Shown: positions 1 to 64,000 of the stretch, one piece after another
Layout of the letters: the number at the start of each line of letters is the position of its first letter
How positions within the stretch are numbered: the first letter of the stretch is position 1
Origin: Pyrinomonadaceae bacterium
GTDB taxonomy: Bacteria > Acidobacteriota > Blastocatellia > Pyrinomonadales > Pyrinomonadaceae
Assembly (NCBI GenBank): GCA_045807805.1
Contig: JBJMGR010000196.1
Location: forward strand, 189-64,188
DNA: 64,000 nucleotides
Direction of reading: 5' to 3'
Made by a program: the position numbers and the translations under genes
The notes under the pieces: generated by a model
Database searches by the model: none
Told to the model about the DNA's origin: nothing
What the model saw: only the letters and a program-made list of their open reading frames with translations

Positions 1-363
1 AGCGACCCCTTCGAGATTTTCGACGCGGTCGCGCGCGGCCGCGTGGGCGAGCTTAAAGTCGAATGGAGCGAAGAGGCGTCGGCCTGCGTCGTGCTCGCGG
101 CGCGCGGCTACCCCGAAAAGCCGGAGACAGGCGCGCGCATCGGCGGACTGGAAGAGGGCGCGCGCGTCCCCGGAGTTCAAATCTTCCATGCCGGAACCGC
201 GCGCGCCCCGGACGGCTCGCTCGTCACCGCGGGCGGACGCGTCCTCGGCGTCACGGCCACGGGCACCACGCTCGACGACGCGCTCGCGCACTGCTACGAA
301 TCCGCCTCGCGCATCGCTTGGGACGGCTGCCACTACCGACGCGACATCGGAAAGTTTAAGTAG
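1..363 (+). CDS. purD: phosphoribosylamine--glycine ligase, C-terminal fragment (gene begins upstream of the window)
   Basis: Frame 1 is open from the window edge to the stop at 361-363. The translation (VVLAARGYPEKPE..IFHAGT..TAGGRVLGVTA..L..A...AYE....I.WDG.HYRRDIG) matches the conserved C-terminal end of PurD. Confidence 0.85.
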   Translation, partial: SDPFEIFDAVARGRVGELKVEWSEEASACVVLAARGYPEKPETGARIGGLEEGARVPGVQIFHAGTARAPDGSLVTAGGRVLGVTATGTTLDDALAHCYESASRIAWDGCHYRRDIGKFK

Positions 364-487
364 GCGGAAGGCAGAAAGCAGAAGGCAGCCGAAGACGCCC
401 TTATCCTTCGCAGCCTTCTTCTCAATTCGACATACGGCGTGCCTCCTTCCGTTTTTGACCGCCTTCTGCTTTCTGCCTTCTGCCTTC
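363..487. repeat. heptamer-periodic hairpin element, GCAGAAG/GGCAGAA word class
   Basis: Left arm ggcggaaggcagaaagcagaaggcag (363-388) is complementary to right arm ccgccttctgctttctgccttctgccttc (459-487). A small inner hairpin lies in the loop. It has the same word class as the element at 53947-54031. Confidence 0.8.
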
Positions 488-690
488 TTCTTCCCGCTCT
501 AGCGAGCGGCGCGGAAGTCCTGTTATACTCAGGCCACGGGAAGGGTTTCGGCCTTCGGAGGGTGTGTGAACCCGGCGGCGCGGACTTACGTACAATGTTC
601 CGGCCCGTCGGACGCTGTAAGTTTTAAGGGCTGAGTGAGATCGTGAACACCGCGCGCGTGGGCGCGCGGGATTCGGAGGACGAGAAGAAG

Positions 691-1419
691 ATGAGTGTCT
701 GGGCGAGGTTCAAGCGCTCCCTGCGGGCCATATTCGGCGGCATCATAGAGAAGACCGAAGATCCCGAGCTGATACTCCAGCAGACCATCCGCGACATGCG
801 CGACCGCGTGCCCGAGTTGAACAACTCTGTGGCGCAGGTGATGGCGACCGAGCGACTGCTCGCGAAGAACAAGGATCGGCTCGAAGAACAGGTCGTCGAC
901 CTCGACTCGAAGATCAAGGCCGCCATCAAGATGAATCGCGACGACATCGCGACGGCCTACATCGGTCAGTTGCAGCAGGCGCAGCTAGACCTCTCGAAGA
1001 CCGGGCAGCAACTCGAACACGCCTCGAACGCATCCGACCAGGCGCGCAAGGCCCGCGACAACTACATCCTACAGATGCAGCGCCGCACCGCCGAGGCGAT
1101 GCAGCTCATCAACCAGTCGAAGCAGGCCAAACTGCAAGAACAACTCGCGCAGACGATGTCTTCGTTCCAGTTGGGCGACGACGCCTCGACCTTCAACGAG
1201 ATGCGCGAGAAGATTGACCGCCGCGCCGCGACCGCCGAGGCCAAGCTGCAACTCGGCACCTCCGGCGTTGACACGCAGATGCAGGAGATCGAGCGCGAGG
1301 CGATGGACATGCAGTTGCAGGACAAGCTGGCCGAATACAAGCGCGGCATGGGACTCTTGGGCGGCGGCGAGAAGAGTGCGCCCGCGCTCCCCGCGGGGTC
1401 GGGCGAGTCGAACTCCTGA
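691..1419 (+). CDS. pspA: PspA/IM30 (Vipp1) family membrane-stress protein
   Basis: From the ATG at 691 (GGAGG 10 nt upstream) the N-terminus reads MSVWARFKRSLRAIFGGIIEKTEDPELILQQTIRDMRD, followed by long coiled-coil heptads. This is the typical PspA N-terminal signature. The ORF track offers an upstream GTG at 643. Confidence 0.85.
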   Translation: MSVWARFKRSLRAIFGGIIEKTEDPELILQQTIRDMRDRVPELNNSVAQVMATERLLAKNKDRLEEQVVDLDSKIKAAIKMNRDDIATAYIGQLQQAQLDLSKTGQQLEHASNASDQARKARDNYILQMQRRTAEAMQLINQSKQAKLQEQLAQTMSSFQLGDDASTFNEMREKIDRRAATAEAKLQLGTSGVDTQMQEIEREAMDMQLQDKLAEYKRGMGLLGGGEKSAPALPAGSGESNS

Positions 1420-1480
1420 AGGACTTGGAAGCTTACTGAATAGGCTAGGCGGGCGTCGAAATTTTCCTAAGTGGTAGTTT

Positions 1481-2320
1481 ATGGCGGAGCGAAAGATAAG
1501 TCTCGAATACCTTAAGGAAGCCGTCATGGAGCCCGTCAACTTCTGGGGCATGGCGGGCTTCGCCGTCGCGGCGGCATACACCTGGTCTACGATACCGCTC
1601 GCCGCGGCGCTCGTGGCCGAAGGCGCTTACCTCGCGACCATACCCGCGAGCACGATCTACCGAAGGCTTGTGGACGGACGCAACCGCAAGCGCCTCGCAG
1701 AGCTTCGCGGCAAGCAGCGCGACCGCATGATAGAGGGCTTCGACCCGCGCGAGCGCGAGGCCGTGCTCTATCTGAAGTGGCTCAAGAACAAGATTTTCGA
1801 CAACTACGTCAAGTTCACGGGCGCGAAAGACCTGCCCATGAACATCAAGAGTCTCGACCAGCGTTGGGAGGACTTCGTTGACCTCCTCGACGTGTACCGG
1901 CGGCGCAAGCATCACCTGCGCTCCATTAACCGTCAGGCCGTGCAGAACCAGCTCGCGCAGGCCGAGCGCTCGGTCGAGAATGCGCCCGACGACCGCTCGC
2001 GCCGCATACAGAGCGCCAACGCCGAGATACTCAAGCGCCGCCTCGCGCAGTTCGGCGAGTTGGAACGCTCCGTCAAGCTGGTCGAAGGGCAGTTGCAGTC
2101 AATCGAGAACTTCTTCGGGCTGGTCAACGATCAGGTCGTCACGCTGCCGACGCCCGAACGCGTCTCGTCGCTCGACTTCGAGCAGTTGTCGGACTCGATA
2201 CAGATGACCAAGCAGATGCTCGAAGAGACTTCGGACGTGATGGGCGTCCTCGACAGCCACAACCGCGAGCTTGGCAACTTCGACCTGCTGCCCTCGTCGG
2301 GCACGACCTCGGCCAAGTAG
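1481..2320 (+). CDS. hypothetical membrane-anchored coiled-coil protein, co-directional partner of pspA
   Basis: 279-aa ORF lying 61 nt after pspA. It has an N-terminal hydrophobic stretch (VNFWGMAGFAVAAAYTWSTIPLAAALVAEGAYLATIP), then Arg/Glu/Gln-rich helical sequence. I recognise no family motif. Confidence 0.6.
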   Translation: MAERKISLEYLKEAVMEPVNFWGMAGFAVAAAYTWSTIPLAAALVAEGAYLATIPASTIYRRLVDGRNRKRLAELRGKQRDRMIEGFDPREREAVLYLKWLKNKIFDNYVKFTGAKDLPMNIKSLDQRWEDFVDLLDVYRRRKHHLRSINRQAVQNQLAQAERSVENAPDDRSRRIQSANAEILKRRLAQFGELERSVKLVEGQLQSIENFFGLVNDQVVTLPTPERVSSLDFEQLSDSIQMTKQMLEETSDVMGVLDSHNRELGNFDLLPSSGTTSAK

Positions 2321-2328
2321 GGAAGTCA

Positions 2329-2424
2329 AACAGAACCGCGAGCGGTAGCAAGCGGGTCTCAAGCTCCGACGGGCGAACGCCTGACGAAACTTGAGACCCG
2401 CTCGCTACCGCTCGCGGTTCTGTT
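2329..2424. repeat. long hairpin element, CAGAACCGC..GCGGTAGC arm class (probable bidirectional terminator between convergent genes)
   Basis: aacagaaccgcgagcggtagcaagcgggtctcaag (2329-2363) pairs with cttgagacccgctcgctaccgctcgcggttctgtt (2390-2424). The same arm sequence recurs at 20964 and 33921. Confidence 0.8.
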
Positions 2425-2433
2425 CGTCTTACG

Positions 2434-3360
2434 TCAGAGCCCTTCGAGCATGCCCGCGAGCGACGGCTCGTCTATACGATAAGTCTCATTGCAGAAGTGG
2501 CATGTGAGCGCCGCGCCCTTGTCCTCGCGCAGCATGGACTCCAACTCCGACCTGTCTATTGACGAGATGAGCGACGCCGCGCGCTCGTAAGAGCAGGTGC
2601 ACGCGAATCCGACCTCGCGCTCTTCGAGAATCTCGAACGACACGTCGCCGAGCGCTGTGCGAAGAAGGTCTTCGGCGCGAGCCCCCTCGCGTATGAGCGC
2701 CGTCGTGTGCGGCGTGCGGCCGACCGACTCCTCAATCGAGGCGACCGTCGCGGAGTCCGCGCCCGGCATGACCTGTATCATCAGCCCGCCCGCGGCCTCC
2801 ACGTAAATCTCGCCCGACTCCCTCGCGCGCATGAGCACGCCGAGCATGACGGCCGAGGGAATCTGCTCCGACTTCGCGAGGTAGTATGCGAAGTCCTCGC
2901 CTATCTCGCCCGACGTGATGGGCACCGCGCCGCGGTACGGCTCGCGGTAGAGTCCTATCTCGAAGCCCGACTCGTATGTGACGTAGAACATGCCGCCGCC
3001 GAGCACTGCCCCCACGTCGAACTTGCCCGAAGCGTTCAGCGGCACGTCGGCCTCGGGGTTGCGGACGTAGCCGCGTACCTGTCCGCGCGCGTTCGCCTCG
3101 GCCGTGATGCCGCCGACGGGGCCGTCGCACTCTATCTGAACCGTCAGGCGGTCGAACTCCTTCTGGCCCGCGCCGAGCAGAAGCACGCCCGTCAGCGTAC
3201 GCCCGAGCGCCGCCGAGACCGTCCCTGTTGTCCCGTGGCGGCGCGCCGCCTCCGAGACCGTCTCGGTCGTCACGGCCGCCATGCAGCGTATGAACCCGTC
3301 GGCGGCGGTCGCACGCACGAGCCTGTCGCCGCGCCCGTTCCTCGTCTCTTCCAAAGCCAT
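2434..3360 (-). CDS. hslO: Hsp33 redox-regulated chaperone
   Basis: 308 aa. The C-terminal zinc centre CTCSYERAASLI....LTCHFCNETYRI (CxC...CxxC) and the overall Hsp33 layout are present. Confidence 0.9.
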   Translation of the reverse strand: MALEETRNGRGDRLVRATAADGFIRCMAAVTTETVSEAARRHGTTGTVSAALGRTLTGVLLLGAGQKEFDRLTVQIECDGPVGGITAEANARGQVRGYVRNPEADVPLNASGKFDVGAVLGGGMFYVTYESGFEIGLYREPYRGAVPITSGEIGEDFAYYLAKSEQIPSAVMLGVLMRARESGEIYVEAAGGLMIQVMPGADSATVASIEESVGRTPHTTALIREGARAEDLLRTALGDVSFEILEEREVGFACTCSYERAASLISSIDRSELESMLREDKGAALTCHFCNETYRIDEPSLAGMLEGL

Positions 3361-3603
3361 ATTTACCCTCTTATCCTTCCATCAAAAGCCGAGACTTAGA
3401 TGAATAACAGTCGCCCGCGACTGCCTGAGAGCGTACCTCACTGTCCGCGTCCGGACATGCCGGCGACGACGCCCGCGAACTGACCGCGAGGGCGTGCCTC
3501 CGGGCGTTAAAATCCATGAGTTTTTGGCCTGAAAGTCGAGCCTCAGCCTGTTCAGGTAAAATGTCAAGGTGCGCGCTCTATTGGAGCACCAGTAAAGGAC
3601 TAG

Positions 3604-3617
3604 CACAATATATTGTG
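3604..3617. promoter_or_regulatory. NrdR box (operator of the ribonucleotide reductase repressor NrdR)
   Basis: Perfect 14-bp palindrome cacaatatattgtg. It matches the NrdR-box consensus (acaCwAtATaTwGtgt) and sits immediately upstream of, and abutting, the -35 of the nrdJ promoter. Confidence 0.6.
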
Positions 3618-3625
3618 TTATACTC

Positions 3626-3654
3626 TTGACAAGCAAAACGGGCGGGTGTATTCT
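3626..3654 (+). promoter_or_regulatory. putative sigma70-type promoter of nrdJ
   Basis: TTGACA (3626-3631), 17-bp spacer, TATTCT (3649-3654) with TG at 3647-3648. This would give a roughly 200 nt 5' UTR. Confidence 0.4.
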
Positions 3655-3859
3655 TCGCGCCGTTTGGAACGAGCCGGTCATCGGTGCCGGGGTAGCGTAA
3701 AACTGACCCTACGGCGCAGGGACTTTCTCGCCTCCCGGCCAACCAAGAAGTACCCGAGACACAACCTTGACGGCGCGAATTTAGCGCCGCAATTTTTTCG
3801 ATTGAATCAGAACGTCGCCTCGCGCCCCCCACGAGCGCGGGAAAGGCAAGAGAAGGAAG

Positions 3860-6472
3860 ATGAGCACCGCTATCGAGCCGAACGCACCGCAGGAGAGTCC
3901 CTCCAGTTTCGAGATCACGGGCGCCGCCGCCCCCGCCGCGGAGACCTTAGGACTCAACGCCCGCCGGGTCATTGGAAAGCGCTACAGCCTGAAGGACGCG
4001 CAGGGAGAGCCCATCGAAGAGTGGGCCGACATCGTGCGCCGCGTCGTCGGCCACGTCTCGCAGGCCGAGACGGACATCGTCAAGCGCGACGAGTTCTACC
4101 AGACGATGGAAGGCATCATGCTCCGGCGCGAGTTCGTCCCCAACACGCCCTGCCTCGTTAACGCGGGCAAGCCCTCGGGACAACTCGCGGCGTGCTTCGT
4201 CCTGAACGTGCCTGACTCCATCGCGGGAATTATGAAGACCGCCACCGACGCCGCCATCATCCACCAGACGGGCGGCGGCACGGGCTTCACCTTCGAGAAG
4301 CTTCGGCCCGCGGGCGCGATGGTTCGCTCGACGCACGGCGTGGCCTCGGGCCCCGTGTCGTTCATGAACATCTTCAACACGACGACCGACACAGTGAAGC
4401 AGGGCGGCGTGCGGCGCGGCGCGAACATGGGCATCATGCGCGTTGACCACCCGGACGTGCTCCGCTTCATACACGCGAAGAACGACCAGCACAGCCTCAC
4501 GAACTTCAACATCTCCGTGACCGTGACCGACAAATTCTTCGAGGCCGTTGACAACAAGGAGTGGTACCAGCTCTCCTTCGACGGCGAGGCTTGGGACGAT
4601 GAAGTCTTCGACCCCGTGCTCGACGGCCCGTACGCCGTCTACCGAAGCGCCGGCGGCGAGACCGTGACCTTCCGCGACCGCGCCGCGTACCTCGAAGCCA
4701 AAGAGTCGGGCTTGCTCGAAAAATGCACGCGCGAGGAGCCGCCGCGCGCCGGGATGATATACGCGCCCGACGTTTGGGATCGCATCGTCGCCTCCGCGCA
4801 TCGCTACGCGGAGCCGGGCGTCATCTTCATCGACGAGGTCAATCGCAACAACCACATGATGGACTCGATGGGGCCCATCTACGCGACGAACCCTTGCGCG
4901 GAACAGGCGCTGCACTTCAACAACTCTTGCAACCTCGGCTCGATTGACCTCGCGAAGTTCTACGACCCCGAGACGCGTCTCGACTGGGACAGGCTCGCGG
5001 ACGCGGTTCACTGGTGCGTGCGATTCCTCGACAACGTGATTGACACGTGCGCGTGGCCGCTGCCCGAGATTGACGACGTAGTGAAGCGCACGCGGCCCGT
5101 GGGCCTCGGCATCATGGGCTTCGCGGACTTGTGCATTGATCTCAAGATTAAGTACGGCTCGAACTCTTCGATTGACCTGATGGACGAGGCGATGTCGTTC
5201 GTGCGCCGAGAGGCTTGGACGGAGTCGTGCCGCCTCGGCGCTGAGAAGGGCGTCTTCCCCGAGTACAAGCCGAACAGGAAGGCTTACGACAAGTTTCTGC
5301 GCGAAGAGATAGGCATACCCGAAGAGGTGGAGATAACGCCTCGCAACTACGAGACGACGACCATCGCGCCGACGGGCACGATCTCGCTCGTCGCGGAGAC
5401 TAGCTCGGGCGTCGAGCCCAACTTCTCCTGGGCCTACGTCCGTCAGGACACGCTCGGCAAGCGCACCTACGTCCACACGCTCGCGGCCGAGGCGCTCGGC
5501 ATCACGGTTGACCAGACCGACCAGGATTCGATTGACCGCGCGGCCGAGCACGTCTGCGCGCACGATTCGGAGCTTCCCGACTACTTCATCTCCGCCATGG
5601 ACATCACGGCCGAGCAGCATGTCTACGTGCTCGCAGCCGCGCAGCGCAACGTGGACAACGGCGTGTCGAAGACCTGCAACGGCTCGCGCGACGACACGGT
5701 CGAGAGCGTTGACCGTCTCTACAGACTCGCGCGCGAGTTGGGCTGCAAGGCCGTGAGCTACTATCGCGACGGCAGCCGCGACTCGCAGGTGCTATCGGCC
5801 GTCAAGGGCGCTGAAGTGCCGAGCGAGGTCGCGTGCGATGCGGCGATTGTGGCCGAGGCCGCGACGGCGGAGACGGCGACCGAGGCGACCGCGCAGACAG
5901 CAGCGACAGTCGAGACGTTGCAGTCCGCCGCTCCAACACCCGTAAGCAGAACCGAGTCGGGCGACATGGTTCGCATCGAGCGCCCGCGCGAGCTTTCCGG
6001 CGCGACGTGGCAGATACCCTTCGACGGCCAGAACCTATACGTCACCGTGAACCACGACGGCTTGGACATACTCGAAGTCTTCGCCACGGGGCCGATATCG
6101 GGCGGCGTCGGCCTGCTCGCCTCGAAGATGCTGCGCGGCGGCTTCGACGCGCGCGAGGTCGCACGCTCTCTGAACAAGGTGACGGGCACGCACTCGGTCT
6201 GGTTCAACGAGCGACTGTTGACGAGCCCCGAGCAGGCCGTCGCCGAGTGCGTTATGCTCACGAGTCGGCGCTTGCAGAGCCAGCCCGACTCGGCGCGCGC
6301 TCTCGCGTATCAGCAGCAGGTGCAACCGAAGACACAGGTGAGCCTGCCCGAGAGCGTCGAGCAGAACCGCAACTACTCGCTCATTGCCGAGTGCCCCGAG
6401 TGCAAGGGCCAACTCGAACACGCTTCGGGGTGCGATTTCTGCCGCGACTGCGGCTACTCGAAGTGCAAGTAG
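3860..6472 (+). CDS. nrdJ: class II (adenosylcobalamin-dependent) ribonucleotide reductase
   Basis: 870 aa. Motifs seen: [43 protein letters not shown] and the C-terminal Cys cluster CPECKG...[12 protein letters not shown]. An Ala/Thr/Glu low-complexity linker precedes the C-terminal domain. Confidence 0.9.
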
Positions 6473-6530
6473 ACTCTCCGATGGTTCGCGGCAACGGCGG
6501 CGCATAAGGCCCGCGACTGAGCGGGTGGGC

Positions 6531-6587
6531 AAATGAGTCGGGCGGAGGGGTTGAGCGCGCAAACCCCCTCCGCCCGACTCATTTTTA
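6531..6587 (+). terminator. rho-independent terminator of nrdJ
   Basis: 19-bp GC-rich stem aatgagtcgggcggagggg / cccctccgcccgactcatt followed by a T-run (6584-6587). It is not of the heptamer type. Confidence 0.7.
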
Positions 6588-6704
6588 AGTCCCCTGCAAA
6601 CGTCCCACACTTCGTACAAAGTCCACGCGTGATGCGACGCGCGTTTAATTCACGCCGCATCGGAAGGCGCGTATAACTTCGCGCCCTTGGACTCTTTTTT
6701 AGAC

Positions 6705-6732
6705 TTGCACTTTAGAGCATTGATGATATTAT
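6705..6732 (+). promoter_or_regulatory. putative strong sigma70-type promoter of the A-B-ATPase operon
   Basis: TTGCAC (6705-6710), 16-bp spacer, extended -10 TGaTATTAT (6724-6732). It lies in the only AT-rich patch of this intergenic region. Confidence 0.45.
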
Positions 6733-6738
6733 CTGCCG

Positions 6739-6997
6739 CCTCCGGTGGTAGTAGCAGTCCCGCGGCTAAGAGCCCTCGCGCCGCCGTATCGGGTTAGTTG
6801 CCTTACGAATTGGGTACAACCGAATACGCATCTGCCGGTTTCGCGCCGCCGCTCCGTTCACGCGTGCGCGCGGTGTCGAACGTCTCTGTCCGGCTCTGCC
6901 TCCGCAACCCCTACGGCGCGGGCCACGTCCGCATCCGTCGAGGTGGAAGGGTGGCCGGATTAAGAATTTCATCCTCGTATACTCTCGGAGGTCAGGA
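6739..6997 (+). other. long GC-rich non-coding leader / candidate structured RNA upstream of gene A
   Basis: About 260 nt lie between the predicted transcription start and the SD-TTG of gene A. No convincing ORF is present in any frame. The motif CTGCC(G)CCTCCG is repeated at 6733-6744 and 6896-6905. Several short GC stems are present, for example ggccac 6921-6926 / gtggcc 6951-6956. The class is not identifiable by eye. Confidence 0.3.
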
Positions 6998-7831
6998 TTG
7001 TCTATCTTCACCCGCCCTTACCGCATGGCCGCGCTCCGCCTCAACATATGGTGGCGCGGGAGTTCAATCGGATGTGATCCGCGCACCAGAAGGGCCGTCA
7101 AAGGCGTGACACTTATACACGTCACGACGGCCGACACGGATACAACCTTTCCGCAGATGTTACTGCGGCGGCCGCACGAGCTTTCCGTCACTGGCGCGCA
7201 CAGCTCGAACTGGACGCGCAAATCGGAGGAGGAACTCAATCTAAAAGCGAACGTATATTTTTACGCGGGGGTCGCGTTCGCGGTGCCCTATGGTGGCACC
7301 GCGCTGGTGTTCGGCCCTGAGTGTGCGGCAAAGCATACGGGCTCGGCCACACTATTTAACACGGGGGATGTCGCACACGGCAAGCTCAAACTCGACCTGC
7401 GGAAGAAGGGTGACACGCTCAGAGCCTTCGTACATAGGAACCTGATACCGCTGCGCCGCTGGCGTGAAGAATTCAGAAAACACCTCGCCGCGCATTTCTC
7501 CGACCCTGCCCATTATTTCGACGGCGAACCGTGCGTGCCGGGGCCTAACGAGCTGTTCAGCATGAACAAGGACAGACCTTCCGCGTGGCGTTATGAGGTC
7601 AGATTCCGCGAGGGGCAGAACCTCTTCGACGTGCTCGAATGGAGCGGCCGACCAGGTCTCAAAATAAGGCTTCTAAAGGAGGCCAAGGAGCTGGCGGCGC
7701 TCTCGGACGCCGACGTTCTCCCGCGCTTGAATCAATTCATAGGGCGTGCAATCATTCCCCAGGGGTCTGCACACGGGCAGGAGATAATCGAGGAAACTCA
7801 GCGACGAGCAAGGGGAAGGATGGGTTTATGA
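6998..7831 (+). CDS. hypothetical protein A (first gene of the three-gene operon)
   Basis: ORF with a TTG start at 6998, preceded by GGAGG (6987-6991) with a 6-nt spacer. Alternative in-frame starts are ATG 7025, GTG 7106 and ATG 7157. The stop overlaps the start of gene B (ATGA at 7828-7831). No family is recognised. See the finding on a possible H-Y-E pattern. Confidence 0.6.
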   Translation: MSIFTRPYRMAALRLNIWWRGSSIGCDPRTRRAVKGVTLIHVTTADTDTTFPQMLLRRPHELSVTGAHSSNWTRKSEEELNLKANVYFYAGVAFAVPYGGTALVFGPECAAKHTGSATLFNTGDVAHGKLKLDLRKKGDTLRAFVHRNLIPLRRWREEFRKHLAAHFSDPAHYFDGEPCVPGPNELFSMNKDRPSAWRYEVRFREGQNLFDVLEWSGRPGLKIRLLKEAKELAALSDADVLPRLNQFIGRAIIPQGSAHGQEIIEETQRRARGRMGL

Positions 7832-9153
7832 AGTTTGACTACGATAAGCTGACCATCGTTGGGTTCAACGGGTCGGTCGAGGGCGAATGCGGGTACGCCG
7901 TGGCCGTCGCGAGGTATGAACCCACGGGTAAACACCTGAGGCTCGCGTTCCCGGCCGCCGAGATGGAGCTGTTGAAGGATTTGCGCCGACCGGGAGAGGA
8001 GATCCCACGCATCCCCCCCGAAGCTTACGAGCCCGAGGGGCGTCCTTCGCTCGACGACGAGTCCGTCATCAGGGGATACGAAGAGAGGGGCAGGCTCACA
8101 CTCTTCCGCGAGGGCCTATGGTTCAAGGCCGACCACAACGCGATGGTGCTCTACGTCACGCAGCGGATGCTCGACACCGCCAGGGAGGAGTTGCGCCCCG
8201 CGCCCCTCGAAGATGTATTCCGCAACGTGCTCAAAGAGGAGCCGCGTTGGGAACTGTTGTCCGAGTCGCCCGAGATAGTCTGGGTGACCTGCGCCTCCGT
8301 GGACGCAGCCTTCCTGCTGATAGACCATTGGTGCAAGGGGCTTCGGCACGAGTGCATCGGCCGCCTGATTAGATTCATCGAGAGCGGGGAGCGGGACAGG
8401 GAGGCGCTCGGCGAGGCGGAGGCCGCGGTCGAGATGGCGCTCGCGGCGGCGCGGAGCTACGTGCTGCGCGAAGACCTGTTCCTCCTCTACAGCATCGTGC
8501 TGACCTACACGTCCCCGCTGATGGTCAAAAACATATTCGAGATGGGGATACTGCCCGAGTTCAAGAAGACCGAGTGGACGCAAGCGGTGTTCGACGAACA
8601 GCGGCATCTACTCCTGAAGGCGTTCCACGAGAGGGCGCAGGCAAAAATCGCCGCGCGGGCCGGGGCAGCTTCGGCCGGGGCGGGCGGGCGCGCTCTGCTC
8701 GGGGAGATACTCGCGCACACAGACGAGCGCTCTCCCGAAGAGCTGATGAGCAAAGTCGCCGAGGCCGTCGCGGAAGTCGGCCGCGCGCAGGAAGGGCACG
8801 CGCAGTTCGTCAAGGCGAAAGAGTGTGCGGAGTCCTTCATGCGCCGGTTCAAACCCGACTTGGCCGTGTACAAAGAGATAGTCGAAGAGCTGAAGCGGAA
8901 CATCGTGCTCATCAAGGTCGAGACAGAGCCGAGGCTCAAGGTCTTCGCCTCAGACCCAATCTTCTACCTCCTGCCGCGCACCACACGCCTCAGGGAGACG
9001 AAGGAGGTCAACTTCTACGACTTCCTCGAAGTCGTTCGCGACCACATGGACGATTACAGGAGAGCGAACGAAGGAAGATGTACCCCACTCGCGCGCTACG
9101 CGCTGGAAGAGGCGAAAGACGTTCCCGAACGCTTCCAGGTCGCAAGACGCTAA
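7828..9153 (+). CDS. hypothetical protein B (second gene of the three-gene operon)
   Basis: 441 aa from the ATG at 7828, with an AAGGGGAAGGA purine tract upstream. The start overlaps the gene A stop. The sequence (MKFDYDKLTIVGFNGSVEGECGYAVAVARYEP...) is largely helical with an Ala/Gly linker (AARAGAASAGAGG). I recognise no motif. The longer track ORF starting at 7639 overlaps gene A out of frame and is rejected. Confidence 0.7.
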   Translation: MKFDYDKLTIVGFNGSVEGECGYAVAVARYEPTGKHLRLAFPAAEMELLKDLRRPGEEIPRIPPEAYEPEGRPSLDDESVIRGYEERGRLTLFREGLWFKADHNAMVLYVTQRMLDTAREELRPAPLEDVFRNVLKEEPRWELLSESPEIVWVTCASVDAAFLLIDHWCKGLRHECIGRLIRFIESGERDREALGEAEAAVEMALAAARSYVLREDLFLLYSIVLTYTSPLMVKNIFEMGILPEFKKTEWTQAVFDEQRHLLLKAFHERAQAKIAARAGAASAGAGGRALLGEILAHTDERSPEELMSKVAEAVAEVGRAQEGHAQFVKAKECAESFMRRFKPDLAVYKEIVEELKRNIVLIKVETEPRLKVFASDPIFYLLPRTTRLRETKEVNFYDFLEVVRDHMDDYRRANEGRCTPLARYALEEAKDVPERFQVARR

Positions 9154-9159
9154 GCCCAC

Positions 9160-11694
9160 ATGCAGAAACCGACCGACCCCTTGTCGCGCGCTCCAAAAGC
9201 GTTGGAGGACTATTGCGGTAGTTACTCAGAGGCCGTGTCGAAGGTGATGGACTTCGGCCGCGCCCTCTGGAAACTCGCCTTCCTCAAGCCCCCCGGCGGC
9301 TCCGCGATCCAGACCGAAAGAGAGCAGCACCAGAAGGAGAAAATCCTGAGCGCGAAGTATGGCTGGGAGGTGCATCACGCCCCCGTCCATCACCACGTCG
9401 TGGATGTCCACCAACTGACGGACAAGAAGCGGTTCTTCTCCGATGTCTTCCTGCTCAACCTCTTCACCGACCACCTTCAGGAGAAGGGGCTCTACGTCCT
9501 CACGACGGCCAACAACTACGCGTGGCTGAACGGCGCGGTCTTCGAGCCCGTCACGCTCGTCCGCCACTTCCTCGGCGGCCTTAAGGCTGAGACCGACCTG
9601 CGCTACTTCGTCAGGCGAGACATAAGGATGAAGTACGGCTACGAGATGTCGTCGCTCACGGCCCACTTCTTCCACTTGCTGGCCGACTCCGTCAACAAGA
9701 GGCTGGAAGCGGGAGACCTCTTACTACGCGCTGATGGGATGAGTGAGTCCGGCCGCAACTGTAGTTACAAGGACGGCTTCAGCAGCGTCCTTTGGAATGC
9801 CTTGAAGGAAGACGGGCAGTGGAATGGCGCGGAGGAGAAGGATGATAACGACGACGATGACACCTACGAGCCCGGCATCGTCAAGATGTTCGTCGAGTGT
9901 TGTAGAGATGCGAGGTACTTGAGGGCGGCGGACTGGAGGCCGGGCTACATCCGCATCGAGACGCAGTTCTTCGACGCCGAATACCTCGTCTCGCGGCTCT
10001 TCGGACTGCCGACAAAAATCTCCGGGTTCGATGACCTTTTCGGCGGCGGCGGCCTCATACTCTCGGAGGACTCGCAGGCGGGCGCGGCAGCAGCGGCAGC
10101 AGCAGCAGCGGACGCAGACGCCGTGGTGGAGACAGACGAGGCGGACGCGGACGGCGACGCGTCATCGCCCGCCCCGCCTAGGCGCGGGCGTCTGAACGGC
10201 CGGACGATACTCATCAAGGGCCGCTTCGGTACCGGCAAGTCGCTGCTCTCCATGCAACTCGCCGTCGAGGTCGCGAGGAAGGGCGGGCTGGCTTGGATAA
10301 TGCCGCAGGAGCAGACGGTCGAGGAGTGCCTGTACGCGCTCGAATCCATGGCGGTGCTGCCGCGCGACGGCTCCGTCATCGTCGCCAAGACCGCGTCCGA
10401 GGCGCTGAAGGTGCTGCGCCGCAGGGACGGCGACCGCGGCGCTCTGATAATCCTCAACGTCCTCTCGAAGAAGTCTTACAAAAACTTCCTCGACGCCTTC
10501 GCCGACAAAGCCACGGACACGAGGCTCTACCCGTTGCGCGTGGTGAGCGTAGACCCGATTAACAGCATCTCGCGGCCGAGGCAGGAGGCGGCCGAGTTGC
10601 GTGCTCTGGTTTTCGAGAAGCTCAAGGAGGTGCGCGAGGCCGGCACCAACATCATACTCGTGGCTGAGGAGGAGAGCGACCCGAAGGGCCAGGCCCGCTC
10701 CAAGCAGAGCGCGGCCTTCGAGCAGAACATCGCGGACACGGTCATTCACCTCTCCATCAACAAGCAGCAGAACAACAACTACGCACAGCGCTATTTCGAG
10801 GTGACCAAGTCGAGGTACCAGCGCGAGCAGCGCGGCGAGCACGCCTTCTCCATCGTGCCGGGCAGGGGGTTCCGCATATTCCCATCGACGGCCGCCGTCC
10901 GCGCACGGATATACACGCGCGGCGCGAGCCCGCCCGCCTACAACATCGATATCGAGCCGCAGTCGCTCACGAACCGGCTCGGCGATGGCTCGGTGATGCG
11001 CGGCGACGTGATCGTCTTTCAGGGCCCAAGCGGGACGTTCAAGACGCCGCTCGGCGTCCCCTTCGTGCTCGGCTCCGACGCCCGCGACGCGAAGGAGTCC
11101 ACCCCCGGCAGACGCCCGAAGCGGTCGCTCTTCATTGCCACGCGCGACAACAAGCCGACCGTCGAGCGGCTGTTTAAGGAGTTCGAGCTAAAGTATCTCA
11201 AGGGCGGGCCGAACACGCGCATGACAAAGAAGAGCATTGAGGAGGTCGTCATCAGCCCGATGCGGCACGGCTACGTCCAGCCCGGCTATATCCTCCAGTC
11301 GCTGATCGACGAGTTCGACAAGGCCGAGCTTGAAGACTACTCCATAGACCGCGTGATGATAGACAACATTTCGCACTGGGAGATGAGCTGCCCCTTCATC
11401 AGGGACGACGAGGCATTCGGCAACACCCTCCTCGACTTTCTCAGGCGGCGAAGGGTCACGAGCCTTATCATCTGCGGCGAGCCGTCGCGCGACGCGCGCT
11501 CAGTGTTGCAGCAGTCGATCGTTGACAACGCCGACTGCGTGCTCAGGTTCAGCCGTTCAGGAAACAGAGGGCGGCAGCGCATCTATATGCGGGTCGTGAA
11601 GACTCACAACATCGAGGCGCGCGAAGACTACTTCGAGTTGATACGCACCGGGGATGAGATTGAGTTCGAGCCTTACTCACAGAGGGGAGGGTGA
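9160..11694 (+). CDS. unknown N-terminal domain fused to a tandem KaiC/RadA/RecA-like P-loop ATPase (first module intact, second degenerate)
   Basis: 844 aa, starting 6 nt after the gene B stop. Module 1: GLPTKISGFDDLFGGGGL ... GRTILIKGRFGTGKSLLSMQLAVEVARKGG (Walker A), LRVVSVDPINSI (Walker B-like), NIILVAEEE, YFEVTKSRYQ..HAFSIVPGRGFRIFP. Module 2: MRGDVIVFQGPSGTFKTPLG (Walker A with Phe replacing the conserved Gly), DRVMIDNISHWE, SLIICGEP, RIYMRVVKTHN..YFELIRTGDEIEF. Residues 1-280 carry no recognisable motif. Confidence 0.8.
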   Translation: MQKPTDPLSRAPKALEDYCGSYSEAVSKVMDFGRALWKLAFLKPPGGSAIQTEREQHQKEKILSAKYGWEVHHAPVHHHVVDVHQLTDKKRFFSDVFLLNLFTDHLQEKGLYVLTTANNYAWLNGAVFEPVTLVRHFLGGLKAETDLRYFVRRDIRMKYGYEMSSLTAHFFHLLADSVNKRLEAGDLLLRADGMSESGRNCSYKDGFSSVLWNALKEDGQWNGAEEKDDNDDDDTYEPGIVKMFVECCRDARYLRAADWRPGYIRIETQFFDAEYLVSRLFGLPTKISGFDDLFGGGGLILSEDSQAGAAAAAAAAADADAVVETDEADADGDASSPAPPRRGRLNGRTILIKGRFGTGKSLLSMQLAVEVARKGGLAWIMPQEQTVEECLYALESMAVLPRDGSVIVAKTASEALKVLRRRDGDRGALIILNVLSKKSYKNFLDAFADKATDTRLYPLRVVSVDPINSISRPRQEAAELRALVFEKLKEVREAGTNIILVAEEESDPKGQARSKQSAAFEQNIADTVIHLSINKQQNNNYAQRYFEVTKSRYQREQRGEHAFSIVPGRGFRIFPSTAAVRARIYTRGASPPAYNIDIEPQSLTNRLGDGSVMRGDVIVFQGPSGTFKTPLGVPFVLGSDARDAKESTPGRRPKRSLFIATRDNKPTVERLFKEFELKYLKGGPNTRMTKKSIEEVVISPMRHGYVQPGYILQSLIDEFDKAELEDYSIDRVMIDNISHWEMSCPFIRDDEAFGNTLLDFLRRRRVTSLIICGEPSRDARSVLQQSIVDNADCVLRFSRSGNRGRQRIYMRVVKTHNIEAREDYFELIRTGDEIEFEPYSQRGG

Positions 11695-11718
11695 ACTTTG
11701 AGCCCGCCCCCCCCGTCA

Positions 11719-13077
11719 CTACTTAACGTCTGGGATGTAGAGGGAGTATGCGCGGTTAAGGAGCCCCACGCCGCCGCCGTGGCCCGCCAGCAGTTCCAGC
11801 ATTTTCCGCCGGATGGTATCGTCCGTATCACCGAATATCGAGGCGACACTCACGTTCGCGCCGGGCGTCATGAGATACGCGAACACGCGGGCCATGCCGC
11901 AGTTCGCAATGAAGTCCGGGATTATCCCGAACTCCTTGTCGGCCTCAATCTGCGTCGTAAGCGAGTGCTCGGCCATCTCGCTGATGTCCTTGAGTTCGCT
12001 GATGTCCTTTATCTCGCTTACGTCCCTGCCGTCGTTGCCATCTCCCACGACGCCGTCGGCTTCGTCCTTTGCCTCGAACGAGAAGGGCACGTTTGAACCG
12101 CAGGCGATGGTGTTCACGCCCGCGCCCCGCAGCTTCCGTATGATTGACGAGTTGACGGTGTAGGACGCGGCGGCGGGCACGAAGATGTCTGCCTCCACTT
12201 TCCAGAACTCTTCCGACTCCTCGACAGACCCCGTCTCGCAGTCGCGCGGCAAGCAACTCCTCTCGCGGCGCTGTAGGAGGTCGTTCACGTTCAGCCCGTC
12301 ATCATCGACCGCCCAAGATCGGCGCTGCCCCACGCCGTTACCGCTCCCGAGCGCGTTCGCGAGGCTTAGTACGCCGACGACGCGCGCGCCCTCGCCCGCG
12401 AGATAGAAGGCGGCCGAGCCTCCGACCTCGCCGAAGCCCTCTATCAGAACGCGCTTGCCCTCAAGTCGCTCCCCCCTGAATTCGTAGTAGTGGCGCAGAG
12501 ACCTCGCAAGCCCGTAGCCGGTTATCATGTTGGCGACCATGAACGACCCCGGCGGGTCGGGAAGGTACATCTCCACGCCGTCGTTGAGCTGGCCGAATAT
12601 CCTCCCATACTCTCCCTCCGTGAGTCTGAAGTGGCCGCGTACAATGCCCTCCTGCGGGTGTGAGAGGTCGAGCAGGTCGTGTGTCAACCTCTTGACTTCG
12701 CCCTCTCTGACGTTCAGGTCGCCGCCCGTGCCATAGCAGTTGCGCAGGAATAGCCTGATGGCCCTGTACCAGCGGCTCAGCACGCCTCTCATTTTCTCTT
12801 CGTCGCGCGGATCGAAGTTGACTTTGATGACAGACTTCGCGCCTCCGATGGCGGGGCCGGAGATGCGAAACTTCACCTCCATCGTCTTCGCGAGGAAGAC
12901 TGCTTCCTCCCTCGTCGCGTTCTCGCGCATGCGCGTACCGCCGCCGGCCGCGCCGCCGCGTAGCGAGTTGATGACCAGCCATCCGACCGAGTCCGTCTCG
13001 TCGTCGTTCCATTCAAGCGTCAGCAGCGGCCGAACCTTGAAGAACTCTTTGTACTTTCGATATCCATCGTCAGTCAT
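11719..13077 (-). CDS. Glu/Leu/Phe/Val dehydrogenase family protein
   Basis: 452 aa. Motifs seen: GGAAGGGTRM, FLAKTMEVKFRISGPAIGGAKSVI (catalytic-Lys region) and a Rossmann GFGEVGGSAA. It is the last gene of an operon with tyrS, with a 2-nt gap. Confidence 0.8.
   Translation of the reverse strand: MTDDGYRKYKEFFKVRPLLTLEWNDDETDSVGWLVINSLRGGAAGGGTRMRENATREEAVFLAKTMEVKFRISGPAIGGAKSVIKVNFDPRDEEKMRGVLSRWYRAIRLFLRNCYGTGGDLNVREGEVKRLTHDLLDLSHPQEGIVRGHFRLTEGEYGRIFGQLNDGVEMYLPDPPGSFMVANMITGYGLARSLRHYYEFRGERLEGKRVLIEGFGEVGGSAAFYLAGEGARVVGVLSLANALGSGNGVGQRRSWAVDDDGLNVNDLLQRRERSCLPRDCETGSVEESEEFWKVEADIFVPAAASYTVNSSIIRKLRGAGVNTIACGSNVPFSFEAKDEADGVVGDGNDGRDVSEIKDISELKDISEMAEHSLTTQIEADKEFGIIPDFIANCGMARVFAYLMTPGANVSVASIFGDTDDTIRRKMLELLAGHGGGVGLLNRAYSLYIPDVK
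11979..12032. repeat. in-frame 18-bp tandem repeat (about 3 copies) inside the dehydrogenase gene
   Basis: cgctgatgtccttgagtt / cgctgatgtcctttatct / cgcttacgtccctgccgt. On the coding strand this encodes (R)DVSEIKDISELKDISEM. Confidence 0.8.
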
Positions 13078-13079
13078 CT

Positions 13080-14420
13080 CTAGTCTCCGTCGACCCTGAA
13101 GAGGTGGTACTGCTTTTCCCCCCTGCTCAGGAGCAGGAACCGACCGCCGCCTATCGCGTCTTCGGGCCGCACGCGCATGGAAACGTCGGCCACCCTCTTG
13201 TAGTTGAGGTAGATGCCGCCGCTCTGAATCAGGCGCTTCGCCTGCGCCTTGCTCGGCACCTGCTTGTCGCCCTCGGTCATCGTGGCGAGCCCGGACTCGA
13301 ACACGAGATCGACGACGGACATCCCCTCGCCGCCGAGGCGCTCGCTGTCCAAGGGGGTGGAGGGCACGTAGCCGAACGCCTCGCCGATGTCGGCGTCGTC
13401 GGCCCCCGCGGCCTCGCCGCCGAAGATGGCGCGCGTCGCACGCTCGGCGTTCGCCAGTGCCTCGTCGCCGTGGAGCATCCTCGTCACCTCGCGCGCGAGC
13501 CTCCGCTGTGCCTCACGCTTCTGCGGCTCGGAAGCCACCGCGCTCTCGTACTCCGCTATCTCCTCTTCGGAGAGCCAAGTGAAGTATTTGAGATGGGCGA
13601 TGACCGAGGCGTCGTCGCTGTTCAGGAAGTATTGATAGAAGCTGTAGGGCGTCGTGTAGTGCTTCGGGAGCGAAGGGTCGGCGTTGAGCCACACGCTGCC
13701 CGATTCGGTCTTACCGAACTTGACGCCCTTCGGGTCCATCAACAGCGGCAGGACGAGCCCGTAGGCTCGCGCGCCCTGCTCGCCGCGCACGCGCCTTATG
13801 AGGTCAACACCCGCGAGTATGTTGCCCCATTGGTCACTGCCGCCCATCTGTAGCGTACAGCCGTGCCTTTCGTTGAGTACGAGGAAGTCGTAAGCCTGAA
13901 GCAGCATGTAGCTGAACTCGGTGTAAGTTATACCTTGCTCCATCCTGCGCTTGACCGACTCCCTTGAGAGCATGGAGTTGATGGAGAAGTTCTTCCCTAC
14001 GTCGCGCAGGAAGTCTATGAGTGGGATGCTCGTCAGCCAGTCGGCGTTGTTGATTATGAGCGCGGGATTGTCCTTGGCGTCAAAGTCGAGGAAGTGGCTC
14101 AACTGCTCTTTGATCTTCTGTAGATTGTGTTCGACCTGCTCCTTCGTGAGCAGTTGCCGCTCGTTCACCTTGCCGCTGGGGTCGCCTATGAGCCCCGTGC
14201 CGCCGCCGACGATGGCGATGGGCCTGTGGCCGTGGCGCTGTAGCCGCGCGAGCGACATTATGGGGAGCAGCGAACCGACGTGCAGGCTCGGCGCCGAAGG
14301 GTCGAATCCGATGTATGCGGTGACCGACTCCTTCGCCAGAGCTGTTTGCAGCCCTTCAGTGGCGTCGTAAATCATGCCGCGCCACATAAAGTCATCGAAT
14401 ACGTTCGTCGAATTACTCAT
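13080..14420 (-). CDS. tyrS: tyrosyl-tRNA synthetase
   Basis: 446 aa. Class I HIGH-type motif (PSAPSLHVGSL), KMSKS-type motif (KFGKTESG), and a C-terminal S4-like RNA-binding domain (KRLIQSGGIYLN). Confidence 0.9.
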   Translation of the reverse strand: MSNSTNVFDDFMWRGMIYDATEGLQTALAKESVTAYIGFDPSAPSLHVGSLLPIMSLARLQRHGHRPIAIVGGGTGLIGDPSGKVNERQLLTKEQVEHNLQKIKEQLSHFLDFDAKDNPALIINNADWLTSIPLIDFLRDVGKNFSINSMLSRESVKRRMEQGITYTEFSYMLLQAYDFLVLNERHGCTLQMGGSDQWGNILAGVDLIRRVRGEQGARAYGLVLPLLMDPKGVKFGKTESGSVWLNADPSLPKHYTTPYSFYQYFLNSDDASVIAHLKYFTWLSEEEIAEYESAVASEPQKREAQRRLAREVTRMLHGDEALANAERATRAIFGGEAAGADDADIGEAFGYVPSTPLDSERLGGEGMSVVDLVFESGLATMTEGDKQVPSKAQAKRLIQSGGIYLNYKRVADVSMRVRPEDAIGGGRFLLLSRGEKQYHLFRVDGD

Positions 14421-14434
14421 GCCGTCGCCTCCCG

Positions 14435-14466
14435 CCCCGCCCGCCGAAGTACTTCAGCGGGCGGGG
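14435..14466 (-). promoter_or_regulatory. 32-nt GC-rich palindrome abutting the tyrS Shine-Dalgarno sequence
   Basis: ccccgcccgccgaagt|acttcagcgggcgggg with one mismatch. On the mRNA it ends 1 nt before GGGAGG and 14 nt before the AUG. The function (operator, stability or translational control) is not determinable from sequence. Confidence 0.3.
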
Positions 14467-14760
14467 TAATATTCCCATATACGTTTCGTCGCGCCTTCGG
14501 CCGTGAAGATGTGATACCGGCGTCCCGAGAAGGAACAGACGATAGATCGTTTTTAGAGTAATACGAGAACGGGTTTTAGTGAAGAGCTTGCATACGCATT
14601 CTCGCGGCGGGGAACGTATTGCCGCCCTTCGTGTCTAATGCTATGTTAGGCCGCCTCCTTGAAACTGCGACAGTCCGCCTTAATCGATTGAGTAGCCCGC
14701 AAGTCACAGAGAGCCCCTGCGTTCTTTCTGTCGGGAGCGGGCCGAAGTCCGCCCGGCGAG

Positions 14761-14786
14761 CAATGATAACGTACAATGATAACGTA
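14761..14786. repeat. 13-bp perfect direct repeat x2 upstream of the alpha-2-macroglobulin gene
   Basis: caatgataacgta caatgataacgta, lying 31-56 nt upstream of the ATG at 14817. It contains a TACAAT -10-like hexamer at 14772-14777. Confidence 0.8.
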
Positions 14787-14816
14787 CATAGACGGCTCTC
14801 CTTGAGGCCACGAGTG

Positions 14817-17800
14817 ATGCGCTTGAAAAATATCACCGCACTATTTCTGACTCTCCAACTCTTATTCGGCCCCTTCACACAACCCGCGCGGAGGGTTTAC
14901 GCCAAAGGCATGAGTGAAGACGCACGTACAATTGACGCCTCGGCAAGTGAAGACGACGCGGCGCGGGATGCGCAGGCGCGCAAAGGTCTCGTCTTCCGTC
15001 TGGGCGAAGGTGCGGAGGAGTCGGGCGCGGCTGCGCCCCGGCCTACACAAGCGCCCGCCGAGAGGCTCTCCGATGCGGAGACCGCGCGAGTGTTACAGCG
15101 CCTCCCGCCTTTGAAGGCGGACGAGGCGGACGCGAAGGAGTTCGCACTGCGCGAGCGCTCGCTCCCTGCGCCGCGCGCGGGGGCGACCGTCTTGAACGCG
15201 TTCCCTTCGGACGAGGAGCGGCGCGCGCCTGACGCGGACGCGGGGCGCGAGTTGCGCGTCGTTCGCTACTCGCCGCAGGGCGACGTGCCGCTCGCGCCGC
15301 AGTTGAGCGTGACCTTCTCGCAGCCGATGGTCGCCATCACCTCGCAGGAAGATGCGGCGCTCGTCGCGCCCGTGCGCATGTCGCCTCAGCCGCCCGGCCG
15401 CTGGCGTTGGCTCGGCACGAAGACGCTCGTCTTCGACCCGGAGGCCGAGCGGCTCCCGATGGCGACCGAGTTCACTGTGAGCATCCCCGCCGGTACGCGA
15501 GCGGCGTCCAACGAGGGGGGCGGCGCGACGATGTCGCCGGTCACTTGGAAGTTCTCGACGCCCCCGCCGAAGCTCTTGAGTAAGTACCCTTCGGACATCC
15601 CCGCGCGGCGCGACGCGATAATCTTCCTCGCCTTCGACCAGAAGGTTAACCCCGAAGCGGTTCTTCGCACGGTGCGTGTGAACGCGGGCGCGCGCACGTT
15701 GAAGGTTCGGCTCGCGAGCGAAACGGAAGTGAACGGCGACGGGAACGTGAAGGGACTCGCGCAGGGGGCGGGCGAGGGGCGCTGGCTCGCACTGCGCGCC
15801 GTCGGCGAGGATGGTGAGGCGCGCGATGCGCTCCCGCAAGACTCTCCCGTCAACGTCACGGTCGGCCCCGGCACGCCCTCGGCCGAAGGGCCGCGCACGA
15901 CCGCGACGCCGCAAGCCTTCTCGTTCAGAACTTACGGCGCGCTGCGCGTGACGAACCACGAGTGCGGTTACAATAAGCGCTGCTCGCCACGGGACAATTG
16001 GAGCATTACCTTCAGCAACCCGCTCGACCGCGAGGCGTTCGATCCCGCGCAGGTGAAGATTGAGCCGGAGGTGCCGAACGCCACCATCAACGTCTACGGC
16101 CAGACGATGTACATCAGCGGCGCGAAGCGCGGGCGCACAACCTATAAGGTCACGCTCGATTCGTCGCTCCGGGACGATTTCGGACAGGCGCTCGGGGCTT
16201 CCGCTCCGCTCACGTTCAACGTTGGCGCGGCCGACCCCGCGCTCCTCTCCACGGGCAACTTCGTCGTGCTCGAACCGTCGAACGACCCGCGCCTCTCCGT
16301 CTACACCATCAACCACGCGGCATTGAAGGTCAGCCTCTACGCGGTCGCGCCCGAAGACTACGAGCGCTACGTCGCATACATGCGCTTCGTCTCGGGCTAC
16401 TACTCCGAAGGCGAGCGCAAGCAGACGACGCCTCCGGGCCGCCTCGTCGCGTCGAAGACCGTGCAGGTTCGGACGAGCCCCGACGAGACCGTCGAGACGA
16501 AGCTCGACCTCGCGCCCGCGCTGCGTCAGGGCTTAGGCAACGTCTTCGTCGTCGTGGAGCCGACGATGCACGCGAAGGGCAGCGAGCGCGAGGCGCTTCG
16601 CACGTGGGTTCAGGTGACGGGCATCGGGCTCGACGCGTTCGCTGACCGGGAGCAGCTAATCGGGTGGGCGACGGCGCTCGGCGACGGTCGCCCGCTCGAA
16701 GGCGTCGAGCTGTCGCTGCACCCGACGGGCGTGCGCGCGACGAGCGGGCGTGACGGCACCGTGCGGCTTGCGCTTCCCGCGAAGGCGGGCGCGCCCACGA
16801 GTCTTCTGCTCGCGCGGCGCGGCGCGGACACGGCCTTCCTGCCGGAGCGTAGCGACTGGTGGGGCGACACGTCGGCGTGGGTCAGGAGCGAGGCGGGCGA
16901 AGAGCTTCGCTGGTACGTCTTCGACGACAGGAAGATGTACCGCCCCGACGAGGAGGTGAGCGTCAAGGGCTGGCTCAGGCGCGTGGGCGCGGGGCGCGGC
17001 GGCGACGTGGGCGCGCTCGCGGGCGCGGCCGAGTCCGTGAGCTACACGCTGTCGGACTCGCGCGGCAACGAGGTCTTGAAGGGCTCGGCGCGACTGAACG
17101 CGCTCGGCGGCTTCGACGCGAAGTTGAAGCTGCCCGCGACGATGAACCTCGGCGCTGCCGCGTTGCGTTTTCAGGCGGCGGGCGGAAGCGGCGCGGGGTC
17201 GAACCGCGACCACTATCATTCGTTTCAGGTTCAGGAGTTCCGTCGGCCCGAGTTCGAGGTGAGCGCACATGCGTCCGAGGGGCCGTTCTTCGTCGGCGGC
17301 CACGCGCAGGCGACCGTCTCCGCGAGCTACTACGCGGGCGGCGGCCTCGCGGACGCCGAAGTCAACTGGCGTGTGACGGCCGCGACGGCGCAGTTCACTC
17401 CGCCGAATCTCGGCGACTACACCTTCGGCAAGTGGACTCCTTGGTGGGAGCGCGCGAGCGGCAGCTACTCCTCGCGCACGCCCGCGGACATGCAGACATA
17501 CAAGGCCAAGACCGACGCGTCGGGCAGGCACGTACTGCGCCTTGACTTCGACTCCGTCAACCCGCCTCAGCCCTCGACCGTCACGGCCGAGGCGAGCGTC
17601 ACGGATGTTAACCGTCAGACGTGGACTTCCGCCACGACGATGCTCGTGCACGCCTCGCAGCTATACGTGGGCTTGAAGAGCGAGCGCCTGTTTGTGGAGG
17701 AGGGTCAGCCGCTCGTCGTCTCTTCGATTGTGAGCGACATCGACGGGCGATTGGTCGCGGGGCGCGAGGTACGTATGCGCGCGGCGCTCCTTGAGTGGAA

Positions 17801-20800
17801 GTTCTCGAAGGGCAAGTGGTCGCAGGTCGAGTCTCGTACGGAAGAGTGCGTGATTAAGTCCGCGAGCGACGCGGTGAAGTGTACGTTCCGGCCGAAGGCG
17901 GGCGGTATGTATCGCGTGACCGCGCGCGTTCTGGACGACCACGAGCGGCCGAACGAGAGCGAGTTGACGTTGTGGGTCGCGGGCGGCAAGCAGCCGCCCG
18001 AGCGCGGCGTCGAGCAGCAGAAGGTCGAGCTTATCCCTGGCGCCAGGGACTACCGCGCGGGCGAGACCGCCGAGATACTCGTGCAGTCGCCCTTCGCGCC
18101 CGCCGAAGCCATTTTGACGTTGCGCCGCTCGGGGCTGGTGCGCACGGAGCGCTTCCGAATGGACGGGCCTTCGCACACGTTGAAGATTCCCGTCGAGGAC
18201 GCATACACGCCGAACCTGCACGTGCAGGTTGACCTCGTCGGCGCCGCCGCGCGGACGAATGATAAGGGCGAGGCCGACGAAAATCTGCCGAAGCGCCCCG
18301 CGTTCGCCTCGGGCGAGATAAACCTTTCCGTTCCGCCGCTCGCGCGCAAGCTTCAGGTCGTGGCGACGCCGCGCGAACGCGCGCTTGAGCCGGGCGGCGA
18401 GACGACGGTCGCCGTCGAAGTGAAGGACGCGTCTGGTCGTGCGATGCAGGGGAGCGAGCTTGCCGTCGTGGTTGTTGACGAGTCAGTCCTTGCGCTCACG
18501 GGCTACAAGCTCGACGACCCGCTCTCCATCTTCTACTCGGAGCGCGGCGCGGACGTTACCGACTATCACCTGCGCCAGAACGTCCTGCTGCGCGACCCCG
18601 GCGACATCGGGACAGGCGCGGGCGGCGGCGGGGCGACGGCAGCGTACACAATCTACGACGGGGCCGCGAACATGAACGCGCAACTGAAGAGTAGCCCCGC
18701 GCCGCCGCCCGTTCGCGCCATGAGGTCGCGGTCGAGCGGCGTGCCCGAGGCCGAGGCCGACGAGTCCGCGGAGCAGCAGCAGGCTATACGAATGCGCGCC
18801 GACTTCAACGCGCTCGCGGTCTTCGCGCCCTCTGTTACGACAGACGCGCAGGGGCGCGCGGAGGTCAAGGTCAAAGTCCCGGACAACCTGACGCGCTACC
18901 GCGTCATGGCGGTCTCGGTCGCGGGCGGGCGTCAGTTCGGCTCGGGCGAGTCTTCGATAACCGCGCGCCAGCCTCTCATGGTTCGCCCTTCGGCGCCGCG
19001 CTTCCTGAACTTCGGCGACCGCTTCGAGCTGCCCGTCGTGATACAGAACCAGACCGACAAGACGGCGGAGGTTGACGTGGCCGTGCGCGCGGCCAACGCG
19101 GAGTTGACGGAAGGGCAGGGCCGACGCGTGCGCGTACCCGCGAACGACCGCGTGGAGGTTCGCTTCCCCGCGTCCGCCTCGCGCGCAGGGAAGGCGACGT
19201 TTCAGGTCGGCGCGATGTCTGGACGCTTCGCCGACGCGGCCCAGGTAGAGCTTCCCGTCTGGACGCCCGCGACGACCGAAGCCTTCGCGACCTACGGCGA
19301 GCTGGACGCGAGCGGCGCAATCGTCCAACCCGTCAAGGCACCCGCGAACGTCTTCAAGCAGTTCGGCGGGCTCGAAGTTCAGACCTCCTCGACGCAGCTT
19401 CAGGCTTTGACCGACGCGGTACTCTACCTCGTCGCCTATCCATACGAGTGCTCCGAGCAGTTGTCGTCGCGCGTGATGGCTGTCGCCGCGCTGCGCGACG
19501 TGCTGACGGCCTTCAAGGCCGAAGGGATGCCCAAGCCCGAGGAGATGAAGGCGGCCGTCGCGCGCGACATTGAGCGGCTGAAGGGGATGCAGAACGACGA
19601 CGGGGGCTTCGGCTTCTGGCGTCGAGGCGATCAGGATTGGCCCTACCTCGGCATACATGTCGCGCACGCTCTGACGCGCGCGAAGGAGAAGGGCTACGAC
19701 GTTCCGCAGACGATGCTCGACCGCTCGAAGTCCTACCTACGCGCGATTGAGTCGCACATACCGAAACGCTACGGGCGCGACGCGCGCAACTCTCTCATCG
19801 CCTACGCGCTCTACACGCGCGCGCGAATGAATGATGCGGACGCCGCACGCGCTCGCAAACTTATCGCCGATAACGGGCTTGAAAAGCTCCCGCTCGAAGC
19901 AATCGGCTGGCTGCTGCCCACACTCTCCGCCGACAAGGCTTCGGCGACGGAGACGGCCGCGATAAGGCGTCTGCTCGACAACCGCGCTGAGGAGACCGCA
20001 GCCACGGCGCACTTCGTCACCTCATACGCGGACGACGACTATCTTCTGCTTCGCTCCGACCGGCGCGCCGACGGAGTCATACTCGAAGCTCTCATCGGCG
20101 ACGAGCCCGCGAGCGACCTCATACCGAAGATCGCGCGCGGCCTGCTCGCGCACCGAACGAAGGGGCGCTGGGAGAACACACAGGAGAACGCCTTCGTGCT
20201 GCTCGCGCTCGACCGGTACTTCCGCACCTACGAGAAGGCGACGCCCGACTTCGTCGCGCGCGCCTGGCTCGGCGACGCGTACGCGGGCGAGCAGCAGTTC
20301 AAGGGCCGCTCTACAGACCGACAGCAGTTCGACGTGCCGATGAGTTACATGGCGGAGAAGGCGGGCGGCGCGCCGCAAAATCTCGTCTTGCAGAAGGAGG
20401 GCGCGGGCCGTCTCTACTACCGCATAGGCATGCAGTACGCGCCGTCGTCTCTGAAGCTCGCGCCCGCCGACTACGGCTTCACGGTCGAGCGCGCATACGA
20501 GGCCGTCGATAATCCTTCGGACGTTCGCCGCGACGCGGACGGCATTTGGCACATCAAGGCGGGCGCGAAGGTTCGCGTACGGCTGACGATGGTAGCGCCG
20601 ACGCGCCGCTACCACGTCGCGCTCGTAGACCCTCTGCCCGCCGGTCTCGAAGCGTTGAACCCCGCGCTCGCGGTCACGGGCAGCGTCCCCGAAGACGACA
20701 ACTCGGAAGTCAACGCGAAGACCTCGCCCTTCGGCTGGTGGTGGTGGTCGCGCCCCTGGTTCGAGCACCAGAACCTTCGCGACGAGCGCGCGGAAGCCTT

Positions 20801-20954
20801 CGCGTCGCTCCTCTGGGAGGGCGTCTACAACTACACATACTTCGCGCGCGCGACGACGCCCGGCACGTTCGTAGTCCCGCCCCCGAAGGCCGAAGAGATG
20901 TACCACCCCGAGACCTTCGGCCGCGGAGCAACAGACCGCGTGATAGTCGAATAG
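14817..20954 (+). CDS. bacterial alpha-2-macroglobulin family protein with an intact thioester motif
   Basis: About 2045 aa from the ATG at 14817 (signal-peptide-like MRLKNITALFLTLQLLFGPF). The track ORF extends to 14619. The thioester motif YPYECSEQ has CSEQ at 19449-19460. Large MG-domain-like repeats and a C-terminal receptor-binding-like region are present. Confidence 0.9.
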   Translation: MRLKNITALFLTLQLLFGPFTQPARRVYAKGMSEDARTIDASASEDDAARDAQARKGLVFRLGEGAEESGAAAPRPTQAPAERLSDAETARVLQRLPPLKADEADAKEFALRERSLPAPRAGATVLNAFPSDEERRAPDADAGRELRVVRYSPQGDVPLAPQLSVTFSQPMVAITSQEDAALVAPVRMSPQPPGRWRWLGTKTLVFDPEAERLPMATEFTVSIPAGTRAASNEGGGATMSPVTWKFSTPPPKLLSKYPSDIPARRDAIIFLAFDQKVNPEAVLRTVRVNAGARTLKVRLASETEVNGDGNVKGLAQGAGEGRWLALRAVGEDGEARDALPQDSPVNVTVGPGTPSAEGPRTTATPQAFSFRTYGALRVTNHECGYNKRCSPRDNWSITFSNPLDREAFDPAQVKIEPEVPNATINVYGQTMYISGAKRGRTTYKVTLDSSLRDDFGQALGASAPLTFNVGAADPALLSTGNFVVLEPSNDPRLSVYTINHAALKVSLYAVAPEDYERYVAYMRFVSGYYSEGERKQTTPPGRLVASKTVQVRTSPDETVETKLDLAPALRQGLGNVFVVVEPTMHAKGSEREALRTWVQVTGIGLDAFADREQLIGWATALGDGRPLEGVELSLHPTGVRATSGRDGTVRLALPAKAGAPTSLLLARRGADTAFLPERSDWWGDTSAWVRSEAGEELRWYVFDDRKMYRPDEEVSVKGWLRRVGAGRGGDVGALAGAAESVSYTLSDSRGNEVLKGSARLNALGGFDAKLKLPATMNLGAAALRFQAAGGSGAGSNRDHYHSFQVQEFRRPEFEVSAHASEGPFFVGGHAQATVSASYYAGGGLADAEVNWRVTAATAQFTPPNLGDYTFGKWTPWWERASGSYSSRTPADMQTYKAKTDASGRHVLRLDFDSVNPPQPSTVTAEASVTDVNRQTWTSATTMLVHASQLYVGLKSERLFVEEGQPLVVSSIVSDIDGRLVAGREVRMRAALLEWKFSKGKWSQVESRTEECVIKSASDAVKCTFRPKAGGMYRVTARVLDDHERPNESELTLWVAGGKQPPERGVEQQKVELIPGARDYRAGETAEILVQSPFAPAEAILTLRRSGLVRTERFRMDGPSHTLKIPVEDAYTPNLHVQVDLVGAAARTNDKGEADENLPKRPAFASGEINLSVPPLARKLQVVATPRERALEPGGETTVAVEVKDASGRAMQGSELAVVVVDESVLALTGYKLDDPLSIFYSERGADVTDYHLRQNVLLRDPGDIGTGAGGGGATAAYTIYDGAANMNAQLKSSPAPPPVRAMRSRSSGVPEAEADESAEQQQAIRMRADFNALAVFAPSVTTDAQGRAEVKVKVPDNLTRYRVMAVSVAGGRQFGSGESSITARQPLMVRPSAPRFLNFGDRFELPVVIQNQTDKTAEVDVAVRAANAELTEGQGRRVRVPANDRVEVRFPASASRAGKATFQVGAMSGRFADAAQVELPVWTPATTEAFATYGELDASGAIVQPVKAPANVFKQFGGLEVQTSSTQLQALTDAVLYLVAYPYECSEQLSSRVMAVAALRDVLTAFKAEGMPKPEEMKAAVARDIERLKGMQNDDGGFGFWRRGDQDWPYLGIHVAHALTRAKEKGYDVPQTMLDRSKSYLRAIESHIPKRYGRDARNSLIAYALYTRARMNDADAARARKLIADNGLEKLPLEAIGWLLPTLSADKASATETAAIRRLLDNRAEETAATAHFVTSYADDDYLLLRSDRRADGVILEALIGDEPASDLIPKIARGLLAHRTKGRWENTQENAFVLLALDRYFRTYEKATPDFVARAWLGDAYAGEQQFKGRSTDRQQFDVPMSYMAEKAGGAPQNLVLQKEGAGRLYYRIGMQYAPSSLKLAPADYGFTVERAYEAVDNPSDVRRDADGIWHIKAGAKVRVRLTMVAPTRRYHVALVDPLPAGLEALNPALAVTGSVPEDDNSEVNAKTSPFGWWWWSRPWFEHQNLRDERAEAFASLLWEGVYNYTYFARATTPGTFVVPPPKAEEMYHPETFGRGATDRVIVE

Positions 20955-20963
20955 GCGTGAGCA

Positions 20964-21100
20964 CAGAACCGCGAGCGGAAGCCTCGCGGGTGTTGGCGAA
21001 TTTACCACCGCAGACAGAGAGGCACGGCTAGTTGAATCTCAGCCGTGCCTCTCTGTCTGCGGTGGTGGAACTACCCGCGAGGCTTCCGCTCGTGGTTCTG
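20964..21100. repeat. nested hairpin element (CAGAACCGC-class outer arms enclosing a CACCGCAGAGAGA..GGCACGGCT hairpin)
   Basis: Outer arms 20964-20991 pair with 21073-21100. Inner arms 21005-21029 pair with 21041-21065. The inner module recurs alone at 42559-42621. Confidence 0.8.
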
Positions 21101-21113
21101 ATTGAAGCCGAAC

Positions 21114-21674
21114 TTAGCGCGCGCTCTCTTTCTCGGAGCGCAGGTTGTTCGTCACGGAGAAGACGCCCGAGACGCCGTTCGCCAGTATGTATGCCATGCG
21201 GCGGTCGCCCTCGTTCGACACGACGCCTTCGAGCGTGATGTGGCCGCCGTTGACGACGATGTGTACGGACGGGTTGACGCCGCGACCGTAGCGGAAGAGC
21301 GGGCTGTTCCAGCCGAAGAGCGCGTGGTACGTGCGCGCGCGTATATTGTCGTCGAACGAGGAGAGCGGGAGAACCTCTATGTTGTTCACCACGCGCTCGA
21401 CGCCCGCGAGCTTCGCGACGCGGCGCTCGGCGTCCTTGCGCGTCGAGGGCTGCACGACCTGCCCGTAGAGCTTCACGGTCGAGCCTTCAATCTCGTATTC
21501 GAGATTATCGAACACGCCGTACCACGGGAGCGTCACAAGCTCCTTCCGAACCTTCTTCGCGAGCTGAGTCTGCGCCGACGACTGCTCGGTCGCGGGCGCT
21601 GCCACTACTGCTGCCGACGCCGAAAGCATGAGCGCCGCGGCGATTGCGAGAACCTTACCCTTGAACATATTCAT
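21114..21674 (-). CDS. secreted BON-domain protein (OsmY-like, two BON domains)
   Basis: 186 aa with a signal peptide (MNMFKGKVLAIAAALMLSASAA). BON signatures seen: VKLYGQV...K..AE..A..L.GVERVVNNIEV and ITLEGVVSNEGDRRMA...A..V.GVFSVTNNL. Confidence 0.85.
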   Translation of the reverse strand: MNMFKGKVLAIAAALMLSASAAVVAAPATEQSSAQTQLAKKVRKELVTLPWYGVFDNLEYEIEGSTVKLYGQVVQPSTRKDAERRVAKLAGVERVVNNIEVLPLSSFDDNIRARTYHALFGWNSPLFRYGRGVNPSVHIVVNGGHITLEGVVSNEGDRRMAYILANGVSGVFSVTNNLRSEKESAR

Positions 21675-21875
21675 CCTTATTATTCCTCTCTAAAAAACGG
21701 TCAATCGTTCACTGATTTAGATGAAATACCCGTGTCCCGAGTTGCAGAACGGCGCGCGTATAGGCAACCTCACCCGGAGAAGCAATCTTTCGTTGAAATC
21801 GCCGGGAAGCTTTCGCAACGCGTGCCCGCGATAATCGTTCGTCGGAAACTTTTTACGCGAGGCCCGACTGAATCG

Positions 21876-23204
21876 TTGAGTAAAACTCCGAATCGACAGA
21901 CGCTCGGCACGCCGAGACTGTCCCCGCCCGAAGAGACGAGCCGCACGCCCGCCGCGCGCCGCCCGTCCTCCTTCGCCGCGCTCAGGCACAGGGACTTCCG
22001 ACTCTTCTGGTCGGGCCAGTTCGTCTCCATCATCGGCTCGCAGATGCAGATGGTGACGGTCAACTGGCACGTCTACATCCTCACACATTCGGCCGCCGCG
22101 CTCGGGCTCGTCGGGCTCGTGCGCGTCGTGCCGATAATCGTCTGCTCGCTCGTCGGCGGCGTCGTGGCCGATGCCTTCGACCGCAAGCGGCTCCTGCTCG
22201 CGACGCAGAGCGTGATGCTCTTAAGTGCCGCCGCTCTCGCGCTCTTCACAGCCTCGGGGATGGAGAGCGTCTGGCCCATCTACCTTCTGACGGCCGTCTC
22301 TTCGGCGGCGACGGCATTCGACAATCCGGCGCGACAGGCGCTTCTGCCTTCGCTCGTGTCGGAGCGCGACTTCCCGAACGCGGTCAGCATCGGCTTCGTG
22401 GCGTTTCAGGTGGGGATGGTCGCCGGGCCCGTGCTCGGCGGCCTGGCGCTCGCGCGCTTCGGCCCCGCGTCGGTCTACGCATTCAACGCCGTGTCGTTCG
22501 TCGCGGTCATCACGGCGGTGCTGCTCATACGCGCCTCCGGCAAGGCGAAGGCGGACGAGTCGGGCCAGGTCAGTCTCGCGGCGATGAAGGAGGGGCTTAA
22601 GTTCGTCTGGCGCACGCCCATCATGGTGCAGACGATGTCGTTAGACTTCGTCGCGACCTTCTTCGCGTCGGCGACCGCGCTGCTGCCGATATTCGCGCGC
22701 GACATTCTGCGCGTCGGCGAGCACGGCTACGGAGTGCTCGCGGCGGCCTCCGCGTTCGGCGCGGTGCTGACGGGCCTCCTGCTCGCGCGCAGGCCCGCCG
22801 GGTGGGGGCGTCCCGGCCTCGTCATACTCGTCGCGGTCGGAGTCTACGGCGCGGCGACAATCGTCTTCGGGCTATCGCGAAGCTACTATCTCTCGCTCTT
22901 CATGCTCGCGATCACGGGCGCGGCCGACACTGTGAGCACCGTCATACGACAGACCATACGCCAGCTCATCACGCCCGACCGCCTGCGCGGGCGCATGACC
23001 TCCGTCAACATGATCTTCTTCATGGGCGGGCCGCAGTTGGGTGAACTCGAAGCCGGACTACTTGCGGCCGCGGCCGGAGCGCAGGCGTCGGTCGTCGTGG
23101 GCGGCATCGGCTGCGTCCTCGCGGTGATGTTTATGGCGTCGAGGGCGCGTGAGCTTCTGCGCTACCGCTTCTCGCGCGGCGAAGAGTCGGCCTCGCGTGG
23201 ATGA
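21876..23204 (+). CDS. MFS transporter
   Basis: The C-terminal ~440 aa of the 700-aa track ORF look like a 12-TM MFS (FRLFWSGQFVSIIGSQMQMVTVNWHVYILT...). The upstream part of that ORF is antisense to the BON gene. The start is uncertain: TTG 21876 is the nearest conventional start upstream of the conserved FRLFW. Confidence 0.7.
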   Translation: MSKTPNRQTLGTPRLSPPEETSRTPAARRPSSFAALRHRDFRLFWSGQFVSIIGSQMQMVTVNWHVYILTHSAAALGLVGLVRVVPIIVCSLVGGVVADAFDRKRLLLATQSVMLLSAAALALFTASGMESVWPIYLLTAVSSAATAFDNPARQALLPSLVSERDFPNAVSIGFVAFQVGMVAGPVLGGLALARFGPASVYAFNAVSFVAVITAVLLIRASGKAKADESGQVSLAAMKEGLKFVWRTPIMVQTMSLDFVATFFASATALLPIFARDILRVGEHGYGVLAAASAFGAVLTGLLLARRPAGWGRPGLVILVAVGVYGAATIVFGLSRSYYLSLFMLAITGAADTVSTVIRQTIRQLITPDRLRGRMTSVNMIFFMGGPQLGELEAGLLAAAAGAQASVVVGGIGCVLAVMFMASRARELLRYRFSRGEESASRG

Positions 23205-23287
23205 CGCAAGACTCTTGCAAGACGCGGCGCGCTCGGCCTACCATCAGCCGAAACCGAAATCAACCTATGAGGAGGACAAAACGCTTG

Positions 23288-23485
23288 ATGGATACGCCCG
23301 AGCCGTCGCACGCGGACGCAGACACGAGCAACGAAGAGAGAGACGCGGGCGGCGATGACTCGCTGCAAGACCTCTCGCGCGAACAGCGAGACCTCGCGCG
23401 AGAGCGCCTCGGCGGCGAACTCGGCCGCGACCCGAACGAAGATGAGATAGACAACTGGCTTCGCCGTCAAACTGAAGGATATTGA
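23288..23485 (+). CDS. small acidic hypothetical protein (65 aa)
   Basis: ATG at 23288 preceded by GAGGAGG 12 nt upstream. Sequence: MDTPEPSHADADTSNEERDAGGDDSLQDLSREQRDLARERLG...DEIDNWLRRQTEGY. No family is recognised. The track ORF starts at 23201. Confidence 0.4.
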   Translation: MDTPEPSHADADTSNEERDAGGDDSLQDLSREQRDLARERLGGELGRDPNEDEIDNWLRRQTEGY

Positions 23486-23487
23486 GC

Positions 23488-23648
23488 TAAGGCAAAAGTA
23501 AAAAGGTAAAAGGCAGAAGTGAAGAAGGATGAGAGTAAGGCTTACTCTTATCCTTCTTCATTGAAAACAGAGCGGCCTTCATCAACCTTGATTGATGAAG
23601 GCCGCTCTGTTTTGCAGGCGAAACCTTTTGCCTTTTACCTTTGCCTTA
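23488..23648. repeat. nested heptamer-periodic hairpin element (AAAGGCA/AAAGGTA outer arms, two inner hairpins)
   Basis: Outer arm taaggcaaaagtaaaaaggtaaaaggcag (from 23488) pairs with ccttttgccttttacctttgcctta (23624-23648). Inner hairpins lie at 23521-23559 and at 23564-23613 (ccttcatcaa..ttgatgaagg module, also at 33876-33915). Confidence 0.8.
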
Positions 23649-23651
23649 CCG

Positions 23652-24290
23652 TCAAGGCGTGACGGTGATGTGGTTGTCAACGCCTGTGACGCCTTTGATG
23701 GCGTAGGCGAGACGCTCGGCCTTGCGCTTGAGCGCGTCTGAGTTGACGTTGCCGGTTAGACTGGCGCGACCGTTGATGATGGTCGCGGTCACGCCGGCGG
23801 CGGAGAGTTCCGTGTCATCCGTCAGAGCCTTGTCGAGCTTCGTTTGAAGCGAGGCGTCGTCGTGCGCGGGGGCCGCGGGAGCCGTCGTCGCGGGCGGCGC
23901 GTTCGTCGTCGTCGTAGAAGCGGGCGGCGCTTGTATGATGACGGGCGCGGGCTGCTGCGTCACGGGCGCGGGCTGCGTGATGATTATCGGCGTCGGCTGC
24001 GTCGCGGGCTGCGAGACGATGACCGGCGTCTGCGTCATGGGCGTCGGCTGCGTGGCCGATGTGCGTATATTGACGTTGGTCTCGGAGTCGCCTCGCGAGT
24101 TCGTCAGAAATAGAAAGATGATCGCCGTCGCCGCTATCGCGAGCAGCGCAACGGTGACGACCATGCCGGTCGAGAATCCGCGACGCTCCTCGGGGTAGCG
24201 CACGGTCTGATGTTGAATCACCTCGCGCCGTTCGGTCGGCGTCTCCACAACCACGCGGCTGCGCTTAGTTTTCTCTTCGTCGTATGACAT
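23652..24290 (-). CDS. membrane-anchored BON-domain protein with a Pro/Thr/Gln-rich linker
   Basis: 212 aa. One TM helix (MVVTVALLAIAATAIIFLFL), a linker (QPTPMTQTPVIVSQPATQPTPIIITQPAPVTQQPAPV), and a C-terminal BON domain (ASLTGNV.S...K..AE.LA..IKGVTGVDNHITV). Confidence 0.75.
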   Translation of the reverse strand: MSYDEEKTKRSRVVVETPTERREVIQHQTVRYPEERRGFSTGMVVTVALLAIAATAIIFLFLTNSRGDSETNVNIRTSATQPTPMTQTPVIVSQPATQPTPIIITQPAPVTQQPAPVIIQAPPASTTTTNAPPATTAPAAPAHDDASLQTKLDKALTDDTELSAAGVTATIINGRASLTGNVNSDALKRKAERLAYAIKGVTGVDNHITVTP

Positions 24291-24464
24291 GAACCTCTAG
24301 CTCCTGTCGTCTTAAAGTTTTGGAAGTCACGCGCGAGGTAAGTCTGTTTCAAAGTTAAGGCCGCTTCAACATTCACGACCGCGCGTGCGGCCGCGTTCCA
24401 AAGGAAGGGGAGCGCACGCCTAGTCTCAGCCGCGCTCCCCCCCTCGTTCCTCAAAACGCCCGCG

Positions 24465-24881
24465 TTAGTAGCGACGCGGTATGCGGTGCTTGCTGCGACG
24501 GTACAGGTAACCGCCCGTGCCGCCGGCTATCGCGCCTGCGGCCGCGCCGCGCTTGTGGCCGATTGCGCCGCCGACGCCCGCGCCGAGCGCCGAACCGCTG
24601 GCCGTCGCGCCGATGGTGCGCGTGCGTCCCTTAAAGTGCTGACGCGCGGCCTTGCGGTTGAAGGCATATGTGCCCGCGCCGCCCGCGCCGATGGCCGCGC
24701 CCTTCTTGCCTCCGATGAGGCCGCCTACGAGCGCGCCGCCGCCAATCATCGCGGCCGTACGCGACTTACGCCCGAACTTCGAGCGGTGTCTACGTGTCTG
24801 TGCGTCCGCGCCGACTGAGAGCGTCGTCACGAGAATCAAGAGACTGACTACTAAAGCTGAAACTTTGCGCATCCCGAACAC
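24465..24881 (-). CDS. secreted glycine-zipper-like protein
   Basis: 138 aa. Signal peptide MRKVSALVVSLLILVTTLSVGADA. Repeated Gly-rich segments (GGGALVGGLIGGKKGAAIGAGGAG; GSALGAGVGGAIGHKRGAAAGAIAGG). Confidence 0.6.
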   Translation of the reverse strand: MFGMRKVSALVVSLLILVTTLSVGADAQTRRHRSKFGRKSRTAAMIGGGALVGGLIGGKKGAAIGAGGAGTYAFNRKAARQHFKGRTRTIGATASGSALGAGVGGAIGHKRGAAAGAIAGGTGGYLYRRSKHRIPRRY

Positions 24882-25092
24882 TCCTCCTTGAGCAGATCAA
24901 CTCGAATTAGAACGGGAGAGCCGTTAAACTCGCCATACACGCTGCCCTTTGAGCAAATGCCATTCCGCGTAGTGCACAGGCCGCGACAAAGGCAAAAGGC
25001 TCGAAAAACCTTGAATCCGCGCTAAAATCGCGCGCCCCGCTCGACGTAAGGATGAAGAGAAACCGTCGCCCAGCGTACGGATTTCATCCGAA

Positions 25093-25268
25093 GCATTCAG
25101 CACTCAGCATTCAGCGGTCAGCTATCAGCCAGACCCTCTTCGCGCACTTTGCGCCTACTTTGCGAGCTTTGCGGTTAAGTGCGTTTCTCATAACCGCGAA
25201 GGGCACGGAGTAGTCGCGAAAGGCACAAAGGATTCAAAGCTGAAAGCTGAGTGCTGAGTGCTGAATGC
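25093..25268. repeat. heptamer-periodic hairpin element, ATTCAGC/ACTCAGC word class, with an inner imperfect hairpin
   Basis: Left arm gcattcagcactcagcattcagcggtcagctatcagcc (25093-25130) pairs with right arm gctgaaagctgagtgctgagtgctgaatgc (25239-25268). A second imperfect inverted repeat rich in CTTTGCG lies inside. Confidence 0.8.
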
Positions 25269-25311
25269 TCTTAAATTGACCTCGTTCGAGCGCTCTCGCA
25301 TAATCGCTCGC

Positions 25312-26256
25312 ATGACGACGGCGATAATTCATCACCCTGCCTTCGAGCAGCACGACACGGGCGAGGGCCACCCCGAAAGCCCGGAGCGTTACAGCGTAGT
25401 CTTGAAGGCGCTTCGCGGCGACGCGGAGCTTTGGCCCCGGCTCAAAGAGGTCTTGGCCGAGCAAGCGCCGCGCGGAGTCGTGCAGGCCGCACACACGCCG
25501 CAGCACTTCAAGCACGTCGAGCGCGCGGTCAGCGAAGGCTTGGGCTACCTCGACGCGGACACGGTCGTCTCGATGAAGTCTTTAGAAGCGGCGCTGCGCG
25601 CGGCGGGCGGCGCGTGCAAGGCCGTGGAGATGGTCATGACGGGCGAGGCGTCGAACGCGTTCGTGCCCGCGCGCCCGCCCGGCCACCACGCAACGTCGGA
25701 GCGCGCGATGGGCTTCTGCCTCTTCAACACTGCGGCCATCGCCGCGCGCTACGCGCAGCGCAACTACAAGGAGGTCGAGCGCGTCGCCGTGCTCGACTGG
25801 GACGTGCACCACGGAAACGGCACGCAGGGCATCTTCTACGACGACCCTTCGGTCTTCTTCTTCTCGGCCCATCAATATCCGTGGTATCCGGGCTCGGGCA
25901 CGCGCGGCGAGACGGGCGTCGGGCGCGGGCGCGGCTACACGCTGAACGTGCCGCTTCGCGCGCGCACGCCCGCCTCCGAGCACCGCCGCACGTTCGAGAC
26001 CGCGCTCGAAGAGATAGGAGCGAAGTTCCGTCCAGACCTCGTCATCATCTCCGCGGGCTTCGACTCGCACGCGGACGATCCCTTGGGCCAACTCATGCTC
26101 GAAGATGAAGACTTCGTCTCGCTGACGCGCACGGTGAAGAGTTGGGCGCGCGACGCGTGCGCGGGCCGCGTCGTCTCTTGTCTCGAAGGCGGCTACAACC
26201 TCTCGACGCTCGGCGCGACGGTCGCCGCGCACGTGCGCGCGCTCGCCGAAGACTGA
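25312..26256 (+). CDS. histone deacetylase-family (class II HDAC/AcuC-like) deacetylase
   Basis: Motifs seen: RPPGHHA....MGFCLFN and LDWDVHHGNGTQ..F, with a GGYN-type C-terminus. I take the start at ATG 25312 (MTTAIIHHPAF) because the track start at 25258 lies inside the hairpin arm. Confidence 0.85.
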   Translation: MTTAIIHHPAFEQHDTGEGHPESPERYSVVLKALRGDAELWPRLKEVLAEQAPRGVVQAAHTPQHFKHVERAVSEGLGYLDADTVVSMKSLEAALRAAGGACKAVEMVMTGEASNAFVPARPPGHHATSERAMGFCLFNTAAIAARYAQRNYKEVERVAVLDWDVHHGNGTQGIFYDDPSVFFFSAHQYPWYPGSGTRGETGVGRGRGYTLNVPLRARTPASEHRRTFETALEEIGAKFRPDLVIISAGFDSHADDPLGQLMLEDEDFVSLTRTVKSWARDACAGRVVSCLEGGYNLSTLGATVAAHVRALAED

Positions 26257-26267
26257 GAGAAGGAATA

Positions 26268-26344
26268 GTTACAAGTTCAAAGTTGCAGGTTCAGAGTTAG
26301 AAGGCAGGCTCTTAACTTTGAACCTGCAACTTTGAACTTGTAAC
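26268..26344. repeat. CAAAGTT-class heptamer hairpin element (copy 1)
   Basis: gttacaagttcaaagttgcaggttcagagtt - loop agaaggcaggctct - taactttgaacctgcaactttgaacttgtaac. Confidence 0.85.
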
Positions 26345-26421
26345 TTCCGCGGCGGTAGTTCTGAAACACCTCGCGGCGTTGCGGCGTAAAAGGTGGGACG
26401 AGAGGCCGGAAGGGGAGTTTG

Positions 26422-28773
26422 ATGAAGGGGAAGCTTCATTCCGCGTCGGAGCGCGCGGCCGACGCGTTCGCGAGCGCGAGAGAGTGGACGCGGCGAGTGA
26501 TTCCGCGCGTGGCCGTGGCCGCGGGCGTGCTCTATATTCTGCGTCTGCTCCTGCGCAACACCGCTGTCTATCGTGACACGCCGCTCGGGCTCATAGGCCC
26601 GCTCACGTTCATCGCCGTCTGCACAGTCCTCGTCTACTACGGACTCAAAATCCTCGTCCGACTCAAGCGAAAGCTCCTCTGGCGCGTGCGCCGCCGACTC
26701 ATCATCACGTATCTCTTCGTCGGGCTCACTCCAGTCGTACTCCTTCTACTGCTCGGCGGCATCGCCGCGACGGGCGGCTCTTCGCAGGCGATGGTGCGTG
26801 TTGTCACGGTGCAGCTAGAGGCGACCGAGCGGCAGACGCTTGAGAGCGCACGCTCGACGGCCGACGGACTGCTCGCGCTGCCGACGAACGCGAACGAGCG
26901 CGCGGCGCAGACCTGGCTCGACGAGCGCGCGTCGCTACTTCAGACGACGCTCCCCGGCGCGCGCGTCTCGGCATGGCGGGCTACGGACGCCGATGAGGTC
27001 AACGCGGCGCGACTCGGCGAAGACGCGACGGCGCAGCTCGCGAGCGCGGCCGTTAACGAAGAGACTCGCGGCGTCGGCTCAGACTCGGGCGACGCGCGCG
27101 AGACTCTGCCGCACTGGCTCGCGGGATTCTCTGAATGGAGCGGGCTCGCGTACATGCCGCCGCCCGCCGAGTCGCAGAGCGCGTTCGGCACTCCTTCGGT
27201 GCGCGCGCTCGTGCGTCGCGTGTCGGGCGGGCGCGCGGTCACGGTGCTCGTCACGGTACCGGTCAGCCGCGCCCTCATCAAACGCCTGCGCGAGACGACC
27301 GGAGTCACAATCCGCCCCTTCTTCATCGGCACGAACGCGGCGCAGACGCGCGGCCGGGGCGGCGTGCAGTATCAACTCCGCGACGATAACGGCATTGGCC
27401 GCGAGGCGCGCGAGAAGGCGCAGAGCGGGCCTGACAAGGTCGTTGACTTCGACCGCGACCAGTTCGGCGAGGAGATACCTAAAATCTCCACTTGGAATAT
27501 TCCGTTCCCGGTCTTCATGCCCGCGACCGATTGGACGACCGGCGTTCAGACGCCGCAGTGGTCTTTCGTCGTCGACTGGTCTTGGACTGAGGGCGGCAAG
27601 CAGTTCTGGAGCAACGCCGTGCTCGGCCCCGTCTGGTGGCAGGGTCTGTACAGCGTCGCCATCGCGTTCCTCGTCCTCGAAATACTCGCGCTGCTCTCGG
27701 CCGGTTGGATGACGCGCGCCGTGACGGGCACGGTGCACAAGTTATACCGCGCGACCGAGTCAGTTCAGCGCGGCGACTTCTCGCACCGCATACGCACGCG
27801 CTCGCGCGACCAGTTGGGCGAACTCGCCGTCGCCTTCAACGATATGTCGGCCAACATCGAGACGCTCCTTGCCGAGCGCGTCGAGCACGAGTGGTTAAAG
27901 CGCGAGATAGAGATCGCCCACGAAGTTCAGGCGCAGCTCTTCCCGCGCACGACGCCCGTACTTTCGACCGCGGAGATAACGGGCGAGTGCCGCGCCGCGC
28001 TCGGCGTCGCGGGCGACTACTACGACTATATAGAGGTCGCGCCCGGCCTCATCGCCTTCACGCTCGGCGACGTGTCGGGCAAAGGGATTTCGGCCTCGCT
28101 CGTGATGTCGAACTTGCAGGCGGCGCTTCGCGCGCAGGCCGAGACCGTCGCCGAGCGCATGAGGCTCGCGGGCGATAGTGCGGCGGCCGCCGCGCTCACG
28201 GGCGGGAAGAGTGCAGCGGCCGCCGCCTCGACTTCGAGCGACGGCGGGCAGACTTTAGACTCCGCGCTCGCGGGGCGCGACGGCGAAGGCGCGCGAGAGG
28301 TCGCGCGCATGACCGTGAGCATCAACGAGCAACTCTGCCGCGCGACCGACTCGAACCGCTTCGCGACGCTCTTCCTCGCGCTCTACGACGACCGCACGCG
28401 CACGCTTCGTTACACGAACGCGGGCCACAATGCGCCCGTGCTCGTGCGCGCGGACGGCACCGTCGAGCGCCTGACGATGGGCGGCATCGTCGTCGGCGCG
28501 TTCCCGTCGGTCGTCTTTGAAGAGGGGCGCACCACGCTCGGCGCGGGCGACCTGCTCGTGCTCTTCTCCGACGGAGTCACCGAAGCGCAGAGCGCCACGG
28601 GAGAGGAGTACGGCGAAGGGAAGTTCGCCTCCTTCGTCGCCGCGCGCCGCGACGACACGGCGAGCAGCCTGCGCCGCGCAATCTTTGAAGAGATAGACCG
28701 CTGGTCGGGCGACGCTGAACGCGGCGACGACCAGACGCTCGTGATTCTGAAGGCCGTGAACCGTGAACCGTAA
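26422..28773 (+). CDS. membrane sensor with HAMP domain and PP2C/SpoIIE-type serine phosphatase domain (RsbU-like)
   Basis: TM segments flank a roughly 300-aa extracytoplasmic region. HAMP domain: RGDFSHRIRTRSRDQLGELAVAFNDMSANIETL. PP2C domain: GDYYDYIEV..G..AFTLGDVSGKGISASLVMS ... LFSDGVTEA ... DDQTLVILK. Confidence 0.85.
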   Translation: MKGKLHSASERAADAFASAREWTRRVIPRVAVAAGVLYILRLLLRNTAVYRDTPLGLIGPLTFIAVCTVLVYYGLKILVRLKRKLLWRVRRRLIITYLFVGLTPVVLLLLLGGIAATGGSSQAMVRVVTVQLEATERQTLESARSTADGLLALPTNANERAAQTWLDERASLLQTTLPGARVSAWRATDADEVNAARLGEDATAQLASAAVNEETRGVGSDSGDARETLPHWLAGFSEWSGLAYMPPPAESQSAFGTPSVRALVRRVSGGRAVTVLVTVPVSRALIKRLRETTGVTIRPFFIGTNAAQTRGRGGVQYQLRDDNGIGREAREKAQSGPDKVVDFDRDQFGEEIPKISTWNIPFPVFMPATDWTTGVQTPQWSFVVDWSWTEGGKQFWSNAVLGPVWWQGLYSVAIAFLVLEILALLSAGWMTRAVTGTVHKLYRATESVQRGDFSHRIRTRSRDQLGELAVAFNDMSANIETLLAERVEHEWLKREIEIAHEVQAQLFPRTTPVLSTAEITGECRAALGVAGDYYDYIEVAPGLIAFTLGDVSGKGISASLVMSNLQAALRAQAETVAERMRLAGDSAAAAALTGGKSAAAAASTSSDGGQTLDSALAGRDGEGAREVARMTVSINEQLCRATDSNRFATLFLALYDDRTRTLRYTNAGHNAPVLVRADGTVERLTMGGIVVGAFPSVVFEEGRTTLGAGDLLVLFSDGVTEAQSATGEEYGEGKFASFVAARRDDTASSLRRAIFEEIDRWSGDAERGDDQTLVILKAVNREP

Positions 28774-29718
28774 ACCGTGACGAGATAATGCCGTGATGAT
28801 GACGGCGCGGGCTCCGTTGAGTTCGGTGAAGTCTTTGGTGTAGATGGTGCCGACGCGGCGAAGGTCGCGTATGGCCTCGACGAGTTCTTCGGTCGAGAGG
28901 AGTCCGTTGTCGGCGTGCGCGACGGCCCACGCGGGGACGTGCGAGGCCGCGTCGAGTAGTTCCGAGACGTGTCGTAGGTACTGGCGGCGCGCCTCCGCAC
29001 GCGCGCCGAGGCGTCCTTCGCGCGAGCGCTCGAAGTCGTCCCAGAACTCTCCGTCGCCGCGCACCCATTCTTCACGCCAGGCCCATTGAGACGAATACGC
29101 GGGGCCGCGTGAGGGGCGCGGCAGGCGCAGGAATAGAAGCTCGGCCTGCTCGCGCGCGAGAAAGTCGCGTGCGTCTTTGTTTGCGGCGACGTTCTGCTGG
29201 CGGTTGTCGAAGGGCGCGGGCGCGGTGTCCCAGAGGCGTTGGTAGACGCGGCTCAAGGGCTGTCGAAGCTCGCGCGTCTCTTCGTCGAAGGAGAGCGCGT
29301 AGTCGCCCGTCATCATGCCGAGGTCGAGTGCGAGAGCGCGCTTCGCGGGCGAGTCGAGGTTCTCAACGTTCGCGCGGACGTTGTCGAACCACCACGCATC
29401 GGTCTCACCGAACCAGCGGCGCAAGGAAGGGTTGTGCAGGCGATGTCGCGGCACGTACGCGTCTTCGAGCACGGCGTGAACGTCCTCGACGCTCAGGCGC
29501 TCCGTGTTGTTCTCGACGCGCGACTGAGCGCGCAAGTGTGCCCATCGCGCCGAGTCGTTGGCGGCGACGCGCACGCCCCAGCGCTTCAGGTAGCGTGCCG
29601 TGTCGGACTCGCCCGTGAAGGGAAGTGCCACCGAGCGGAACTGTAGCCGCCGAAGTATGCTCAGCTCGAACGCGAGCCAGCCTTCGGGGAGAGAGTCGGA
29701 AAAGTTGCTCAACATCAT
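28255..29718 (-). CDS. hypothetical protein with weak resemblance to the D12-class (Dam-like) methyltransferase layout; C-terminal extent doubtful
   Basis: The N-terminal ~310 aa look like a real protein (W/D/E-rich; LPFTGESD at about aa 33; LFLRLPRP at about aa 198; AVAHADNG). The last ~170 aa are Arg/Ala-rich and lie antisense to the 3' end of the phosphatase gene (overlap 28255-28773), so the annotated end may be an artefact of a lost stop codon. Confidence 0.45.
   Translation of the reverse strand: MMLSNFSDSLPEGWLAFELSILRRLQFRSVALPFTGESDTARYLKRWGVRVAANDSARWAHLRAQSRVENNTERLSVEDVHAVLEDAYVPRHRLHNPSLRRWFGETDAWWFDNVRANVENLDSPAKRALALDLGMMTGDYALSFDEETRELRQPLSRVYQRLWDTAPAPFDNRQQNVAANKDARDFLAREQAELLFLRLPRPSRGPAYSSQWAWREEWVRGDGEFWDDFERSREGRLGARAEARRQYLRHVSELLDAASHVPAWAVAHADNGLLSTEELVEAIRDLRRVGTIYTKDFTELNGARAVIITALSRHGLRFTVHGLQNHERLVVAAFSVARPAVYLFKDCAAQAARRVVAARGDEGGELPFAVLLSRGALRFGDSVGEEHEQVARAERGAPLFKDDRRERADDDAAHRQALDGAVRAHEHGRIVARVRVTKRARAVVVEREEERREAVRVGRAAELLVDAHGHARDLSRAFAVAPRERGV
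28753..28780. repeat. solo arm of a heptamer element (ACCGTGA words) spanning the stop codon of the phosphatase gene
   Basis: gccgtga accgtga accgtaa accgtga. No complementary arm is found nearby. Confidence 0.7.
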
Positions 29719-29736
29719 CGGTCCAGTCAGTTCTGG

Positions 29737-30516
29737 CTACTGATTCTCGGGCTCGGACGCGCCCGCGTGCGCGACCTCGGCCACATCCGCGTCCGGCGCT
29801 TCGACGACCGCGGCATTCTCTTCAACGACAGCGGCGTCCTCTTTAACCACCCCGGTATCCGCTTCGACGACCGAGGCGTCAGCCCTCGTCTCCTCTACCT
29901 CGGGCAGAGGCGCGCGCGTGTAGGCGCGTAGCTCGGGCAGGGCTTCGAGCGAGAGCAGGGCGCTGACGACGCGCGGGTCGAACTCCAGACCGGCCCAGAG
30001 CGTGAGGTGCTTGCGCGCCTCTGCCTCCGTTCCCGCGGGGCGGAACGGGCGCGCGTCCGTGAGCGCGGCGTACGCGTCGGCCGCGCGAAGTATGCGCGCG
30101 CCGAGCGGAATCTGCTCGCCGCGCAGAGCGTCGGGGTAGCCCGAGCCATCCCACCACTCCTGATGCCATCGCACGAGAAGTTGTACGGCGCGGTCTGCGC
30201 TCGCGCGCGCGGCCTCCTGCTCGCCTATCACGGGATGGCGCTGAAGGTCTGCGCGCTCGGCGCTGTTGAGCGGCCCTGCGCGCCCGATGTAGTCGCGCCT
30301 CATCGTCATCTCGCCAACGTCGTGGAGCAGCGCGGCGAAGACGATTGAGGTGCGGTCGGCGCGCGACAGACGGAAGCGCGCGGCCAGCGCGTCGGCGATG
30401 CGTGCGATGCGCGAGGCGTGCGGGTTCTTGTAAGCCTCGAACTCGTCGGCCGCCTCAGCAAGCTTCCTGAACGACTCGCCCGCGGCGCGGTCGCCCTCTG
30501 CCAACTCGATGTTCAT
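29737..30516 (-). CDS. HD-GYP domain protein (putative c-di-GMP phosphodiesterase)
   Basis: Motifs AALLHDVGEM and HQEWWDGSGYPD are present. The C-terminal tail is made of 7-aa repeats (DASVVEA DTGVVKE DAAVVEE NAAVVEA). Confidence 0.85.
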   Translation of the reverse strand: MNIELAEGDRAAGESFRKLAEAADEFEAYKNPHASRIARIADALAARFRLSRADRTSIVFAALLHDVGEMTMRRDYIGRAGPLNSAERADLQRHPVIGEQEAARASADRAVQLLVRWHQEWWDGSGYPDALRGEQIPLGARILRAADAYAALTDARPFRPAGTEAEARKHLTLWAGLEFDPRVVSALLSLEALPELRAYTRAPLPEVEETRADASVVEADTGVVKEDAAVVEENAAVVEAPDADVAEVAHAGASEPENQ

Positions 30517-30520
30517 AGAG

Positions 30521-30620
30521 GTCAGAGTTTAAGGTTCAAAGGGCAAAAGTTCAAAGGTCAAAGCTACAAGTTCAAAGTCGGGAGGCGGATTCTTAAACTT
30601 TGAACTTTGACCTTGCAACT
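30521..30620. repeat. CAAAGTT-class heptamer hairpin element (copy 2, degenerate left arm)
   Basis: ...caaaagttcaaaggtcaaagctacaagttcaaagt - loop cgggaggcggattct - taaactttgaactttgaccttgcaact. It fills the gap between the HD-GYP start and the DnaJ-protein stop. Confidence 0.8.
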
Positions 30621-30626
30621 CGGGGA

Positions 30627-32270
30627 TTAAGCGTCCGCGCGTCTCAGTGCTTCTAACAACGCGCGTGCTTCGGCGTTCGTCGGTTCCAGTGTGATAGCGC
30701 GTTCGAGCTGCGCCTCGGCCTTGCGTCGAAGTCCCACATCCCGGTAAAGCTCCGCGAGCATGACGCGGAATGACGCGTCGAGCGCATCGAGCGAGACGGC
30801 CGCGAGCAGTTCAGTCTCGGCCTGCCTGCGCGTTGCCTTGTCGCGCGCGAGCGCGCGGCCGAAGTGTGCGCGGTAGCGTGCGCGACGCGGGTCGAGTCGC
30901 GCCGCTTCGCCGAAGAGAATCCTCGCCGCCACGAACTCCTTCTTCCCGTACGCGGCCAGCCCTTGACGGAACTTCTGTTCCGCCTCTTCATTCTTCGACT
31001 GCTCCGACTGCGCGTCGCCCGCCGTCGCCGACGCGTCCCCGCGCTCCGCGCTCGCGTCGGTGTTCGCACGCGGCGCTTCAGTGCGCGGCGGCGTGTCTGT
31101 GCGCGTCGAGTCTTGATGCGCGTCCGCGTCGCGGCTCTTCGACGACGAGCGCATCTTTTCAATCTTGAGGTCGTAAGAGGCTCGCAGTTGCGAGTCCTTC
31201 AGCACGTCGTATGCTTGCGCGATCTTCGCGAAGGCGGCGTCTATGCGCTGCTGCTCGTCCGCGTCGGCGGCGCGACGGAGGCGATCCGGGTGCAGTCGTC
31301 GCGCGAGCGAGTAGTAAGCGCGCTTTACGTCGGCGGTCGTGGACGAGCGCGTGACGCCGAGCAGGGCGTAGTGAGTCTCGCCGAGCGCGAGCGCGAGTAG
31401 CTCTTTCATCAACTCACGCGGGTCTGCCTCCGCGCCCGCGTGCGCGGACGCCTCCGGTGCTTCGGGCTCGCCCGCGGACGACTCTGCCTGCTGCGGCGAC
31501 TCGGCGACGGGCACGCTCGCGACCGGCCGCGCGGCCGTCTGATGCGCCACGTAGGTGGGCATCGCGCGCGGCCAGCGCTCGCGCGTGATGAGCCCGCCGA
31601 GCGCGAGCGCGTAGACGGCGCGGCGCGTCTCGTCTTCGGGTATGCCGCTGACGGCGACGACGTAGCGCAGATTCGTGGGTTCGTAGACGCGCGACATGAC
31701 GAAGCCTTCGGCGGGCGACAGGAGCACGCCCGCCGACTCCAACCTCTCCGAGGCGTCGGGCGCGGGCGCGAGCGTCTCGCCGTCGTTGCCCATCCTACGC
31801 GAGACGACCTCGGGCGCAAGCTCGCGCGCGCCCTCGATTAGATGCTGCGCGAGGTTCGTGGACGTGTGGCGCTCGCCCGCGAGTCTCACGCGCGGGTCGA
31901 AGTTCCACTTGCCCTCGGGCCTGCGCAGGATGTCGCGCAAGACCTCCGCCGTCTGCCGCTCGCGCACACGCCTCAGCGCGGACTCTTCGAGCAGCCCCGC
32001 GCTGAGGAGCGCCGACGCCGCCTCGTCATCCGACGCGCCCTCTCCCGCGATTGCGAAGAGCCGCGCCGCGTCGAGCGCGCCGACCATCAGAAGAATCTGC
32101 GTCAGTCGCAGCGCGCGCAGGTTCGAGACGGCCGCGACGACTTGGCCCGACTCGAAGTAGACGACGGCCTTCACGCGCTCGAACGCGAGGCGCAGAGCGC
32201 CCGACATACGCGCGCCCGAGATTTCGTGTATGAGTTCGACTAGCGGGTGGTCTCTGAGCTGGCCTTCCAT
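30627..32270 (-). CDS. DUF4388 (PatA-like N-terminal) / J-domain / TPR fusion protein
   Basis: N-terminus MEGQLRDHPLVELIHEISGARMSGALRL....KAVVYFESGQVV (DUF4388-like). J-domain HYALLGV.......VKRAYYSLARRLHPDR. C-terminal TPR repeats. The start is taken at ATG 32270; the track ORF extends to 32312. Confidence 0.8.
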   Translation of the reverse strand: MEGQLRDHPLVELIHEISGARMSGALRLAFERVKAVVYFESGQVVAAVSNLRALRLTQILLMVGALDAARLFAIAGEGASDDEAASALLSAGLLEESALRRVRERQTAEVLRDILRRPEGKWNFDPRVRLAGERHTSTNLAQHLIEGARELAPEVVSRRMGNDGETLAPAPDASERLESAGVLLSPAEGFVMSRVYEPTNLRYVVAVSGIPEDETRRAVYALALGGLITRERWPRAMPTYVAHQTAARPVASVPVAESPQQAESSAGEPEAPEASAHAGAEADPRELMKELLALALGETHYALLGVTRSSTTADVKRAYYSLARRLHPDRLRRAADADEQQRIDAAFAKIAQAYDVLKDSQLRASYDLKIEKMRSSSKSRDADAHQDSTRTDTPPRTEAPRANTDASAERGDASATAGDAQSEQSKNEEAEQKFRQGLAAYGKKEFVAARILFGEAARLDPRRARYRAHFGRALARDKATRRQAETELLAAVSLDALDASFRVMLAELYRDVGLRRKAEAQLERAITLEPTNAEARALLEALRRADA

Positions 32271-32436
32271 GAGGAGACGCGGGGCCGCCCTTCGCAACCC
32301 CGCACACATCATACTAGTTGCCGGGGGCTAGAGGCTAGTCTAGCTTTCGAGATAAAAAACGAACATCTTTCTGTCAGCATCCGGACAAAACATTCTCGCG
32401 GCTGCAGGGGGCACGCGGGGCTCACGAAGAGCGTCG

Positions 32437-33849
32437 ATGAATCAGAATTTTAAAACGGAGCAGGGCGCGTCCGGTTCGAGTGCCGAGGGCGGAGTTACGG
32501 CTTTCGCAGCCGAGACCGGGCGCTCGCACGCGTATGAAACGGGCGCGGTCGAGATGCACGCGCTCGGCGCGGAGATCGTCGGCCTGCTGAACGATCAGGC
32601 GTTCGCCGCCGACGAGCCGCGCACAGAGCGCGAGGTCTGCGAGTCGTTCGCGGACATACTCCTGCGCCGCTGGAACCTCTGCTGCGTCGCCATATTTCTG
32701 CGCGACGACGAAGGGCACATGACGCTCTGCGCGAGCTACGGTCACGGCCGCGTTGACGCCGCCGACGCGCGACGCATGTACGAGGCGCTGGCCTCGGAGG
32801 TCGAGCGCACGGGCGAGGAGTTCCGACTAGACGCGGGCGCGACGGATGGCTCTTCGCCCGAGCTTCGAGAGTTGTACGCTCGCGCGGGGATGGCGGGCGC
32901 GGCGGGCGTGCCGATAAACGTCGGGGATGTGGTGTCGGGCGTCGTAGTAGTCGCGTCGGAGGACGCGAGCCGTCTGGGCGGGTCGCTCTCGGGCGTGCGC
33001 TGCGTCGGACAGGCGGTCGTCATCGCTCTCGGCAACGCGCGGCGCGCCAAGGCGATGAACGAGCAGCGGCGACGCATCGAGTCGCTCGTCGAAGAGCTTC
33101 GCAGCCGCACGGCCGAACTTGAAGGCGCGAACCTTGAGTTGCAGCGCGTCGGCCGTTATCGCTCGCTCTTTCTCGAACGCATGTCACACGAGCTACGCAC
33201 GCCGCTCACGTCCATCCTCGGCTTCGCGGAGATAATGATTGATCAGGAGGACTTGACCGATACGCAGCGACGCTTCTGCGGAAAGATTCAGTCCTCCGGC
33301 TTCCAACTTCAGGCGAGCCTGAATCAACTCGTAGACCTCTCGCGTCTCGAAGCGGGGAAGACCGAGCTGTTCCTCCACGAGTTCTCTCTGCGCGAGACTC
33401 TGCGCGAGTCTTGCGCGGCCGTCTCGCGTCTGGCGCAGAAGCAGGAAGTGAAGCTCGACTGCGTGACCGAGCCTTCGGTCGTCGGCATCGTCTCGGACGA
33501 GGGAAAGCTGCGGCAGGTGCTCTACAACTTCCTCGCCTTCGCCATCGGCCGGAGCCCCGCGGGCGGCTCTGTTCGCGTTCACACCGCCTCGAAAGAGGGC
33601 GCGTGCGTCTGCGTAGAGATAACCGACGAGGGTAAGCCGCTCGAAGACCCCGCGCGCCTCTTCGAGCCCGTGGACATTGACGCGCCGAATGAGCGCGGCA
33701 CGAACATGAACGAGCTTGGCCTCGTCATCGCGCACAGACTCCTCGGCGTGCTCGGCGGCGAAGTTTCTCTGCACGACCTGGACCCCGCGGGCCTCTCCAT
33801 TCACCTCAACCTCCCCGCGCGCCCGACGAAGAACGGAAGGCAGAAGTAA
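32437..33849 (+). CDS. GAF-domain sensor histidine kinase
   Basis: HisKA H-box FLERMSHELRTPLTSILGFAE. HATPase_c N/G boxes (LRQVLYNFLAFAI; ELGLVIAHRLLGVLGG). N-terminal GAF-like region and a coiled-coil linker. Confidence 0.85.
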   Translation: MNQNFKTEQGASGSSAEGGVTAFAAETGRSHAYETGAVEMHALGAEIVGLLNDQAFAADEPRTEREVCESFADILLRRWNLCCVAIFLRDDEGHMTLCASYGHGRVDAADARRMYEALASEVERTGEEFRLDAGATDGSSPELRELYARAGMAGAAGVPINVGDVVSGVVVVASEDASRLGGSLSGVRCVGQAVVIALGNARRAKAMNEQRRRIESLVEELRSRTAELEGANLELQRVGRYRSLFLERMSHELRTPLTSILGFAEIMIDQEDLTDTQRRFCGKIQSSGFQLQASLNQLVDLSRLEAGKTELFLHEFSLRETLRESCAAVSRLAQKQEVKLDCVTEPSVVGIVSDEGKLRQVLYNFLAFAIGRSPAGGSVRVHTASKEGACVCVEITDEGKPLEDPARLFEPVDIDAPNERGTNMNELGLVIAHRLLGVLGGEVSLHDLDPAGLSIHLNLPARPTKNGRQK

Positions 33850-34028
33850 AAAGGCAAAAAGTCGAGATTGAGTACAGCGCGACCTTCATCAATCATCGTT
33901 GATGAAGGTCGCGCTTCCTGTCAGAACCGCCTGCGGTAGCGGGCGGGTCGAGGCTCCGAAACACATACTCTTATCGGAGCACAAACCCGACCGCTACCGC
34001 AGGCGGTTCTGACCTACTTTTGCCTTAC
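33846..34028. repeat. three-level nested hairpin element
   Basis: Outer arm gtaaaaaggcaaaaagt (33846-33862) pairs with acttttgccttac (34016-34028). Module ccttcatcaa..ttgatgaagg lies at 33876-33915. A CAGAACCGC-class hairpin spans 33921-34012 and has an innermost ctccga..tcggag stem. The arms overlap both flanking stop codons. Confidence 0.8.
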
Positions 34029-34474
34029 TCTTTGCCGAGTGAGTCGAGGAAAGATCTGTAGATGGCGTGCTGGTCTTCGGCGATGGAGGTGATGCGGAGG
34101 CCGATGAGGTAGGTCGTCGCGCGCGCGCTGGCGTCGAGGCGCAGGTAGTGTGCGGCGGTCGTCTCCATCTCCACCGGGCCGGACGCGAGTTCGAGCCTGA
34201 GGAGGAGCGCGCGCCCCTCGTCAACGACGCACGTATAGCCGAGGTATATCGAGTTGGCGACTAAGCCGACGCCCGACTCGCTCACGTCGCGCGTGCGGCA
34301 GTGAAGCTTCTCGTTCGGGAAGAGGAGGCTGTGCTCGGCGTCCGTAAGCGCGACGGTACACGTCACGTCGGCCGCGAACCGAGGCTTGCGTCGCCGCTCC
34401 CTCCCGCTCTGTTCTGTCATAAGGCCCTTCATTCTGGCCGCGCTAGCGGCGGCCGGCGGGTATGCCGCAGTCAC
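34025..34474 (-). CDS. PilZ domain protein (putative c-di-GMP receptor)
   Basis: RRRKPRF (RxxxR) followed by RTRDVSESGVGL (D/NxSxxG). The start is uncertain; in-frame ATGs also occur at 34432 and 34420. Confidence 0.7.
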   Translation of the reverse strand: MTAAYPPAAASAARMKGLMTEQSGRERRRKPRFAADVTCTVALTDAEHSLLFPNEKLHCRTRDVSESGVGLVANSIYLGYTCVVDEGRALLLRLELASGPVEMETTAAHYLRLDASARATTYLIGLRITSIAEDQHAIYRSFLDSLGKE

Positions 34475-34538
34475 GGCGGCACGTGAGGTTGCCGTGACTC
34501 TCAGATACAGTGTGGCGCAAGGCGCGCGGGCGCGTCAA

Positions 34539-35117
34539 TCACGCCGCCTCGTAGAAGCTCAGCGCCGAGTCGCCCTGCTTCAGCACGCGCCAGCGCCGCA
34601 GTCGCCCGGACTCTTCCGGAAGCTGATTCTTGTGATGGTGCTCGACTACGACCACCCCGCCCTCGCGCAGGAGCGCCGCGGCGTGCGCGCCCAACTCTTT
34701 TATCACTGCGAGGTAGTCTGAAGAGTACGGCGGGTCGAAGTAGATAACGTCCCACGGCTCGCGGCCAGCGCGCCAATCGTGCCCGCCCTCGCGCGTGCGC
34801 TTCAGGTACTCGGCCGCGTCGCTCTTGACGACCTCGGTCAACTCCTCCGGCACGCCGAGCAGGTCTAAGTTCTCCTCGACGAGCCCACACATCTTGTGCA
34901 CGCGGTCAACGAAGGTGACGAACGAAGCCCCGCGCGAGAGAGCCTCGATGCCTATCGCGCCCGTGCCCGCGCAGAGGTCTAGGAAGCGTGCGCCGTCGAG
35001 TCGCGGCGCGAGTACGTTGAAGAGCGTCTCGCGCAGGCGGTCGGAGGTGGGGCGAGCCTGCAAGCCTTGCGGGTTCTTCAAGACACGCCCGCGATACTGT
35101 CCTGCGATAACGCGCAT
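34539..35117 (-). CDS. rsmD: 16S rRNA (guanine966-N2)-methyltransferase
   Basis: MRVIAGQYRGR.L......ARPTSDRLRETLFN.L, FLDLCAGTGAIGIEALSRGA, DVIYFDPPY. Confidence 0.85.
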   Translation of the reverse strand: MRVIAGQYRGRVLKNPQGLQARPTSDRLRETLFNVLAPRLDGARFLDLCAGTGAIGIEALSRGASFVTFVDRVHKMCGLVEENLDLLGVPEELTEVVKSDAAEYLKRTREGGHDWRAGREPWDVIYFDPPYSSDYLAVIKELGAHAAALLREGGVVVVEHHHKNQLPEESGRLRRWRVLKQGDSALSFYEAA

Positions 35118-35160
35118 GACTTTGAATGTAACACGGAGCGGGGCAGCCGATGCAATAGCT

Positions 35161-35266
35161 CAAAGTTCAAAGTTGCAAGTTCAAAGTTAAAGACACTCCG
35201 CCTCTTAACTTTGAACTTGCAACTTGGAGCTTTGAGCTTGGAACTTGGAGCTTGGAACTTGGAGCT
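35161..35266. repeat. CAAAGTT-class heptamer hairpin element (copy 3, inverted loop, right arm expanded)
   Basis: caaagttcaaagttgcaagttcaaagtt - loop aaagacactccgcctct - taactttgaacttgcaactt. This is followed by extra unpaired heptamers ggagctt tgagctt ggaactt ggagctt ggaactt ggagctt. Confidence 0.85.
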
Positions 35267-35270
35267 TAGT

Positions 35271-36029
35271 TTAACGCGGCGCTTCGACTTCGACTACGAG
35301 GAAGACCTGCGAGCGTACGTTGAGCGAGCCCGCCTCGACCGGAGTGCGCGCCGGCATCTTCGCCCTGTCCTCCATGTTCGCGTTCATGGTCGAGTTCGAC
35401 GAGCCGTACTCGGCGAAGTTCGGCTCCGGTGCGGGGGCCGGGAAGCCGCCCTCGCGCTCCTCTAAGACGCGCACGATGTGGCCGCCCATCGCCTGCGACA
35501 TCGCGTCCGCCTTCGACATCGCCTGCTTGCTCGCCTCGCCGAGCGCAGCCCCGCGCGTCTCCTTGCCCTCGCGCAGGACGAAGCGGACGGTCTCCACGCT
35601 GTTGGCTCCGGCCTGCGTCGCCGCGTCGAGAATCGCCCCGACGTTGTCGAGCGCGCCCGTCGTCACGGTCACGCTGTTGCGTGCCTCGTAGCCCTTGATA
35701 CGCGGCAGACCGCCCCACCAGTCGCGCTGCGGCTCAAGGCTGTAGTCGCTCGTCTTAACGTCGGGGTTCTCGCCCGCGACCTGCTTGACGGCCTGTATGA
35801 CGGCGTCGGACTTGCGAGCATTCTGCTGCTGCGCGTCGAGCGCACGCGTGCTCTGCGTGACTACCGAGAGGACTACGATGGCCGTGTCGGGTGAAGCCTT
35901 CGAGTCGGACTCGCCCGTCACCATCAGGCGCGTACGCAAACTCTCTCTCTTTTCAGCGGCGCAAGAAGCGTTGAAGATCGACAGGGCAATCGCGGCGAGC
36001 AAAAGTATGAGGCGGGGAAAGTTTCGCAT
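35271..36029 (-). CDS. SIMPL/DUF541-family secreted protein
   Basis: 252 aa. Signal peptide (MRNFPRLILLLAAIALSIFNASCAA). Family-typical layout: L.VTGES...A.PD.A.V.LSV.T.....A.....NA.....I..V. Confidence 0.7.
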   Translation of the reverse strand: MRNFPRLILLLAAIALSIFNASCAAEKRESLRTRLMVTGESDSKASPDTAIVVLSVVTQSTRALDAQQQNARKSDAVIQAVKQVAGENPDVKTSDYSLEPQRDWWGGLPRIKGYEARNSVTVTTGALDNVGAILDAATQAGANSVETVRFVLREGKETRGAALGEASKQAMSKADAMSQAMGGHIVRVLEEREGGFPAPAPEPNFAEYGSSNSTMNANMEDRAKMPARTPVEAGSLNVRSQVFLVVEVEAPR

Positions 36030-36068
36030 CTCTTTTCTCCTCGTTCAGGTCGTGAATTTTTTCAAGGC

Positions 36069-37232
36069 TCACGATTTGAACGGGGCGAACTTGTAGACTT
36101 GCGTGCGCGCGACGACGAACAGCTCGCCGCGGTCGTTGAAGGCGAGCCCCGAGGCCGCGCCCTTCACTTTAATCGTGTTGAGGTAGCGGCCCGCCGGGTC
36201 GAAGATTTGTACGCCCTTGAAGTCCGCGACGTAGACGCGCCCCTGATTGTCTACGGCAATCGCGCCGGGCGCGCGAAACTGTCCGGCCTCGTCGCCGTCG
36301 CTGCCGAACTGCGTGAGGAAGCGTCCGTCGGGCGAGAACTTGAAGACCGCGTTGTTGAAGGTGCCGAGCCCGTAGACGTTGCCGAGCCCGTCAATGGCGA
36401 CGCGTATATCAAGCTCCGAGCGGTCGGTCTGCCCGCTCACGGCATTCTGTATGACCTTCAACACCTGCCCCGAGCGATCCATCCGAATGATGTTGTCGTG
36501 CGAGTTATACGAGAAGGTGACGAGCCCTCCGTCCGCGGCGACGGCCACGTCGTCGTAGTTCCCGCCGACCATGCCGACGGTGCCGAGCGACCTGCCCGTA
36601 GTCCCTTCGTAGCGCGTGATGTTTCCGCTCTGCACGGCGTAGACCGCGCCGCCACGGTCGGCCGCGAGTCCGCGCAGAGGCATCTTCGGGTCAACTGACC
36701 ACTGCGTGACGAACTGGCCCGACGAGTTGAAGACCTGCACGCGCCCGCCCGAATACTCGCCGACGTATATGTGCCCCTGCGCGTCCACGGCGATGCTGCG
36801 TGCGTCCTTGAAGTTCCCCGGCCCTATGCCTTCGCTTCCGAAGAGCATCGAGGGCTCCGTGTAGCCCGAGAACTCGTGGAGCTTCGGCCCCGGCGGCGGA
36901 GTCGGCATGAGCGTCGAGCGCGTTGGGATAGAGCGCGTCACGACTGAGACTGTTCGATTGACCGAGCGTATGACGAAGAAGACTATCGCGCCCGTGAAGC
37001 CGAATATGACGAGCAGGAGAACGAGCACGCCCGCGAACGCGCCCGTCGCAGTCCTGCGCACGCCGCGGCTGAAGCCGGTGTTGATGACTATCGGCGGCGC
37101 TGCCGTCGCTCGCGCGCTCTGTGGCAGCACGGCCGTGTTCGCGCAGAAGGGGCAGCGTACGGTCTCCGCGCCGCTCTGCGGGTCGTAGTCGAGCGGCGCG
37201 CCGCAGGTGGGGCACTGTAGAGTCTCAATCAT
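36069..37232 (-). CDS. zinc-ribbon / TM / NHL-repeat beta-propeller protein
   Basis: N-terminal CPTCGAPL....VRCPFC, one TM helix, then repeated NHL-type units (G.F..P.GIAVD..G.IYVAD....RVQVF...G). Confidence 0.75.
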   Translation of the reverse strand: MIETLQCPTCGAPLDYDPQSGAETVRCPFCANTAVLPQSARATAAPPIVINTGFSRGVRRTATGAFAGVLVLLLVIFGFTGAIVFFVIRSVNRTVSVVTRSIPTRSTLMPTPPPGPKLHEFSGYTEPSMLFGSEGIGPGNFKDARSIAVDAQGHIYVGEYSGGRVQVFNSSGQFVTQWSVDPKMPLRGLAADRGGAVYAVQSGNITRYEGTTGRSLGTVGMVGGNYDDVAVAADGGLVTFSYNSHDNIIRMDRSGQVLKVIQNAVSGQTDRSELDIRVAIDGLGNVYGLGTFNNAVFKFSPDGRFLTQFGSDGDEAGQFRAPGAIAVDNQGRVYVADFKGVQIFDPAGRYLNTIKVKGAASGLAFNDRGELFVVARTQVYKFAPFKS

Positions 37233-37356
37233 CCGAACTCTTCCTCCTCCGAGCGGGGCATTCTAACAGAAGCGTCGGCCCTTGATGAGCGCCGCGCAGG
37301 CTAGATATATATCACCTGATTCTCTATCTGGCTCTACCGACCACAATAAAGCTCAA

Positions 37357-39717
37357 TCATCCAATAGCCGCGAGGCCGAAGCGTGAGTCGGCGCGGACGC
37401 GGGAGATGAGTTGGGAGGTTTCGCGTGTGTGGCGGCGTGTGGTGAGGTAGTGTTCGGCCTCGCGGCGCGCGTCTTCGAGTATTTGCAGGTCGCGTACGAG
37501 GTTGCCTATACGGAAGGTCGGGACGCCGGACTGTCGCGTGCCCATGACCTCGCCGGGGCCGCGTATCTCCAGATCCTTTTCGGCGATGCGGAAGCCGTCG
37601 TTGGTCTCCTCCATGATGCCGAGACGCTGCTGCGCCACCGTCGTCTGCTTCTCCGACGCCAGAAGAACGCAGTAGCTCTGCTCCGCGCCGCGCCCGACGC
37701 GCCCGCGTAGCTGGTGTAGCTGCGAGAGGCCGAAGCGCTCCGCGTGCTCGACTATCATCACGGACGCGTTCTGCACGTCAACGCCGACCTCGACCACGGT
37801 CGTCGCGACGAGCACCTGCGTCTCGCCCGAGACGAAGCGGCGCATGACCTCGTCCTTCTCCGAAGCTTTCATCTTTCCGTGCAGCAGTCCAATTGAGAAG
37901 TGCGGAAATATACGGTCGCGCAGGTGCTCGAACATGCGCGTCGCGTCCTTCAAGTCCATCTTCTCCGACTCTTCGACGAGCGGGTAGACGACGTAAGCCT
38001 GTCGCCCCGAGCGAATCTCGCGCTCGATGCCTTTGTAGACGCCCGCGCGCTTCTCCTCTCCGACCACGACCGTCTTTATCGGCGTGCGGCCGGGCGGCAG
38101 TTCGTCTATCACCGACACTTCCAACTCGCCGTAGACCGTCATCGCGAGCGAGCGCGGTATGGGCGTCGCGGTCATCACTAAAACGTCCGGGTTGAAACCC
38201 CGCTCGCGCAGCGCCGCGCGTTGCAGGACGCCGAAGCGATGCTGTTCGTCAATGACCACGAGGCCGAGGCGCGCGAAGGCGACCGCCTCCTGTATGACCG
38301 CGTGTGTGCCTACGACGGCGTGGACTTCTCCGGCCGCGATGTCACGGTGCAGCCGCCTCTTCTCGGCGGCCTTGAGCGAGCCGACGAGAAGCTCTACGCG
38401 GTGCTCCGTGCGCGCGAGCATGCGCTTGACGTTTCGCGCGTGCTGCTCGGCGAGTATCTCGGTCGGAACCATCAGCGCCGTCTGGTAGCCGTTCTCCATC
38501 GCCGCGAGCATCGCGAGGAGCGCGACCGCCGTCTTGCCGCTGCCAACATCGCCCTGAAGCAGACGGTTCATCGGAACGTCCGACTGCATGTCTTCGAGTA
38601 TGCGCGTGACTGCACGCTCCTGCGCGCCCGTGAGCGCGAAGGGGAGGACGGCGAGCATCTCTTCGTAGACGCGCTCGGAGATTTCAATCACCGCGCCCTT
38701 CGGCTCTTTGACGCGCTGGTCGCGCCGCAGAGCGATTGCGAGAGCGACCCAGAAGAACTCCTCGAAGATGAGGCGGAGGTGCGCGGGACTGCGCGCGCGC
38801 TCGTACTCCGCGAGCGGCACGTCGTCGGAGGGGAAGTGTATTTTGCGAATCGCTTCGGCGCGCGACGTGAGTTGTTGTCGTTTGATTAAGTCGGCGGGCA
38901 GAGTCTCCTCGAAGGCTTCGTCTTCGAGCTGAGAGAACACTGCGTGGACTATCTCGCGCAGACGCTTCGTGCGGAACTCGCCGAGTTTTCTGTAGACTGG
39001 AACGCGACGCGCGACGTGTATTGCCGCGAGCGCGGGGTCTGTCACTTCGTCAACGGAATTTTCGTCCGTCGTCTCTTCATCATCGCCCGACGACGCGACG
39101 CCCGCGTCCGCGCCTCCGTTAGCCCCCACGCCCGACTCTTCCTGCGCCCGCTCGGCTATGCGTATCAAAGCGTTCTCGGGCGGGGCGAAGCTGCCGGGCA
39201 GCATCTCCAACTCGTCCGGCTTCGAGAGCATCAAGGCGAAGGTGTTGCTGCGCGAGTCCCACTCCCAACGGCCGAAGGCTATGAAGCGTGCGCCGCGCTG
39301 GAAGCGCTGGCGATGATACGCGACGATGCGCGGAGCCTGACGCCCCGAGACGAACCACTTGACGACCACGGGCTTACCCGTGCGCTCGGGGTCGCTCGCA
39401 GTCACCTCGAAGATGTATAGCGGAGGTGCCTTCGGCCCACGGTTCTTTCCGACCTGAAAGCCGCCCGCCACGCGCACGTATAGGTCGAGCGAAGCCTCGA
39501 CACCGTCCTCAAGGTCTGCGATGCGCGCGAGGTTCGAGCGATCCTCGTAACGCATCGGCAGGTAGTTCAGAAGGTCTTCGACAGAGACCTCGCCCGCGTC
39601 CGACTTGCCCGACACGTTCGCGAGCGCGAGCGCGAGCCTGCGCGCCGTCTGCGCGCCGAGCCGCGGAATGCCCGCTTGCGCGAGCTGCATCACGGGGGTG
39701 TCGAGCGAGAGAGACAT
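37357..39717 (-). CDS. recG: ATP-dependent DNA helicase RecG
   Basis: 786 aa. LTGAQERAV.EI..DM....PMNRLLQGDVGSGKTAVA, DEQHRFGV, wedge domain, C-terminal TRG-type region. An acidic low-complexity insert is present (GANGGADAGVASSGDDEETTDE). Confidence 0.9.
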   Translation of the reverse strand: MSLSLDTPVMQLAQAGIPRLGAQTARRLALALANVSGKSDAGEVSVEDLLNYLPMRYEDRSNLARIADLEDGVEASLDLYVRVAGGFQVGKNRGPKAPPLYIFEVTASDPERTGKPVVVKWFVSGRQAPRIVAYHRQRFQRGARFIAFGRWEWDSRSNTFALMLSKPDELEMLPGSFAPPENALIRIAERAQEESGVGANGGADAGVASSGDDEETTDENSVDEVTDPALAAIHVARRVPVYRKLGEFRTKRLREIVHAVFSQLEDEAFEETLPADLIKRQQLTSRAEAIRKIHFPSDDVPLAEYERARSPAHLRLIFEEFFWVALAIALRRDQRVKEPKGAVIEISERVYEEMLAVLPFALTGAQERAVTRILEDMQSDVPMNRLLQGDVGSGKTAVALLAMLAAMENGYQTALMVPTEILAEQHARNVKRMLARTEHRVELLVGSLKAAEKRRLHRDIAAGEVHAVVGTHAVIQEAVAFARLGLVVIDEQHRFGVLQRAALRERGFNPDVLVMTATPIPRSLAMTVYGELEVSVIDELPPGRTPIKTVVVGEEKRAGVYKGIEREIRSGRQAYVVYPLVEESEKMDLKDATRMFEHLRDRIFPHFSIGLLHGKMKASEKDEVMRRFVSGETQVLVATTVVEVGVDVQNASVMIVEHAERFGLSQLHQLRGRVGRGAEQSYCVLLASEKQTTVAQQRLGIMEETNDGFRIAEKDLEIRGPGEVMGTRQSGVPTFRIGNLVRDLQILEDARREAEHYLTTRRHTRETSQLISRVRADSRFGLAAIG

Positions 39718-39729
39718 GGGGAAGGCTGC

Positions 39730-39861
39730 AAGGATGAAGGCGGAATCGAAGGCTTACCTTCTCAAGTTCAAAGTTACAAGTTACAAGTTCAAAGTTAGAA
39801 GGCGCGTGCCCTCTAACTTTGAACTTGTAACTTTGAACTTCTTACTTCCGCCTTCATCCTT
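39730..39861. repeat. CAAAGTT-class heptamer hairpin (copy 4) nested inside GGATGAAGGCGGAA outer arms
   Basis: Outer arm aaggatgaaggcggaa (39730-39745) pairs with ttccgccttcatcctt (39846-39861). The inner element spans 39763-39841 with loop agaaggcgcgtgccctc. It fills the recG / bacilliredoxin gap. Confidence 0.85.
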
Positions 39862-39865
39862 TCTT

Positions 39866-40303
39866 TTACGCCGTTGCGGCGGCGGGTGTGCAGAAGCGGT
39901 CGAACGCCTGCTGTAGCTCCTCGGCGATCTGGTCTGCGAACTTGTTCTCTATCTGATGGCGTTCGAGCATGTAGACGAGTTGGCCGTCCTTGAAGAGTGC
40001 GATCTGCGGCGACGAGGGCGGGTATGGCGCGAAGTGTGAGCGCGCCGCGGCCGTGGCATCCATGTCAGCGCCCGCGAAGACAGTGATTGCGCGGTCGGGG
40101 CGCGCATCGTTCTGTAGAGCCATCGCGACGCCGGGGCGCGCGCGGCCAGCAGCGCAGCCGCAGACCGAGTTGACGACGACGAGCAGCGTGCCCTTCGTGT
40201 TGCCTATCGCGTCTTCGACCTGCTCGGGCGTGCGCGTCTCCTCGACGCCCACGTTCGTTAAGTCTTCGCGCATCGGCTTGATTAGAATCTCTGAGTAAGG
40301 CAT
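39866..40303 (-). CDS. bacilliredoxin family protein (BrxA/BrxB, DUF1094)
   Basis: The sequence aligns by eye along its whole length with the YphP/YqiW type, including GTLLVVVNSVCGCAAG.ARP and PSSP..ALFKDG. Confidence 0.75.
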   Translation of the reverse strand: MPYSEILIKPMREDLTNVGVEETRTPEQVEDAIGNTKGTLLVVVNSVCGCAAGRARPGVAMALQNDARPDRAITVFAGADMDATAAARSHFAPYPPSSPQIALFKDGQLVYMLERHQIENKFADQIAEELQQAFDRFCTPAAATA

Positions 40304-40393
40304 TTGAAATACTCCTCCTGACGAAAGTTCTTCTGATGTTGACTCGAATAATTTAGCACACGCGTGTGTGCTGCCGCCTCAACGCGTGTCGTC

Positions 40394-40861
40394 TCAAGTG
40401 TCCGCGCGGGCGATGTTGATGCGGCGCGGCTCCTCGCCGTCGCCTTCGATAGAGATGCGCCACACGGGCGGCGGCAGAGGGTAGCGGCCCATACGCTCGG
40501 CCCACTCGATGACGACGACGGCGCGCTCGTCCGTCAACAACTCGTCGAGGTCAATGGCGTGCGCTGAAGATGCGCCTTCGGCAAGTCGGTAGAGGTCTAT
40601 GTGGTGGAGCAGGAGACGGCCCTCGGCGTAGCTGTTGACGAGCGTGAACGAAGGACTTGAAACCTCTGCCGGGTCTAGGCCGAGTCCCGTCGCGAGCCCC
40701 TTGACGAAGACTGTTTTCCCCGCGCCGAGCGGGCCGCTCAGCAGAAGAGTCTCGCCGCCCGCGAGCCTCTCGCCGACGCGGCGGCCCGCCTCGAAGGTCT
40801 CTTCGGGTGAAGAGGAGGTTCGTTCGCCCGCCTCAAGAGTGTCGTCTGCCGCCGCGTTCAA
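40394..40861 (-). CDS. tsaE: tRNA t6A37 biosynthesis ATPase TsaE
   Basis: LLLSGPLGAGKTVFVKGLA.GLG.....SSPSFTLVN.Y........HIDLYRL. Confidence 0.85.
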   Translation of the reverse strand: MNAAADDTLEAGERTSSSPEETFEAGRRVGERLAGGETLLLSGPLGAGKTVFVKGLATGLGLDPAEVSSPSFTLVNSYAEGRLLLHHIDLYRLAEGASSAHAIDLDELLTDERAVVVIEWAERMGRYPLPPPVWRISIEGDGEEPRRINIARADT

Positions 40862-42564
40862 GGTCTCTCTCCTTCCGGGTCGAGCGCGCGCACGGCGGCG
40901 CTCAGATAAGCTCTAACGTCGGACGCGACCAACGCGCGCATGCCTCGCGCGCGCGCCGCGAAGTCGCCCGCGAGCCCCGCCACGTAGACGGCCGCGACCA
41001 CGGCCGCGAACGCGTCCGCTTCCTCTTTGAGCGCGCCGTAGCCTTGCGCGACGAAGCCCGTGATTATCCCCGTGAGCGTGTCGCCGGAGCCGGCGGTGCC
41101 GAGGCCCGCGTTGCCCGTCGGGTTGACGAAGACGCGGCCGTCCGGAGCGGCGACGAGCGTGCGCGTGCCCTTCAGTACGACGACGAGCGCGTGCTTCGAC
41201 GCGAACTCCGAGACCGCGCGCGCGCGGTCTTCGAGGGGCGAGCGATCTTCGGAGCCGAGCAGACGCAGCATCTCGCCTTCGTGCGGCGTGAGGACGATAG
41301 GAGCCTCGCGCGTGCCTCTTAACTCCGCGGGCCAAGGCGCGAGCGCGTTCAATCCGTCGGCGTCAACCACGACGGGCGTCGTGCGACGCTCGACAAGTTC
41401 TCGCACGAAGCGTCGCGTGCCTTCTGATTCACTCGTCAGCCCGCAGCCGACCGCGAGAACGGTCGCGAGCGCGCTCAGTCTCTCTAACTGTTCGTAAGCC
41501 TCCGCGCTGACCGCGCCCGACTCGGTCTCGGAAAGCGCGGCCATCATCACCTCCGGCATCAAGCGCGCCGCGACCGATGACAGTGCGGATTCGGGAGTCG
41601 CGACCGTCACGAGTCCGGCGCCCGAGCACATGGCCGCGTCGGCGCAGAGAACGGCCGCGCCCGTCATGCGGCGCGAGCCCGCGACGACGAGCGCGTGGCC
41701 GTGCGTGTTCTTGTAAGAGCCGGGCTCGTAGCGCGTCGCTTCGAGCCATGCGCGCGCGTCCCGCGCTTCGGTCAGGAAGAGTTTCGACAGCGCCGCGTCT
41801 ATGAGCGCGTGCGGCGAGCCTATGTCCGCGACGTGCAACTCGCCGTTCAGGAGCGACGCGGGCGGGACGACGTTCGCCTGTTTCGGGGCGGTGAAGGTGA
41901 CTGTCATGTCCGCGCGCACGGCGGGGCCGAGGGGCGCGTGCGAGTCGGCGTCGAGTCCGGAAGGGAGGTCGAGCGAGACGACGAGGGGCGACGCGCGGCG
42001 TGCGTGCTCGCGCGCGCCGCGCAGAAGCTCTATGTGAGCGACCACCTTCGCGTAGACGCCTTCGAGCGGGCGCGTGAGGCCCGTGCCGAAGAGGGCGTCG
42101 ACGATAACGTCGTAGCCGTGGCGCGCGCCCGCGATGGTCTCCCAACGCGCGTCCGTATCGCACTCGACGAAGGAGAGCGGAGGCGGCTCCGTGCTCGACC
42201 CCGCGTCGAAGCGCGAAAGCTCGCGCGCGGTGCGGAAGTTCGTGAGTGCATCACCCTTCGAGTCTTCGACGCGGCCGAAGAGGATTACGTCCACGTGCGC
42301 CCCCATCGTCCAGAGCACGCGCGCGAGGGAAGCGCCGTCGCCGCCGTTGTTGCCGCGTCCGCACAAGATTTGAACGGTCTTGCCGCGCATGTCGTCGGCG
42401 AGCCTCGCCTCTATGCGTCTCGCGGAGGCGTTGGCAGCGGCCTCCATCAGCAGGAGCGAGGGGACTGCGTAACGCTCCGTCGTTAGACGGTCTGTCTCGC
42501 GCATCTCGGCCGCGGTCAAAATCTTTCTCACGCGCGGGATGATAGCACGGACGGAATTCACCAC
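40858..42564 (-). CDS. nnr: bifunctional NAD(P)H-hydrate repair enzyme (epimerase / ADP-dependent dehydratase)
   Basis: YjeF-N motif ILCGRGNNGGDG and YjeF-C motif GTAGSGDTLTGII. There is a 4-nt overlap with tsaE. An in-frame GTG at 42531 is an alternative start that avoids the hairpin at 42559-42621. Confidence 0.85.
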   Translation of the reverse strand: MVNSVRAIIPRVRKILTAAEMRETDRLTTERYAVPSLLLMEAAANASARRIEARLADDMRGKTVQILCGRGNNGGDGASLARVLWTMGAHVDVILFGRVEDSKGDALTNFRTARELSRFDAGSSTEPPPLSFVECDTDARWETIAGARHGYDVIVDALFGTGLTRPLEGVYAKVVAHIELLRGAREHARRASPLVVSLDLPSGLDADSHAPLGPAVRADMTVTFTAPKQANVVPPASLLNGELHVADIGSPHALIDAALSKLFLTEARDARAWLEATRYEPGSYKNTHGHALVVAGSRRMTGAAVLCADAAMCSGAGLVTVATPESALSSVAARLMPEVMMAALSETESGAVSAEAYEQLERLSALATVLAVGCGLTSESEGTRRFVRELVERRTTPVVVDADGLNALAPWPAELRGTREAPIVLTPHEGEMLRLLGSEDRSPLEDRARAVSEFASKHALVVVLKGTRTLVAAPDGRVFVNPTGNAGLGTAGSGDTLTGIITGFVAQGYGALKEEADAFAAVVAAVYVAGLAGDFAARARGMRALVASDVRAYLSAAVRALDPEGERP

Positions 42565-42621
42565 AGAGAGACGGAGGCACGGCTAGAACTCATCCAGCCG
42601 TGCCTCCGTCTCTCTGCGGTG
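42559..42621. repeat. hairpin element, CACCACAGAGAGA..GGCACGGCT class (solo copy of the inner module at 21005-21065)
   Basis: caccacagagagacggaggcacggct (42559-42584) pairs with agccgtgcctccgtctctctgcggtg (42596-42621). Confidence 0.8.
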
Positions 42622-42837
42622 AAATAATCTCGCTGGCCGTCCGACTGAATATCGCTCCAAATCGGACAATAAAAAAAGGCGCTGTCTGCGCCTCCCGCCT
42701 ACCCTGCCGCTACACCTGCCGCCACGCCGAGCTACCCGTTTCGTTGTAACCCATTGAAATATTCAATGGAGGTATTCCTCCAGAAAAATCTTCGCTCGGC
42801 GATAAAGTTTTTTCGTGAGGGGCCGGGCGACGTTTCT

Positions 42838-42874
42838 GGAAAGAAAAACCGGGACGAGCGCTAACTCGTCCCGG
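42838..42874 (-). terminator. rho-independent terminator of the first PEP-CTERM gene
   Basis: On the minus strand, ccgggacgag-ttagcg-ctcgtcccgg is followed by tttttctttcc. Confidence 0.65.
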
Positions 42875-42914
42875 CCTTTCCTGGAAACTCTTACGGAGAG
42901 AATCTCGTGCGTCT

Positions 42915-43634
42915 TTACTTCGACGCGTTCTTGCGGCGGCGGCGCACGGCGGCCGCGACGCCGGAGATGCCCGTGCCGAGCAGAATCATCGTCGCCGGTT
43001 CGGGGACGGTGGACTGCTGCGCGCCGGTGACCTGTCCCGTCAGCGAGACGGTCTGGCCCGGATCAATCGAAACGTCGTTGACGCTGAAGGAGAACGAGCC
43101 GTTGCCGCAGGTCGTCTGGCCCGCTGAAGGCGGCTGCGCCTCGGGGTTCGGCTCGCAGTTCGGGTCGCTGAAGGTGAAAAGGATCGGGGTGTTGTTGAAG
43201 TCTACGAAGACGCCCCCCGTATTGTCGCTGCGTACGGTGCCCGTGATAGTCGCCGTGAAGGTCGCCTGATTCGAGCCCGCGATGCCCTGCGGCGCGGTGA
43301 ACGTCACCTGAAGCGTGAACGGCGTGTTGTAAGTCTGCGGCGCGGTGCTCAGGGAGATCGAGCCGAGGTTGTTGAAGTTCGACCCCGGATTGGCGTTGCC
43401 GCCGAGGGCGCGGAAGCCGTTGGCGGTCGTACCCGAGAAGGTCGAGTTGCTGTAGCTCAGTCCGCCTGACGTGGCGGACGCGCCGGGCGCGCAGGCAGCG
43501 CCGAAGCAGCCGTTGGTGAAGCCCGCGACGAACACCTCGTCGGCCCGCGCCACGCCCTGCGCCAGCGTGAAGAAGGCGAAGGCGAAGACGCCCAGCGCGA
43601 GCGGCTTTACCATCGCTAGAATGCGGTTAGTCAT
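42915..43634 (-). CDS. PEP-CTERM sorting-domain secreted protein
   Basis: ATG at 43634 with GGAGGAAAAAT upstream. Signal peptide MTNRILAMVKPLALGVFAFAFFTLAQGVARA. C-terminus VPEPATMILLGTGISGVAAAVRRRRK. Confidence 0.8.
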   Translation of the reverse strand: MTNRILAMVKPLALGVFAFAFFTLAQGVARADEVFVAGFTNGCFGAACAPGASATSGGLSYSNSTFSGTTANGFRALGGNANPGSNFNNLGSISLSTAPQTYNTPFTLQVTFTAPQGIAGSNQATFTATITGTVRSDNTGGVFVDFNNTPILFTFSDPNCEPNPEAQPPSAGQTTCGNGSFSFSVNDVSIDPGQTVSLTGQVTGAQQSTVPEPATMILLGTGISGVAAAVRRRRKNASK

Positions 43635-44017
43635 ATTTTTCCTCCGTCGTTCCTTGTCCGAGACCTTGTTCTTAATGCACTCCGTCTTCTTCTTACGAGT
43701 CGCAGCGGGCGGGGCTCGCACGCTGCTGTTTGCGTGGCGGCTGGCGTCAATCCACACGTTCAATGACGCCGCTCTATATAAAGACCTTAGCGAGGGCCTT
43801 TATCTTTTTCCGGTCGAAGGGCGGGGGCAAAACCGCAATTCGCCGAAAGAAATTTTCAACCAAACTGGAGTCTTGCGAATCCAGTAAAAGCCTAATAGAC
43901 CGACACTTTCAGGAATGTGGAAGAGAATTTAGCCACTTCCAGTGAAATTGTAAAGAGAAATCTTCGTTACGGCGGGCCGCACGGCCGCGAAAAGCGTCGG
44001 CCGCCCATGCCGCAGAC

Positions 44018-44722
44018 TTAGACTTTTCCGTCCCTCTTCGCCTTCGAGCGCCTGCGCGCGCGGGCCGCGACGCCTACCAGTCCGGTTCCGAGCAGGAACA
44101 TCGTGGTCGGCTCGGGGACGGCCGCGGGGCCCTGGCCCAGCTTGAAGTTGGTGAAGGAGCCCGTGTCGTCGCTCGTGCTCGCGAAGAGGCCGAGACGAAG
44201 GTTCGGGTCGCTCAGGTATGCGGCCTGCAACTGTGCGGCCTGGTCTGCCGTCAGTGCGAAGACGCGGTCGCCGTGGCCCTGCCCGTTCGCCTCGTTGCCG
44301 AAGTGTATCGGCGCGACGAGCGAGCCCTGGAAGAGAACCTGCCCGTTCGAGCCGTAGGCCGTCAGCGTAAGCTGATTGAGCGTAAGGTCGTTGTCCGGGT
44401 CTTCCGTGTCCATGAAGATGCGCAACTGCCCGGCGTTGGAGACGCCGGCATCCGCGAAGGTGAGCGTCTTCGAGTGCTCGCCGCGCTTCGCGTCCCCAGA
44501 GAGCATGTCCTTGTTGCCGTTCCAGCTCACGCCGCCCGCCGCGTTGCTCGTGCTTCCGGGCGACTGTATGGAAAGGATGGATTCGGGCGTGTGCCCGACG
44601 CCTCCGCTCGGGGCGGTCGCTCCGGGCAGGTAGATGATGTCCGCGCGCGTGCTTCCGGCCGTGAGGCCGACAAAGATGAGGGCCGCGATGCCCAGCAGAA
44701 AGCTTCTCACGTGTCTTGTCAT
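44018..44722 (-). CDS. PEP-CTERM sorting-domain secreted protein
   Basis: Signal peptide MTRHVRSFLLGIAALIFVGLTAGSTRA. C-terminus VPEPTTMFLLGTGLVGVAARARRRSK. The start is taken at ATG 44722. Confidence 0.8.
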   Translation of the reverse strand: MTRHVRSFLLGIAALIFVGLTAGSTRADIIYLPGATAPSGGVGHTPESILSIQSPGSTSNAAGGVSWNGNKDMLSGDAKRGEHSKTLTFADAGVSNAGQLRIFMDTEDPDNDLTLNQLTLTAYGSNGQVLFQGSLVAPIHFGNEANGQGHGDRVFALTADQAAQLQAAYLSDPNLRLGLFASTSDDTGSFTNFKLGQGPAAVPEPTTMFLLGTGLVGVAARARRRSKAKRDGKV

Positions 44723-44908
44723 CTCGAATTGTCCCCCTCTGATGCTCGCCAAAATGTCCGCAGTCGAACCGAGACCGGGCGGTTTTCCCGAATAACGGAA
44801 AAGAGCCCCAGTTACACTTCAGGGCGGCCCGCGGTCGATTATTCTTCAGTGTGAACTGTGGACAATCGCAATCGGGGCGTTCTTCCAGAATCGACGGATG
44901 AAATGCGA

Positions 44909-44942
44909 GAGGCCGGGGACGACGCTCATCGTCCCCGGCCTC
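44909..44942 (-). terminator. 14-bp GC hairpin downstream of the third PEP-CTERM gene (weak U-tract)
   Basis: gaggccggggacga (44909-44922) pairs with tcgtccccggcctc (44929-44942). Confidence 0.4.
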
Positions 44943-45003
44943 GCTTTGCTCTGAGGGCGTCGCGTTCGGGCGCGCCCTGCCGTAGCCTGTTTAGTCCGTG
45001 CGT

Positions 45004-45645
45004 CTAGGCTTTGCCGTTGCGGCGCTTTCGCGCGCGGGCCGCGACGCCCGCGAGGCCGGTGCCGAAGAGAATCATCGTCATCGGCTCGGGGACGCTGCCG
45101 GGGGTGCCGGGGCCAGCCGCCACGTCGCTGCCGCCGCCGTTAACCGCCTGGAAGCGCGCGAAGATGGAGCGCGCTATCTGGTCAGCCGTCAGGCCGGAGA
45201 AGTCGCCCGAGATGGAGAAGGTTGCGCTCGTGCCGCCGGCGATGCCGTTGTTAACGCTGCCGCCGCCGAAGGTCGGGTTGCCGTTGGTCTTGTCTATCAG
45301 CACGAGGTCGAAGCTGGAGACAAGATTCTGCGCGCCTGCGGTCGCATTCAGGTCGTAAACAAGCGAATAGTTCGGGTTGGACGAAGAGACGAGTGTGTAG
45401 TTATTCGGGCGCGAGCCGGGTAGGGCGAAGCCGATGTTGGTTATCGTGCCCGTCGAGCCCGGAGCGACCGAGGTGTTGTTGATGGTGAAGGTGAACGTGT
45501 TTCCGCTCAGTGAGTAGTTCGTGACCGTCGCCGTGACGCCGGTGCCATTGATGCCGGTCAGCGTGATGGTGTCGGCGCGCGCCACCGAACTCAGTGCGAA
45601 CATCGCGATTGCGGCCGCGGTCGTGAGCAAAGCTTTTCTGAACAT
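45004..45645 (-). CDS. PEP-CTERM sorting-domain secreted protein
   Basis: Signal peptide MFRKALLTTAAAIAMFALSSVARA. C-terminus VPEPMTMILFGTGLAGVAARARKRR. The start is taken at ATG 45645. Confidence 0.8.
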   Translation of the reverse strand: MFRKALLTTAAAIAMFALSSVARADTITLTGINGTGVTATVTNYSLSGNTFTFTINNTSVAPGSTGTITNIGFALPGSRPNNYTLVSSSNPNYSLVYDLNATAGAQNLVSSFDLVLIDKTNGNPTFGGGSVNNGIAGGTSATFSISGDFSGLTADQIARSIFARFQAVNGGGSDVAAGPGTPGSVPEPMTMILFGTGLAGVAARARKRRNGKA

Positions 45646-45846
45646 GATTATCTTGATTCCCCCGTCGAAATTTTTATGCCGAAGTCCTGTAACGCTTTGT
45701 GAGCGCGAACGGCCGGAGCAAAAGAACGGCTTCGAGGCTCGGACGCCTGTGACAGTCTCTCCTGTCGAGGTCTTGTCAGTGCTTCGACCCATCAGGAGAA
45801 GACTCGTAATGCGAAGGTTTTTCCACCAAAACTGAAAGTGGGGTGA

Positions 45847-45875
45847 TTAATATCAGCAATCCGCCGAAAGGTCAA
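45847..45875 (-). promoter_or_regulatory. putative sigma70-type promoter for the PEP-CTERM gene at 45645
   Basis: On the minus strand: TTGACC, 17-bp spacer, extended -10 TGaTATTAA. It implies a roughly 195 nt leader. Confidence 0.4.
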
Positions 45876-45907
45876 CGACGAAGGGCAACTTTCCGAGCGC
45901 GTGCGCT

Positions 45908-47722
45908 TTAAGACCTGCGCCGCGAGAGCAGGCGCGTGAAGCGGCCGACGACGGCGCGCGACTCGGGGAGGCCCCACGCGGACGTGAGCGCGAAGTAGAG
46001 AAGCCCGTACGGCGTGAGCACGAGCACGGCGAGCAGGATGGGGTGGAGGGGACCGAGCAGGAGCCTTATGCCCCACGCCACGGCCGCGCTCGCCGCGGCC
46101 GATACCCAGAGCTTCGAGACGTACGAGAAGGGAATCCCCGTCCAGCCGATGCGTCGGTTCAGCCCGCGCCTGAGCAGCGCGAACTCAACCCATCCCGCTA
46201 TCCCTGCGGAGGCCGTAAGTCCGACCGCGCCCCACTGTCGCGGTATGCCGAGCGCGTCCGGCAGCGGCAGAGAGAAGAGGTAGCCGAGCGCGGTCGTCAG
46301 GAAGACGCGCGCGACGGCGTAGCGAAGGGGCGTGCGCGTGTCGTGGAGCGCGTAGTAGGTCGAGGCGTAGAGACGGCCGAGCGTCGAGGCGAGGAGCCCG
46401 ACGGAGGAGCCAGCGAGGATGGCCCAGACGTAGACGGTGTCGGAGCGCCCGAACTTTCCGTTCTGGTAGAGCGCGCCCGCCATCACGTCGCCGAGCGCGA
46501 GGAAGCCCATCGAGGACGGCACGATGAAGACGGCTATCTGCCGTAGGCCCGCGTCGAGTCGCGCGCGGAGCTTTTCGGCTATGGCCGACTGGTCGCCCGT
46601 CGCGCTCGACATTTCGGGAAGCTCAGCGGCCGAGACCGAGATGCCGAAGAGGCTGACGGGCAGCGTGTAGAGGCTCTGCGCGTAGCCGAGCGCGGCGACC
46701 GCGCCCGTGCCGAGCCAGCTCGCGAGCCAAGCGTCCACGAACGCGCTTATCTGCACGACGCCGCGGCTGACGAAGACGGGCACGAAGTTCCGTAGCACAG
46801 TCCGCACGTGAGTGTTGCCGACGCCGAGCGCGGGCCGCACGCGCCGGAGCAGTCTCAGAACGGTCGGGAGTTGTACGGCGAACTGTAGCGCGCTGCCCAC
46901 GACCGAGCCCCACGCGGCGAATGCCGCGACGCGGCCCCACACGCCCAGATCGGAGAGCGGCACGCGGCGCGAGGGCCAGCCCGCCCACGCGAGCGCCGCG
47001 ATGAGCGTGAGGTTCCAGACGACGGGCGCGGTGTAAGAGAGGAAGAAGCGTCGGTGGCTGTTCAGCACGCCGAGGCACCACGCGGAGAGTACGAGCAGTC
47101 CGGCGCCGGGGAAGAAGATGCGCACGAGCTGTTCGGTGAGCGCACGCTTCTCGCCCGAGAAGCCGGGCGCGATTGCGTTGATGAGGAGCGAAGTCGAGAG
47201 CACGCCCGCGAGAACTAAGATTGAGACGACGAGCGCGAGCAGCGTGAAGACAGACCAGGCGACCCGGTCTGCCTCCTCCTCGTCATCTTGCGCGAGCAGC
47301 TTCGCGTAGACGGGGATGAAAGAGGCCGAGAGCGCGCCCTCGCCGAAGACGTTCTGTAGGAAGTTCGGGATGCGGAACGCCGCGTTGAAGGCGTCCATCG
47401 CGTCGGAGTTGCCGAGGAAGTATGCGAAGACGCGCTGCCTTACGACGCCGACGATGCGGCTCAGCAGAATCCCTGCGCCGACGAGGAACGCGCCGCGGCC
47501 CGTGCTTTGAGTTCGCCGCTTGTCCGACTTTGTCGGCAGCCTTTCGGCGAGAGGCTTGTCCGCGACCCCCTCGCCGCTCGCCGCGCCGAAGGTGGAGAGG
47601 GTTTCGCCCGCCACCTGGTCAGACTCCCCACGCTCGTCCCTCGGGTCTTCAACGCCGCGTTTCGTGCGGCCATCTTCGTCTATGCTCATCGGTCGAAAGT
47701 CTACGCGCGGGCCCTGTCTCAA
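45908..47722 (-). CDS. murJ: lipid II flippase MurJ (MviN) with an N-terminal cytoplasmic extension
   Basis: LLSRIVGVVRQRVFAYFLGNSDAMDAFNAAFRIPNFLQNVFGEGALSASFIPVYAKLL plus about 14 TM segments. An alternative start is at ATG 47689. Confidence 0.85.
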   Translation of the reverse strand: MRQGPRVDFRPMSIDEDGRTKRGVEDPRDERGESDQVAGETLSTFGAASGEGVADKPLAERLPTKSDKRRTQSTGRGAFLVGAGILLSRIVGVVRQRVFAYFLGNSDAMDAFNAAFRIPNFLQNVFGEGALSASFIPVYAKLLAQDDEEEADRVAWSVFTLLALVVSILVLAGVLSTSLLINAIAPGFSGEKRALTEQLVRIFFPGAGLLVLSAWCLGVLNSHRRFFLSYTAPVVWNLTLIAALAWAGWPSRRVPLSDLGVWGRVAAFAAWGSVVGSALQFAVQLPTVLRLLRRVRPALGVGNTHVRTVLRNFVPVFVSRGVVQISAFVDAWLASWLGTGAVAALGYAQSLYTLPVSLFGISVSAAELPEMSSATGDQSAIAEKLRARLDAGLRQIAVFIVPSSMGFLALGDVMAGALYQNGKFGRSDTVYVWAILAGSSVGLLASTLGRLYASTYYALHDTRTPLRYAVARVFLTTALGYLFSLPLPDALGIPRQWGAVGLTASAGIAGWVEFALLRRGLNRRIGWTGIPFSYVSKLWVSAAASAAVAWGIRLLLGPLHPILLAVLVLTPYGLLYFALTSAWGLPESRAVVGRFTRLLSRRRS

Positions 47723-47799
47723 ATCCTCAACTCTTATTGACGGCCTCGCCCCGTCATCTATTAACGCGCATGCTTCGCGTCGAAGTTCCGCCTTCGTTA

Positions 47800-49173
<1,374 letters not shown>

Positions 49174-49180
49174 CGAATAA

Positions 49181-49324
49181 AAGTGATGAGTGATAAGTCG
49201 TTAAGTTACAAGTTCCGGGTTGCAGGTTCAAAGTTGGAAGGCGGCGGGTGTGCTCTTAACTTTGAACTTGCAACCCGGAACTTGGAACTCCGTGTCCCTT
49301 CTCATCACCCATCACTTATCACTT
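49181..49324. repeat. CAAAGTT-class heptamer hairpin (copy 5) nested inside GATAAGT-class outer arms
   Basis: Outer arm aagtgatgagtgataagt (49181-49198) pairs with ctcatcacccatcacttatcactt (49301-49324). The inner element spans 49200-49288 with loop ggaaggcggcgggtgtgctct. Confidence 0.85.
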
Positions 49325-49429
49325 CTACGGAGGGGCGTGTCAAGCGCGGCGTCGCAAGGAAAGGGGAGAGGGCGCGCGTCCTTCGCCGGACGCGCGCCCT
49401 CTCATTGTTCCGACAGGGCCGGGGCCGAC

Positions 49430-51163
49430 TCAGTATTCGCTGATGCCGAGAACCCTGTTGCCCATCGTGCTCATCGCGTTGGAGACGGCCGAGGAGCTGT
49501 ACTGTACGGTGGAGTTGCCGCCGCCGCTCGTCGAGTAGCTAGGCGCGAGGAACGGGTGCGCCGTGCCGTTCTCCGAAGAGGGCCACGTGCGCGCGAACTT
49601 CGCGACGACGATGGCACCGAGGATGTCGCCGTTGCCGCCGCCGTTGCGGTCGAGGTTGCCGTCGCCGAGGACGAGTATGACGCCGTTCCAATTCGCGTTG
49701 CCGCCCATCGTGAGTGTGCCCGTGACGACGAGCAGGCCCGCGCCGTCGCTCACGTTGGCGTTGCCGTCAACGAAGGTGAACTTCGGGGCGGAGGTGGTGC
49801 CCACGTCCGAAGGCGAGCCGGTGAAGTAGCGGCCCGCGCTCTTGGCCTGCGCCGCGAGGTCTACGAGCAGTGCGCGCGCCTGATCGGGGTCTCGCAGCCA
49901 AGGCATGAGGTCGCTGTCGGGGACGACGGCCGTCTGCCCCTGCGGGTTGGTCGTCACCGTCGAAGGCTTGCTGTTGGAGACGACGGTGGACGCCTGCGTG
50001 TTGTTGCCCGCGCAGGTCGTGCCGATGACGGGGAGCGAGGTCAGCGGCGGAGTGGACGCGTCGTTGCCGCTGTAGTTCTTCGCGTTGCTCTGGCCGATGT
50101 CGAAGTTGCCCATGTCCGAGCAGTCGGCCGCGCCGCGCATCAGGAGCGTCGAGCGCGGGTTGAAGTCGAACATCGTGCGGCTGACCAGTATCTGCATCTT
50201 CTTGACGGCGTTGCGCGGCCCGTAGCCCGTGACCTTGACGCGCAGGCGCTTCGGCTCGGGCGCGGTGATGGTCGCGGAGAGGGGCACGGCCGTCGTGTTG
50301 ATGATCGAGGCCGTCGTGGGGAGCGTGTAGACGACGCCGTCGAGCGAGTAGGAGGTCGAGGGGAAGGTGACGGTGAGCGCGCCCGTCCATCCGGCCGCGG
50401 ACTTCACGACCGCGCCGCTTATCGAGCAGGCGGTCGCCTTGGTCGAATTCCACGGCCCCGTCTGCGAGACGGTGAGGGCGAAGCTCTCGTTCAGCAGCGT
50501 GTATGTGCCGTTCGCGGTGGCGGACATGGTGAAGGTGCCGAGGTTGGTCGCGCCCGACGTGGAGGCGTAGACGGTCGTGGAGCCGCGCGGCGTGTAGGTC
50601 AGCGTCATCGTGCCCGCGCTCGTCGAGCTGGTGACGGTCTTCGCGGAGGTGTTGTCGCTGAACTTGCCCGAGGTGGAGAAGACGATTATGTCCGAGCTGT
50701 CCGGGTCTTTGACCTCCTCCACGGCGAAGGCCATCCCCGAGCCCGCGGTGTAGTTGGTGCTCAAGGGGACGGCGGATGTTCCGTCGGAGGCCGTGGCGCT
50801 GTAGTTGAGCCAGCGGCTCAGGCGTGCCTTCGTCGACGAGTCCGACTGCGCGTTCGACTGCGAGAGCGTGACGGCCTTGCGGAAGCTTATCTTGTTGGCG
50901 GCGTCCGTGACGGTCGCGTTGAAGAGCGGAGTCGGGGCGGCGTTGCCGCGCAGGACGCCCATCACGGCCTGCGTCCCGGCCTCGGCCGCGTAGTATGCCT
51001 GCGACTCGGAGGTCGAGTCGGCGGCGTTCTTCATCGTGTTGGATGTCACGGTGACGAGCCCGAGGCCCGCCATCAGGATGAGCATCGCCATCAGCGTGAC
51101 CGTTATGAGCGCCGCGCCGCGCTCGGAGTCGCGTGCAGAGAGGGCCTTAGTTTGCTTCCCCAT
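49430..51163 (-). CDS. pilX: PilX-like type IV pilus minor pilin / assembly protein (large)
   Basis: N-terminal ERGAALITVTLMAMLILMAGLGLVTVT...ESQAYYAAEAG (PilX N-terminal type) followed by about 500 aa of Thr/Ser/Gly/Asn-rich beta-like sequence. Confidence 0.7.
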   Translation of the reverse strand: MGKQTKALSARDSERGAALITVTLMAMLILMAGLGLVTVTSNTMKNAADSTSESQAYYAAEAGTQAVMGVLRGNAAPTPLFNATVTDAANKISFRKAVTLSQSNAQSDSSTKARLSRWLNYSATASDGTSAVPLSTNYTAGSGMAFAVEEVKDPDSSDIIVFSTSGKFSDNTSAKTVTSSTSAGTMTLTYTPRGSTTVYASTSGATNLGTFTMSATANGTYTLLNESFALTVSQTGPWNSTKATACSISGAVVKSAAGWTGALTVTFPSTSYSLDGVVYTLPTTASIINTTAVPLSATITAPEPKRLRVKVTGYGPRNAVKKMQILVSRTMFDFNPRSTLLMRGAADCSDMGNFDIGQSNAKNYSGNDASTPPLTSLPVIGTTCAGNNTQASTVVSNSKPSTVTTNPQGQTAVVPDSDLMPWLRDPDQARALLVDLAAQAKSAGRYFTGSPSDVGTTSAPKFTFVDGNANVSDGAGLLVVTGTLTMGGNANWNGVILVLGDGNLDRNGGGNGDILGAIVVAKFARTWPSSENGTAHPFLAPSYSTSGGGNSTVQYSSSAVSNAMSTMGNRVLGISEY

Positions 51164-51175
51164 AACTTCTCCCCG

Positions 51176-51904
51176 TCAGTAGTTGTATAGGTCTGCGTTG
51201 CGCAGCGATACGTCGGAGACGAGCTGCACGCGCGAGGCGGGCTGGTAGCCCGTCGAGCCCACGGTGCCGACCGCGGGGAGCTGCACGCAGAGCGCGATGA
51301 CGACGAACTTCGCGTCGCTCTTGGCGGCGACCTCGGTCACACCGCTCGCGGGCGTGATGTCGCAGTCCGCCTGCGTGTAGTCGATGCGGTCGGAGTAGTA
51401 GCGTATGACGAGCGAGTCCACGCGGTTGGCGAGGATGGTCGTCCTCGCGCCCGTGTTCACATCGAGGCGGATGATGTAGCTGTCGCCGCCGCTCGTGTAG
51501 AGCACGTACTTCACGTCCTCGTCGCTGTCCGTGACGGCGTTGCTCGAAGTCTGCCCCTCGAAGGCGTTGAGGTTGGCGCGGACGCGTATGGAGGAGGAGG
51601 TCGAGTCGGCGGCGACGATACCGTTGCCCGCGAGGCCGAAGCCCGAGTTGGCTACCTCGCGCGACATGACGTAGAGGGCGCGCTGCGCGTCGGCCAGCGC
51701 CTCGGACTTCTGGTTCTCGCGCGTACGCGTCTTGAACGAGCCCGCGATGAGGCTGCTCGCCAAGGCCGTGATGACGAGCGTCACCGCCATCGCCAACATC
51801 AGCTCGACGAGCGAAAAGCCCGCCTCACGTCCGTCCTTCCGTTTGTGCTCCTGCATCTGACTCCTCATGCGGGCGCGCTCGTTCGCGCCCTCAGTAGTAC
51901 GCAC
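51176..51904 (-). CDS. pilW: PilW-like type IV minor pilin
   Basis: Prepilin-type N-terminal methylation motif GFSLVELMLAMAVTLVITALASSLI. Confidence 0.7.
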   Translation of the reverse strand: MRTTEGANERARMRSQMQEHKRKDGREAGFSLVELMLAMAVTLVITALASSLIAGSFKTRTRENQKSEALADAQRALYVMSREVANSGFGLAGNGIVAADSTSSSIRVRANLNAFEGQTSSNAVTDSDEDVKYVLYTSGGDSYIIRLDVNTGARTTILANRVDSLVIRYYSDRIDYTQADCDITPASGVTEVAAKSDAKFVVIALCVQLPAVGTVGSTGYQPASRVQLVSDVSLRNADLYNY

Positions 51905-52334
51905 CTGTGCTCATGCTGCTGCGCAGCGTCATGAGCGTCACGGCGTTGAGCGACCATGCCTTGCCCGCGCTCGCGGGCGTCACGGTCACGGTCACCCTCT
52001 TGACGGCGGTGCTCCCGCCGCATGCGGCCGTGCCGTCGTTGCAGACGGCGACGGCGACGGTGAAGTTGCGGCCCGCGCTCGCGACCGTCTGCGTCGAGTC
52101 GGCAAGGCTGTCGTACGAGGTCTTGCGCAGCGACTCCATCTGCTTCTGCGCGAGCGCCTGAGCCACGGCGCGGTCGTTCGCGCCCGCGTTGTACTTGACC
52201 GAGTAGATGAAGAGCGAGGTGGCGGCGAGCCCCGCCACCATCAGCACGACCATCGCTATCGAAGTCTCGATCAGCGTGAAGCCGCGTTCATCGCGCGCGC
52301 GTCTCTCGTTACCTTTCATCATCGTCCCTTCCAT
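51891..52334 (-). CDS. pilV: PilV-like type IV minor pilin
   Basis: Prepilin motif ERGFTLIETSIAMVVLMVAGLAATSL. It overlaps pilW by 14 nt. Confidence 0.7.
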   Translation of the reverse strand: MEGTMMKGNERRARDERGFTLIETSIAMVVLMVAGLAATSLFIYSVKYNAGANDRAVAQALAQKQMESLRKTSYDSLADSTQTVASAGRNFTVAVAVCNDGTAACGGSTAVKRVTVTVTPASAGKAWSLNAVTLMTLRSSMSTGAYY

Positions 52335-52336
52335 CT

Positions 52337-53311
52337 CTACTTAACCACCGTCACGTTGACGGTGACGGGGCTGCAATTCGAGAACTCGAACTTGATGGGG
52401 AACGTCCCCGTGGAGTTGTTGTTCGACTTGACGGTGTAGCCGACCGTGCCGCCGCTCGAAGACGTGATGGTCTGCGAGTAGGACGTGGTGAGCGTCAGGT
52501 TCGAGCTGACCGTCGTGACAATGCTGCCGGGCTGGTTGACGATGACCGAGAGCGAGGCCGTGCCGCCGCCCCTCCTCTGTAGGTTGCTTATAGAGGTGGG
52601 GCTCGCCGTGAGCGAGCAGGGCGGGTCTTCGGGCGTGGCCTCGGGAGTCGCCGTCGGAGTCGCCGTCGGAGTCGGAGTCGGCGTCGGCGTCGCGGAGTTC
52701 GTGCCGCATGGGGAGAGGTTGAGCTTCGTGTCCGTGCCCGTGAGCGTCGCCGAGGGGTTAACGTCGCTCGTCGCGTTGACGTTCGCGTAAGTGACCGTGG
52801 GCAGGCCCGTGATGGCCGAGTTGACGGTGATATCGCCCGAGCCCGCTATCTGCACGATGAGCTGCTCGCTGCGCGCGTTCTTCATGCGGAAGAGCATGTT
52901 GCACTCGTACGTGCGACCGCGCCAGTCGAAGTCTGCGTATGGAAGGTCGTCGCTCGTCGAGGCCATCGCCGCGCCGTTCGCGTCGGTAAGGACGACTCCC
53001 GAGTCGAGCGTGAAGGCGCGCGTCTCGCCCGTCCCGTCGCCGGTGAAGTCCATCGTGACCTCGTAGGTGTTCGGGCCTGTGAACTCGATGTGGGTCGTCG
53101 TGCGCCGCCTTATCGCGTCGAGCCGCGCCTTCTCGGCGTACTGCGCGAAGTCGCGCGCAGAGGTGTTCAGGCTCGATGTGGCGCGCGCCGAGCGGATGCC
53201 GAAGACGGCCATTCCGGAGATGATGCCGGTGATGCCGAGCACGACAAGAAGCTGTAAGAGGCTGAAGCCGCGCTCGCCGGAGCGCCGTCCATGTTCTGCC
53301 GAAGGGGACAC
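52337..53311 (-). CDS. fimT: FimT/GspH-like minor pilin with a Pro/Thr linker and an extra C-terminal domain
   Basis: GTG start at 53311, preceded by GGAGG 11 nt upstream. Prepilin motif ERGFSLLQLLVVLGITGIISGMAV. Linker TPTPTPTPTATPTATPEATPEDPP. The track ORF extends to 53482. Confidence 0.65.
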   Translation of the reverse strand: MSPSAEHGRRSGERGFSLLQLLVVLGITGIISGMAVFGIRSARATSSLNTSARDFAQYAEKARLDAIRRRTTTHIEFTGPNTYEVTMDFTGDGTGETRAFTLDSGVVLTDANGAAMASTSDDLPYADFDWRGRTYECNMLFRMKNARSEQLIVQIAGSGDITVNSAITGLPTVTYANVNATSDVNPSATLTGTDTKLNLSPCGTNSATPTPTPTPTATPTATPEATPEDPPCSLTASPTSISNLQRRGGGTASLSVIVNQPGSIVTTVSSNLTLTTSYSQTITSSSGGTVGYTVKSNNNSTGTFPIKFEFSNCSPVTVNVTVVK

Positions 53312-53398
53312 AGTCTTTTTAAACCTCCGTCGGGCGACTGACTCGTTCACGGGGCGTAGCACGCGTCGCGCCGCGACTCCCGCTGCCCACGCGTTGGG

Positions 53399-53413
53399 GC
53401 AACGTGCGTGCCG
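53399..53413 (-). promoter_or_regulatory. sigma54 (-24/-12) promoter of the minor-pilin operon
   Basis: The minus strand reads cGGCACGcacgTTGC. This matches TGGCACG-N4-TTGC with correct GG/GC spacing, about 88 nt upstream of the fimT-like GTG. Confidence 0.55.
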
Positions 53414-53946
53414 CCGCGCCGCGCGTGCGATTTCCTTCGGATAAGGGGTGTAAGCGCGGCGACGCGCGCCGTCGCGCGCCATCGGCTGTCACCGCGGGTA
53501 ACACGGAGGGAAGCGCGCTTCACATCGCGCGCGAGTTTCGGATGGGCCTCGAAGTTGAGAAGGCGGTTACATAGTCACTGTCACCGACGGCCACAACTCG
53601 CGCGCGATACGTGGGCGCGGCGCGTTGCGTCGGCGCGGCTTCGCGTTCGTCGCACGAGGCCATACGCGCCGCGAAACGGGGCCGCCGAGCCGTCGCCGCC
53701 TGCGTTGGTCTATGAGTTGCTCTAGTGAGGTTGCGTCCGCGCGCGAACGGCCCGAGGCCGCGTGCGCGAGGCTGACGCGGAGTTCGTGTGGGAAGGTTTG
53801 CGGTGCGGCGTCGCTCTCGGGCGCTCTCTCATCCGACTCGCTCAGGCACGACGAGAATCGCCGCGCGCGCCCGGTCCGCACATCGGGCATGCGTAGCGAG
53901 GAGCGCCCCGGCCGGTCGCCGAGCCGCCGGGGCGCGTTAGTTTGGG

Positions 53947-54031
53947 GGCAGAAGGCAGAAGGCAGAAAGCAGAAGGCAGTCAAGGCGCACTCGCTTTTGA
54001 CTGCCTTCTGCCTTCTGCCTTCTCTGCCTTC
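53947..54031. repeat. heptamer-periodic hairpin element, GCAGAAG word class
   Basis: ggcagaaggcagaaggcagaaagcagaaggcag (53947-53979) pairs with ctgccttctgccttctgccttctctgccttc (54001-54031). It abuts the dacB stop codon. Confidence 0.85.
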
Positions 54032-54032
54032 T

Positions 54033-55409
54033 CTACTCCGGTACTTGCTCGTATTCGTCGAGGCCGCCTGCGCGTGCGCTGTCGAACTCGGAGGCGGAGA
54101 GGCGTATCGCCATCGTCTGCGGTGAGTAGGTGAAGGGGAGCGGGCCGCCGCGCGTCGTCTGCATTTCCGAGACGAGCGAGTCCTGCCACTGCCGGAAGCG
54201 TACGACCGAGCCGCGCTGGTCGAGTATGACGAAGAGGAGCGTCGCGCCGTCGCGCGTGCGCATCTGGCCGACGAGCGCGCTCGCGCCGCCGTCGGTGCGC
54301 GGCAGCGTGCCGGTCTTCGCGATGATGCTTCCGCGGTTCGGCCTGTCCGCGTAACGCTTCTGCAAGGTGCCGGGGTCAACGCCCGCGACCGGGAGAATGT
54401 CCGCCGCCTTCAGATTCGACTCGTGCAACGTGTCGAGCAGCGCGCGGTAGACCTTCAACATCTGCCGGGGCGTGAGGCGGTTCGTGCCGAGGCCGCTCGT
54501 CGAGGAGAGGCGAAACTCGCCGCGCTTGAAACCAAGCTCGCGCGAGAGGAAGTCTTCCAACCCCTGCGCGCCGCCGAGTTGATCGCCGAGCCGCTCGGCC
54601 ATGAAATTGTTCGAGTAGCAGAGAAGGACTTTGAGCACGTCCACGAGCGCGGGCGAGTAGTGCGTCGAGATTGCGCGCGCGCCCTTCGGCACCGCGTCAA
54701 CATAGACCGCGCCCATCACGACGACGCTCGGAGTCGAGCGCAGTGCGTCCGCGTCGTTCATCGCCGCGCGCGAATCCGTCCAGGCGCGCACGGCCGCCGC
54801 GGGCCTGCGCGCCGCGTCGAGCGTGTCGTAGAGACGCTCGCCCGAGCGTTGCGAGGATGCGTTGAAGTTCATCGTGAAGCGCGGCGCGACGACGAGGTCG
54901 CCCGTCACATTCCTGATGCCGAGTTGATTGAGTTCGCGCGCGACCGCGACCGCGTGCTCGTCGTGGAAAGAGGGGTCGCGGCCCGAGACCACGAGGTCGC
55001 CCGTGACCGTGCCGGTCGTCTTGTCGAACGTGCCTGTTATCCAGAAGGTCGTCGCGAAACGGTGCTTCGGCCCGAACGTGCGGAGCGCGTCGAGCGCCGT
55101 CAAGAGCTTCACAGCCGAGGCGGGGTTGAACGCCTGGTCCGCCGCCTGCTCTCGCACGACGCCGCCTTCGAGTGTCTCGACCAGCACGCCCTGATGGCTG
55201 AAGCCCGGCTGCTCTTCGTCGCGCGGCGGAACGTCTTCCGCGACCGTGCTATCGTTCGCCGACGGCGGTAGCGGCGATACGCTGATCGGAGTCGAGGGCG
55301 TCGGCTGCGGCGTCGTGGTCGGCGGCGTGCCGACGCTTACCTGCGCGCGCGCGGCCGATGCGGGCGCGAACAGAATGACGAGCGCGATAATGAAACGTAA
55401 AGTCTTCAA
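54033..55409 (-). CDS. dacB: D-alanyl-D-alanine carboxypeptidase/endopeptidase, PBP4 (peptidase S13) family
   Basis: Signal peptide. SxxK (PASAVK), SxN (YSNN) and KTG (AKTGTL) motifs are present in the right order. Confidence 0.85.
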   Translation of the reverse strand: MKTLRFIIALVILFAPASAARAQVSVGTPPTTTPQPTPSTPISVSPLPPSANDSTVAEDVPPRDEEQPGFSHQGVLVETLEGGVVREQAADQAFNPASAVKLLTALDALRTFGPKHRFATTFWITGTFDKTTGTVTGDLVVSGRDPSFHDEHAVAVARELNQLGIRNVTGDLVVAPRFTMNFNASSQRSGERLYDTLDAARRPAAAVRAWTDSRAAMNDADALRSTPSVVVMGAVYVDAVPKGARAISTHYSPALVDVLKVLLCYSNNFMAERLGDQLGGAQGLEDFLSRELGFKRGEFRLSSTSGLGTNRLTPRQMLKVYRALLDTLHESNLKAADILPVAGVDPGTLQKRYADRPNRGSIIAKTGTLPRTDGGASALVGQMRTRDGATLLFVILDQRGSVVRFRQWQDSLVSEMQTTRGGPLPFTYSPQTMAIRLSASEFDSARAGGLDEYEQVPE

Positions 55410-55616
55410 CTCTTAAACTCCAATCCCCTTGTTAAGCCTCACCGCCCGCGACGAAGAGGGCGCGCCAATGATAGCACTGAACGCTTTCGCGGGCGGGCGC
55501 CGATTTTCGGGGGAAGAGTCGCGGGGGCGAACGCTTGGATGCAAACCGGCATCGTACGCGATGTATGCACATCTGAAGCGCCGTAAACGCGCAATGCAAC
55601 CACCGTTCCGAAATGA

Positions 55617-55695
55617 GTTCAAAGTTCAAAGTTTCAAGTTCAAAGTTAGAAGGCGCGTGCCCTTAACTTTGAACCTGCAACTTTGAACTTGAAAC
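55617..55695. repeat. CAAAGTT-class heptamer hairpin element (copy 6)
   Basis: gttcaaagttcaaagtttcaagttcaaagtt - loop agaaggcgcgtgccct (the same 16 nt open the 17-nt loop of copy 4) - taactttgaacctgcaactttgaacttgaaac. Confidence 0.85.
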
Positions 55696-56453
55696 TCTCT
55701 TTTGACATTCAAGAAAGCGCGCCCATAGAATTTCGTTCAAGTTCGGAGTCGGTTAGTCCAGCCTCTTTCTTGAAATTAAGTATCGAACAAGTGCGGCGAG
55801 ATAGAGAGCCCGTCACGCTGGAGAAGATTCGCGCCGCACACATTGAGCGGCGGCGTGAGATACGCGCGCGCCTCGCGGAGTTCGAGGCGGTGCGGCGCAC
55901 GGCCACGGACGAGAGGCTCTGGGAGGAGCTGGTCTTCTGCATCTTCACCGCGGGCGCGTCGGCGCGCATGGGGCTCGGCTCAATCGAGGCCGTGCGACAC
56001 CTGCTCGCGTGTGGAACGCATGAAGAGCTTGCCGCCGCTCTTCAAAGCAAGCACCGTTACCCGAACTCGCGCTCGGGCTACATCGTCGTGACGCGCTCTT
56101 ACCTCGAATCGGACTGCCGCATGCGTCTGCGCGAGCGGCTCGAAAATTTTGAAGACCCGATAGAGCGGCGCGACTGGCTCGCGCGCACGCGCGAGATAAA
56201 GGGCCTGGGCTACAAAGAGTCGAGCCACTTTCTTCGCAACGTCGGTTACAGAGGCTATGCGATACTCGACAAGCACATTCTCCGCTGCCTCTCCGAAGTC
56301 GGGGTGCTAGACTCTCCTCAGCCGCCCTCGACGCGCGCGCGCTATATCTCGACGGAGGAGCGTCTGCGACGCTTCGCGGACGACCTCGGCGTAGACTTCG
56401 ACGAACTCGACCTCGTACTCTGGTCTATGAAGACCGGAGAGATTTTGAAATGA
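55683..56453 (+). CDS. ogg: 8-oxoguanine DNA glycosylase/AP lyase, Ogg2 (archaeal/clostridial) type
   Basis: LWEELVFCIFTAGASA, RYPNSRSGYIV, HhH-GPD region IKGLGYKESSHFLRNVGYRGYAILDKHIL. The track start at 55683 lies in the hairpin arm. In-frame TTG 55770 or GVG-type GTG 55791 are more likely starts. Confidence 0.75.
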   Translation: MNLKLSFDIQESAPIEFRSSSESVSPASFLKLSIEQVRRDREPVTLEKIRAAHIERRREIRARLAEFEAVRRTATDERLWEELVFCIFTAGASARMGLGSIEAVRHLLACGTHEELAAALQSKHRYPNSRSGYIVVTRSYLESDCRMRLRERLENFEDPIERRDWLARTREIKGLGYKESSHFLRNVGYRGYAILDKHILRCLSEVGVLDSPQPPSTRARYISTEERLRRFADDLGVDFDELDLVLWSMKTGEILK

Positions 56454-56526
56454 TGAATGATGAACGCGGGACGATGAATGAAAACAGCTTGCCTTCTATT
56501 CATCATTCATCGTCCCGCGTTCATCA
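56451..56526. repeat. heptamer-periodic hairpin element, TGATGAA word class
   Basis: tgatgaatgatgaacgcgggacgatgaatgaa (begins in the ogg stop codon) pairs with ttcatcattcatcgtcccgcgttcatca. Confidence 0.85.
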
Positions 56527-56549
56527 CTTGCCTTGAAAGTTGGTTCACC

Positions 56550-58130
56550 ATGAGAAAGCTTCTAGTTCGTGCGGTGATTGTGGCGGCCGCGTTTGCGTTC
56601 CTCGGGGCTTCTTCGACGCGCGGCGCGGCGGCGGCGGCGTCGGGCGGCAAGTCGCGCGAGCGCGCCGAGCGCGCGATGAAGGCGGGCGAGTTCGCGGAGG
56701 CCGAAGGGCTCTACCGCGAGCTTGTCGCGAAGGACGCGCGCGACGCCCCTGCGCGTCTGGGTTTGAGCCTCGCGCTCCTCAAGCAGCGCAAGAATATGGA
56801 CGCATACGATCAGGCGGCGCGCGTCCTCGGCATCGACCCAACCTCGGCGCGCGCTCACTCGCTGCTCGGCACCGCGCTTCTCAACTCGGGTGACTTCCGA
56901 CTCTCGGTCGAAGAGTTCCGCACGGCGCTCTCCTTCAAGGAGGACGACGCGATGTCAATCGCGGGGCTCGCGATGGTGGACTTCTACGAGAACCGCCTCG
57001 GCCCGAGCCTCGCGGGACTCCGGCGCGCGGCCTTCATCGACGGCAACGAGCCCGACTACGCATACAACCTCGGGCAGGTGGCCGCGCGCTACGAGCGTTA
57101 CAAGGAGGCGGCCGACGCCTACGAGCAGTTCCTGCGCATCGCGCCGCGCTCGGACGAAGAGAGGCGCGCGCGCATACGCGGCCTCATAGACTTTCTGCGC
57201 TACCTCGGCGCGCAGTCGAGCCTGCTCGACGCGGCCGGTGCGAACGACGTGACCGTCCCCTTCGAGATAGTCAACAACCGTCCAATCATCCGCGTGAAGA
57301 TAAACGGCGCGAAGGAGCCGCTGCGCTTCGTCATAGACACGGGCGCGGGGATGTGCGTCATCTCGCTGGCGGCGGCCGACCGGCTGGGACTGAAGCCCGT
57401 GGCGCGCGGCGGGATGGCGCGCGCGGTCGGCGGCGCGGGGCGCTTCGAGATCATCTACGGCTTCATACAGTCTTTGCAGATAGGCGAGACGAGAGTCGAG
57501 CGCGTGCCCGTCTACATTCGACAGTTCTTCAGCGATCAGGAGACGGTTGACGGCTACATAGGTCTGTCGGTCTTGAGCAAGTACCTCTCTACCGTTGACT
57601 ACGCCGGGCAGAAGATGACGCTCCTGCGCGGCGACGCGCGCGGAGGCGCGGCCGAGCCTCCGGCGGGAGCCATCGAGATTCCGATACGCACGACTTCGAG
57701 CGGCTTCTGGAGCGGCGAGGTCAACATCGAGGGGCTTGAGAAGCCTGCCAACTTCATCATCGACACGGGCGCGAGCATCTCCGTCGTCTCGCAGGCGCTT
57801 GCCACGCGCGCGGGGATGGACAGGCTCGCGCAGTCCGGCCGCATAAGGGTCTACGGCGCGGCCGGTCTCGCGGACAACATACAGACGATACTCCTGCCGC
57901 GCATCTCGCTCGGCACGCAGGAGCGCCAGAACGTCTACGCGGCCGTGCTGGACATGGACCCGATAAACGAGACGGCCGGGTTCGAGCAGACCGGCATCGT
58001 CGGCGGGAACATCCTGCGCCACTTCCGCGTCAGCTTCGACTTCGTGCACGGCGTCGTCCGCCTTGAGCCCGTCTCGACCGCGACGCCCGACGAGCAGAAG
58101 GGCAAGCCCGTCGTCATCAGCAATCCGTAA
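56550..58130 (+). CDS. secreted TPR-repeat protein with two retropepsin-like aspartyl protease domains
   Basis: Signal peptide MRKLLVRAVIVAAAFAFLGASS. TPR region. Two DTGA active-site motifs (FVIDTGAGMCVIS; FIIDTGASISVVS). Confidence 0.75.
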   Translation: MRKLLVRAVIVAAAFAFLGASSTRGAAAAASGGKSRERAERAMKAGEFAEAEGLYRELVAKDARDAPARLGLSLALLKQRKNMDAYDQAARVLGIDPTSARAHSLLGTALLNSGDFRLSVEEFRTALSFKEDDAMSIAGLAMVDFYENRLGPSLAGLRRAAFIDGNEPDYAYNLGQVAARYERYKEAADAYEQFLRIAPRSDEERRARIRGLIDFLRYLGAQSSLLDAAGANDVTVPFEIVNNRPIIRVKINGAKEPLRFVIDTGAGMCVISLAAADRLGLKPVARGGMARAVGGAGRFEIIYGFIQSLQIGETRVERVPVYIRQFFSDQETVDGYIGLSVLSKYLSTVDYAGQKMTLLRGDARGGAAEPPAGAIEIPIRTTSSGFWSGEVNIEGLEKPANFIIDTGASISVVSQALATRAGMDRLAQSGRIRVYGAAGLADNIQTILLPRISLGTQERQNVYAAVLDMDPINETAGFEQTGIVGGNILRHFRVSFDFVHGVVRLEPVSTATPDEQKGKPVVISNP

Positions 58131-58139
58131 CGGCCGCCG

Positions 58140-58613
58140 ATGAAGCAGAGCATATATCTTGAGACCTCGGTCGTCGGCGCGTACCTCGACAACGGCGAGC
58201 CGTTCCGTCGCGACCTGACGATGCGCTGGTGGGAGCGCGAGATGGGCGAGTACCGCACGGTCGTCTCGCCGCTCGTCTCGCGCGAGTTGGAGCGCGTGCC
58301 TGAGCCGCACCGCACCGCGTATCTGAAATTGGTCGCGCCGCTCGAACAGGTGGACTTGACCGAGGAGGCGGCGATACTGGCCGAAGGCTACATCTCGCGC
58401 GGCATCTTCCACCGCAAGTATATCGGCGACGCGGTGCACGTCGCGGTTGCCTCGTTCCACAAAATAGATTATCTAGTGACGTGGAACTTCGGACACCTCG
58501 CGAACGTGCGGCGTCAGGCGCGCATACGACTCTTCAACACGGCCGCGGGCTTCTTCGTCCCGCAGATAGTGACGCCGGAGTTCCTCGTCTCGGAGATGAC
58601 GGAGAAAGGTTGA
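58140..58613 (+). CDS. PIN-like domain protein (possible toxin of a type II TA pair)
   Basis: IYLETSVVGAY near the N-terminus and GDAVHVAVASFHKIDYLVTWNFGHL near the C-terminus. This resembles the PIN-fold acidic-residue layout, but the first Asp is replaced by Glu. Confidence 0.55.
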   Translation: MKQSIYLETSVVGAYLDNGEPFRRDLTMRWWEREMGEYRTVVSPLVSRELERVPEPHRTAYLKLVAPLEQVDLTEEAAILAEGYISRGIFHRKYIGDAVHVAVASFHKIDYLVTWNFGHLANVRRQARIRLFNTAAGFFVPQIVTPEFLVSEMTEKG

Positions 58614-58687
58614 TAGTGATAAGCGATAAGTGATAAGAGGGGACGGCGCGTCTTCTTTCTCATCACTTATCACTTATCACTTATCAC
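58612..58687. repeat. heptamer-periodic hairpin element, GATAAGT word class
   Basis: gatagtgataagcgataagtgataagag pairs with ctcatcacttatcacttatcacttatcac. It starts inside the stop codon of the PIN-like gene. Confidence 0.85.
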
Positions 58688-58697
58688 TTCTGTTATC

Positions 58698-58910
58698 ATG
58701 TACCGCAAGCCAAGATTCCTCGAAGAGCTGCACGCGATACGCGAAGAGATGTCGCGCGAGGCCGACTACGACGTAGAGCTGTTCATGGAGATGGTGCGCA
58801 CGGGCACGCTCCCCGGCCACGGCCCCGTGCGGAACATACGCGGCTTCCGCTCGCGCGCCCCGCGCGCGGACGGCGCGGACGCGAAGCCCTCTCCGAGGAA
58901 GAGAGCGTAG
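58698..58910 (+). CDS. small hypothetical protein (70 aa), possible partner of the PIN-like protein
   Basis: MYRKPRFLEELHAIREEMSREADYDVELFMEMVRTG... A helical N-terminal half and a basic disordered tail. No family is recognised. Confidence 0.45.
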   Translation: MYRKPRFLEELHAIREEMSREADYDVELFMEMVRTGTLPGHGPVRNIRGFRSRAPRADGADAKPSPRKRA

Positions 58911-58928
58911 GAGTTTTCAGCTTTAATA

Positions 58929-59720
58929 ATGGAAGAGACGTTTGAAGCCATCGGACTTGAAGTCCCGAGCGAGAAGGACTTCAACCACCTCGCGGAGCGC
59001 GCGGGCGATCAGGGCGAGCCGACTCAGCTCTGCCGCCGCGGCGCAGTGCTGCACGGCCGCTGCTGGAAGCTCGGCGAAGGGCTCGAAGTCTGGACTGTGC
59101 TCTACGAGTCGGGCACGGGTGAAATCTTCTACGCCGACTGCCGACCCGGCTTCCGCGCGCGCTACACGCAGCGCATAAGCCCCTGGGCCTTGACCGAGTA
59201 CGACGAGGACGGCGAGGCGATAGTCCACGGCTACTGCGACGGCACCGAGACGGAAGTTCTCTTCGAGCTACAGAATCTCACGGAGGTCGGCCCCGAAGGC
59301 TTCCGCGCGCAGGAGCTTCACGTCGGCCTCTGCGGACTCGCATACCGCGCGCGCGTCTCCTCGAAGCGCGAAGAGACGGCGCGCTGGCAGCCGCTCGAAG
59401 AGGCCGCGCCCTCGCGCGCCGCGCACGAGAACGACTGGTGCCTGACGGGCCGCGTCATCTCGTTCAAGCCCTTAATCAATCCGCTTTCGGGCACGGAGCT
59501 TTATTGGGTCTACCTCGACCTCGAACGCCTGCGCCTCGAAGTGCTCGTCAACGCCAAGGCGCTGCGCGGCGACCCGCTCTCGGTCGGCGCCACCTTCTCG
59601 GCCGACGTTTGGCTACAGGGCCACGTCCTGGACCGCCGCACGCTCCTCTCACGCTACGAGGGCCGTGACGCCTCCGTCACGAAGGCTTCGCTCTGGTCGC
59701 ACCTGAGGAGAACGAATTGA
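58929..59720 (+). CDS. hypothetical protein
   Basis: 263-aa ORF with protein-like composition (W/Y/C/E-rich, for example GRCWKLGEGLEVWTVLYESGTGEIFYADCRPGF). I recognise no motif. Confidence 0.55.
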   Translation: MEETFEAIGLEVPSEKDFNHLAERAGDQGEPTQLCRRGAVLHGRCWKLGEGLEVWTVLYESGTGEIFYADCRPGFRARYTQRISPWALTEYDEDGEAIVHGYCDGTETEVLFELQNLTEVGPEGFRAQELHVGLCGLAYRARVSSKREETARWQPLEEAAPSRAAHENDWCLTGRVISFKPLINPLSGTELYWVYLDLERLRLEVLVNAKALRGDPLSVGATFSADVWLQGHVLDRRTLLSRYEGRDASVTKASLWSHLRRTN

Positions 59721-59743
59721 ACCGCGCCGTAGTTGTCCGACGA

Positions 59744-59778
59744 GCTGTTGCTGACCGCTGACCGCTGAATGCTTTCAA
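59744..59778. repeat. solo arm of the ATTCAGC-class heptamer element
   Basis: gctgttg ctgaccg ctgaccg ctgaatg ctttcaa. The 16-mer gctgaccgctgaatgc is the exact reverse complement of 25107-25122. No partner arm is found nearby. Confidence 0.7.
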
Positions 59779-59782
59779 CCTG

Positions 59783-60370
59783 ATGCCCGCGCTGAGACGA
59801 TTCTCCCTCTTACTGCTCTTCGTCCTCACGCTCTGCGCGGCCGGGCTCTACCTCTTCAACCGATATTGGATTCACCGCTTCGACGCGCTGATTGCGCGGC
59901 AGGCTGCGGTCTATCGCCAAGACCCCGACCTCGTCTGGAGCATCATCTATGAAGAGACCTACTTCAGCCCCTGGAAGCGCGGCGACGCGGGCGAGGTGGG
60001 CCTGATGCAGGTGACGCCCGCGGTCGCGCGCGAGTGGGCCGCGGAGACGGGTATGCGCGAACTCTCAGAGCAGATGCGTCGCGATTCCGACGCCGCGCTC
60101 CGAGACCCCGAGCGCAACATACAGGTCGGCTGCTGGTACCTCGAAAAGATAGCGCGCGACTACCGCGATACGCCCGGCGCGGAGGCGCGCGTCGTCGCCG
60201 CGTACAACGCGGGCCCGAGCCGCGCGGCGGAGTGGAATCGGGTGCCAGCGGGCCGCAAGCCCCTCACGGCCGACGAGTTCATCGCGCGCATAGACTTCCC
60301 CTCGACGCGCGCATACGTCTCGAACATACTCGAACGCTACCGTAAGAAGAAAGTGAGCAGTAAGCAGTGA
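59783..60370 (+). CDS. lytic transglycosylase (SLT domain) with N-terminal membrane anchor
   Basis: IIYEETYFSP (catalytic Glu region), GLMQVTP, AAYNAGPSRA. Confidence 0.85.
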   Translation: MPALRRFSLLLLFVLTLCAAGLYLFNRYWIHRFDALIARQAAVYRQDPDLVWSIIYEETYFSPWKRGDAGEVGLMQVTPAVAREWAAETGMRELSEQMRRDSDAALRDPERNIQVGCWYLEKIARDYRDTPGAEARVVAAYNAGPSRAAEWNRVPAGRKPLTADEFIARIDFPSTRAYVSNILERYRKKKVSSKQ

Positions 60371-60449
60371 ACGGTGAGCAGTGTTTGAATCCAATCGGGC
60401 GGTGCGCGTCCTCTTATAAACCGCTTACTGCTCACCGCTCACCGCTCAC
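60353..60449. repeat. heptamer-periodic hairpin element, GTGAGCA/GTAAGCA word class
   Basis: gtgagcagtaagcagtgaacggtgagcagtg (overlaps the last codons and stop of the SLT gene) pairs with ccgcttactgctcaccgctcaccgctcac (imperfect register). Confidence 0.8.
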
Positions 60450-60455
60450 TCTCTT

Positions 60456-61814
60456 ATGACCTATCGCGCTCTGCTCGCGTCGAACGCGGACTTCAGGAGG
60501 CTCTGGACGGGGCAGGTCGTCTCCGAGATAGGCGACTGGCTGAACAACATAGCCGTCCTCGCGCTCGTCATACAGCTCGCGGGCGCGACGGGCGTAGGGC
60601 TCGCCGTCGCGCTCTACGCGATTGCGCGACACCTTCCGCTCTTCATCTTCGGCCCCTTCGCGGGCGTCGTCGTTGACCGCGTGAACCGACGCCGCGTGAT
60701 GATTGCGGCCGACGTGACGCGCGCCGTGCTCGCGCTCGGCTTCCTGCAAGCGTCGCGCCTCTCGTCGCTCGCGGTCATCTACGCGGTCGGCGCGGCGCTC
60801 TTCTCCGTCTCCGCATTCTTCAACGCGGCCAAGCGCGCCTCCATCCCCAACCTCGTCGAAGGCACGGACGAACTGCTCTCGGCCAACTCGCTCTCAGCCT
60901 CGACGACGGCCGCGACCATCGCCGTCGGCTCCGCGCTCGGCGGCGTCGTCGCGACGGCGCTCGGCCGCGACGCCCTCTTCTTTCTCAACGCGTTCACCTT
61001 CATCGCCTCGGCCGAAATGATTCGGCGCATACGAAGGCCATTGAGCAGAAGGCGGAAGAGAGTGAGCAGTGAGCAGAGAGTAGTGAGCAGTAATGATGAG
61101 ATGATCGGCCTTGAAGTTCAGACGCCCGAAGTTACCGCTTACCGCTCGCCGCTCACCGCTTACTTCTCGGACTTCCGCGAGGGGCTGCGTTACGTCAGAC
61201 GCGACCACGTTCTCTCGGCCGTCTTCATCGCGGCCGCGGGCTGGGGACTCGGCAACGGCGCGGCACGCGCCCTCTACAGCATCTTCGGCGCGCGGCTCGG
61301 CGAGCAGGCCGCCGCGAGTTGGGGCGCGGGCCTCCGCGCGGTCACGGAGCGCCCGACGGACTTCGGCATCTCGGTTCTGTTCGTTGCGATGGGGTTGGGC
61401 GGCGTGTTGGGAGCGCCTCTGGCTCGACGTTTCAATCGCGGTGGCTCGGGCGACCTCGGCGCGCGCATGGGCCGCTCGCTCACGCTCGACGGCGCGGGGC
61501 TGCTCCTCTTCAGCTTCATGCCTAACCTGCTCGGCGCTTCCCTCGTACTCATTGCGCGCGAGATGAACTTCGCCATCTGGTGGACTGCACAGCAGACGCT
61601 CGTCATGCGTCGGACTGACGACCGCTTCGCGGGCCGCGTCTTCGCCTCCTTCGAGACCTTAACGACGCTCATGATGGTCGGCTCCATCCTCGTCTCGGGC
61701 AAGGTCGCAGACCGCCTCGGGATTCGACCCGTCGCGGCCGTAGGCGGTAGTGTGGTTATCCTCTCGGGGCTGCTCTGGTTCATACTGCGCCGTCGCGACG
61801 AGAAGAGACGATGA
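60456..61814 (+). CDS. MFS transporter (paralogue type of 21876-23204) carrying a repeat-element insertion in its central loop
   Basis: FRRLWTGQVVSEIGDWLNNIAVLALV and 12 predicted TM segments. The central loop is about 30 aa longer than in the other MFS gene, and the extra DNA is a GTGAGCA-class element. Confidence 0.85.
   Translation: MTYRALLASNADFRRLWTGQVVSEIGDWLNNIAVLALVIQLAGATGVGLAVALYAIARHLPLFIFGPFAGVVVDRVNRRRVMIAADVTRAVLALGFLQASRLSSLAVIYAVGAALFSVSAFFNAAKRASIPNLVEGTDELLSANSLSASTTAATIAVGSALGGVVATALGRDALFFLNAFTFIASAEMIRRIRRPLSRRRKRVSSEQRVVSSNDEMIGLEVQTPEVTAYRSPLTAYFSDFREGLRYVRRDHVLSAVFIAAAGWGLGNGAARALYSIFGARLGEQAAASWGAGLRAVTERPTDFGISVLFVAMGLGGVLGAPLARRFNRGGSGDLGARMGRSLTLDGAGLLLFSFMPNLLGASLVLIAREMNFAIWWTAQQTLVMRRTDDRFAGRVFASFETLTTLMMVGSILVSGKVADRLGIRPVAAVGGSVVILSGLLWFILRRRDEKRR
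61061..61163. repeat. GTGAGCA-class heptamer element embedded in frame within the MFS coding sequence
   Basis: Left arm agtgagcagtgagcagagagtagtgagcagtaa (61061-93) and right arm ttaccgcttaccgctcgccgctcaccgcttac (61132-63). They are translated as VSSEQRVVSSN...VTAYRSPLTAY. Confidence 0.75.
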
Positions 61815-63169
61815 CGAAAATCTACCGCGCGCGTTGGGTTCTGCCTGTGACTTCCGAGCCGATTGAAGACGGCGCGGTCGTAGTCGAAGGCACGCGCATA
61901 GTCGGCGTCGGCGCGCGCGCGTCGATGGAAGAGCGGTTCTCGTCGGCCGATACGGAAGACTTGGGCGAGGCGGTCATCACGCCGGGCTTCGTCAACTGCC
62001 ATTCGCATCTTGAGTTGACGGCGATGCGCGGCCTCCTCGAACCGGAGGAGGGCGACTTCTTCGCATGGCTGCGTAAAGTGACCATCTCGCGCGGCGAGCG
62101 AATGAGCGGCGAAGACATCTACGCTTCGGCCGCTTGGGGCGCAATCGAGGCCGCGCGCGCGGGCGTCACAAGCCTGGGCGACGCGAGCGACGCGGGCACA
62201 CACGTGATGCGCGCGCTACGCGACGCGGGCCTGCGCGGTACGGTCTTCGCGGAGGCGTTCGGCCCTGATGAGCGTCTGGCGCGCGAGCAGTTCGACAAGG
62301 CCCGCGCGAAGATTGAATCTTTGCGCGGCGGCGAGACTGCGCTCGTCAAGCTCGGGCTCTCGCCCCACTCGCCCTACGCGGTCGCGCCGCCGCTTCTCTC
62401 GATGCTCGCGCGCTTCGCACTCGAAGAGAGACTCCCGCTGATGATTCACGCGGCCGAGTCCGAGTCGGAGCAACTGCTCATGCTCGAAGGGCGCGGCCCG
62501 TTCGCCGAATCTTACGCGCGCCGCGGCTTCACGTTCGACTCGCCCGGCGTCTCGACCGTCCGGCACCTCGACCGAACCGGCATACTCGACACGCGCCCTC
62601 TCCTCGCGCACTGCGTGCGTGTTGACAGCGCGGACATAGAGTTAATGTCTGAGCGCGGCGCGTCGGTCGCGCACTGCCCGAAGTCGAACGCGAAGCTCGG
62701 GCATGGCCGCGCGCCTCTGGCCGCGTTGCTCGGCGCGGGTTTGGGCGTCGGCCTTGGGAGCGACTCGGTCGCGAGCAACAACACTTGCGACATGCTCGAA
62801 GAGTCGCGCTTCGCCGTGCTCGGCTCGCGCGCCGCGCGCGACACGCTCGAAGGCGGTCGCATGGTCGATGCCGCCGACGCGCTCCGCATGATGACTCTGA
62901 ACGGCGCGCGCGCTCTCAAACTCGATGCGACGGCGGGCGCGCTCGAAGAAGGGCTCGAAGCAGACCTCACGGCCGTACGCCTCGACGCGGCGCACCAGAC
63001 GCCCGCCTACGAACCCGCGTCCGCGCTCGTCTTCACCTCGTCGGCCCGCGACGTTACGCTCACGGTCGTCGCGGGCCGCGAACTCTTCCGCGATGGCCGC
63101 GTGACGACCGTTGATGAAGAGAGCTTGCGCGCGCGCGTGCGCGACATCGCGCGTCGCCTCGCCGCTTAG
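61811..63169 (+). CDS. amidohydrolase-superfamily deaminase/chlorohydrolase-like protein (MtaD/TrzA-type)
   Basis: Metal-binding HxH (FVNCHSHLE), SPHSPY, IHAAES, LAHCV, GLGSDS. There is a 4-nt overlap with the MFS gene. Confidence 0.8.
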   Translation: MTKIYRARWVLPVTSEPIEDGAVVVEGTRIVGVGARASMEERFSSADTEDLGEAVITPGFVNCHSHLELTAMRGLLEPEEGDFFAWLRKVTISRGERMSGEDIYASAAWGAIEAARAGVTSLGDASDAGTHVMRALRDAGLRGTVFAEAFGPDERLAREQFDKARAKIESLRGGETALVKLGLSPHSPYAVAPPLLSMLARFALEERLPLMIHAAESESEQLLMLEGRGPFAESYARRGFTFDSPGVSTVRHLDRTGILDTRPLLAHCVRVDSADIELMSERGASVAHCPKSNAKLGHGRAPLAALLGAGLGVGLGSDSVASNNTCDMLEESRFAVLGSRAARDTLEGGRMVDAADALRMMTLNGARALKLDATAGALEEGLEADLTAVRLDAAHQTPAYEPASALVFTSSARDVTLTVVAGRELFRDGRVTTVDEESLRARVRDIARRLAA

Positions 63170-63211
63170 GAGCGCTTTGAGCAGCGGCTCGCGCGGCTGT
63201 AAAGTTCTCGC

Positions 63212-64000
63212 ATGGCGATGCACCTACGCTCAATAGGCTTGAGCCCGGCGGCGAAGAGGCTCGACGCGTTCCCCTTCAGCCTGCCCGTCGTGAAGAAGTT
63301 CAGGGAGGTGAAGCTGCGCAGCGCCGTCACGTTCCTCGTCGGCGAGAACGGGTCGGGAAAGTCGACGCTGATTGAGGCGCTCGCGGCGGCGGTCGGCTCT
63401 GTCGTCGTCGGCGGCGAGGACGTTCGGCGCGACAAGACGCTCGCGCACGCGCGCGCCCTCGGCTCGCAGCTCAAACTCGTCTGGCAGAACAGGACGCACC
63501 GAGGCTTCTTCCTACGCGCGGAAGACTTCTTCAACTTCGCGAAGCGCATCAACCAGACGAGCGCCGAGCTTGAAGAGATGGCCCTTGAGTTCGAGCGCGA
63601 GGGGTTGAAGGGTTACGGGCTCAGGCTCGCGCAAGGCGTCGTGCGCGGGCAGAGGCGCGCTCTCACGAGCCGCTACGGCGAGGACGCGGACGCGCGCTCG
63701 CACGGCGAGAGCTTCCTGAATCTCTTCCAGTCGCGCTTCGTTCCCGGCGGCCTCTACCTCTTAGACGAGCCCGAGGCCCCGCTCTCGCCGCAGCGACAGC
63801 TCGCGCTCCTCTCGATGCTCAAGGAGATGGTCGAGCAGGACTCGCAGTTCGTCGTCGCCACGCACTCGCCCATACTCATGGCGCTCCCCGGCGCGGACAT
63901 ACTCAGCTTCGACCACGCGCCTCTGCGCCGAGTCCCCTACGACCGTGTCGAACACGTCTCCCTCACACGCGACTTCCTCAACAACCCCGAAGCCTTCCTC
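63212..64000 (+). CDS. ABC-fold AAA_21/COG3910-type ATPase, 3' end beyond the window
   Basis: Not in the ORF track because no stop falls inside the window. My own translation from ATG 63212 gives [10 protein letters not shown]...[20 protein letters not shown] (Walker A), [13 protein letters not shown] (Walker B) and [10 protein letters not shown]. Confidence 0.75.

Follow-up and report, generated by a model that had tools for sequence, protein, structure and literature searches.

The window analysed here is a stretch of 64,000 nucleotides from a Pyrinomonadaceae contig. Between nrdJ and a convergent ELFV-type dehydrogenase gene (gdh) it carries three open reading frames on the same strand, named here A, B and C, which form an operon (Table 1). 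The list of open reading frames and the sequence itself agree with the compact layout described in the first-pass annotation: A and B share an ATGA stop/start overlap (7828-7831), B and C are separated by a gap of 6 nt (9154-9159), and 24 nt (11695-11718) lie between the stop codon of C and that of gdh. The nrdJ terminator proposed upstream of A is also present, as a hairpin with 27-nt arms (6531-6557 and 6558-6584, 89% complementary) followed by a T-run, and the hairpin is kept in the orthologous locus L001.

The promoter proposed ahead of A (TTGCAC, 16 nt, TGaTATTAT) is found at its reported place, but its description as near-consensus is wrong, as the -35 hexamer matches at 3/6 positions; a consensus promoter scan left it below threshold and reported no match. 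A three-way alignment of the window with L001 and a second orthologous locus, L002, reveals that CTTGCAC...TGnTATnAT is identical in all three, and this invariance is better evidence for the promoter than the consensus match itself. The leader between promoter and start of A is 265 nt long, close to the approximately 260 nt of non-coding sequence noted before, and contains blocks that are invariant in the same alignment; GGAGG is located at 6987-6991, 6 nt ahead of the TTG start. A structured RNA in the leader was considered but is not supported, with no Rfam match and a weak consensus fold (-12.9 kcal/mol). Heptamer-repeat hairpins are absent from the A-B-C block, as had been stated. However, all such hairpins of the window lie within 26-58 kb and the block has a single intergenic gap; therefore their absence says little.

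Table 1. Features of the A-B-C locus (positions refer to the window).
Feature	Position	Strand	Basis or remark
nrdJ terminator, hairpin and T-run	6531..6587	+	upstream boundary of the A-B-C unit
Promoter, TTGCAC, 16 nt, TG-extended TATTAT	6705..6732	+	sequence; conserved in L001 and L002
265-nt leader with conserved sequence blocks	6733..6997	+	invariant blocks in three-way alignment
Gene A, 277 aa, TTG start, putative effector enzyme	6998..7831	+	member of an uncharacterised, stand-alone family
Gene B, 441 aa, probable adaptor	7828..9153	+	ORF
B N-terminal part, residues ~1-269	7828..8634	+	always accompanies A
B C-terminal module, residues 298-428, putative docking module for the C ATPase	8719..9111	+	recurrence upstream of C
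Gene C, KaiC-like ATPase	9160..11694	+	ORF
C N-terminal domain, residues 1-283, family-specific	9160..10008	+	conserved across 72 homologues
C first KaiC/RecA-like domain, residues ~284-576, predicted active ATPase	10009..10887	+	PF06745, motifs
C second KaiC-like domain, residues ~600-844, degenerate	10957..11694	+	collinear with KaiC CII

The KaiC/RecA motifs claimed for C are supported by a match to PF06745 in two stretches (E 5e-27; 95.1 bits, cut-off 26.6), and the two RecA-like domains of C are collinear with CI-CII of KaiC. In the first domain, G354, G357 and K360 of the Walker A motif GRFGTGKS are invariant, as are E384-Q385 and D465 (Walker B), with E384 and D465 unchanged across all 28 homologues compared; K550, R552, R555 and H561 are the other invariant residues. 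Judged from these motifs, the first domain appears intact and is predicted to be an active ATPase. An Ala/Asp-rich insert (residues ~305-340) is lineage-specific. The P-loop of the second domain reads GPSGTFKT, the catalytic-Glu position has no acidic residue, there is no Glu after strand 2, and the family motif KTRGMxH is KTHNIEA in the window, L001 and L002. An SBP-like (PF13416) tail of ~440 aa is found in most C homologues but has been lost in this clade.

The AlphaFold2 model of the N-terminal domain of C (pLDDT 85) is helical and contains two helix-strand units, which may possibly be read as winged-helix-like. A Foldseek search of the PDB and BFVD with this model returned nothing at E <= 0.1, only weak winged-helix-type resemblances, and PDB sequences gave no match. 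C does not reach the NCBIfam KaiC equivalogs NF006799 (60 vs 408 bits) and TIGR02655 (21.5 vs 546 bits) and is below threshold for the nSTAND Pfam models PF25199 (21.4 vs 34 bits) and PF20720 (13.9 vs 27.2 bits). Pfam and NCBIfam detected no RadA zinc finger or Lon-like domain in C (helicase-type match 20.4 vs 156 bits) and no KaiB or KaiA partner in A or B.

B has no match in Pfam, NCBIfam, PADLOC or the PDB, and its orthologues are 67%, 42% and 29% identical to it. B or its N-terminal half directly follows A wherever, among 38 metagenome loci, enough downstream sequence is available, even where C is missing. The last ~130 residues of B form the end of the protein preceding C homologues in five otherwise different architectures, which include a 197-aa protein, nSTAND1 NTPases and TPR proteins. 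Matches to this module upstream of C are found at L010 (E 3e-15), L013 (1e-21), L012 (4e-6), L006 (7e-3) and L064/L065 (about 1e-6); in L017 the module is fused to C (E 6e-12). The short B of L032 carries a fused GerE/LuxR HTH. Because both are ~440 aa long, B was considered as a split-off equivalent of the SBP-like tail of long C homologues; this was rejected, as an HMM of 57 tails matches no B.

A belongs to a family of 192 clusters, is conserved from residue 1 along its whole length in L001-L003 and has no match in Pfam, NCBIfam, PADLOC or the PDB. Conserved residues are E77, Y87, D121, R156, Y173 and E200. Asp121 is present in 110 of the 112 members, and Asn occurs in the window's A alone (D121N, codon 7358-7360). 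AlphaFold2 modelling from a 2-sequence alignment gave no usable fold (pLDDT 31). Assignment of A as an H-Y-E ADP-ribosyltransferase (LIHVT...YFYAGRA...YEVRF) found no support: H41 is conserved in just 71% of members, and neither the PDB nor Pfam backs it. The P-F-D-[TS]-G-G motif of A seems to resemble the DTG motif of aspartic proteases. In L059/L069, A is apparently split into two ORFs.

The block had been described as compositionally foreign and horizontally acquired, and neither description holds in this genome. Its G+C content is 61.5% against 64.8% for the window (sd 2.9% in 1-kb windows), and the adjacent gdh (61.8%) and tyrS (62.0%) are close to it. When codon statistics were taken over the full genes, as had been proposed, an AGA/AGG excess appeared, but GC3 of B (0.82) and C (0.85) was normal, lying within the window's 0.68-0.93 with only A lowish (0.69), and the excess was present in gdh and tyrS as well. 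AGA/AGG account for 47 of 144 Arg codons in A-B-C and 122 of 1390 in the other window genes (odds ratio 5.0, p = 8e-14), so the reported excess is real, but among the neighbours the contrast drawn applies just to nrdJ and the alpha-2-macroglobulin gene; gdh and tyrS together have 22 of 66 (p = 1.0 against A-B-C). Since these two housekeeping genes carry the same excess, the odd segment takes them in and extends to ~14.4 kb. Three relatives share the order nrdJ-A-B-C-gdh-tyrS (C identity 71%, 56% and 46%), and the position of A-B-C is stable among relatives down to 57% tyrS identity. dS is 0.50-0.58 for A, B and C and 0.40-0.62 for the flanks. Judged by its conserved order, flank-like dS and a codon signature common to gdh and tyrS, A-B-C has long resided at one chromosomal site here and has been passed on vertically; it is not a recent foreign insert. 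A and B (dN/dS 0.38 and 0.45) evolve faster than the flanks (nrdJ 0.12), yet in this clade they are, like C, constrained by purifying selection.

The C family is rare and patchy: 5.8e9 proteins and 185,579 species genomes yielded 72 members and 17 loci, respectively. It occurs in Acidobacteriota, Polyangiaceae, Planctomycetota and Herpetosiphonaceae. Most loci are chromosomal; searches of viral contigs (IMG/VR) with C and A and of 72,556 PLSDB plasmids with C returned no relatives. The synteny check proposed earlier revealed that the A-B-C order recurs in other genomes, and the idea of a self-contained cassette is borne out by its presence in unrelated contexts (L009, L011/L036, L023, L068, L059/L069). 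In L009 and L010, GC3 of the operon is 0.44-0.49 and that of the flanks 0.56-0.72. The proteins in the A and B positions of L007/L018 (271 and 441 aa) are not detectably similar to those of the window.

A-B pairs occur with a KaiC-like C or with ParA-like/TPR ATPases in place of C. Elsewhere, the slot of A is filled by patatin, SIR2, a calcineurin-like phosphoesterase (Metallophos) or PNP_UDP_1; SIR2_2 occurs there with an nSTAND1-pentapeptide protein and Metallophos with nSTAND1, and TPR proteins are also partners of C. A core NTPase with interchangeable effector or sensor partners across loci, one operational mark of an NTPase-centred modular conflict system, is thus what was found. The earlier statement that no effector is present was too strong, because A occupies the slot filled by known effector enzymes in sister systems; from this position in the operon, A is a putative effector.

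Next to the C operon, L064 and L065 both encode a bacterial gasdermin and a Peptidase_C25, and L065 also has RVT_1-Trypsin and a transposase. L007 is a plasmid-like Planctomycetota contig with TrwC, TrfA, ParA and IS66, and a TrwC relaxase is present at the C locus of L067. Mobile or defence contexts of C loci comprise two loci with gasdermin and two with plasmid or relaxase features, and the window and its orthologues are located among housekeeping genes. In L020 and L022, C is immediately preceded by an ECF-sigma (Sigma70_r2) gene, and L066 has a weak IclR-type HTH match upstream. A minority of 131 flanking proteins matched PADLOC defence models, several of these being generic kinases, in a comparison with no control set.

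KaiC (PF06745; PDB 8zn5, 1tf7 and others) and C both have tandem RecA-like domains, and the first domain of C keeps the Walker A, Walker B, catalytic Glu and K-x-R-x-x-x-x-x-x-H region of KaiC. Unlike KaiC, C has an extra N-terminal domain of 283 aa and a second domain with a deviant P-loop and without the catalytic Glu. Circadian KaiC works with KaiA and KaiB, whereas the A-B-C operon contains neither. SIR2-HerA and DUF4297-HerA, reportedly described by Gao et al. in 2020, are said to be defence systems composed of a ring ATPase and an effector. The logic is alike, in that the gene of an oligomeric ASCE ATPase stands beside a swappable effector, SIR2 included. However, C belongs to the KaiC/RecA clade and not to HerA/FtsK, and A-B-C has a separate adaptor and no PADLOC match. 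Makarova, Galperin and Koonin reportedly proposed in 2017 that archaeal KaiC-like ATPases, for example ArlH, act as signal-transduction hubs. PMC6393860 cites this proposal. Like C, the archaeal ATPases are accompanied by many different partner genes, and C matches the NCBIfam ArlH model weakly (35.8 bits, cut-off 215). In contrast to them, C is bacterial and joins a double domain to a unique N-terminal domain, and its partners share the B-type docking module and include patatin, SIR2 and nSTAND.

In 2020, Kaur, Burroughs, Iyer and Aravind (PMC7159879) described NTP-dependent ternary conflict systems of multicellular bacteria, with MoxR-vWA, STAND and GTPase cores. Like the A-B-C family, these systems have three components, an NTPase core and variable effector or sensor partners (TPR, pentapeptide, nSTAND), and their hosts are alike (Myxococcota, Chloroflexota, Acidobacteriota, Planctomycetota). 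However, A-B-C has no vWA or MoxR component, unlike the MoxR-vWA systems, and neither 'KaiC' nor 'RecA' occurs in the main text of that paper. The PDC-M28B model of the PADLOC candidate PDC-M28 matches the ParA-like ATPases, many of them fused to TPR, that stand in for C beside A and the short B (E 1e-26 to 1e-28), but the window's operon has no ParA-like gene and A, B and C match no PDC-M28 model. In PADLOC-DB v2, A and B have 0 matches, as do the L009 homologues, and the best match of C is mad8 (E 0.003, 15 bits). Membership of C in MADS was rejected, as this match is confined to the P-loop stretch (27-85 of 314); the MADS paper states no domain identity for mad8. A literature search found no paper on the A-B-C family. 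The earlier view that the operon fits no named system thus stands, as A and B also have no PADLOC, Pfam or NCBIfam match, and A-B-C is apparently a subtype of a rare, undescribed modular system around a KaiC-like ATPase.

To the reading of A-B-C as an undescribed, defence-type conflict module composed of effector (A), adaptor (B) and ATPase hub (C) we give about an even chance, on sequence and gene context. C may assemble into a hexamer like that of KaiC and serve as a slow switch driven by ATP; B would dock on C through its C-terminal module, probably at the N-terminal domain of C, and the N-terminal part of B, which is translationally coupled to A in the window and always adjacent to it, would hold A. 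A would be an enzyme released or activated on a trigger, leading to growth arrest or death of the infected cell as in abortive-infection type defence. The system of this clade is a reduced form, having lost the SBP-like tail and the Arg-finger motif of the second domain and carrying D121N in A. The defence role put forward in the first-pass annotation gains indirectly from the patatin, SIR2, metallophosphoesterase, PNP_UDP_1 and nSTAND partners in the wider family, the gasdermin neighbours and the plasmid-like locus, and loses from the housekeeping setting here, which is atypical of defence islands. Also against it, A, B and C match no PADLOC model, the IMG/VR (C and A) and PLSDB (C) searches gave no relatives, and the ECF-sigma genes and the LuxR-type HTH fusion fit gene regulation equally well.

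These last features, with the weak IclR-type match, are what a signalling or regulatory module without a defence role would explain, in which C is the signal-transduction hub, in line with the proposal for archaeal KaiC-like ATPases, B the input or adaptor and A the output enzyme of a stress or developmental response of the host. We consider this rather unlikely, though a serious competitor: it accommodates the stable vertical inheritance beside nrdJ, gdh and tyrS, the conserved promoter and leader, the ligand-binding SBP-like tail of most C homologues and the winged-helix-like units read in the N-terminal domain model, whereas the patatin, SIR2, PNP_UDP_1 and nSTAND partners, the gasdermin neighbours, the mobile-element contexts and the low-GC3 islands are typical of conflict systems, and the distribution is extremely patchy. 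It is improbable that A-B-C maintains mobile elements as a toxin-antitoxin type addiction module, with A as toxin and B-C as its ATP-dependent controller, fixed in the chromosome and partly decaying here. The plasmid-like L007, the relaxase-bearing L067, the IS and transposase neighbours, the apparently split A of L059/L069, the unique D121N and the lost tail and second-domain motif would suit such a module, but no PLSDB plasmid has a relative, most loci are chromosomal, and purifying selection acts on A, B and C in this clade. Very improbable indeed is a RadA/Rad55-type DNA repair or recombination ATPase with two accessory proteins, tied to dNTP supply via nrdJ. It draws on the RecA-superfamily fold, the NCBI name 'RAD55 family ATPase', the nrdJ adjacency and the possible winged-helix units; however, a strong terminator and a separate promoter lie between nrdJ and the operon, adjacency to nrdJ is not a feature of the other A-B-C loci, the best matches of C are to KaiC rather than RadA, the RadA zinc finger and Lon-like domain were not detected, and partner genes elsewhere are of phospholipase, NADase and STAND types.

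Extending the effector-adaptor-hub reading beyond this locus, we tentatively suggest, with clearly less than even confidence, that double-ring KaiC-like ATPases with a C-type N-terminal domain are the hub of a new class of prokaryotic immune systems. The ~130-residue module would plug in interchangeable sensors or effectors (nSTAND, TPR, patatin, SIR2, PNP, A), a slow ATPase/autokinase cycle would set the firing threshold, and A would be a new effector fold, used also by ParA-like (PDC-M28B-type) systems. If this is true, the KaiC/RecA clade joins STAND, HerA, MoxR, ABC/OLD and SMC among the NTPase cores that organise bacterial immune modules, and A, B with its docking module, and the N-terminal domain of C are three protein families without a Pfam model. 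In the resulting interaction map, B would bind A through its N-terminal part and C through its C-terminal part. As KaiC is the textbook example of a slow ATPase timer, a KaiC-based defence system would lend itself to studying the setting of firing thresholds. Such a module, kept for long at a fixed chromosomal site in one acidobacterial clade, would also bear on the domestication of defence genes.

The operon of genes A, B and C is compact, and direct reading of the window bears out the packing that had been proposed for it in the first-pass annotation. All three ORFs are present, A and B share an ATGA overlap and a short gap separates B from C; the stop of C lies 24 nt from the end of the convergent ELFV-type dehydrogenase gene (gdh), and on the other side the hairpin of nrdJ is followed by a run of T. 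Gene A is read from a TTG start with GGAGG upstream, and residues 1-36 of its product are conserved among orthologues; the publicly annotated form (P0076, 241 aa) therefore starts 36 codons too late. The promoter described earlier is present, but its -35 element agrees with the consensus at only three of six positions, and a consensus promoter scan returned no match at this element. It is nevertheless credible because two orthologous loci, with proteins 42-73% identical to those of the window, keep CTTGCAC...TGnTATnAT unchanged. The leader of A contains blocks that are invariant across the window and two related contigs (L001 and L002), including GTnGCCTTACnAAnTG, CAACCGAA and GGTGGAAGnG..CCGGATT; it has no Rfam match and its predicted consensus fold is weak.

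Coordinates of features in the window and in the loci compared with it
Feature	Sequence	Position	Remarks
Inverted repeat	window	2323-2430	53-nt arms, 2 nt apart
nrdJ hairpin	window	6531-6584	27-nt arms
Promoter	window	6705-6732	TTGCAC-16 nt-TGaTATTAT
Leader of A	window	6733-6997	265 nt
GGAGG	window	6987-6991	
Gene A	window	6998-7831	277 aa, TTG start at 6998
Part of A omitted in P0076	window	6998-7105	36 codons
Codon 121 of A	window	7358-7360	AAC (Asn)
ATGA overlap	window	7828-7831	
Gene B	window	7828-9153	441 aa
Gap between B and C	window	9154-9159	6 nt
Gene C	window	9160-11694	844 aa
Ala/Asp-rich insert of C	window	10072-10179	residues ~305-340
gdh, tyrS	window	11719-14420	
Tandem-heptamer intergenic hairpins	window	26267-26345, 35157-35238, 39764-39847, 49204-49289, 55615-55697	
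Further tandem-heptamer intergenic hairpins	window	53957-54023, 58615-58688	
Gasdermin and Peptidase_C25 genes	L064	941-1699	
Gasdermin and Peptidase_C25 genes	L065	9458-13371	
A in two ORFs	L059	6926-7725	profile 1-126, 145-269
A in two ORFs	L069	4999-5798	profile 1-126, 145-269
ParA-like operon	L068	949-3986	300, 218, 490 aa
A-B-C operon	L068	5004-10618	

The window matches a Pyrinomonadaceae (Acidobacteriota) MAG (P0001), and its gene order is common to three related contigs: nrdJ-A-B-C-gdh-tyrS in L001, A-B-C-gdh-tyrS with the 3' end of nrdJ upstream in L002, and A-B-C-gdh-tyrS in L003. Identity to the window in L001, L002 and L003, respectively, is 79, 73 and 57% for tyrS, 73, 70 and 48% for gdh, 71, 56 and 46% for C, 67, 52 and 34% for A and 67, 42 and 29% for B, while nrdJ, compared in L001 only, is 92% identical. 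In the comparison of the window with L001, the dS values are 0.58 (A), 0.50 (B), 0.53 (C), 0.40 (nrdJ) and 0.62 (gdh), and the dN/dS values are 0.38, 0.45, 0.35, 0.12 and 0.27 in the same order. The operon is co-inherited with its flanking genes, and A-B-C is under purifying selection, yet evolves faster than the housekeeping genes. The recent horizontal acquisition suggested earlier is wrong for this genome, since the gene order is kept in all three contigs and dS is like that of the flanks.

Protein C consists of an N-domain followed by two KaiC-like domains. Its earlier assignment to the KaiC superfamily is supported by Pfam KaiC (PF06745), which matches two stretches (E 5e-27), and C is collinear with CI and CII of KaiC (top PDB match 8zn5, E 2e-12). 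It shares the KaiC/RecA superfamily with circadian KaiC but is not a circadian KaiC, and its scores fall far under the cut-offs of the NCBIfam KaiC equivalogs. Assignment as RadA was ruled out by Pfam/NCBIfam scans, and as a STAND NTPase by sub-threshold Pfam scores. Residues G354, G357 and K360 (Walker A), E384-Q385 and D465 (Walker B) of the first domain are invariant in 28 homologues, as are K550, R552, Q554, R555, G559 and H561. In the second domain the P-loop is GPSGTFKT and the position of the catalytic Glu lacks an acidic residue; the family motif KTRGMxH of this domain is replaced by KTHNIEA in the window, L001 and L002. The first domain contains, between its GGGG motif and Walker A, an Ala/Asp-rich low-complexity insert (QAGAAAAAAAAADADAVVETDEADADGDASSPAPP) that is missing in most homologues.

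The N-domain (residues 1-283) is present in nearly all of the 72 homologues. Its AlphaFold2 model is confident (pLDDT 85, pTM 0.85) and helical, and two helix-strand units in it (78-124 and 200-266) are read as winged-helix-like; Foldseek against PDB and BFVD gave no match at E <= 0.1, nor did a sequence search of PDB give any. A C-terminal tail of about 440 aa, matching the solute-binding-protein family PF13416 in some cases, is found in 57 of the 72 homologues and is absent from C of the window's clade. The operon in the window is a reduced form, in which this tail is absent, the second domain of C is degenerate and A carries D121N.

Proteins A and B have no match in Pfam, NCBIfam, PADLOC or PDB sequences. 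An exhaustive HMMER search retrieved A-like proteins in 192 clusters, nearly all of which stand alone and have a length of 240-290 aa, and a Pfam scan of 114 family members gave no meaningful match in any. The best-conserved polar positions in the family are E77 (96%), Y87 (98%), D121 (98%), R156 (90%), Y173 (97%) and E200 (99%). Asp121 belongs to a P-F-D-[TS]-G-G motif and is found in 110 of 112 members; A of the window alone has Asn here, and the substitution either inactivates or attenuates the protein or is an error in the MAG consensus. AlphaFold2 modelled A poorly (pLDDT 31) because the alignment contained two sequences only.

Adjacency of A and B is strict: across 38 metagenome loci carrying an A relative, B or its N-terminal half directly follows A wherever enough downstream sequence is available. 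The third gene varies. It is a C homologue in L036 and L059; in six loci (L028, L029, L039, L044, L047 and L061) it is a ParA/MinD-like ATPase, mostly as a fusion with TPR repeats, that matches PDC-M28B, a candidate system of PADLOC (E 1e-26 to 1e-28). A LuxR-type HTH is fused to a short B in L032. Every C homologue closes a co-directional operon of 2-4 genes. The protein directly upstream of C varies by locus and shares at its end the module formed by B residues 298-428, as seen in a 197-aa protein (L004/L010, E 3e-15), a TPR protein (L013, E 1e-21), an nSTAND1 NTPase (L012, E 4e-6), an nSTAND1-pentapeptide protein (L006, E 7e-3) and TPR-like proteins (L064 and L065, E about 1e-6); in L017 the module is fused to the N-terminus of C (E 6e-12). 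The first-gene enzymes are interchangeable, the slot of A being taken by a patatin (L004/L010), SIR2_2 (L006), a calcineurin-like phosphoesterase (L012 and L021) or PNP_UDP_1 (L069).

The A-B-C arrangement with long-form C recurs in L009, L011/L036, L023, L068 and L059/L069, and the Polyangiaceae locus L019 also has an A-like domain. In L059 and L069, A is in two ORFs with B and C intact; this may reflect either pseudogenisation of the effector or faulty assembly. The A-B-C operon of L068 is preceded, at a distance of about 1 kb, by another three-gene operon, which ends in a ParA-like ATPase and whose first two proteins the A and B profiles do not pick up.

The C family is rare (72 proteins in 5.8 billion clusters; 17 loci in 185,579 species genomes), with hosts in Acidobacteriota, Polyangiaceae, Planctomycetota and Herpetosiphonaceae, and searches of IMG/VR and PLSDB found no members. 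Short-form C operons of two different metagenomes (L064 and L065) adjoin genes for a bacterial gasdermin, confirmed by PADLOC as bGSDM, and Peptidase_C25; L065 additionally has an RVT_1-Trypsin fusion gene and a transposase. TrwC, TrfA, ParA and IS66 are present in L007 and TrwC in L067. GC3 of the operon in L009 and L010 is 0.44-0.49, against 0.56-0.72 in the flanks.

The earlier idea of an uncharacterised ATPase-centred module, possibly for defence, is strengthened and made far more specific. In the mechanism that we propose, C would assemble as a KaiC-like hexamer with ATP hydrolysed by its first ring and a structural or regulatory role for the second. B would bind C through its C-terminal module, most simply at the N-domain of C, which directly follows the module in the L017 fusion; the N-terminal part of B would bind A, the putative output enzyme. 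Judged from sequence, A-B-C is most likely a conflict or defence module, an ATP-dependent switch gating an effector, a reading to which we give about an even chance. Its logic resembles that of ATPase-plus-effector defence systems and of the ternary NTP-dependent conflict systems of Kaur et al. 2020 (PMC7159879), the main text of which contains neither 'KaiC' nor 'RecA'. No PADLOC system is matched by A, B or C, and no account of a defence system based on KaiC came up in our full-text literature search.

The main rival, a regulatory hub outside defence, is appreciably less probable; in its favour are the stable housekeeping context in the window's clade, associations with ECF-sigma and LuxR, and the solute-binding-protein-like tail on most C homologues. 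That A-B-C serves as an addiction module appears improbable, and a role of C as a repair ATPase more improbable still.

While the earlier observation largely stands, its claim of foreign composition does not, apart from an excess of AGA/AGG codons. The A-B-C block has 61.5% G+C against 64.8% in the window (1-kb windows, sd 2.9%), neighbouring gdh and tyrS have 61.8% and 62.0%, and GC3 is 0.69, 0.82 and 0.85 in A, B and C, with 0.68-0.93 in the remaining window genes. Of the 144 Arg codons in A-B-C, 47 are AGA or AGG, versus 122 of 1390 elsewhere in the window (odds ratio 5.0, p = 8e-14). Because gdh and tyrS share this excess (22 of 66; p = 7e-8 in a comparison with the rest and p = 1.0 in one with A-B-C), the odd segment, placed earlier at 6.6-11.7 kb, reaches about 14.4 kb from 6.6 kb and includes two housekeeping genes. 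The fraction is 0.32-0.34 in gdh and tyrS and about 0.07 in nrdJ and the alpha-2-macroglobulin gene, and the same usage is found in L001 and L002. Heptamer-repeat hairpins are indeed missing from the block, as noted before, but their absence carries no weight because the block has one intergenic gap and every such hairpin is found at 26-58 kb. The hairpins make up a repeat family specific to this genome, with arms of the AGTTCAA/AGTTACA, AGAAGGC and AGTGATA types, and the window has none of them before 25 kb. A separate, long inverted repeat, with arms 87% complementary, is located between two convergent ORFs.
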